A stretch of 64,000 nucleotides of DNA. It comes from Escherichia coli (GTDB taxonomy: Bacteria; Pseudomonadota; Gammaproteobacteria; Enterobacterales; Enterobacteriaceae). The translations under genes were made by a program, and so were the position numbers. Positions within the stretch are counted from its first letter, which is position 1. The number at the start of each line of letters is the position of its first letter. This document shows positions 1 to 64,000 of the stretch, in pieces. Under the pieces are notes generated by a model that saw nothing but the letters and a program-made list of their open reading frames with translations, was not told the DNA's origin and did not search any database. The stretch lies in the NCBI RefSeq assembly GCF_003334255.1, contig NZ_QOWU01000005.1. One strand, written 5' to 3'.

Positions 1-354
1 GGTACACCGATGCGTGAATTCCTGCACGTCGATGATATGGCGGCGGCGAGCATTCATGTCATGGAGCTGGCGCACGAAGTCTGGCTGGAGAACACCCAGC
101 CGATGCTGTCGCACATTAACGTCGGCACGGGCGTTGACTGCACTATCCGCGAGCTGGCGCAAACCATCGCCAAAGTGGTGGGTTACAAAGGTCGGGTGGT
201 TTTTGATGCCAGCAAACCGGATGGTACGCCGCGCAAACTGCTGGATGTGACGCGCCTGCATCAGCTTGGCTGGTATCACGAAATCTCACTGGAAGCGGGG
301 CTTGCCAGCACTTACCAGTGGTTCCTTGAGAATCAAGACCGCTTTCGGGGGTAA
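1..354 (+). CDS. fcl: GDP-L-fucose synthase, C-terminal part (gene starts upstream of the window)
   Basis: ORF 10..354 translation matches the Fcl C-terminus as recalled (…[54 protein letters not shown]…); sits at the expected place in the wca cluster. Confidence 0.85.
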
Positions 355-356
355 TG

Positions 357-836
357 ATGTTTTTACGTCAGGAAGACTTTGCCACGGTAGTGCGCTCCAC
401 CCCGCTTGTCTCTCTCGACTTTATTGTCGAGAACAGTCGCGGCGAGTTTCTGCTTGGCAAAAGAACCAACCGCCCGGCGCAGGGTTACTGGTTTGTGCCG
501 GGAGGGCGCGTGCAGAAAGACGAAACGCTGGAGGCCGCATTTGAGCGGCTGACGATGGCGGAACTGGGGCTGCGTCTGCCGATAACAGCAGGCCAGTTTT
601 ACGGTGTCTGGCAGCACTTTTATGACGATAACTTCTCTGGCACGGATTTCACCACTCACTATGTGGTGCTCGGTTTTCGCTTCACGGTAGCGGAAGAAGA
701 GCTGTTACTGCCGGATGAGCAGCATGACGATTACCGCTGGCTGACGTCGGACGCGCTGCTCGCCAGTGATAATGTTCATGCTAACAGCCGCGCCTATTTT
801 CTCGCTGAGAAGCGTACCGGAGTACCCGGATTATGA
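357..836 (+). CDS. gmm: GDP-mannose mannosyl hydrolase (Nudix)
   Basis: ORF 354..836; N-terminus [26 protein letters not shown], Nudix-like core; stop/start overlap with the next gene. Confidence 0.85.
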
Positions 837-2056
837 AAATACTGGTCTACGGCATTAACTACTCGCCGGAGTTAACCGGCATCGGCAAATACACCGGCGA
901 GATGGTGGAATGGCTGGCGGCACAAGGTCATGAGGTGCGGGTTATTACCGCACCGCCTTACTACCCGCAATGGCAGGTGGGCGAGAACTATTCCGCCTGG
1001 CGGTACAAACGAGAAGAGGGGGCCGCCACGGTGTGGCGCTGCCCGCTGTACGTGCCAAAACAGCCGAGCACCCTGAAACGCCTGTTACATCTCGGCAGTT
1101 TTGCCGTCAGCAGTTTCTTTCCTCTGATGGCGCAACGTCGCTGGAAGCCGAATCGCATTATCGGCGTGGTGCCAACGCTGTTTTGCACGCCGGGAATGCG
1201 CCTGCTGGCGAAACTCTCTGGTGCGCGTACCGTGCTGCATATTCAGGATTACGAAGTGGACGCCATGCTGGGGCTGGGCCTTGCCGGAAAAGGCAAAGGC
1301 GGCAAAGTGGCGCAGCTGGCGACGGCGTTCGAACGTAGCGGACTGCATAACGTCGATAACGTCTCCACGATTTCGCGTTCGATGATGAATAAAGCCATCG
1401 AAAAAGGCGTGGCGGCGGATAACATCATTTTCTTCCCCAACTGGTCGGAAATCGCCCGTTTTCAGCATGTTGCAGACGCCGATGTTGATGCCCTTCGTAA
1501 CCAGCTTGGCCTGCCGGATAACAAAAAAATCATTCTTTACTCCGGCAATATTGGTGAAAAGCAGGGGCTGGAAAACGTTATTGAAGCTGCCGATCTCCTG
1601 CGCGATGAACCGCTGATTTTTGCCATTGTCGGGCAGGGCGGCGGCAAAGCGCGGCTGGAAAAAATGGCGCAACAGCGTGGTCTGCGCAACATGCAATTTT
1701 TTCCGCTGCAATCGTATGACGCTTTACCCGCACTGCTGAAGATTGGCGATTGCCATCTGGTGGTGCAAAAACGCGGCGCGGCAGATGCCGTATTGCCGTC
1801 GAAACTGACCAATATTCTGGCGGTAGGCGGTAACGCGGTGATTACTGCAGAAGCCCACACAGAACTGGGACAGCTTTGCGAAACCTTTCCGGGCATTGCG
1901 GTTTGCGTTGAACCGGAATCGGTCGAGGCGCTGGTGGCGGGGATTCGTCAGGCGCTCCTGCTGCCCAAACACAACACGGTGGCACGTGAATATGCCGAAC
2001 GCACGCTCGATAAAGAGAACGTGTTACGTCAATTTATAAATGATATTCGGGGATAA
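833..2056 (+). CDS. wcaI: colanic acid glycosyltransferase WcaI
   Basis: 407-aa ORF with GT-B type sequence; conserved position between gmm and manC. Confidence 0.8.
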
Positions 2057-2058
2057 TT

Positions 2059-3495
2059 ATGGCGCAGTCGAAACTCTATCCAGTTGTGATGGCAGGTGGC
2101 TCCGGTAGCCGCTTATGGCCGCTTTCCCGCGTACTTTACCCCAAGCAGTTTTTATGCCTGAAAGGCGATCTCACCATGCTGCAAACCACCATCTGCCGCC
2201 TGAAAGGCGTAGAGTGCGAAAGCCCGGTGGTGATTTGCAATGAGCAGCACCGCTTTATTGTCGCGGAACAGCTGCGCCAACTGAACAAACTCACCGAGAA
2301 CATTATTCTCGAACCGGCAGGGCGTAACACTGCACCAGCCATTGCGCTGGCGGCGCTGGCGGCAACACGTCATAGTCCGGAGAGCGACCCGTTAATGCTG
2401 GTGCTGGCGGCGGATCATGTGATTGCCGATGAAGACGCGTTCCGTGCCGCCGTGCGTAATGCCATACCGTATGCCGAAGCGGGCAAGCTGGTGACCTTTG
2501 GCATTGTGCCGGATCTACCTGAAATCGGTTATGGCTATATTCGTCGCGGTGAAGTGTCTGCGGGTGAGCAGGATACGGTGGCCTTTGAAGTGGCGCAGTT
2601 TGTCGAAAAACCGAATCTGGAAACCGCTCAGGCCTATGTGGCAAGTGGCGAATATTACTGGAACAGCGGCATGTTCCTGTTCCGCGCCGGACGCTATCTC
2701 GAAGAACTGAAAAAATATCGCCCGGATATTCTCGATGCCTGTGAAAAAGCGATGAGCGCCGTCGATCCGGATCTCGATTTTATTCGCGTGGATGAAGAAG
2801 TGTTTCTCGCCTGCCCGGAAGAGTCGGTGGATTACGCGGTCATGGAACGTACGGCAGATGCTGTTGTGGTGCCGATGGATGCGGGCTGGAGCGATGTCGG
2901 CTCCTGGTCCTCATTATGGGAAATTAGCGCCCACACCGCCGAGGGCAACGTTTGCCACGGCGATGTGATTAATCACAAAACCGAAAACAGCTATGTGTAT
3001 GCCGAATCTGGCCTGGTCACCACCGTCGGGGTGAAAGATTTGGTGGTAGTGCAGACCAAAGATGCGGTGCTGATTGCCGACCGTAACGCGGTGCAGGATG
3101 TGAAAAAAGTGGTCGAGCAGATCAAAGCCGATGGTCGCCATGAGCATCGGGTGCATCGCGAAGTGTATCGTCCGTGGGGCAAATATGACTCTATCGACGC
3201 GGGCGACCGCTACCAGGTGAAACGCATCACCGTGAAACCGGGCGAGGGCTTGTCGGTACAGATGCACCATCACCGCGCGGAACACTGGGTAGTGGTAGCG
3301 GGAACGGCAAAAGTCACCATTGACGGTGATATCAAACTGCTTGGTGAAAACGAGTCCATTTATATTCCGCTGGGGGCGACGCACTGCCTGGAAAACCCGG
3401 GGAAAATTCCGCTCGATTTAATTGAAGTGCGCTCCGGCTCTTATCTCGAAGAGGATGATGTGGTGCGCTTCGCGGATCGCTACGGACGGGTGTAA
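2059..3495 (+). CDS. cpsB: mannose-1-phosphate guanylyltransferase
   Basis: 478-aa ORF; N-terminal nucleotidyltransferase motif [16 protein letters not shown] and C-terminal cupin-like domain. Confidence 0.9.
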
Positions 3496-3496
3496 A

Positions 3497-3700
<204 letters not shown>

Positions 3701-3775
3701 GCGGTGTAAATAATGACAAAAACAAAATTGGCCGTTTCGGTCAGGGCCAACTATTGCCTGAAAAAGGGTAACGAC

Positions 3776-5146
3776 ATGAAAAAATTAACCTGCTTTAAAG
3801 CCTATGATATTCGCGGGAAATTAGGCGAAGAACTGAATGAAGATATTGCCTGGCGCATTGGTCGCGCCTATGGCGAATTTCTCAAACCGAAAACCATTGT
3901 GTTAGGCGGTGATGTCCGTCTCACCAGCGAAACCTTAAAACTGGCGCTGGCAAAAGGTTTACAGGATGCGGGCGTTGACGTGCTGGATATCGGTATGTCC
4001 GGCACCGAAGAGATCTATTTCGCCACGTTCCATCTCGGCGTGGATGGCGGCATCGAAGTTACCGCCAGCCATAACCCGATGGATTATAACGGCATGAAAC
4101 TGGTGCGCGAAGGGGCTCGCCCGATCAGCGGTGATACCGGACTGCGCGATGTCCAGCGCCTGGCTGAAGCCAACGACTTTCCTCCCGTCGATGAAACCAA
4201 ACGCGGTCGCTATCAGCAAATCAACCTGCGTGACGCTTACGTTGATCACCTGTTCGGTTATATCAATGTCAAAAACCTCACGCCGCTCAAGCTGGTGATT
4301 AACTCCGGGAATGGCGCAGCGGGTCCGGTGGTGGACGCCATCGAAGCCCGCTTTAAAGCCCTCGGCGCACCCGTGGAATTAATCAAAGTGCACAACACAC
4401 CGGACGGCAATTTCCCCAACGGTATTCCTAACCCGCTGCTGCCGGAATGCCGCGACGACACCCGCAATGCGGTCATCAAACACGGCGCGGATATGGGCAT
4501 TGCCTTTGACGGTGATTTTGATCGCTGTTTCCTGTTTGACGAAAAAGGGCAGTTTATCGAGGGCTACTACATTGTCGGCCTGTTGGCAGAAGCATTCCTC
4601 GAAAAAAATCCCGGCGCGAAGATCATCCACGATCCTCGTCTCTCCTGGAATACCGTTGATGTGGTGACTGCCGCAGGTGGCACCCCGGTAATGTCGAAAA
4701 CCGGACACGCCTTTATTAAAGAACGTATGCGCAAGGAAGACGCCATCTACGGTGGCGAAATGAGCGCCCACCATTACTTCCGTGATTTCGCTTACTGCGA
4801 CAGCGGCATGATCCCATGGCTGCTGGTCGCCGAACTGGTGTGCCTGAAAGGAAAAACGCTGGGCGAACTGGTGCGCGACCGGATGGCGGCGTTTCCGGCA
4901 AGCGGTGAGATCAACAGCAAACTGGCGCAACCCGTTGAGGCGATTAACCGCGTGGAACAGCACTTTAGCCGTGAGGCGCTGGCGGTGGATCGCACCGATG
5001 GCATCAGCATGACCTTTGCCGACTGGCGCTTTAATCTGCGCTCCTCCAACACCGAACCGGTGGTGCGGTTGAATGTGGAATCACGCGGTGATGTGCCGCT
5101 GATGGAAGCGCGAACGCGAACTCTGCTGACGTTGCTGAACGAGTAA
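3776..5146 (+). CDS. cpsG: phosphomannomutase
   Basis: ORF 3713..5146; likely start at the ATG at 3776 ([14 protein letters not shown]…); phosphohexomutase active-site region TASHNP present. Confidence 0.9.
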
Positions 5147-5200
5147 TGTCGGATCTTCCCTTACCCCACTGCGGGTAAGGGGCTAATAACAGGAACAACG

Positions 5201-6595
5201 ATGACAAATCTAAAAAAGCGCGAGCGAGCGAAAACCAATGCATCGTTAATCTCTATGGTGCAACGCTTTTCAGATATCACCATCATGTTTGCCGGACTAT
5301 GGCTGGTTTGCGAAGTGAGCGGACTGTCATTCCTCTACATGCACCTGTTGGTGGCGTTGATTACGCTGGTGGTGTTCCAGATGCTGGGCGGCATCACCGA
5401 TTTTTATCGCTCATGGCGCGGTGTTCGGGCAGCGACAGAATTTGCCCTGTTGCTACAAAACTGGACGTTAAGCGTGATTTTCAGCGCCGGACTGGTGGCG
5501 TTCAATAATGATTTCGACACGCAACTGAAAATCTGGCTGGCGTGGTATGCGCTGACCAGTATCGGACTGGTGGTTTGCCGTTCGTGTATTCGCATTGGAG
5601 CGGGCTGGTTGCGTAATCATGGCTATAACAAGCGCATGGTCGCGGTGGCGGGGGATTTAGCCGCCGGACAAATGCTGATGGAGAGTTTCCGTAATCAGCC
5701 GTGGTTAGGGTTTGAAGTGGTGGGCGTTTACCACGACCCGAAACCGGGCGGCGTTTCTAACGACTGGGCGGGTAACCTGCAACAGCTGGTCGAGGATGCA
5801 AAAGCGGGCAAGATTCATAACGTCTATATCGCGATGCAAATGTGCGACGGCGCACGAGTGAAAAAACTGGTCCATCAACTGGCGGATACCACCTGTTCGG
5901 TGCTGCTGATCCCTGATGTCTTTACTTTCAACATTCTCCATTCCCGTATCGAAGAGATGAACGGCGTACCGGTGGTACCGCTATACGACACGCCGCTTTC
6001 CGGGGTAAACCGCCTGCTCAAACGTGCGGAAGATATTGTGCTGGCGACGCTTATTCTGCTGCTGATCTCCCCGGTGCTGTGCTGTATTGCGCTGGCGGTG
6101 AAACTCAGTTCGCCAGGGCCGGTTATTTTCCGCCAGACTCGCTATGGCATGGATGGCAAGCCGATCAAAGTGTGGAAGTTCCGTTCCATGAAAGTGATGG
6201 AGAACGACAAAGTGGTGACCCAGGCGACGCAGAACGATCCGCGCGTCACCAAAGTGGGGAACTTTCTGCGCCGCACCTCGCTGGACGAATTGCCGCAGTT
6301 TATCAATGTGCTGACTGGCGGGATGTCGATTGTCGGTCCGCGTCCGCATGCGGTGGCGCATAACGAACAGTATCGACAGCTCATTGAAGGCTACATGCTG
6401 CGCCATAAGGTGAAACCGGGCATTACCGGCTGGGCGCAGATTAACGGCTGGCGCGGCGAAACGGACACACTGGAGAAAATGGAAAAACGCGTCGAGTTCG
6501 ACCTTGAGTACATCCGCGAATGGAGCGTCTGGTTCGATATCAAAATCGTTTTCCTGACGGTATTCAAAGGCTTCGTTAACAAAGCGGCATATTGA
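5201..6595 (+). CDS. wcaJ: UDP-glucose:undecaprenyl-phosphate glucose-1-phosphate transferase
   Basis: 464-aa ORF; N-terminal TM helices and C-terminal sugar transferase domain (…PRPHAVAHNEQY…KPGITGWAQINGWRGET…). Confidence 0.9.
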   Translation: MTNLKKRERAKTNASLISMVQRFSDITIMFAGLWLVCEVSGLSFLYMHLLVALITLVVFQMLGGITDFYRSWRGVRAATEFALLLQNWTLSVIFSAGLVAFNNDFDTQLKIWLAWYALTSIGLVVCRSCIRIGAGWLRNHGYNKRMVAVAGDLAAGQMLMESFRNQPWLGFEVVGVYHDPKPGGVSNDWAGNLQQLVEDAKAGKIHNVYIAMQMCDGARVKKLVHQLADTTCSVLLIPDVFTFNILHSRIEEMNGVPVVPLYDTPLSGVNRLLKRAEDIVLATLILLLISPVLCCIALAVKLSSPGPVIFRQTRYGMDGKPIKVWKFRSMKVMENDKVVTQATQNDPRVTKVGNFLRRTSLDELPQFINVLTGGMSIVGPRPHAVAHNEQYRQLIEGYMLRHKVKPGITGWAQINGWRGETDTLEKMEKRVEFDLEYIREWSVWFDIKIVFLTVFKGFVNKAAY

Positions 6596-6596
6596 T

Positions 6597-8075
6597 ATGA
6601 GCTTACGTGAAAAAACCATCAGCGGCGCGAAGTGGTCGGCGATTGCTACGGTGATCATCATCGGCCTCGGGCTGGTGCAGATGACCGTGCTGGCGCGGAT
6701 TATCGACAACCACCAGTTCGGTTTGCTTACCGTGTCGCTGGTGATCATCGCGCTGGCAGATACGCTTTCTGACTTCGGTATCGCTAACTCGATTATTCAG
6801 CGAAAAGAAATCAGTCACCTTGAACTCACCACGTTGTACTGGCTGAACGTCGGGCTGGGGATCGTGGTGTGCGTGGCGGTGTTTTTGTTGAGTGATCTCA
6901 TCGGCGACGTGCTGAATAACCCGGACCTGGCACCGTTGATTAAAACATTGTCGCTGGCGTTTGTGGTAATCCCCCACGGGCAACAGTTCCGCGCGTTGAT
7001 GCAGAAGGAGCTGGAGTTCAACAAAATCGGCATGATCGAAACCAGCGCGGTACTGGCGGGCTTCACTTTTACGGTGGTTAGCGCCCATTTCTGGCCGCTG
7101 GCGATGACCGCGATCCTCGGTTATCTGGTCAATAGTGCGGTGAGAACGCTGCTGTTTGGCTACTTTGGACGCAAAATTTATCGCCCCGGTCTGCATTTCT
7201 CGCTGGCGTCGGTGGCACCGAACTTACGCTTTGGTGCCTGGCTGACGGCGGACAGCATCATCAACTATCTCAACACCAACCTTTCAACGCTGGTGCTGGC
7301 GCGTATTCTCGGCGCGGGCGTGGCAGGGGGATACAACCTGGCGTACAACGTGGCCGTTGTGCCACCGATGAAGCTGAACCCGATCATCACCCGTGTGTTG
7401 TTTCCGGCGTTTGCCAAAATTCAGGACGACACCGAAAAGCTGCGCGTTAACTTCTACAAGCTGCTGTCGGTGGTGGGGATTATCAATTTTCCGGCGCTGC
7501 TGGGGCTGATGGTGGTGTCGAATAACTTTGTACCGCTGGTCTTTGGCGAAAAGTGGAACAGCATAATTCCGGTGCTGCAATTGCTGTGTATTGTGGGGCT
7601 ACTGCGCTCAGTGGGTAACCCGATTGGCTCGCTGCTGATGGCGAAAGCGCGGGTCGATATCAGCTTTAAATTCAACGTATTCAAAACCTTTCTGTTTATT
7701 CCGGCGATTGTTATTGGTGGGCAGATGGCGGGTGCAATCGGCGTCACGCTTGGTTTCCTGCTGGTGCAGATTATCAACACCATTCTGAGTTATTTCGTGA
7801 TGATTAAACCGGTGCTCGGTTCCAGTTATCGCCAGTACATCCTGAGTTTATGGCTGCCGTTTTATCTCTCGCTGCCGACGCTGGTGGTTAGTTATGCGCT
7901 GGGCATTGTGCTGAAAGGGCAACTGGTGCTGGGGATGCTGCTGGCGGTGCAAATAGCCACAGGCGTGCTGGCGTTTGTGGTGATGATTGTGTTGTCGCGC
8001 CATCCGCTGGTGGTGGAAGTGAAGCGTCAGTTTTGTCGCAGCGAAAAAATGAAAATGCTTTTGCGGGCCGGGTGA
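6597..8075 (+). CDS. wzxC: colanic acid repeat-unit flippase (Wzx family)
   Basis: 492-aa polytopic membrane ORF; conserved position after wcaJ. Confidence 0.85.
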   Translation: MSLREKTISGAKWSAIATVIIIGLGLVQMTVLARIIDNHQFGLLTVSLVIIALADTLSDFGIANSIIQRKEISHLELTTLYWLNVGLGIVVCVAVFLLSDLIGDVLNNPDLAPLIKTLSLAFVVIPHGQQFRALMQKELEFNKIGMIETSAVLAGFTFTVVSAHFWPLAMTAILGYLVNSAVRTLLFGYFGRKIYRPGLHFSLASVAPNLRFGAWLTADSIINYLNTNLSTLVLARILGAGVAGGYNLAYNVAVVPPMKLNPIITRVLFPAFAKIQDDTEKLRVNFYKLLSVVGIINFPALLGLMVVSNNFVPLVFGEKWNSIIPVLQLLCIVGLLRSVGNPIGSLLMAKARVDISFKFNVFKTFLFIPAIVIGGQMAGAIGVTLGFLLVQIINTILSYFVMIKPVLGSSYRQYILSLWLPFYLSLPTLVVSYALGIVLKGQLVLGMLLAVQIATGVLAFVVMIVLSRHPLVVEVKRQFCRSEKMKMLLRAG

Positions 8076-8098
8076 ATGGTTGTTTTCGGTTCCGGCAA

Positions 8099-8375
8099 TA
8101 GTTGCCGGATGCGGCGTGAACGCCTTATCCGGCCTACGGCTCTGTGCTCGGGTCTTGTAGGTCTGATAAGACGCGTCAGCGTCGCATCAGGCACTGAATG
8201 CCGGATGCTGAATAAACGCCTTATCCGGCCTACGGTTCTGTGCTCGGGACTTGTAGGCCTGATAAGACGCGCCAGCGTCGCATCAGGCACTGAATGCCGG
8301 ATGCGGCGTGAACGCCTTATCAGTCCTACGGTTCTGTGCTCGGACCTTGTAGGCCTGATAAGACGCGCCAGGCAA
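8099..8375. repeat. REP/BIME array, three tandem units of about 95 bp
   Basis: Three near-identical tandem units containing GCCGGATGCGGCGTGAACGCCTTATCCGGCCTACGG and GTAGGCCTGATAAGACGCG; ORFs 8027..8419 and 8076..8438 are translations of these repeats. Confidence 0.8.
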
Positions 8376-8434
8376 AAAGCGGCAACGAACACAACAAACA
8401 CAGCCTCACCTGACATCAAATTTATGAGGAAAAA

Positions 8435-9715
8435 ATGAAATTACTGATTCTGGGCAACCACACTTGCGGCAATCGCGGCGACAGCGCCATCTTGCGCGGC
8501 TTACTTGATGCCATCAACATCCTCAATCCACACGCCGAAGTGGACGTAATGAGCCGCTATCCGGTCAGTTCTTCCTGGCTGCTCAACCGTCCGGTAATGG
8601 GCGATCCGCTGTTCCTGCAAATGAAACAACACAACAGCGCGGCGGGCGTTGTCGGGCGCGTTAAAAAAGTCCTCCGTCGCCGCTATCAGCACCAGGTATT
8701 GCTCTCGCGCGTCACCGACACTGGCAAGCTGCGTAATATCGCCATCGCCCAGGGATTCACCGACTTCGTGCGCTTGCTGTCAGGCTACGACGCCATTATT
8801 CAGGTCGGCGGATCGTTTTTTGTCGATCTCTATGGCGTGCCACAGTTTGAACATGCGCTTTGCACATTTATGGCGAAAAAGCCGCTGTTTATGATTGGTC
8901 ACAGCGTCGGTCCATTCCAGAATGAGCAATTTAACCAACTGGCGAACTACGTTTTTGGTCACTGCGACGCGCTGATCCTGCGCGAATCGGTCAGCCTTGA
9001 TTTGATGAAACGCAGCAATATCACTACCGCAAAAGTCGAACATGGCGTCGATACCGCGTGGCTGGTCGATCACCACACCGAAGATTTCACCGCCAGCTAT
9101 GCCGTTCAACACTGGCTGGACGTTGCCGCACAACAGAAAACGGTGGCCATTACCCTGCGCGAACTGGCACCGTTCGACAAACGTCTCGGCACCACTCAAC
9201 AAGCGTATGAAAAAGCCTTTGCCGGGGTGGTCAATCGCATTCTCGACGAAGGCTATCAGGTTATTGCGCTCTCCACCTGTACGGGTATCGACAGCTATAA
9301 CAAAGACGACCGCATGGTGGCGCTCAACCTGCGCCAGCACATCAGTGATCCTGCCCGTTATCACGTAGTGATGGATGAACTTAACGATCTGGAAATGGGC
9401 AAAATTCTCGGTGCCTGTGAACTCACCGTCGGTACGCGCCTGCACTCTGCCATTATCTCGATGAATTTTGCCACTCCGGCAATTGCCATCAACTACGAAC
9501 ATAAATCCGCCGGGATTATGCAACAGTTGGGACTGCCAGAGATGGCAATTGATATCCGTCATTTATTAGACGGCAGCCTGCAAGCGATGGTTGCGGATAC
9601 CTTAGGCCAGCTTCCGGCGCTGAATGCGCGACTTAGTGAAGCCGTCAGTCGTGAGCGTCAGACAGGAATGCAGATGGTGCAGTCTGTGCTTGAGCGCATC
9701 GGGGAGGTGAAATGA
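8435..9715 (+). CDS. wcaK: colanic acid biosynthesis protein WcaK (putative pyruvyl transferase)
   Basis: 426-aa ORF, MKLLILGNHTCGNRGDSAILRGL…, conserved position. Confidence 0.8.
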   Translation: MKLLILGNHTCGNRGDSAILRGLLDAINILNPHAEVDVMSRYPVSSSWLLNRPVMGDPLFLQMKQHNSAAGVVGRVKKVLRRRYQHQVLLSRVTDTGKLRNIAIAQGFTDFVRLLSGYDAIIQVGGSFFVDLYGVPQFEHALCTFMAKKPLFMIGHSVGPFQNEQFNQLANYVFGHCDALILRESVSLDLMKRSNITTAKVEHGVDTAWLVDHHTEDFTASYAVQHWLDVAAQQKTVAITLRELAPFDKRLGTTQQAYEKAFAGVVNRILDEGYQVIALSTCTGIDSYNKDDRMVALNLRQHISDPARYHVVMDELNDLEMGKILGACELTVGTRLHSAIISMNFATPAIAINYEHKSAGIMQQLGLPEMAIDIRHLLDGSLQAMVADTLGQLPALNARLSEAVSRERQTGMQMVQSVLERIGEVK

Positions 9716-10932
9716 AGGTCGGCTTCTTTTTACTGAAATTCCCGCTGTCGTCGGAAACCTTCGTTCTCAACCAAATTACCGCGTTTATTGATATGGGCTT
9801 TGAGGTGAAGATTGTCGCGCTGCAAAAAGGCGACACCCAGAATACCCACGCGGCATGGACGAAATACAACCTTGCCGCCAGAACCCGCTGGTTACAGGAC
9901 GAACCTACGGGCAAAATAGCGAAACTGCGCCACCGCGCCAGCCAGACCTTACGCGGCATTCATCGTAAAAATACCTGGCAGGCGCTCAACCTCAAACGCT
10001 ATGGTGCCGAGTCGCGGAACCTGATTTTGTCTGCCATTTGTGGTCAGGTCGCAACACCGTTACATGCCGATGTCTTTATCGCTCATTTTGGTCCAGCGGG
10101 GGTAACCGCAGCAAAACTACGCGAACTGGGTGTCATTCGCGGCAAAATTGCCACTATCTTTCACGGTATTGATATCTCCAGTCGGGAAGTTCTCAACCAC
10201 TACACTCCCGAATATCAACAACTGTTTCGCCGTGGCGACCTGATGTTACCGATAAGCGATCTGTGGGCCGGAAGGCTGCAAAAAATGGGCTGCCCCAGAG
10301 AAAAAATCGCCGTATCGCGCATGGGCGTAGATATGACGCGCTTTAGCCCGCGTCCCGTGAAAGCGCCCGCAACACCGCTGGAGATTATTTCCGTCGCACG
10401 CTTAACCGAGAAAAAAGGCCTGCATGTGGCGATCGAAGCCTGCCGGCAGTTGAAAGAGCAGGGCGTGGCATTTCGCTATCGCATCCTCGGCATTGGCCCG
10501 TGGGAACGACGCCTGCGCACGCTCATCGAACAATATCAACTGGAAGATGTGGTGGAGATGCCGGGCTTTAAACCGAGCCATGAAGTGAAAGCGATGCTCG
10601 ACGACGCGGATGTCTTCCTGTTGCCATCGGTAACGGGCGCGGATGGCGATATGGAAGGCATTCCGGTAGCGCTGATGGAAGCGATGGCGGTCGGCATTCC
10701 GGTGGTTTCTACTCTGCATAGCGGAATACCGGAACTGGTGGAGGCCGATAAATCCGGCTGGCTGGTGCCTGAGAACGATGCTCGCGCACTGGCGCAACGA
10801 CTGGCGGCGTTTAGCCAACTGGACACCGACGAACTGGCTCCTGTCGTCAAACGTGCGCGCGAAAAAGTCGAACACGATTTTAACCAGCAGGTGATTAATC
10901 GAGAACTCGCCAGATTGCTGCAGGCTTTATAG
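9712..10932 (+). CDS. wcaL: colanic acid glycosyltransferase WcaL
   Basis: 406-aa ORF, GT4-like C-terminus (…[20 protein letters not shown]…); 4-bp overlap with wcaK. Confidence 0.8.
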
Positions 10933-10942
10933 AGGAGAACGT

Positions 10943-12337
10943 ATGCCATTTAAAAAACTCTCCCGACGCACCTTCCTGACGGCAAGCTCCGCGCTTGCCT
11001 TCCTCCATACCCCTTTCGCTCGCGCACTTCCCGCCCGACAAAGCGTTAACATTAACGACTACAACCCTCACGACTGGATCGCCTCATTTAAACAAGCCTT
11101 CAGCGAAGGGCAAACGGTCTTCGTGCCTGACGGATTGGTTTGTGACAATATCAACACCGGCATCTTTATCCCTCCCGGTAAAACGTTACACATTCTTGGA
11201 AACTTGCGCGGCAACGGCAGAGGGCGATTTGTCTTACAGGACGGCAGCCAGGTGACAGGGGAGGAGGGCGGCAGTATGCATAACATCACCCTGGATGTGC
11301 GCGGCTCTGACTGCACCATCAAAGGTCTGGCGATGAGCGGCTTTAGCCCGGTAACGCAGATTTATATCGGCGGCAAAAACAAACGGGTCATGCGCAACCT
11401 GACCATCGATAACCTCACTGTCAGCCACGCTAATTACGCCATCTTACGCCAGGGATTTCATAATCAGATTATCGGTGCCAACATCACCAACTGTAAGTTC
11501 AGCGACTTACAGGGCGACGCCATCGAATGGAACGTGGCGATTAACGACAGTGATATTTTGATATCTGACCATGTCATCGAGCGCATCAACTGTACCAACG
11601 GCAAAATCAACTGGGGAATCGGCATAGGCCTTGCAGGAAGCACTTACGATAATAATTACCCGGAAGACCAGGCAGTGAAAAACTTTGTCGTGGCGAATAT
11701 CACGGGATCGGATTGTCGGCAGTTGATCCATGTTGAAAATGGCAAACATTTTGTTATCCGTAATATCAAAGCCCGCAATATCACGCCGGATTTCAGTAAG
11801 AAAGCAGGCATTGATAACGCGACAGTTGCTATTTACGGTTGTGACAATTTCGTGATTGATAATATTGAAATGATTAATAGCGCCGGGATGTTAATCGGCT
11901 ATGGGGTAATTAAAGGCAAATATCTCTCGATACCGCAAAATTTCCGAGTGAATAATATTCAACTGGATAATACCCACCTTGCTTACAAATTGCGCGGTAT
12001 CCAAATCTCCGCCGGGAATGCTGTCTCCTTTGTGGCGCTGACTAACATTGAGATGAAGCGTGCGTCGCTGGAGTTACACAACAAGCCGCAACACCTTTTT
12101 ATGCGTAATATCAAGGTAATGCAGGAATCCTCTGTTGGACCAGCATTGAGCATGAACTTTGACATGCGCAAAGACGTTCGCGGCGTCTTTATGGCGAAAA
12201 AAGAAACACTGCTGTCTCTTGCAAATGTTCATGCGGTGAATGAAAAAGGGCAAAGCTCCGTCGATATCGACAGGATAAATCACCATATTGTTAATGTGGA
12301 AAAGATTAACTTTAGATTGCCGGAACGGAGGGAGTAG
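10943..12337 (+). CDS. wcaM: colanic acid biosynthesis protein WcaM
   Basis: 464-aa ORF with N-terminal signal/Tat-like sequence ([13 protein letters not shown]); last gene of the wca cluster. Confidence 0.8.
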
Positions 12338-12511
12338 ATTTGCGACCATTCCTGGAAAAATGGAGCCATACTTAGGAACAATGCTACTGCAATCCACAAC
12401 GAAGCGGCGTAACATCACAAGTAATTCAGTAATCAATTCAGGGTAATTAATGCTGGCGAAAAAAATCGAACAAGCTATAATTCAGCAACCATTTTACAGG
12501 TGGATGAAATA

Positions 12512-13405
12512 ATGACGAATTTAAAAGCAGTTATTCCTGTGGCGGGTCTTGGGATGCATATGTTGCCTGCCACTAAGGCGATTCCCAAAGAGATGCTACC
12601 GATCGTCGACAAGCCAATGATTCAGTACATTGTTGACGAGATTGTGGCTGCAGGGATCAAAGAAATCCTCCTGGTAACTCACGCGTCCAAGAACGCGGTC
12701 GAAAACCACTTCGACACCTCTTATGAATTAGAATCTCTCCTTGAACAGCGCGTGAAGCGTCAACTACTGGCGGAAGTGCAGTCCATCTGTCCGCCGGGCG
12801 TGACCATTATGAACGTGCGTCAGGGCGAACCTTTAGGTTTGGGCCACTCCATTTTGTGTGCACGACCTGCCATTGGTGACAACCCATTTGTCGTGGTGCT
12901 GCCAGACGTTGTGATCGATGACGCCAGCGCCGACCCGCTGCGCTACAATCTTGCTGCCATGATTGCGCGCTTCAACGAAACGGGCCGCAGCCAGGTGCTG
13001 GCAAAACGTATGCCGGGTGACCTCTCTGAATACTCCGTCATTCAGACCAAAGAACCGCTGGATCGTGAAGGTAAAGTCAGCCGCATTGTTGAATTTATCG
13101 AAAAACCGGATCAGCCGCAGACGCTGGACTCAGATATTATGGCCGTTGGTCGCTATGTGCTTTCTGCCGATATTTGGCCGGAACTTGAACGTACTCAGCC
13201 TGGTGCATGGGGGCGTATTCAGCTGACTGATGCCATTGCCGAACTGGCGAAAAAACAGTCCGTTGATGCAATGCTGATGACTGGTGACAGCTACGACTGC
13301 GGTAAAAAAATGGGCTATATGCAGGCGTTTGTGAAGTATGGACTGCGCAACCTGAAAGAAGGGGCGAAGTTCCGTAAAGGTATTGAAAAGCTGTTAAGCG
13401 AATAA
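12512..13405 (+). CDS. galF: UTP-glucose-1-phosphate uridylyltransferase subunit GalF
   Basis: ORF 12500..13405; [39 protein letters not shown]… matches GalF as recalled. Confidence 0.9.
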
Positions 13406-13663
13406 TGAAAATCTGACCGAATGTAACGGTTGATAAGAAAATTATAACGGCGGTGAAGATTCGTGGCGAAAGTAATTTGTTGCGAATATTCCTGCCGTTA
13501 TTTTATATAAACAATCAGAATAACAACGAGTTAGCAATAGGATTTTAGTCAAAGTTTTCCAGGATTTTCCTTGTTTCCGTAGCTGATTGGTAAGACAATT
13601 AGTGTTTGAATTTTTCAGGTTTAGCGCGAGTGGGTAACGCTCGTCACATCGTAGGCATGCATG

Positions 13664-13702
13664 CAGTGCTCTGGTAGCTGTAAAGCCAGGGGCGGTAGCG
13701 TG
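13664..13702 (+). promoter_or_regulatory. JUMPstart element with ops (GGCGGTAGCGTG), RfaH-dependent antitermination site
   Basis: CAGTGCTCTGGTAGCTGTAAAGCCAGGGGCGGTAGCGTG read directly; ops at 13691..13702; located between galF and the O-antigen genes. Confidence 0.8.
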
Positions 13703-13852
13703 TCTAGGGCAGGGAAAGATCACGTGGTGCTGCTTTTTTGTACTAAACAATTTGCATTTTATGTTCAATAATTGAGACATTCCTTATTACCTAAAACTGT
13801 TTTTCATTGCTTATACATGAGCAAATACTCCTTACATAATTAAGGAGAACAA

Positions 13853-14338
13853 AATTGAACTTAAAAAATTGATGGAACATATTTCTATTATCCTCGATTA
13901 TAGACAAGCTAGGAAAGTGAAACATAAATTGTTTGATATTCTACTGTTGACTATTTGCGCACTTATTTCTGGTGCAGAAGGCTGAAAAGATATAGATGGT
14001 TTTTGGGAAACGCATCTTGATTTTTTTAACAATATCGTGATTTTGAAAATGGTATTCCTATTCACTATACCATTGCCAGAGTTGTATCCTGTATCAGTTC
14101 TACAAAATTTCATGAGTGTTTTATTAACTGGATGCGTGATTGTCATTCTTAAGATGATAAAGACGTCATTGCAATTGATGGAAAAACGCTCCGGCATTCT
14201 TATGACAAGAGTCGTCGCAGGAGAGCGATTCATGTCATTGGTGCATTCTCAACTATGCACAGTCTGGTCATCGGACAGATCAAGACGGATGAACAGAAAC
14301 TACCTAGCGTCAGTCCTTGCGGGGAGCGGGCTTTCGTA
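13853..14338 (+). pseudogene. H-repeat-associated (ISAs1-family) transposase remnant, frameshifted and internally deleted
   Basis: Translations give [43 protein letters not shown]-stop, later frames …[41 protein letters not shown] joined directly to the C-terminal [16 protein letters not shown]; these match the H-repeat protein family as recalled. Confidence 0.6.
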
Positions 14339-14413
14339 ATCTTGCCTGTAGCGTTATTTGTTTTCGAGAATAAATATATAATACTCCATGTGGATATTTA
14401 GTTAAAAGAGGAT

Positions 14414-15679
14414 GTGGTGAAAACAGATTTGACTGTATTTAAGAATATTATATCGCTATTTAGCATTCGTTTTGCTGGCTACATAATACCTTTAATCACG
14501 TTGCCGTATCTTGTCAAGGTACTTCAACCTGTTGGATTTGGATATTTATCATTTGGTATTGCTGTTTTACAATATTGTACGCTAGTTGTTAATTATGGGT
14601 TTGATCTTTCAGCAACAAGAAAAATTGCACAGAATAGAGAAAATGTGCATTACATCAGCGATATTTTTTGGAATATTCTTTTTTTGCGGTTGTTTATTTC
14701 TCTTGTAGGTTTTTTAGTATTAGTGGTTTTTATCCATTTATTTCCTGATTTGTATCGAATTAAATGGATTTTGCTTTGGGGGTATTTGTCTGTTTTGGGG
14801 ACAGCTCTCTTTCCAATGTGGTTATTTCAGGGGAAAGAACAGCTTGGACGAATATCAGCAGCTCGTATATTTTTACAGATTTCTTGCGTACCTTTATTTT
14901 TTGTTTTTGTAAAAAACACTCAAGATGATTGGGTCGCATCACTAATATATGCTCTACCGCAGTTGTTAATATCAGTAGTGGCAGTATATATCATTCATAA
15001 AAGGAAGTGGATTGTATTAAAAAAAATAAAACTTGCAACAATCAAGAAAGAATTAATAGATGGTTGGCATCTTTTTATATCTACGGCAGCAATTAGTCTC
15101 TATACAACAACCATTACTGTAGTCTTAGGGATTGTATCAGGTCCCTATAGTGTTGCCATATATACTTCTGCAAATAAAATATTACAGGCGGCTCAGGGGC
15201 TTTATCAACCAATATCCTCTGCATTTTACCCGCGAATAAATAACCTGATGAAAGAAAATAAACAATTAGCATTTAAAACTATAAGAAAACTATTTAAAAT
15301 ACAGTTTGTTATTACTATTTGCATAAGCGTTGGGTTGTTTTTGTTTTCTAATATTGTTGTTGATATTTTATACGGTGATGATTATCGAAATGCGGCATTA
15401 ATTCTTCAGCTATTATCACCTATTCCTATAGTTGTGGGATGTAGTAACATTTTTGGAATACAAATATTATTAACATGTGGTTATAAAAAGGAGTTTTCCA
15501 CTATTTTACTGATCTCAGGGCTTATTAATATGATTTTGATATTTCCTCTTTGCTATAAGTTTAACGAGTTTGGAGCAGCATTTTCTGTTTTAATTACAGA
15601 GATATTTGTTACTGTTTCTATGCTGTTTGTGGTTATTCTGAAAAAAATACCGGTTTGGGAGAGTAAGCGTAATGTATGA
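14414..15679 (+). CDS. wzx: O-antigen flippase (Wzx family); likely GTG start
   Basis: 421-aa polytopic membrane ORF, AT-rich; first gene after JUMPstart; RBS AAAAGAGGA upstream. Confidence 0.7.
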   Translation: MVKTDLTVFKNIISLFSIRFAGYIIPLITLPYLVKVLQPVGFGYLSFGIAVLQYCTLVVNYGFDLSATRKIAQNRENVHYISDIFWNILFLRLFISLVGFLVLVVFIHLFPDLYRIKWILLWGYLSVLGTALFPMWLFQGKEQLGRISAARIFLQISCVPLFFVFVKNTQDDWVASLIYALPQLLISVVAVYIIHKRKWIVLKKIKLATIKKELIDGWHLFISTAAISLYTTTITVVLGIVSGPYSVAIYTSANKILQAAQGLYQPISSAFYPRINNLMKENKQLAFKTIRKLFKIQFVITICISVGLFLFSNIVVDILYGDDYRNAALILQLLSPIPIVVGCSNIFGIQILLTCGYKKEFSTILLISGLINMILIFPLCYKFNEFGAAFSVLITEIFVTVSMLFVVILKKIPVWESKRNV

Positions 15680-16760
15680 TTATTTGATTGTCGGCAGCGG
15701 GCTTTTTGGCGCGGTTTGTGCAAATGAGCTTAAAAAAAGAAATGTCAAAATTCTTGTGATAGATAAACGCAACCATGTAGGAGGGAATGTTTATACCGAA
15801 AACATTAATGGAATTCAAGTGCATAAATATGGTGCACATATATTTCATACTAATGATAAGTATATTTGGGAGTATGTAAATAAACTTGTTGAGTTTAATC
15901 GTTTTACAAATTCACCTCTAGCTTATTTTAAAGGGGAACTTTTTAATTTACCATTTAACATGAATACTTTTTATCAGTTGTGGGGAGTGAAAAAACCTTC
16001 AGAAGCTGCCGCTATTATAGAAGAACAACGAAAAGTAATGCTAAAAAAAGAACCTACAAATTTGGAAGAGCAGGCTATTTCACTAGTTGGAGTAGATATC
16101 TATGAGAAATTGATTAAGGGATATACCGAAAAACAGTGGGGACGTAGTTGTAAAGAGTTACCATCCTTCATTATTCGACGACTACCAGTAAGATTTACAT
16201 TTGACAATAATTATTTTTCTGACAAATATCAGGGTATTCCTGTTGGGGGATATACGAATTTAATTGAAAAAATGCTTGAGGGAGTTGAGGTTCATTTAGG
16301 CATTGACTATCTTAAAGAACGCAAGAAATATTCGAAAATTGCAAAAAAAATCATATATACAGGACCGATTGATGAGTATTTTGATAATGTGCTAGGACAG
16401 TTGGAGTATAGGTCATTAAAATTTCAAACAGAAAAAATGGATATTCCTAATTATCAGGGGAATGCAGTGGTTAATTACACTGAAAAAGAAATACCATTTA
16501 CGCGAATTATAGAACATAAGCATTTTGATTTTGTTGAATCTAATTTTACCATAATTACTAAAGAATACCCTAAAGAGTGGAGTAATGGTGATGAGCCATA
16601 CTACCCTATCAATGATGAGAAAAACATGGCTTTATATAGAAAATATAAATCTTTGGCTGATGAGGAAAATGTGATTTTTGGTGGGCGTTTGGCTGAATAT
16701 AAATATTATGACATGCACCAAGTTATTCGGTCTGCCTTAAACTGTGTGAAGCATATTTAA
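15672..16760 (+). CDS. glf: UDP-galactopyranose mutase
   Basis: 362-aa ORF, N-terminal FAD-binding motif MYDYLIVGSGLFGAVCA…, typical Glf length. Confidence 0.9.
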   Translation: MYDYLIVGSGLFGAVCANELKKRNVKILVIDKRNHVGGNVYTENINGIQVHKYGAHIFHTNDKYIWEYVNKLVEFNRFTNSPLAYFKGELFNLPFNMNTFYQLWGVKKPSEAAAIIEEQRKVMLKKEPTNLEEQAISLVGVDIYEKLIKGYTEKQWGRSCKELPSFIIRRLPVRFTFDNNYFSDKYQGIPVGGYTNLIEKMLEGVEVHLGIDYLKERKKYSKIAKKIIYTGPIDEYFDNVLGQLEYRSLKFQTEKMDIPNYQGNAVVNYTEKEIPFTRIIEHKHFDFVESNFTIITKEYPKEWSNGDEPYYPINDEKNMALYRKYKSLADEENVIFGGRLAEYKYYDMHQVIRSALNCVKHI

Positions 16761-16792
16761 TTATTAAGGAGGGGGGAGGGAGGCATATTTTT

Positions 16793-17995
16793 ATGAAGCT
16801 ATATTATATCTGTTCGGATTTTTATCCTTCTGGCACTGGTTTTGCAATATCGTTTACGAATTTTATACAGTTTATATTAGATTCAAATAAATTCGAGCAT
16901 ATCACGATACTAACTACAAATTCTAAAGCATCTTTGCCTGAAAATTTCAACGAACGTGTTTCATTGCAAACTTTTGATGTCAGAGGTGAGTTGAAGTTAG
17001 CTAGGTACTTTAGATCATCTATTCTTCTTGACTTGTATTCAATATTTAAATATAGACGCATTCTGCATATGTTAAAATGTTGTTGTATTAAGTCTGATGA
17101 TGTATTCTTTTATGAGGAGTTTTATTTTGGCAATCTTTATAAATATTTGAAAAGACGCTTTCCTTGTAATAAGCATATAATACGAGTGCATGGGACAATG
17201 CCAGAGTTTGTGACGTTTGATCGTTCAAATAGATATAGAAAAATATTATTTAAACAAGCTTTAGAGCTAAAAAACAATAGAGAAAATAAAATAACAATTG
17301 CAACGACAACATCTTTTTATATTGATTTCATTAATACTCATATACTTAAAAATCAGTATGGAACAATATGTAATGTAGATTATATTTTTCTACCAAATAG
17401 TATATATAGTAATAAAAATATTCCGCAGACACAAAAGTCAGAAAATATGTCCAATTCTTTAACTTTATTGCAGTTGGGGAGAATGGATAAAGGTGGGTAC
17501 TTCCAAAAAGGGTTTGATGATACGATTAAAGCATTAAATTATATTAATTCAGATGTTTTTTTATCCCATCGGATACGTCTTGTTACTATTGGTAGTGGTG
17601 AGAAAAAAAAATATTTTAAAGATAAAATGAGGGATCTAAAAAACATAGCATTTGAACATTATGAAAATATAAATAATGAAGCTGTTAATGACTTAATAAT
17701 GCAGGCTGATGTTATACTCTTACCATCAAGATGTGAAGGTATGTCAATGTTTGCAGTCGAAGCTATTTCGCTAGGAAAACCAATAATTACGACAAGAAAT
17801 ACTGGAGTTGATGATATATGTATTGAAGGAGTTAATAGTCTGAAATTTGATATGTTTAATTATGTTGAGTATGCACAAGCTATCGAAAAAATAATCAAAG
17901 AACCGCATTTGATTAGACAAATGGGATATAATGCTTTTGCTGTTTCAAAAGAAAATGAAAAGAAATTAAAAGCAAATATAGAGGCCTTTTTGTGA
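16793..17995 (+). CDS. glycosyltransferase (GT-B, family 1/4-like)
   Basis: 400-aa AT-rich ORF; C-terminal region …LPSRCEGMSMFAVEAISLGKPIITT… resembles the GT4 E-x7-E region. Confidence 0.6.
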   Translation: MKLYYICSDFYPSGTGFAISFTNFIQFILDSNKFEHITILTTNSKASLPENFNERVSLQTFDVRGELKLARYFRSSILLDLYSIFKYRRILHMLKCCCIKSDDVFFYEEFYFGNLYKYLKRRFPCNKHIIRVHGTMPEFVTFDRSNRYRKILFKQALELKNNRENKITIATTTSFYIDFINTHILKNQYGTICNVDYIFLPNSIYSNKNIPQTQKSENMSNSLTLLQLGRMDKGGYFQKGFDDTIKALNYINSDVFLSHRIRLVTIGSGEKKKYFKDKMRDLKNIAFEHYENINNEAVNDLIMQADVILLPSRCEGMSMFAVEAISLGKPIITTRNTGVDDICIEGVNSLKFDMFNYVEYAQAIEKIIKEPHLIRQMGYNAFAVSKENEKKLKANIEAFL

Positions 17996-18849
17996 TGATT
18001 TATAGATATATATTAAATCTATTTCCTGACACTCTATTTATTAGATTGCGATATTTTAAACGATTTAAGCGTATTTTACACTTGAGAAAACCGAAGCGAT
18101 TTACTGAGAAAATTATGTGGTATAAACTTTTTTATCATGATAATTTGATGACTATCTGCGCAGATAAGTATCGTGTAAGAGAATATATAAAGGAAAAGGG
18201 GTTCGGTGATATATTGGTTCCATTGTTTAAAGTATATAATACTCCAGATGAAATAAAAATTGATGAATTGCCTTGTCAATTTATTTTAAAAGGGAATAAT
18301 GGAAGTGAGACTAATTTAGTTGTTAGGGATAAGAGTAAAATAACCGAGAAGTATATAAGGCATATAGTTTCTGGATGGATGGCTAATAACCAAGTTATTA
18401 CTTTGGGGAAAGAGTGGTGTTATCAGAATATTGAATTTAAGATAACTGTGGAGCAGCTATTAGAATCAGAAGGAGAGGATGGCATTGATGACTATAAATT
18501 TCTTTGTTTTAATGGTCGCGTTCATTATATATGGGTTGATAAAAATCGATTTACAAGCCACACCAGAACTTTTTTTGATCGAGACTGGAATGTGATAAAT
18601 GTAGAATCAGATCATCCAGCTGCTAGTTTTTCTATAGATAAGCCTTGGGGGTTTGAAAAAATGCTACATATCGCTGAAGATATAGGTAAAGATTTCCCAT
18701 TTGCTAGAGTTGATTTTTATAGTGTAAACAAAAAGGTTTATTTTGGTGAGATAACTTTTTATCCATGGAGTGGCATGGTGCAGTTTCAACCAGATAGTTT
18801 TGATTTTGATATGGGTGATAAATTTATTCTGCCAAAAGAGATGTTATAA
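17992..18849 (+). CDS. TupA-like ATP-grasp family protein
   Basis: 285-aa ORF; C-terminal RVDFYSVNKKVYFGEITFYPWSG resembles the TupA-like ATP-grasp family, recognised from memory only. Confidence 0.45.
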   Translation: MMIYRYILNLFPDTLFIRLRYFKRFKRILHLRKPKRFTEKIMWYKLFYHDNLMTICADKYRVREYIKEKGFGDILVPLFKVYNTPDEIKIDELPCQFILKGNNGSETNLVVRDKSKITEKYIRHIVSGWMANNQVITLGKEWCYQNIEFKITVEQLLESEGEDGIDDYKFLCFNGRVHYIWVDKNRFTSHTRTFFDRDWNVINVESDHPAASFSIDKPWGFEKMLHIAEDIGKDFPFARVDFYSVNKKVYFGEITFYPWSGMVQFQPDSFDFDMGDKFILPKEML

Positions 18850-19757
18850 TGAGTAAGTTGTCCGTAATTATGTCTGTATATTCAGAGTCCGAAAAAATGC
18901 TAAGACAATCTATTGATTCTGTATTGAATCAGTCATTTAGGGATTTTGAATTTATCATAGTTAATGATAACCCAGAGAGAATCGAGATAATACAGTTGCT
19001 TCGTTATTATATGGAAAAAGATAATAGGGTTAAGGTATTTTCAAATGAGATCAATAAAGGGTTGACAAAGAGTCTTAATATTGCAGCAAAAAAAAGCAAC
19101 AGTAAATATATTGCCAGAATGGACGCTGATGATATTTCTGATATTACGAGGTTTGATAGACAGTTAGATATACTTGAGAAAAATGATGATATAGATATAT
19201 GTGGTAGTAATGTTAAGGTAATTAATGTCCATGATAATGTTACAGGGCACTATAGGTATCCTGAAAGATCTTCAAAAATAAAGGGGAAGTTATTCTTTCG
19301 TGATTGTCTTTGCCATCCAGCCACAATGTTTCGGCGTTCGTTTTTCATTGAGGTCGGCGGATATAGTGAGGATTTTAAAAAAGCTCAAGACTATGAACTT
19401 TGGATTAAGGCTTTAATAAATGATAAAGGGATATATAATATTCAGACTCCCTTATTATACTATCGTATGCATTCTGAAAATATTTCGACAAAAAATATTG
19501 ATGAACAACATTATTATTCAATAAAGGCAAAAGTACTACTGTATTCATTTTTTATGGATCAGCAGCAATCATTGAAAATCATAGATTATATAGAGGGACA
19601 GCAAGGCAATGTTCATATTATACGTGTGTTAAAATTCTTTTTTGTTTTAGCTGGGCGATTAAATAAAAAAATTAATGGTTTTTCATATATATATTTCTTC
19701 TTTTTATTGGTGAAAAGGTTGATTTACATAAAAATTATAAGACGTGCTATTTTTTAG
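18849..19757 (+). CDS. glycosyltransferase family 2
   Basis: 302-aa ORF; N-terminal SVIMSVYSE…FIIVNDN and DXD-like ARMDADDIS motif. Confidence 0.7.
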   Translation: MSKLSVIMSVYSESEKMLRQSIDSVLNQSFRDFEFIIVNDNPERIEIIQLLRYYMEKDNRVKVFSNEINKGLTKSLNIAAKKSNSKYIARMDADDISDITRFDRQLDILEKNDDIDICGSNVKVINVHDNVTGHYRYPERSSKIKGKLFFRDCLCHPATMFRRSFFIEVGGYSEDFKKAQDYELWIKALINDKGIYNIQTPLLYYRMHSENISTKNIDEQHYYSIKAKVLLYSFFMDQQQSLKIIDYIEGQQGNVHIIRVLKFFFVLAGRLNKKINGFSYIYFFFLLVKRLIYIKIIRRAIF

Positions 19758-19804
19758 TAGAGTTAAAATCCTTTTATTATATCCTCCTTGCAATGAGTTA
19801 TTAA

Positions 19805-21055
19805 ATGAATAACACTTTACGACAGTATAGTTTAGTGCAAGTCTTTATAACAATGTACTGCCTCTTTCCCTTCTATTTTCATAACATATATATTATTCAG
19901 ACTTTTTCTTTATATTCATTAGCACTAAGCTTTGTAGTTTATACGTTTTTCTATAAAGTTAGGTTTGTTTCAAGGTCAGGGGCAATTACAATCCTTGCTA
20001 GCACGACAACATTTTTGATTTTTTTATTTATGAGCATGCTCATTAATTTGTCGAGCGATATGACCTTTGTTTATGAACAAGTTTTTGGTTTTTCTAAGCA
20101 GTTACTATTAGCATTAGTTCCTTTTTGTCTCTATTTTTCGTTCGATAGTGATGATATTAATTACGCAGTACACAGTATTTTATTGTTGTTTATTAGAGCC
20201 ATAAGCTTGTATGTTTTTATTTCTGTTATATTTCTGATACCTGAAGTTAGAAATTATTGGATTGATATTATATATTTTAGTAGTGATCAAAATAAGGAAT
20301 TAATAAATTCTGCTTCATACTATACGCGCTTTGGTTTGCAGGGATTTTCTGGATTCAGACATGCTATTCTATGCGCGATTGCTCTAATTTTTAGTATATA
20401 TTTATTTATGTGTGGTTATAAAAAAATAAAAAATTATTGGATGAGTGTGTTTCTTGTTTGTATTGGGTGTTTCCTATACGGCCGTATTGCTATAGCTGTG
20501 ATACTATGTATAACTTTAATATCATTATTTTATTTATTATGTAAGTTTGAAAAACTTTATTTTATATTTATTGTTTGCTTATGCGTGGGGACGATTGCAT
20601 GTGTAGTATATATGAATATTGATTATATTCAGGATAGTTATTCATTAGCTTGGATTTTCGAACCATTAATAAATTTTATTAATGAAGGTCAGTTTACAAG
20701 TCATTCGACAAATGATTTATCCAGCATGTATATAATGCCGAATGAAAATACAATGTTGTTAGGTGATGGGAAATATACTAATCATGATGGAAGTTATTAT
20801 ATGCATACGGATGTTGGATTTTTAAGGCCTGTTTTTTTTGGAGGTATTTTTTTTGTTTTCTTTTACTATATGATGTTAATATTGCCACTTATATTAATTA
20901 TTAAGAATTCTGGGCTTGAACGAAGAAATATATTAACATTGTTTTTGGCTTTGGCTTTGATTGTTTTTGAGTTGAAGGGAGAGTCATTTATATCATTTTC
21001 TGCAATAATTTTTTCTTTCATACTCATTCCTATTATTTGTAAAAGGTTAAATTGA
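19805..21055 (+). CDS. wzy: O-antigen polymerase (Wzy)
   Basis: 416-aa very hydrophobic, multi-TM, low-complexity AT-rich ORF inside the O-antigen cluster; no recognisable enzymatic motif. Confidence 0.6.
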   Translation: MNNTLRQYSLVQVFITMYCLFPFYFHNIYIIQTFSLYSLALSFVVYTFFYKVRFVSRSGAITILASTTTFLIFLFMSMLINLSSDMTFVYEQVFGFSKQLLLALVPFCLYFSFDSDDINYAVHSILLLFIRAISLYVFISVIFLIPEVRNYWIDIIYFSSDQNKELINSASYYTRFGLQGFSGFRHAILCAIALIFSIYLFMCGYKKIKNYWMSVFLVCIGCFLYGRIAIAVILCITLISLFYLLCKFEKLYFIFIVCLCVGTIACVVYMNIDYIQDSYSLAWIFEPLINFINEGQFTSHSTNDLSSMYIMPNENTMLLGDGKYTNHDGSYYMHTDVGFLRPVFFGGIFFVFFYYMMLILPLILIIKNSGLERRNILTLFLALALIVFELKGESFISFSAIIFSFILIPIICKRLN

Positions 21056-22146
21056 TGAGAATATCATTAGAAGAGAATTCAGTAGTTTTTATTCTATATC
21101 AATTTCATATTGGCGGTGTCGAAAGTGCACTAATAAATCTGCTTGAGAATATTAAAAAGAAGAGAGTATATTTGATCTTTGCAATGAATAAGATCAACAA
21201 TGAACTCCTAAAAAAAATTCCTCATAACGTCAAAATAATTGGACTAGGAATAAATAATAAAAATATATGTCATTTAATTGGTTATACACGTAGATTAAGC
21301 AAACGATATGATTTTAGTAGAACACACATTGTTAATTTTTCTGATACCCTATCAACTCTAATAATTCAATATTCTTTGAATGCAAAATTAAAGACATCGT
21401 GGGTTCATTGCAATCCATTAACTTTGATAAACTCTCGTTCATTTCAGTTATATAAGTATTTATTAGTTAGAAATGATAAAATAGTTTGTTTGTGTGAATC
21501 ACAGAAAAATCTCTTAATAAAGGTGATGCCCAAAGCGGAAAAAAAAGTCACCATTATATATAATTGTGTTGATGCTGATATCCTTTCAAAAGGAGCTCAA
21601 GAAAAAGTTGACGTTGATTATAAATATATAATAAAAGTTGCAAGATTTGATGAAAGAACAAAAGATTTCATTACTCTTATAGATGCATATTGTAAACTAC
21701 CTAAAGAAACACAAGATACGTATAAACTTGTATTATTAGGTGATGGACCTGATCTCGAAAATGTTAGAAATTATACAAGAAAAAAAAACAACATGCAAAA
21801 CATATTTTTTCCGGGTAAAGATGTCAATCCTTTTAAATGGATTAAACATTCGCAGTTCTTGGTGCACTCCTCAACATCAGAGGGCTTTTCTCTTGTTCTG
21901 TTGGAGGCCATGTTATTAGGTAAAGTTGTGATTGCATCTGATTGTAATTGTGGTCCTTCTGATATACTGGATAATGGGAATGCAGGATTCCTATTCAATG
22001 TTGGTGATGTTGATAGCTTAACCTGTATTATGCAAAATTTATTAGTTAATCAAGACATCATCAATATATATACCAATCGCTCTCTTGTTAGAGGCGTTGA
22101 ATTACAGTTGAAAGCAAATAGGCAGGTTAAGGAGTATTTTTTGTGA
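21052..22146 (+). CDS. glycosyltransferase family 4
   Basis: 364-aa ORF; …HSSTSEGFSLVLLEAMLLGKVVIASDCNCGPSDIL… GT4 signature. Confidence 0.65.
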   Translation: MMRISLEENSVVFILYQFHIGGVESALINLLENIKKKRVYLIFAMNKINNELLKKIPHNVKIIGLGINNKNICHLIGYTRRLSKRYDFSRTHIVNFSDTLSTLIIQYSLNAKLKTSWVHCNPLTLINSRSFQLYKYLLVRNDKIVCLCESQKNLLIKVMPKAEKKVTIIYNCVDADILSKGAQEKVDVDYKYIIKVARFDERTKDFITLIDAYCKLPKETQDTYKLVLLGDGPDLENVRNYTRKKNNMQNIFFPGKDVNPFKWIKHSQFLVHSSTSEGFSLVLLEAMLLGKVVIASDCNCGPSDILDNGNAGFLFNVGDVDSLTCIMQNLLVNQDIINIYTNRSLVRGVELQLKANRQVKEYFL

Positions 22147-23102
22147 GTAGTGTATCTGTATGCATTGTGACTTTTAATCGTAAAAATGACCTGTTGAGAT
22201 GTCTAGATAATGTTCTTAAACAGTCACACGTTGTCAGTAATATCCTTATATATGATAATGCATCTACTGATGGGACCACTCGGTTTCTGCTTAGTAAATA
22301 TTGCGCTATATTATCTCCATCAAATATTCCTCAAAAGATTGCAACCCTAAATGACATAAATATCTGGCTTGTTACAGCGACAGAGAACTCTGGAGGTGCT
22401 GGCGGGTTTCATTATTCTGTAAAATTATCTCGTGAAATATTCGATACTGATTATTATTGGTTAATGGATGACGATGGTTACCCTTCTAAAGATTGTTTAA
22501 ATATTCTTATGCAATATGCAGAGACGCATAATTCTGATTATGTTATGCCTGTTAGTATAGATATTGATAATAATGAACAGCTATCTTGGCCAACACGAAA
22601 AAAAAACCATGCAAAAACTGAATGTTATAAGGAATTATATGAGTCGTGGGGAGATGTTATGGATTATGTTACACCTTTTAATGGTTCTCTCTTAAGTAAA
22701 AAATGTATTGATAGTGTTGGGTATGTGAATAAAGATTTTTTTATTTGGGGGGATGAGTATGAACATTACTGGAGATGCAAAAAAGCAGGAATTCATCCTG
22801 TAACAATTATGAATGCAAAATTCTATCACCCGTCACAAAAGTTACCTCTTCAGCCATGTTTTTTTGGATTGATTAAATTACCCTATGTCGATTCTCCATT
22901 ACGTATGGTATGCCTAGTTCGAAATTATACATATATTTATAAAAAATATGACTCAAAATTAAAAATAATTCTCAAGCTTATATCTTATAGTTGGTTTTTC
23001 TTAATAACAAGAAAGCTTGATGTTAAAGGTTTTGTCTTATACTTAAAAAGTGTTCTTGATGGATTAAGAAATGATTTTACAAGACATAGAGATTTTTTAT
23101 AA
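22143..23102 (+). CDS. glycosyltransferase family 2 (GGAGGF-type)
   Basis: 319-aa ORF; SVCIVTFNR…ENSGGAGGFHYS…WLMDDDGYP motifs; paralogous to the next ORF. Confidence 0.6.
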   Translation: MSSVSVCIVTFNRKNDLLRCLDNVLKQSHVVSNILIYDNASTDGTTRFLLSKYCAILSPSNIPQKIATLNDINIWLVTATENSGGAGGFHYSVKLSREIFDTDYYWLMDDDGYPSKDCLNILMQYAETHNSDYVMPVSIDIDNNEQLSWPTRKKNHAKTECYKELYESWGDVMDYVTPFNGSLLSKKCIDSVGYVNKDFFIWGDEYEHYWRCKKAGIHPVTIMNAKFYHPSQKLPLQPCFFGLIKLPYVDSPLRMVCLVRNYTYIYKKYDSKLKIILKLISYSWFFLITRKLDVKGFVLYLKSVLDGLRNDFTRHRDFL

Positions 23103-23209
23103 TACAGGTTGATACATTTCATAAAAACATAATGATAATGGATAATCAATTTGCATCTTAATTATTTTTACTACCTTCCCTGCTCGATAAATATGTTTAT
23201 AGGGTTAAT

Positions 23210-64000: not shown

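Follow-up and report, generated by a model that had tools for sequence, protein, structure and literature searches.

Two arrays of tandemly repeated palindromes located between genes of the wca (colanic acid) operon in the window, the whole 64,000-nt stretch of Escherichia coli DNA that was analysed, are BIME-2 elements, composed of Y and inverted Z2 REP palindromes (PUs) in tandem. The array between wzxC and wcaK (array A) corresponds to the K-12 element REP144, which occupies the same junction, and a sister array (array B) lies between cpsB and cpsG. Array A is an element of a known kind at a known place, since REPs at these junctions and their variability have already been published. Its number of Y/Z2 units ranges from none to six among E. 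coli genomes, and it probably acts (a probability of roughly 0.6 is assigned to this reading) as a modest, dispensable RNA-hairpin modulator of the colanic acid transcript.

Structure and classification of the wca arrays

The 1.5 kb around array A are 100% identical to E. coli strain 214-4 (NZ_CP025840.1), the annotation of which gives the gene order gmd-fcl-gmm-wcaI-cpsB-cpsG-wcaJ-wzxC-wcaK-wcaL-wcaM-galF, with all genes on the + strand. Array A lies inside the 359-nt spacer that extends from the end of wzxC (6597-8075, + strand; stop codon 8073-8075) to the start codon of wcaK at 8435 (8435-9715, + strand). Tandem Repeats Finder (TRF) delimits it at 8103-8371, with a period of 96, 2.8 copies, 90% matches and a score of 454, so that the array of the preliminary description stands while its extent (8099-8375) and unit length (about 95 bp) are slightly adjusted. 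A 34-nt Y-PU pattern allowing up to three mismatches matched at arrays A and B only and was found in none of 100 shuffles, and a looser Y and Z2 scan of the whole 64-kb window recovered ten PUs, all of them in array A or B, and none outside the two arrays. The RNA of the wzxC-wcaK spacer is predicted to fold at -183.5 kcal/mol (z = -9.9 vs shuffles). Because TRF, the shuffled PU pattern, the PU scan and the folding z-score agree, array A can be regarded as real and beyond chance. The original placing of a tandem BIME array between wzxC and wcaK is thus borne out by TRF, PU scans and annotation, and the gene context given for both arrays agrees with the open reading frames and the annotation.

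On the sense strand, array A reads as a leader followed by Y, 19 nt, inverted Z2 and ACTGAAT, the series being repeated and ending in a 63-nt tail, and a GTAG/CTAC foot is conserved on every PU. The 28-nt leader (8076..8103, + strand), which is retained in the empty-site strain FY26 as ...TCCGGCAAT, forms a small inverted repeat (CCGGCAA-TAG-TTGCCGG) with the 5′ end of the first Y PU. This first Y (8104..8137, + strand; GCCGGATGCGGCGTGAACGCCTTATCCGGCCTAC, with the CTAC foot at its 3′ end) is intact, with no mismatches to the Y consensus and a hairpin dG of -21.3 on the sense RNA, and is joined by a 19-nt tail-to-tail linker (GGCTCTGTGCTCGGGTCTT; 8138..8156, + strand) to the first inverted Z2 (8157..8192, - strand), which begins with its GTAG foot, is intact with two mismatches to the Z2 consensus (dG -17.8) and aligns with the Z2 hairpin of the Rfam naRNA4 model. 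Beyond the 7-nt head-to-head linker ACTGAAT (8193..8199, + strand), the second Y (8200..8233, + strand; GCTGAATAAACGCC) is decayed, its inner stem being gone (four mismatches, dG -11.4), and the second inverted Z2 (8253..8288, - strand) is intact (no mismatches, dG -20.5) and contributes to the gathering-level naRNA4 match at 8256-8326 on the minus strand. In the last copy, the third Y (8296..8329, + strand; TTATCAGTCCTAC) is decayed through a broken outer stem (two mismatches, dG -9.5), and the terminal Z2 (8349..8371, - strand; dG -5.8) has lost its distal arm to an 11-nt deletion (CGTCGCATCAG) and forms no hairpin, whereas other strains have a full-length terminal Z2. Three of the six PUs are therefore decayed or truncated in the source strain, and the intact ones (Y1, Z2-1 and Z2-2) have hairpins of -17.8 to -21.3 kcal/mol. 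The units had been called nearly identical, a wording that does not survive the comparison, given a unit-to-unit identity of 87-92%, two damaged Y PUs and a shortened terminal Z2. The A/C-rich spacer tail (8372..8434, + strand; 63 nt, C 15 vs G 9) contains the wcaK Shine-Dalgarno sequence (GAGGAAAAAATG) and is mostly kept in the empty-site strain. A CCTCA-N16-TGAGG motif is also seen at 8402-8427 of the window, in which the upstream CCTC could pair with the GAGG of the wcaK Shine-Dalgarno sequence; the stem is weak (5 bp with a 16-nt loop), and the motif is present in all examined E. coli alleles of the array-A spacer type, including the empty site, and absent in BL21.

Array B (3497..3685, + strand) occupies the 280-nt spacer between cpsB (2059-3495, + strand) and cpsG (from 3776, + strand) and was detected by TRF with a period of 88, 2.1 copies and 98% matches. 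It consists of a Z2 fragment followed by two copies of Y, 11 nt, inverted Z2 and 7 nt, the PU scan giving a partial Z2 at 3497-3509, Y at 3517-3550, Z2 at 3562-3597, Y at 3605-3638 and Z2 at 3650-3685. All four full PUs are intact (dG -19 to -20.5), and across both arrays intact PUs have values of -18 to -21 on either strand. The linkers differ from those of array A, both tail-to-tail (11 vs 19 nt) and head-to-head (GCTGGCT vs ACTGAAT). TRF and the PU scan thus confirm the sister array between cpsB and cpsG. It had been taken to hold the unit of array A twice, at 3497..3700; the family and PU types are indeed shared, but with an 88-bp period and other linkers the two arrays belong to the same family and do not share the same unit. 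In the Y PUs of array B, the outer stem has changed in a compensatory manner (GTCGGA...TCCGAC vs GCCGGA...TCCGGC), so that the hairpin is preserved. This double change is common to both Y PUs (3517-3550 and 3605-3638), which fits a single event followed by duplication. Apart from the BIME, an algC RNA motif (Rfam RF02929; 78.2 bits vs a gathering score of 33.8) is found at 3722..3771 on the + strand, directly upstream of cpsG, between array B and the cpsG start codon.

BIME-2 elements consist of Y and Z2 in tandem copies with short linkers and a strain-variable copy number (PMC3333891; PMC1187871). The PUs of arrays A and B match the Y or Z2 consensus with zero to four mismatches and align to the Y and Z2 hairpins of naRNA4; they alternate strictly, with + strand Y ending in CCTAC and - strand Z2 beginning with GTAGG; they are arranged in tandem with short linkers (2.8 x 96 bp in array A, its linkers measuring 7 and 19 nt, and 2.1 x 88 bp in array B, where they measure 7 and 11 nt); the arrays are extragenic, between the annotated coding sequences wzxC/wcaK and cpsB/cpsG; and the copy number varies from zero to six units at wzxC-wcaK. 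BIME-1 elements comprise one Y and one Z1 with a long L linker that often contains an IHF site (PMC3333891), and the IHF consensus WATCAANNNNTTR has no match in array A or B. The combination of Y and Z2, linkers of at most 19 nt and the missing WATCAANNNNTTR match identifies the arrays as BIME-2, and the IHF binding proposed for them earlier does not apply, because IHF sites belong to the BIME-1 L linker (PMC3333891). Assignment to BIME-1 (RIB/RIP) was accordingly rejected, the arrays being without Z1, the long L linker and the IHF consensus, and tandem rather than single copy. In K-12, REP144 is located between wzxC and wcaK at coordinates 2118467-2118652 (published supplementary table); repeat features are not listed in the examined stretch of the K-12 RefSeq record. 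The identification matters little beyond correct annotation, in which Y/Z2 arrays should not be credited with IHF binding.

Several other features were observed in the window. An ISAs1-family transposase pseudogene (approximately 13854-14296; L001 15355-15797) lies between galF and an O-antigen wzx annotated as belonging to the O167 family, and a JUMPstart element (RF01707, 60 bits) is found just upstream of it at 13664-13702. Rfam matches to the His operon leader (36634-36757, - strand, 131.6 bits) and to the STnc240 sRNA (39496-39570, + strand, 68.2 bits) are expected for this chromosomal region.

Variation at the wzxC-wcaK and cpsB-cpsG junctions

Since dispersed REP copies saturate a megablast search with the whole region, the wzxC-wcaK site was queried with 400 nt of each flank joined, and 59 informative rows were taken in even steps through the 4654 matching genomes. 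The spacer lengths fell into seven classes, of 70-72 nt (5 rows), 145-179 nt (12 rows), 275-284 nt (24 rows), 359-373 nt (7 rows), 466-469 nt (5 rows), 563-565 nt (2 rows) and 660-663 nt (4 rows), forming a ladder of approximately 71, 179, 275, 371, 467, 564 and 661 nt. One representative of each rung contained, in ascending order, zero (FY26), one (O157:H7 NE122), two (K-12), three (JX21CE35, as in the source strain), four, five and six Y/Z2 units. All four K-12-type rows had 275 nt and all four O157:H7-type rows 179 nt (one of these being named O157:H7), with O157:H7 strain TR01 at 275 nt; copy number therefore seems to be kept within a clone and varies from one lineage to another. The allele of the source strain is rare, at most 9 of 5463 records having at least 99% identity over the 1.5-kb region. 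At the cpsB-cpsG site, where the listed lengths are 1 nt above the true spacer length, an 88-bp ladder was likewise seen, with listed spacers of 102-105 nt in 13 rows, 129 nt in one, 193 nt in 37, 281 nt in four and 369 nt in three. A comparison of copy number across strains had been proposed as a check on the arrays, and the two ladders contradict the notion that copy number might be identical everywhere.

Length polymorphism is a documented trait of the BIME-2 family (PMC1187871; PMC3333891), and for these two junctions REP-containing indels have been reported, at wcaK-wzxC and cpsG-cpsB, together with a sequence-similarity junction in the wcaK-wzxC spacer that is a possible recombination point (Iguchi et al., 2011; PMC3158064). 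Empty-site alleles were present in 5 of the 59 sampled genomes, and the flanking genes are intact both in these and in alleles carrying other repeats. The existence of empty-site strains indicates that array A is dispensable.

B-type E. coli (including BL21 and the type strain ATCC 11775) are without PUs at the wzxC-wcaK junction and have an unrelated spacer of 159-161 nt (L003:401-561 in BL21), which contains the palindrome CCCTCACCCTAACCCTCTCCCC...GGGGCGAGGGG and was found at full length in 275 of 5426 genomes. The core of this spacer matches a second place in some genomes, and it may be a box-C-like repeat. Species-representative genomes were scanned with a DNA pattern anchored on the WcaK N-terminus, which yielded 120 loci, and in 75 of these a wzxC homologue is located directly upstream of wcaK. 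The median wzxC-wcaK spacer of the 75 loci is 33 nt (at most 45 nt in 49), the usual range in other genera being 13-45 nt, and PUs of the E. coli Y/Z2 type are confined to the E. coli representative, which marks the BIME-2 as a lineage-specific insertion at an ancestrally tight junction. The remaining 26 spacers are expanded; those of 12 species from several genera have a G/C-rich palindrome (CCCTCTCCCC...GGGGAGAGGG with GGGTGAGGG), a type that can also be given as CCCTCTCC/GGGTGAGGG, and three from Citrobacter have a REP pair of their own. Unrelated palindromic repeats occupy the junction in 16 of the 75 species, and the BL21-type E. coli junction is filled by the same G/C-rich palindrome type as in the 12 species. 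Salmonella enterica arizonae (L078) has a 62-nt spacer with seemingly one degenerate Y-like PU. Across Enterobacteriaceae the wzxC-wcaK junction is a recurrent landing place for palindromic repeats, which could reflect either a gap that is simply permissive or weak selection in favour of RNA structure at this boundary.

The cpsB-cpsG spacer has a different history. Its median length in 21 species is 109 nt, and most of these spacers contain one genus-specific REP just after cpsB, followed by the conserved algC-motif hairpin. As a REP is already present there across genera, array B of E. coli is an expansion at an anciently occupied site. By eye, the algC-type hairpin (GGCC...GGTCAGGGCCAACTGTTGCCTGAAAAAGGG) can be recognised in most spacers of these 21 other enterobacterial species. 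The cpsB-cpsG spacer of Superficieibacter sp. 1612_C1 (L080) is 350 nt long and has one forward REP and then approximately four tandem REPs of the GTAGGCCCGG... type with linkers of about 50 nt, an independent expansion at the junction of array B.

Possible functions of the arrays

Both arrays lie inside the transcription unit, where they give rise to long untranslated gaps, and form very stable hairpins in the sense RNA. Array A is proposed to be co-transcribed with the operon, in which case its hairpins would block 3′-to-5′ exonucleases on the mRNA and so stabilise the upstream wza...wzxC segment, while the hairpins and the 359-nt untranslated gap would together cause some loss of read-through, partly Rho-dependent, before wcaK-wcaL-wcaM. 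The strength of such modulation would scale with the number of intact hairpins. The 96-bp direct repeats may change in copy number through slippage or unequal recombination, with RAYT/TnpA-REP activity as a further possibility. Attenuation is expected to be weak because the wca operon is transcribed in the JUMPstart-RfaH antitermination mode (PMC9976346), and the net fitness effect is expected to be small because strains that are array-less or have unrelated repeats keep intact flanking genes.

Support for this reading comes chiefly from REP325. Deletion of REP325 raised expression of the downstream gene approximately 8-10-fold and lowered the upstream mRNA, and its termination activity was partly bicyclomycin-sensitive and hence Rho-dependent, for the full array only and not for fragments of 2-4 hairpins; genome-wide, tandem gene pairs separated by REPs are biased to upstream expression (bioRxiv 10.64898/2026.03.23.713779). 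By analogy, array B would, like array A, shield the wca mRNA upstream of it from 3′ exonucleases and lower read-through to some extent. The preliminary description had suggested mRNA stabiliser, attenuator and gyrase-site roles; these are textbook roles of the BIME class, the first two having been shown experimentally for REP325. For the wca arrays several observations weigh in the other direction. Counts from LB-grown K-12 show no upstream bias (baseMean 36 for wzxC vs 91 for wcaK), the operon being near-silent under these conditions. An in-vitro Rho-binding peak by REP144 is on the antisense strand and overlaps it by 1 nt only, so that sense-strand Rho loading is unsupported. Half of the array A PUs are damaged in the source strain, which counts against a functional reading, and the empty-site (5/59) and different-repeat (275/5426) alleles argue against a required role. 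Taken together, the RfaH mode, the PU polarity, the Rho peak, the LB counts and the empty or different-repeat alleles indicate that any function would be modulatory and dispensable. The series of zero to six units in otherwise similar operons offers convenient natural alleles for the recent proposal that REP arrays serve as tunable terminator/stabiliser "dials", here in an operon under RfaH control.

A serious rival, possible though not the favoured explanation, is that array A is a near-neutral or selfish repeat seeded by REP/RAYT activity in one of the operon's few noncoding gaps and expanding or contracting by slippage, with no meaningful effect on wca expression. The range of copy number from zero to six, empty sites with intact flanking genes, the decay of three of six PUs in the source strain and the usual junction length of 13-45 nt in other genera are all as this rival would have them, as are the generality of length polymorphism in the BIME-2 class (PMC1187871; PMC3333891) and the missing upstream expression bias of K-12 in LB. 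However, intact hairpins of -18 to -21 kcal/mol are not easily rendered inert in an mRNA, the measured effects of REP325 are large, and the units of array B have kept 98% identity together with a compensatory change in the stem; the unrelated palindromes at the junction in 16/75 species also speak against neutrality, although they are compatible with a permissive site. Alternatively, the array might serve as a high-affinity DNA gyrase site or topological insulator that relieves positive supercoiling of the ~24-kb wca operon. BIME-2 elements are described as in-vivo gyrase cleavage targets (Espeli and Boccard, 1997, as cited in PMC3333891 and PMC4550694), and array A has the required Y/Z2 composition, but strains with an empty site exist and the PU decay in the source strain would weaken such a site, which leaves this role rather unlikely as the main explanation. 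Gyrase binding as such is plausible at array A and would be compatible with an RNA-level role. A joint reading that extends hairpin modulation further, to a wzxC/wcaK boundary selected for strong RNA structure with the ladder of zero to six units acting as a heritable rheostat, is very speculative and improbable. Were it true, the junction would have been filled convergently by whichever palindrome family is active in a lineage, namely Y/Z2 BIME-2 in most E. coli, REP pairs of its own in Citrobacter, and the CCCTCTCCCC/GGGTGAGGG palindrome both in B-type E. coli and in 12 further species. The filling would then determine in what proportion the early and flippase genes stand to the late genes wcaK, wcaL and wcaM, and with it the degree of colanic acid pyruvylation or completion.

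Two further candidates arise from database and reading-frame searches. Rfam naRNA4 (RF02564) matches above gathering at 8256-8326 (67.7 bits) and 3565-3635 (75.1 bits), both on the minus strand, from which it might be supposed that the arrays encode naRNA4-like nucleoid-associated sRNAs that bind HU and condense the chromosome. The model represents REP325, with its six Y-l-Z2 units (PMC4550694), and aligns its two hairpins to the PUs of the wca arrays, which direct comparison with K-12 REP325 shows to be the same PU pair; being simply Y and Z2 hairpins, it matches any BIME-2. In a sensitive rescan, each head-to-head PU pair gave matches on both strands, with 45-68 bits for the minus and 36-44 bits for the plus strand, so that the transcribed strand remains under the gathering score of 59.5. 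On that strand REP325 reads <Y-13-Z2>-17 and the wca arrays read Y>-19/11-<Z2-7, and it is because of this opposite PU polarity that the above-threshold matches are antisense to the operon. No sigma-70-like promoter, including internal wcaK and antisense promoters, was found at either array on either strand, and both strands of 7900-8600 and 3300-3950 were free of intrinsic terminators (GC-rich hairpins with a U-run behind them). The antisense matches, the polarity and the missing promoter indicate that the naRNA4 matches reflect BIME-2 DNA homology and not an sRNA gene. Moreover, a re-examination in 2026 found no measurable effect of REP325/naRNA4 deletion or overexpression on nucleoid compaction (bioRxiv 10.64898/2026.03.23.713779), and an sRNA role of this type seems highly improbable; Rfam naRNA4 matches in any BIME-2 should not be taken as sRNA genes. 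Even less credence can be given to translational coupling of wzxC to wcaK by a spacer ORF (8076-8438, 120 aa, + strand). This ORF starts at TGAATG, which includes the wzxC stop codon, and ends at ATGA, which includes the wcaK start codon, its frame is open across the spacer in the source and empty-site strains, and 96 bp is a multiple of 3. However, K-12, O157:H7 and JX21CE35 have GTT in place of its ATG, 1-12 stops interrupt the frame in the six other BIME-bearing representatives, several of which are also out of phase, and the ORF is not annotated by PGAP. With neither start nor frame conserved across strains, the ORF was rejected as a coupling peptide and is regarded as translated REP sequence.

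Comparison with known systems

Within the BIME-2 family (nomenclature of Gilson, Bachellier and Hofnung), the closest counterpart of array A is K-12 REP144 itself, which shares the junction, the alternating Y and Z2, the GTAG feet, the short linkers, the tandem arrangement, the extragenic position and the variability between strains. K-12 has the two-unit allele, whereas the source strain has a three-unit allele in which two Y PUs are decayed and the terminal Z2 is truncated. The likeness to BIME-1 elements is limited to the presence of a Y PU and to the extragenic, palindromic nature of the repeats, as BIME-1 has Z1 and an IHF-binding L linker and occurs as a single copy, features that arrays A and B are without.

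The variation described by Iguchi et al. (PMC3158064) concerns the same two junctions, with variable REP numbers, in O-antigen cluster flanks, but was seen in a handful of O157 strains, whereas the ladder of zero to six units was sampled from approximately 4650 genomes. For function, the comparison is with REP325 (naRNA1-6) of the yjdM-yjdN junction, which likewise consists of tandem Y and Z2 units between co-oriented genes of one operon and for which, alone among BIME-2 elements, a dual terminator and stabiliser role is directly supported. In REP325 the six units are joined by linkers of 13 and 17 nt and read <Y Z2> in the sense direction, whereas in the wca arrays the linkers measure 7 and 19 (or 7 and 11) nt, the sense strand reads Y> <Z2, the opposite polarity, and the operon is under RfaH antitermination.

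Follow-up and report, generated by a model that had tools for sequence, protein, structure and literature searches.

The stretch of DNA analyzed here (the window) comprises 64,000 nucleotides of an Escherichia coli genome (contig NZ_QOWU01000005.1). It runs from the colanic-acid (wca) genes through galF, the O-antigen cluster, gnd, ugd and wzzB to the his operon. The window is collinear with strain 214-4 (NZ_CP025840.1) at an identity of about 99%, and it is in the RefSeq annotation of this strain that wzx and wzy of the O-antigen cluster are named “O167 family”. Positions refer to the window and, except where stated, to the + strand.

The conserved left flank of the O-antigen locus is galF (12512–13405), placed by its open reading frame (ORF) and by the RefSeq annotation of strain 214-4. 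This is followed by a 39-bp JUMPstart element (13664–13702), which the Rfam model RF01707 recognizes with 60 bits against a gathering score of 35 (E 5e-13). The final 12 bases of JUMPstart (13691–13702) read GGCGGTAGCGTG in the window sequence and form the ops site, and the element with its ops 12-mer stands 5′ of the first gene of the cluster. A 7-bp spacer, TCTAGGG (13703–13709), which is common to the E. coli clusters L002, L005 and L007, separates ops from the left end of an insertion sequence (IS) relic. The relic occupies 13710–14348, with its left end 7 bp past JUMPstart/ops and its right end 65 bp before wzx. The intervening serogroup-specific spacer (14349–14413) holds the wzx ribosome-binding site, AAGAGGA, and leads into wzx (14414–15679), the first gene of the cluster, which encodes the O167-family O-antigen flippase and begins with GTG (ORF; RefSeq annotation). 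There is no second JUMPstart 3′ of the relic, as Rfam at E ≤ 1 returns 13664–13702 alone. The original prediction had placed a degraded transposase immediately after JUMPstart/ops and ahead of the first O-antigen gene, and the Rfam match together with the IS start at 13710 bears this out. The range then proposed, 13600–14340, does contain the IS, but its borders were wrong: 13600–13709 is 110 bp of galF–wzx intergenic DNA including JUMPstart, and the last 8 bp of the IS were left out.

Several other features of the window were recorded. Two palindromic arrays of the REP/BIME type are present, one at 3497–3685 in the cpsB–cpsG intergenic region (2.1 copies of an 88-bp unit, of which strain 214-4 carries one more) and one at 8103–8371 between wzxC and wcaK (2.8 copies of a 96-bp unit). 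Just upstream of sbmC, positions 45489–45496 are the empty site of an ISL3-family element, ISEc53. The insertion is absent from the window and lies at L004:45497–47383 in strain 214-4 with an 8-bp duplication, ATATAAAA. A gene for an NAD-dependent epimerase is located on the − strand between ugd and wzzB (27052–28056). Within the O167-family cluster, 17995–18849 encodes a protein of the ATP-grasp amidoligase family. Since amide-linked L-alanine is listed as a constituent of the O167 antigen (PMC7685785), this protein is a candidate for attaching the L-alanine. The same review reports that O167 has one glycosyltransferase more than expected (PMC7685785).

The identity of the element was established from several directions. 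Nearly all E. coli genomes contain ISAs1/ISEc1 transposase genes that are matched by a query of 1021 bp spanning the region. When the intact 378-aa ISEc1 transposase of E. coli SE11 (locus L003) was used as a tblastn query, residues 1–57 aligned in one frame (45/57 identical) and residues 57–148 in another (81/92 identical), with a combined E of 9e-67, while residues 359–378 (16/20 identical) were back in the first frame. The repaired translation scores 136.9 bits against the NCBIfam profile NF033564, “ISAs1 family transposase” (cut-off 70), in a match that spans profile positions 1–121 of 314 alone. It also matches the Pfam family DDE_Tnp_1_assoc (PF13808) with E 2e-26, and the match of the relic to DDE_Tnp_1 covers the first 56 profile positions alone (E 0.017). 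In three genomes, the RefSeq/PGAP label for 13854–14296 is [quoted passage not shown]. Alignment, both profiles and this annotation thus agree on the degraded ISAs1/H-repeat transposase that had been predicted, with a similarity well above chance. Transposase homology is joined by terminal inverted repeats that open with CAGGG, both being marks of the ISAs1 family. The intact DDE region and the length of approximately 1.2–1.5 kb that belong to an autonomous element are missing from the 639-bp relic, as is a direct target-site duplication. The element is therefore the relic of an ISAs1-family member and not a working one. More exactly, 13710–14348 is read as an inert IS relic of the H-repeat/ISEc1 type in the leader of an O167-family O-antigen operon.

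The anatomy of the relic was resolved by aligning it, with blastn and MAFFT, to two intact ISEc1 copies of 1291 bp (L002:3388–4678 and L003:3633–4923). These define an internally deleted element of 639 bp with both ends kept. The left terminal inverted repeat, CAGGGAAAGATCACG (13710–13724), starts identically to the intact copies. The right repeat, CGTAATCTTGCCTG (14335–14348), has the reverse complement CAGGCAAGATTACG and is one base shorter than the usual ...CTTGCCCTG, having CCTG in place of CCCTG. Because both terminal inverted repeats are kept, the feature is an internally deleted element and not a mere gene fragment.

The transposase gene is broken at several points. Its start codon at 13854–13856 has changed from ATG to ATT (G to T at 13856), as seen in the alignment, the list of private substitutions and tblastn. 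In-frame stops have arisen at 13983–13985, where TGA stands for Trp44 (TGG; W44*), and at 14150–14152, where TAA stands for Ser100 (TCA; S100*), both in the alignment and in tblastn. A 1-bp deletion of a G, between 14029 and 14030, shifts the frame after codon 57, as indicated by the alignment and the tblastn frame switch. It had been proposed that the N-terminal part is interrupted by a stop and frameshifts; the part is broken, but by a lost start, two stops and one 1-bp deletion.

The remaining lesion is a deletion of 650 bp, the endpoints of which were mapped by alignment to intact ISEc1 copies. It takes out ISEc1 positions 585–1234, corresponding to codons 148–362. The junction lies at an ATGA microhomology (14289–14292), located by overlapping blastn pieces (query 890–893) and by the tblastn jump from residue 148 to 359–363. 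This microhomology of 3–4 bp is shared between ...GGATGAGAAA... and ...CCATGGACAG... in the intact element. The central region is thus joined directly to the C-terminal tail, as the original prediction had stated. The tail consists of codons 363–378 (14289–14336) and the stop codon (14337–14339), together 14289–14339, from tblastn and ORF translation. A loss of 650 bp cannot be divided into whole codons, and the tail consequently does not continue the reading frame of the central part. In the usual layout of DDE transposases, from which the placement of the later catalytic residues is taken, the deleted codons 148–362 would hold the second Asp and the Glu of the DDE triad. With its gene dead several times over, no transposase can be made and the element is unable to move on its own; it also has no further copies.

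For the distribution of the relic, the deletion junction together with the wzx flank was used as the query against 5,426 complete E. coli genomes. A one-piece match was found in three of these, all O167-family, and they are the three complete genomes with this O167-family cluster. Elsewhere, the two halves of the query lie approximately 450–680 bp apart, as in intact elements. Intact ISEc1 is common in E. coli, with a median of 5–6 matching places per genome, and the best identity of any copy outside the O167 clusters in these 5,426 genomes is 91.4%.

The abundance of intact ISEc1 copies and the retention of both terminal inverted repeats would fit a non-autonomous, MITE-like derivative that is mobilized in trans by the intact ISEc1 transposase. 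Yet the deletion junction occurs at one locus alone, in 3 of 5,426 genomes, the right inverted repeat is short by one base, and there is no target duplication. The single-locus distribution, where several dispersed copies would mark such a derivative, effectively refutes this proposal, and it is considered extremely unlikely.

One of the three junction genomes, L013 (NZ_CP062824.1), has a different background from the window and allows the history of the relic to be followed. Identity to L013 is 96.2% in galF and 95.0% in the galF–JUMPstart intergenic DNA. It reaches 100% in JUMPstart and the 7-bp spacer, and is 98.9% in the IS relic (7 substitutions, no indels) and 99.4–99.9% in the nine cluster genes from wzx through the last glycosyltransferase gene, before falling to 96.4% in gnd. 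Divergence is thus approximately 4–5% before JUMPstart, 0.1–1.1% from JUMPstart on, and up again in gnd. No difference lies between 13617, the last differing position 5′ of the boundary, and 13728, which places the left crossover, as read from these identity steps, at the JUMPstart/IS-left-end boundary. Every indel lesion of the relic is also found in this diverged lineage. From the lesions held in common and the steps in identity, it follows that the relic predates the spread of the cassette and travels with it. Whenever the O167 cassette is exchanged among E. coli lineages by homologous recombination in the flanks, the relic is passed on as a constant component of it.

The L013 record is labelled O169:H41, yet it carries an O167-family wzx/wzy cluster that is 99–99.9% identical to that of the window, so that label and cluster type disagree. 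An apparent difference from L013 in the ATP-grasp gene was dismissed, as the proteins are identical and the annotated start alone differs. A mosaic origin of the relic was likewise rejected: its 7 differences from L013 show no clustering, and only 2 positions in the 56 bp of the right end depart from ISEc1.

The relic has also decayed. Over the retained 583 bp it is 88–91% identical to five other copies, whereas these are 89–98% identical among themselves, and the three ISEc1-type copies among them 96–98%. It carries 30 private substitutions, at positions where all five other copies agree, and is in this respect a sequence outlier to the intact ISEc1 copies. The private substitutions comprise 22 GC-to-AT changes against 4 AT-to-GC, a bias which is the signature expected of unconstrained mutation. 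A comparison of the window with L013 gives 7 substitutions in the 639 bp of the relic against 35 in about 9.5 kb of cluster genes, a substitution rate approximately three times that of the neighboring genes. The relic has long been under neutral drift.

In terms of its relatives, the relic has CAGGG... ends and gene order in common with the intact ISEc1/H-rpt copies of the ybfD, ydcC and yhhI type, which are often found beside Rhs elements. The amino-acid identity to intact ISEc1 is 79–88%. The intact element is 1291 bp in length and encodes a 378-aa DDE transposase, whereas the 639-bp relic lacks codons 148–362 and has four further disabling lesions. ISAs1 elements are present in the same orientation and in the same intergenic region in the O15-family (ATCC 8739, NCTC86, ST69), O3-family, O173-family (SE11) and rfbBA-containing (Z1322HEC0003) clusters. 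In contrast to the internally deleted relic, these copies have all or almost all of their length, and nesting occurs among them. They are no closer in sequence to the O167 relic than unrelated copies are, which gives no support to a common descent of the insertions. Common descent of the relic and the O15-type element is not supported, as the two are 88.3% identical, lower than the identity to unrelated copies.

Members of the ISAs1 family duplicate approximately 8–10 bp of target DNA. A direct-repeat search at the borders of the relic found no target-site duplication: the left flank reads GTGTCTAGGG and the right TAGCGTTATT, these first bases of the wzx spacer (opening letters TAGCGTTATTTG from the IS right end in the window sequence) being no repeat of the left flank. 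As a positive control, the nested ISEc1 in O15-type clusters (L005/L006) has a perfect 10-bp duplication, ACAAGCCTGG, on both sides. On its left, the relic is flanked by conserved sequence also seen after ops in other clusters, and the right flank is present solely in O167-type genomes. The relic is therefore found exactly at the border between the conserved galF–JUMPstart DNA and the serogroup-specific DNA. Given the missing duplication, the two flanks of the relic would not have adjoined each other prior to the arrival of the IS, and an IS-associated event would have replaced one of them or both. This suggests that the relic marks an IS-associated rearrangement junction, by which the galF–JUMPstart region was joined to the serogroup-specific genes. 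Candidate mechanisms would include recombination between two IS copies, resolution of a cointegrate, and adjacent deletion.

It could also be that an H-repeat was inserted late into the leader of an already assembled O167 operon and then decayed, the duplication being lost by local deletion, with no role in assembly. In at least four other cluster types, intact or nested ISAs1 copies do occur in the interval from JUMPstart to the first gene, and their distances from ops differ: 8 bp in the O15-family, about 77–85 bp in the O3-family as well as in one further cluster type, and about 325 bp in SE11 (O173-family wzx). The nested ISEc1 copy with its fresh 10-bp duplication points the same way. However, a duplication is missing from the O167 relic and from the outer O15-type element alike, and in both clusters the right end of the IS coincides exactly with the start of serogroup-specific DNA, which is better accounted for by a junction role than by two independent flank deletions. 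A late insertion is possible, and on balance rather doubtful.

With regard to the rearrangement junction, the missing duplication shows that a flank has changed; it does not prove the kind of event or the import of the O167 genes by the IS, and an adjacent deletion in situ would look alike. Neither a donor sequence nor an IS-free O167 cluster was found for comparison. The original prediction that such a remnant marks past recombination of the cluster accordingly receives indirect support from the absent duplication, the border position and the identity steps, while the IS as the cause of assembly is unproven.

The nested elements are of note in their own right. ISEc1 is nested in ISAs1 just past JUMPstart at L005:2561–5142, as well as in L008, and in L006 with L009, L010 and L011 (O15-family: ATCC 8739, ST69 O15:H18, NCTC86 and 118UI). 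In NCTC86, the inner ISEc1 lies at a different point of the outer element. A genome paper reported that transposition of H-repeats has not been observed (PMC3032704). The nested ISEc1 with its 10-bp duplication is evidence, in silico, that H-repeat elements transpose.

The O15-family clusters offer the closest parallel in position. The outer element has its left end 8 bp past ops, compared to 7 bp for the relic, with no target duplication and with O15-specific DNA directly at its right end. Two unrelated clusters, O167-family and O15-family, thus have an IS left end 7–8 bp past ops, no duplication, and serogroup-specific DNA at the right end. It may be that ISAs1/H-repeat elements repeatedly land or cross over in the bases just 3′ of ops, although this is put forward as an unlikely proposal. 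If true, ISAs1 elements could act as portable homology for the swapping of whole O-antigen cassettes behind a resident JUMPstart.

Some further likenesses to ops were observed at these sites. At 14341–14360 and at L002:4670–4690, in two unrelated cluster types, the shortened right end (CTTGCCT) is followed within 0–3 bp by GTAGCGT, the 3′ core of ops, and the right-end junction in the window, GCCTGTAGCGTT, matches ops at 9 of 12 positions. The GTAGCGT could be due to chance, to a target preference, or to the stub of a donor ops, and is too slight for any claim. Just past ops at L002:3303–3320 and L007:2553–2570, the sequence TCTAGGGGAAG(G/A)TCATCG is similar to CAGGGAAAGATCATC, the left end of ISAs1 (13/14 in L007). 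Its first base corresponds in position to the start of the IS in the O167 and O15 clusters, with the IS of L002 and L007 themselves approximately 80 bp further on. The suggestion of an older IS-end relic after ops in these other clusters was rejected as too weak, because 6/500 and 89/500 shuffles equalled the similarity of approximately 14 bp.

RfaH loads at ops and stays with RNA polymerase along the operon. The relic is most likely transcribed passively, as an untranslated leader of approximately 640 nt, from the promoter 5′ of JUMPstart. RfaH loaded at ops would then carry the polymerase through an untranslated stretch of approximately 710 nt between ops and wzx. A terminator scan found no terminator-like site on the + strand from JUMPstart to wzx, which makes the predicted co-transcription of the relic in an RfaH-dependent leader plausible. 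Across the leader G exceeds C, and Rho-loading sites are C-rich, a composition unlike that of this leader. Four folds around the ends, which covered the ops/IS-left-end region, the left end itself and the leader from the right end to wzx, were no more stable than shuffles, with z-scores of 0.1–1.2. It was also observed that, within 13680–13745, pairing is possible between ops in the RNA, GGCGGUAGCGUG, and CACGUGGUGCUGC of the IS left end, directly followed by U6; this looks like a terminator, and the scan does not flag it.

Alternatively, the relic might be kept for a role in cis in O-antigen expression, for example as an internal promoter, as an attenuator (ops:IS-left-end pairing and U6), or as a spacer for RfaH. 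The relic is present with all its lesions in 3/3 O167-family genomes, weak promoter-like matches (9/12) occur on the + strand at 13744–13772, 13812–13840 and 13901–13930, and the hairpin that pairs ops with 13722–13734 ahead of U6 has a predicted stability of −16.9 kcal/mol. The promoter-like sites, however, are not clearly above shuffle expectation (6 vs. 3.4 ± 1.8), and the z-score of the hairpin is 0.14. The approximately threefold faster evolution of the relic and its GC-to-AT bias are as expected without constraint, while linkage within a recently spread cassette explains its retention simply. A role in cis is thus regarded as very unlikely, and the relic most likely does nothing at present.

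Taken together, these results point to a dead IS relic that is borne by the cassette, marks a rearrangement junction and is passively transcribed as leader, and this reading as a whole is considered very probable on the sequence comparisons made here. The relic is already annotated in RefSeq, and features of this kind have been described since the 1990s; the literature searched contained no published account of the O167 relic specifically.

The nearest precedent comes from Salmonella enterica. Xiang, Hobbs and Reeves (1994), as summarized in PMC3715488, described an H-repeat remnant in the group D2 O-antigen (rfb) cluster, at the point where its group D1 and group E parts join. As presented there, it resembles the O167 relic in being a degraded ISAs1/H-repeat element where DNA of two origins meets, and it is read as a scar of IS-mediated recombination (PMC3715488). 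The D2 remnant differs, on that account, in lying mid-cluster between two identified donor clusters, whereas the O167 relic occupies the 5′ border, after JUMPstart and ahead of the first gene, and no donor was found for it. Within E. coli, mobile elements have been found in 23 of 178 O-antigen clusters, and IS elements have been credited with non-homologous transfer of clusters (PMC7685785).

The practical value of the relic is limited, and it is useful mainly for tracing how the O-antigen cassette was assembled and spread. The deletion junction with the wzx flank provides a stable serogroup-specific marker (3/5,426 complete genomes, all O167-family), and the relic fixes where the exchanged cassette begins on its left side, namely where JUMPstart meets the IS. 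The relic is also a further example in favor of a view of long standing, by which IS elements, and H-repeats especially, help to assemble and move O-antigen clusters.

Follow-up and report, generated by a model that had tools for sequence, protein, structure and literature searches.

The wfdG gene within its O-antigen locus

The window, a stretch of 64,000 nucleotides of Escherichia coli DNA, contains an island of about 30% GC with galF on one side and gnd on the other, in which wfdG is embedded (Table 1). Over 10.8 kb, this island is 99.5-100% identical to three genomes with wzx and wzy annotated as 'O167 family'; it is the O-antigen locus of E. coli O167 and Shigella boydii, which bears out the placement of the gene in an O-antigen cluster by an earlier, sequence-only reading of the same DNA. 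All cluster genes besides wfdG are wzx, wzy, glf or glycosyltransferase genes. The spacer before an O-antigen operon is the usual site of the JUMPStart/RfaH signal, and the ops element listed there is assigned by position, not by count, since three matches occur in the window where chance alone would give 1.2. Of the neighbouring sugar-nucleotide genes, ugd provides UDP-GlcA, from which the uronic acid presumed to carry the alanine discussed below is made, and the SDR epimerase is probably a Gla-like UDP-glucuronate 4-epimerase making UDP-GalA, its solved Bacillus cereus relative 6zl6/6zla being a UDP-GlcA 4-epimerase. The epimerase gene is found in 293 of 5426 E. coli genomes, and in all three with the O167 cluster.

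Table 1. Positions of wfdG, of the surrounding O167-type cluster and of neighbouring features in the window
Feature	Position	Strand	Basis or remark
ops element GGCGGTAG	13691..13698	+	galF-wzx spacer
wzx, O167-family O-unit flippase	14414..15679	+	annotation of matching locus
glf, UDP-galactopyranose mutase (makes UDP-Galf)	15672..16760	+	TIGR00031, 465 bits, over curated cut-off
GT4 glycosyltransferase	16793..17995	+	TGA stop overlaps wfdG ATG by one base
wfdG, TupA-like ATP-grasp amidoligase, 284 aa	17995..18849	+	PF14305 match
GT2 glycosyltransferase, EpsE/TuaG-like	18849..19757	+	ATG overlaps wfdG TAA stop by one base
wzy, O167-family O-antigen polymerase	19805..21055	+	annotation of matching locus
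GT4-type glycosyltransferase	21052..22146	+	
GT2, resembles galactofuranosyltransferase GlfT1	22143..23102	+	NF050113, E = 3.5e-39, under curated cut-off
GT2, resembles GlfT1	23210..24112	+	NF050113, E = 2.6e-22, under curated cut-off
ugd, UDP-glucose 6-dehydrogenase	25820..26986	+	NF011631, 798 bits, over cut-off
NAD-dependent SDR epimerase	27052..28056	-	solved relatives 5u4q (E = 1.5e-190) and B. cereus 6zl6/6zla (E = 3e-43)

The open reading frame reported earlier, 285 codons on the + strand at 17992..18849, was confirmed with a small correction. Position 17992 is a mechanical ORF start at a GTG, and translation more likely begins at the ATG at 17995, giving 284 residues, since the A of this codon is the last base of the TGA stop of the upstream gene (ttgTGATGatt) and the same start is used by RefSeq in strain 214-4. 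The one-base overlap between the GT4 stop and the wfdG start suggests translational coupling with this glycosyltransferase, a possible uronosyltransferase. At the other end of the gene, the GT2 start at 18849 is the one used by RefSeq in two genomes, with a later start in 214-4.

The encoded protein is identical in sequence to an entry that bears both the name 'WfdG [Shigella boydii]' and the name 'ATP-dependent carboxylate-amine ligase [E. coli]', and the gene is thus already named and annotated as an amidoligase (WfdG of S. boydii and E. coli O167: UniProt B5L3W0; RefSeq WP_001757500.1). The identical protein is present on 199 contigs, and that of strain 214-4 differs in a single residue (K222R). 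At the DNA level, a blastn scan reaching to about 65-70% identity, and so not to divergent paralogues such as in O91 (glycine amide) or O110 (allothreonine amide), found wfdG in 3 of the 5426 E. coli genomes, always together with the O167 cluster. In two genomes the RefSeq annotation comprises only 244 residues. That the 244-residue entries, on more than 100 contigs, represent truncated natural knock-out alleles was rejected: apart from one synonymous change the DNA is intact, and it is the start call of the pipeline that differs. Had it been real, a truncation might have accounted for a strain labelled O169:H41.

A TupA-like ATP-grasp protein and its relatives

WfdG is a full-length TupA-like ATP-grasp protein, with a resemblance far beyond chance. 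The HMM search returned PF14305 (ATPgrasp_TupA) at E = 7.3e-42 and 144 bits, with positions 1-240 of the 241 in the model aligned to residues 39-278, as the sole Pfam match. No glycosyltransferase, Wzx flippase or Wzy polymerase domain was found with Pfam and NCBIfam, no asparagine-synthase or glutamine amidotransferase domain with Pfam, and no NCBIfam model matched even at E <= 1. Thus, both the family and the statement that the protein is neither glycosyltransferase, flippase nor polymerase stand as originally proposed, as does the motif near the C-terminus on which the proposal was built, RVDFY…FGEITFYPWSG, which occupies residues 238-260 in the numbering from the ATG (RVDFYSVNKKVYFGEITFYPWSG). 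As a PDB sequence search yielded only a marginal match to synapsin (E = 0.74) and no solved TupA-like enzyme, the fold was assigned by structure comparison using a predicted model, according to which WfdG has an ATP-grasp fold.

Across WfdG and its relatives (30 homologues), 41 columns are invariant, among them K99, E140-W141, E153, D166-Y167-K168, R185, R238-x-D240 and G251-E252-x-T254-F255. The charged residues expected for the binding of Mg-ATP and an acyl phosphate, namely a lysine in the central strand, a hinge glutamate, R-x-D and E-x-T/N, are conserved as K99, E153, R238, D240, E252 and T254, making R238, D240 and E252 a putative Mg-ATP/acyl-phosphate site. These roles are assigned by motif analogy, because a profile alignment with E. 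coli DdlB did not relate the two sequences (probability 0.06, no detectable relationship). The classical ATP-grasp ligases, i.e. D-alanine-D-alanine ligase, LysX/ArgX, RimK and BacD, show 10-17% identity to WfdG. Their N-terminal pre-ATP-grasp domain is missing from WfdG, which in its place has 40 strongly basic, helical residues with invariant positions, and while their carboxylate substrate is an amino acid, that of WfdG would be a sugar acid. AsnB-type amidotransferases such as WbpS and MoeH5 (the latter cited in PMC13419641) reach a similar end product, in which the carboxylate of a glycan uronic acid is amidated. These are, however, unrelated to WfdG in fold and employ adenylation chemistry.

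The biochemically characterised member of the family is Cj1438C, residues 453-776 of the capsule amidoligase of Campylobacter jejuni NCTC 11168 (UniProt Q0P8H6), itself a PF14305 protein (E = 1.3e-37). It is related to WfdG at 28% identity over 216 residues by BLASTP (E = 4e-23) and with a probability of 99.85% over 252 columns by hhalign (E = 6.6e-31), and the invariant residues from K99 to F255 listed above are aligned and identical in it, so that the two proteins have the lysine and the EW, E, DYK, R, RVD and GE(I/L)TF motifs in common. Cj1438C amidates a GlcA glycoside at its C6 carboxylate in an ATP-dependent reaction, does not accept UDP-GlcA, and uses serinol phosphate and ethanolamine phosphate as amines (PMC11800397). 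Both proteins come from surface-polysaccharide loci, and the chemistry proposed for WfdG, ATP-dependent C6 amidation of a uronic acid within a glycan, is alike. There are also differences. Cj1438C is joined to a GT2 domain, while WfdG is a free-standing protein of 284 residues; Cj1438C belongs to an ABC-transporter capsule pathway, WfdG to a Wzx/Wzy O-antigen pathway; and amidation by Cj1438C is followed by a phosphatase step, while the O167 cluster is devoid of a phosphatase and the amine of WfdG is presumably L-alanine. In addition, the C-terminal YPWSG...PDxFD block is invariant in the WfdG subfamily, but not conserved in Cj1438C.

Closer relatives are found in syntenic clusters of Edwardsiella tarda and of a third source (locus L004), with orthologues of 68-73% identity and, in both, the same arrangement of GT4 gene to ligase and ligase to GT2 gene. 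In E. tarda the whole O167-type cluster is kept gene for gene (wzx-glf-GT4-ligase-GT2-wzy-GT4-GT2-GT2, with ugd and epimerases nearby), and the WfdG orthologue (P0003, 68% identical) is among its best-conserved genes. According to the title of a paper cited in PMC5485987, E. tarda PCM 1150 has an L-alanine amide of GlcA. While this amide is on GlcA, the epimerase beside the cluster in E. coli would suggest GalA, and the sequenced E. tarda serotype may differ from the published one. More widely, the ligase gene is surrounded by Wzx/Wzy, glycosyltransferase and sugar-nucleotide genes in all nine homologue loci and in the window cluster, with a UDP-sugar dehydrogenase within 10 kb in five of the eight long loci (window included). 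The Firmicutes homologues, too, reside in Wzx/Wzy polysaccharide loci, where two or three ligase paralogues alternate one-to-one with glycosyltransferases. A mobile module of GT4 and ligase was considered and rejected, the Firmicutes GT4s being about 25% identical to that of the window and no nearer to it than unrelated GT4s. Substrates within the family may not be confined to glycans: CfmP, a Klebsiella member, reportedly modifies FimA, a fimbrial protein, and does so without involvement of surface polysaccharides (PMC13419641). For WemR of Proteus mirabilis and further TupA-like ligases, the addition of amino acids to surface polysaccharides has been predicted (Iyer et al., 2009, as cited in PMC13419641); going by these descriptions, which are predictions only, WemR resembles WfdG in family and in predicted role, namely that of placing amino acids on O antigens that are rich in uronic acid amides.

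Probable assignment of the O167 alanine to WfdG

What can be deduced from this about the role of WfdG? The O167 antigen, which occurs in enterotoxigenic and enteroinvasive E. coli and is kin to a Shigella boydii antigen, is named in a passage of a 2019 review as containing amide-linked L-alanine, a substituent described chemically by Linnerborg et al. (1997) as cited there, and given in that passage without a gene assignment (PMC7685785); this statement concerns serogroup O167 in general rather than the strain of the window. A literature search for O167 together with sugar names yielded nothing further on the sugar bearing the alanine, and one for the name 'WfdG' returned no experiments. The expectation of the sequence-only reading that the family attaches non-sugar substituents and that the O unit is chemically unusual agrees with the glucuronate amides formed by Cj1438C (PMC11800397) and with the alanine for which the O167 group is named. 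The interpretation was thus right but not new, as the gene had been named and annotated and the substituent described. With all of this already public, the new part is the assignment of the gene to the substituent, which is well supported without being a discovery. Since the remaining genes of the cluster all encode flippase, polymerase, Glf or glycosyltransferases, WfdG is the sole candidate for the alanine step.

We therefore consider it likely that wfdG of the O167/S. boydii cluster encodes a cytoplasmic ATP-grasp carboxylate-amine ligase that links L-alanine to a uronic acid within the O unit, with a lipid-linked intermediate as the probable acceptor. In the proposed reaction, WfdG would bind Mg-ATP and phosphorylate a hexuronic acid in the O unit at its C6 carboxylate, the residue being GalA or GlcA produced via ugd and the neighbouring Gla-like epimerase, to form an acyl phosphate, which would then be attacked by the amino group of free L-alanine to yield a uronoyl-L-alanine amide, ADP and Pi. 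By analogy with Cj1438C, amidation would most likely follow the transfer of the uronic acid onto the undecaprenyl-diphosphate-linked O unit. It would take place on the cytoplasmic face of the inner membrane, ahead of flipping by Wzx and polymerisation by Wzy. A point against an alanine ligase is that Cj1438C, at only 28% identity, takes phosphorylated amino alcohols rather than an amino acid.

The same product would result if WfdG amidated UDP-GalA or UDP-GlcA and the UDP-uronoyl-L-alanine were then transferred by a glycosyltransferase. Family, fold and cluster evidence fit this route equally well, ugd and the Gla-like epimerase adjoin the cluster, and nucleotide-level routes are proposed in part of the 2019 review for the primary amides UDP-GalNAcAN and UDP-GalA6N (PMC7685785). 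However, the only characterised member of the family rejects UDP-GlcA and works on the glycoside after transfer (PMC11800397), the alternation of ligases with glycosyltransferases in Firmicutes suggests stepwise modification of the growing chain, and the basic, helical N-terminus of WfdG would fit a membrane-proximal substrate, which together render amidation of the nucleotide sugar improbable.

A further departure from the assignment would be an active ligase that attaches another amine, or acts on a protein or another envelope polymer, with the O167 alanine added by an enzyme encoded elsewhere. The diversity of TupA-like substrates, from the amino alcohol phosphates of Cj1438C (PMC11800397) to FimA for CfmP (PMC13419641), gives room for this, as amino-acid specificity is unreadable from the WfdG sequence. 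We nevertheless judge it very unlikely: wfdG lies inside the O-antigen operon with its start and stop overlapping both flanking glycosyltransferase genes, is co-inherited with the whole cluster in Escherichia/Shigella, Edwardsiella and the third source, and occurs in E. coli, at the DNA level, solely with the O167 cluster; moreover, one cluster gene lacking an assigned role is matched by one antigen substituent lacking an assigned gene. That the reading frame is an inactive relic or a product of chance is already refuted. While DNA of about 30% GC permits long chance ORFs, short antisense ORFs are present and two genomes carry the 244-residue annotation, this stands against the Pfam match, the identical protein on 199 contigs, the orthologues in syntenic clusters and the invariant columns, and the shorter forms reflect a choice of start on intact DNA.

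Implications for the O167 antigen and the TupA-like family

An O antigen changes in charge and in epitope when its uronic acids carry amino-acid amides, and O167 serotyping sera, as well as any O-antigen vaccine, therefore probably recognise the alanine as part of their target. Tied to one small gene, it would offer a clean genetic handle for studies of serology, phage recognition and immune evasion, and WfdG is a candidate enzyme for the chemo-enzymatic decoration of glycans. Beyond the ligase function that we favour, a more far-reaching scenario is tentative and, on balance, doubtful: WfdG may become the first TupA-like ligase shown to act with a free proteinogenic amino acid, L-alanine, at a lipid-linked O unit, and the amide may constitute an obligatory checkpoint, such that the next glycosyltransferase, Wzx or Wzy accepts the amidated unit only. 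If this were true, the subfamily of WfdG and its Edwardsiella and Firmicutes relatives would represent a toolbox of residue-specific 'amino-acid writers', of use in the engineering of uronic acid glycans and glycoconjugate vaccines.

Setting and extent of wfdG

What can be discerned from its surroundings about wfdG? The gene lies in an island of low GC content (about 28-33%, against about 50-55% on both sides) that is bounded by galF and gnd and follows the colanic acid genes; the order here is ops element, wzx, glf, GT4, wfdG, GT2, wzy, GT4, GT2, GT2, gnd, ugd and a divergent SDR epimerase gene. With wcaK, wcaL and wcaM directly upstream of galF, and gnd, ugd, wzzB and hisIE on the downstream side, this is the standard setting of the chromosomal O-antigen locus of E. 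coli. Three complete E. coli genomes carry this island, 10.8 kb long, at 100%, 99.9% and 99.5% identity, and at the DNA level wfdG is present in only 3 of 5426 complete E. coli genomes, each time within the O167 cluster. Exact-sequence look-up returns the protein on 199 contigs as 'WfdG [Shigella boydii]' or 'ATP-dependent carboxylate-amine ligase [E. coli]'; it agrees at every residue with the WfdG already catalogued for the O167 / S. boydii cluster, and UniProt B5L3W0, 'WfdG' of E. coli, is a one-residue variant.

Features of the O-antigen region (window coordinates)
Feature	Position	Strand	Location
wcaK, wcaL, wcaM (colanic acid)	within 8435-12337		directly upstream of galF
ops element	13691-13698
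Degenerate ISAs1-family transposase remnant	13854-14296		galF-wzx interval, just downstream of the ops element
Glycosyltransferase genes (n=5)	16793-24112
wfdG frame, from GTG	17992-18849	+
GT2 gene downstream of wfdG	18849-19757
SDR epimerase	27052-28056	-	between ugd and wzzB

The open reading frame described by the sequence-only reading is present, with 285 codons from GTG, and contains the C-terminal motif quoted there, as RVDFYSVNKKVYFGEITFYPWSG. However, the ATG at 17995, giving 284 residues, is the more likely start, since RefSeq uses it in strain 214-4 and its A is the last base of the upstream glycosyltransferase's TGA stop (ttgTGATGatt). The ATG of the downstream glycosyltransferase likewise overlaps the wfdG stop codon (ttaTAATGagt), so that the gene is tightly packed in an operon; antisense to it are only short open reading frames of 67 and 79 residues, in AT-rich sequence. 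RefSeq calls differ, with 284 residues in 214-4 and 244 in two further O167-type genomes, L009 and L010 (10216-10950 in both). The 244-residue entries, found for many contigs, are not truncated alleles: the DNA is intact with a single synonymous difference, and the shorter form is therefore a later start call at Met41, an annotation inconsistency rather than a mutation. That call loses 40 residues, among them R26, P33, R35 and K39, whose invariance across 30 homologues supports the 284-residue form. The start of the following GT2 gene is called at 18897 in 214-4 and at 18849 in the other two genomes; orthologues in Edwardsiella tarda and in the homologous locus L004, which begin at the overlap with the ligase stop, support 18849.

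Each of the three O167-cluster genomes has the transposase remnant, which may be a scar left when the cluster was acquired; related ISAs1/ISEc1 sequences adjoin galF in many other E. coli. The 99.5%-identical cluster belongs to L009 (NZ_CP062824.1), deposited as O169:H41. As ST182, mostly O169:H41, includes an O167:H41 clade (PMC8454413), this label is accounted for, and is probably wrong or inherited from the lineage name.

Probable ligase chemistry and the alanine substituent

A guide to function is the C-terminal domain of Campylobacter jejuni Cj1438 (Cj1438C; sequence from the supplement of PMC11800397), which in vitro uses ATP to couple serinol phosphate or ethanolamine phosphate, through an amide, to a glucuronic acid glycoside at its C6 carboxylate (PMC11800397). 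Cj1438C matches PF14305 (E = 1.3e-37), the window protein (BLASTP E = 4e-23, 28% identity over 216 residues) and the family profile (hhalign probability 99.85%, E = 6.6e-31, 252 columns). In the alignment it shares the invariant K99, E140-W141, E153, D166-Y167-K168, R185, R238-x-D240 and G251-E252-x-T254-F255 of WfdG. WfdG passes each PF14305 membership test that is possible in silico. NCBIfam holds no model for WfdG, and a sequence search of solved structures returned nothing related beyond a marginal synapsin match. Judged by this comparison, WfdG would work like Cj1438C.

A 2019 review, in its treatment of non-sugar constituents of E. coli O antigens, includes amide-linked amino acids and names L-alanine for O167, crediting Linnerborg et al. 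1997 (PMC7685785). Exactly one reported substituent of the antigen is beyond the reach of the cluster's other genes, and exactly one gene, wfdG, is neither flippase, polymerase, sugar-nucleotide enzyme nor glycosyltransferase. E. tarda and L004 retain the complete cluster gene for gene; WfdG is 68-73% identical there, glf 76-79% and the glycosyltransferases 48-66%, indicating a constraint on WfdG at least equal to that on its neighbours. This one-to-one match, the demonstrated chemistry of the family and the conservation pattern make WfdG, with high probability, the L-alanine:uronate amidoligase. In L004, 5602-7711, which encodes the 73%-identical homologue, the gene order is that of O167 except that wzy is missing between GT2 and the second GT4; its polymerase must lie elsewhere or past the end of the 9.8-kb contig.

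Thus the proposal, made from the sequence alone, of a TupA-like ATP-grasp ligase adding a non-sugar substituent is borne out by the Cj1438C homology, the PF14305 tests and the O167 alanine. It is not new: the gene is already named and annotated as an amidoligase, the alanine was described in 1997, and amidation of surface polysaccharides by a TupA-like ligase is established biochemically for Cj1438C (PMC11800397), having been predicted in 2009 for the wider family, as cited in PMC13419641.

Supply of the O unit

The ugd gene is a source of UDP-GlcA. The SDR epimerase is nearly identical to the K. pneumoniae structure 5u4q (E = 1.5e-190), deposited as 'dTDP-glucose 4,6-dehydratase'; next closest are the Bacillus cereus chains 6zl6/6zla, a UDP-glucuronate 4-epimerase, and the enzyme of the window probably supplies UDP-GalA. 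Its gene occurs in only 293 of 5426 complete E. coli genomes, yet none of the three that have the O167 cluster lacks it, suggesting that UDP-GalA is needed, although these three are not independent, since the whole stretch may have been transferred together. Galactofuranose in the unit is implied by glf and two GlfT1-like GT2 genes. The review, where it treats O167, counts one glycosyltransferase more than the unit requires (PMC7685785); as all five are kept in E. tarda and L004, the 'extra' one is probably functional.

Stage of action and the wider family

Because it depends on ATP, the reaction must take place in the cytoplasm, and hence before Wzx flips the unit. The main rival to a lipid-linked substrate is that the alanine amide is made at the nucleotide-sugar level. 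However, Cj1438C does not use UDP-GlcA (PMC11800397), so that its amidation comes after glycosyl transfer. This rejection, the alternation of ligase paralogues with glycosyltransferase genes in Firmicutes, and the N-terminus of WfdG, which is basic and helical, contains invariant residues and may keep the enzyme close to the membrane, tip the balance slightly towards WfdG amidating the uronic acid on the lipid-linked intermediate.

The Firmicutes homologues are roughly 50% identical to WfdG, and two or three such paralogues occur in the order initiating transferase, GT2, ligase, GT4, ligase, GT4, (polymerase), (ligase), flippase, UDP-sugar dehydrogenase, epimerase. The loci (L005, L011-L014) are capsule/EPS loci of Cytobacillus, Exiguobacterium, Sporosarcina and Aerococcus and a metagenomic contig, with 2-3 TupA-like ligases each; that of Sporosarcina has an extra PF14397 ATP-grasp gene. 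A mobile two-gene module of upstream GT4 and ligase is ruled out, as the neighbouring Firmicutes GT4s are only about 25% identical to that of the window. The repeated ligases predict Firmicutes polysaccharides that would carry several differently amidated uronic acids.
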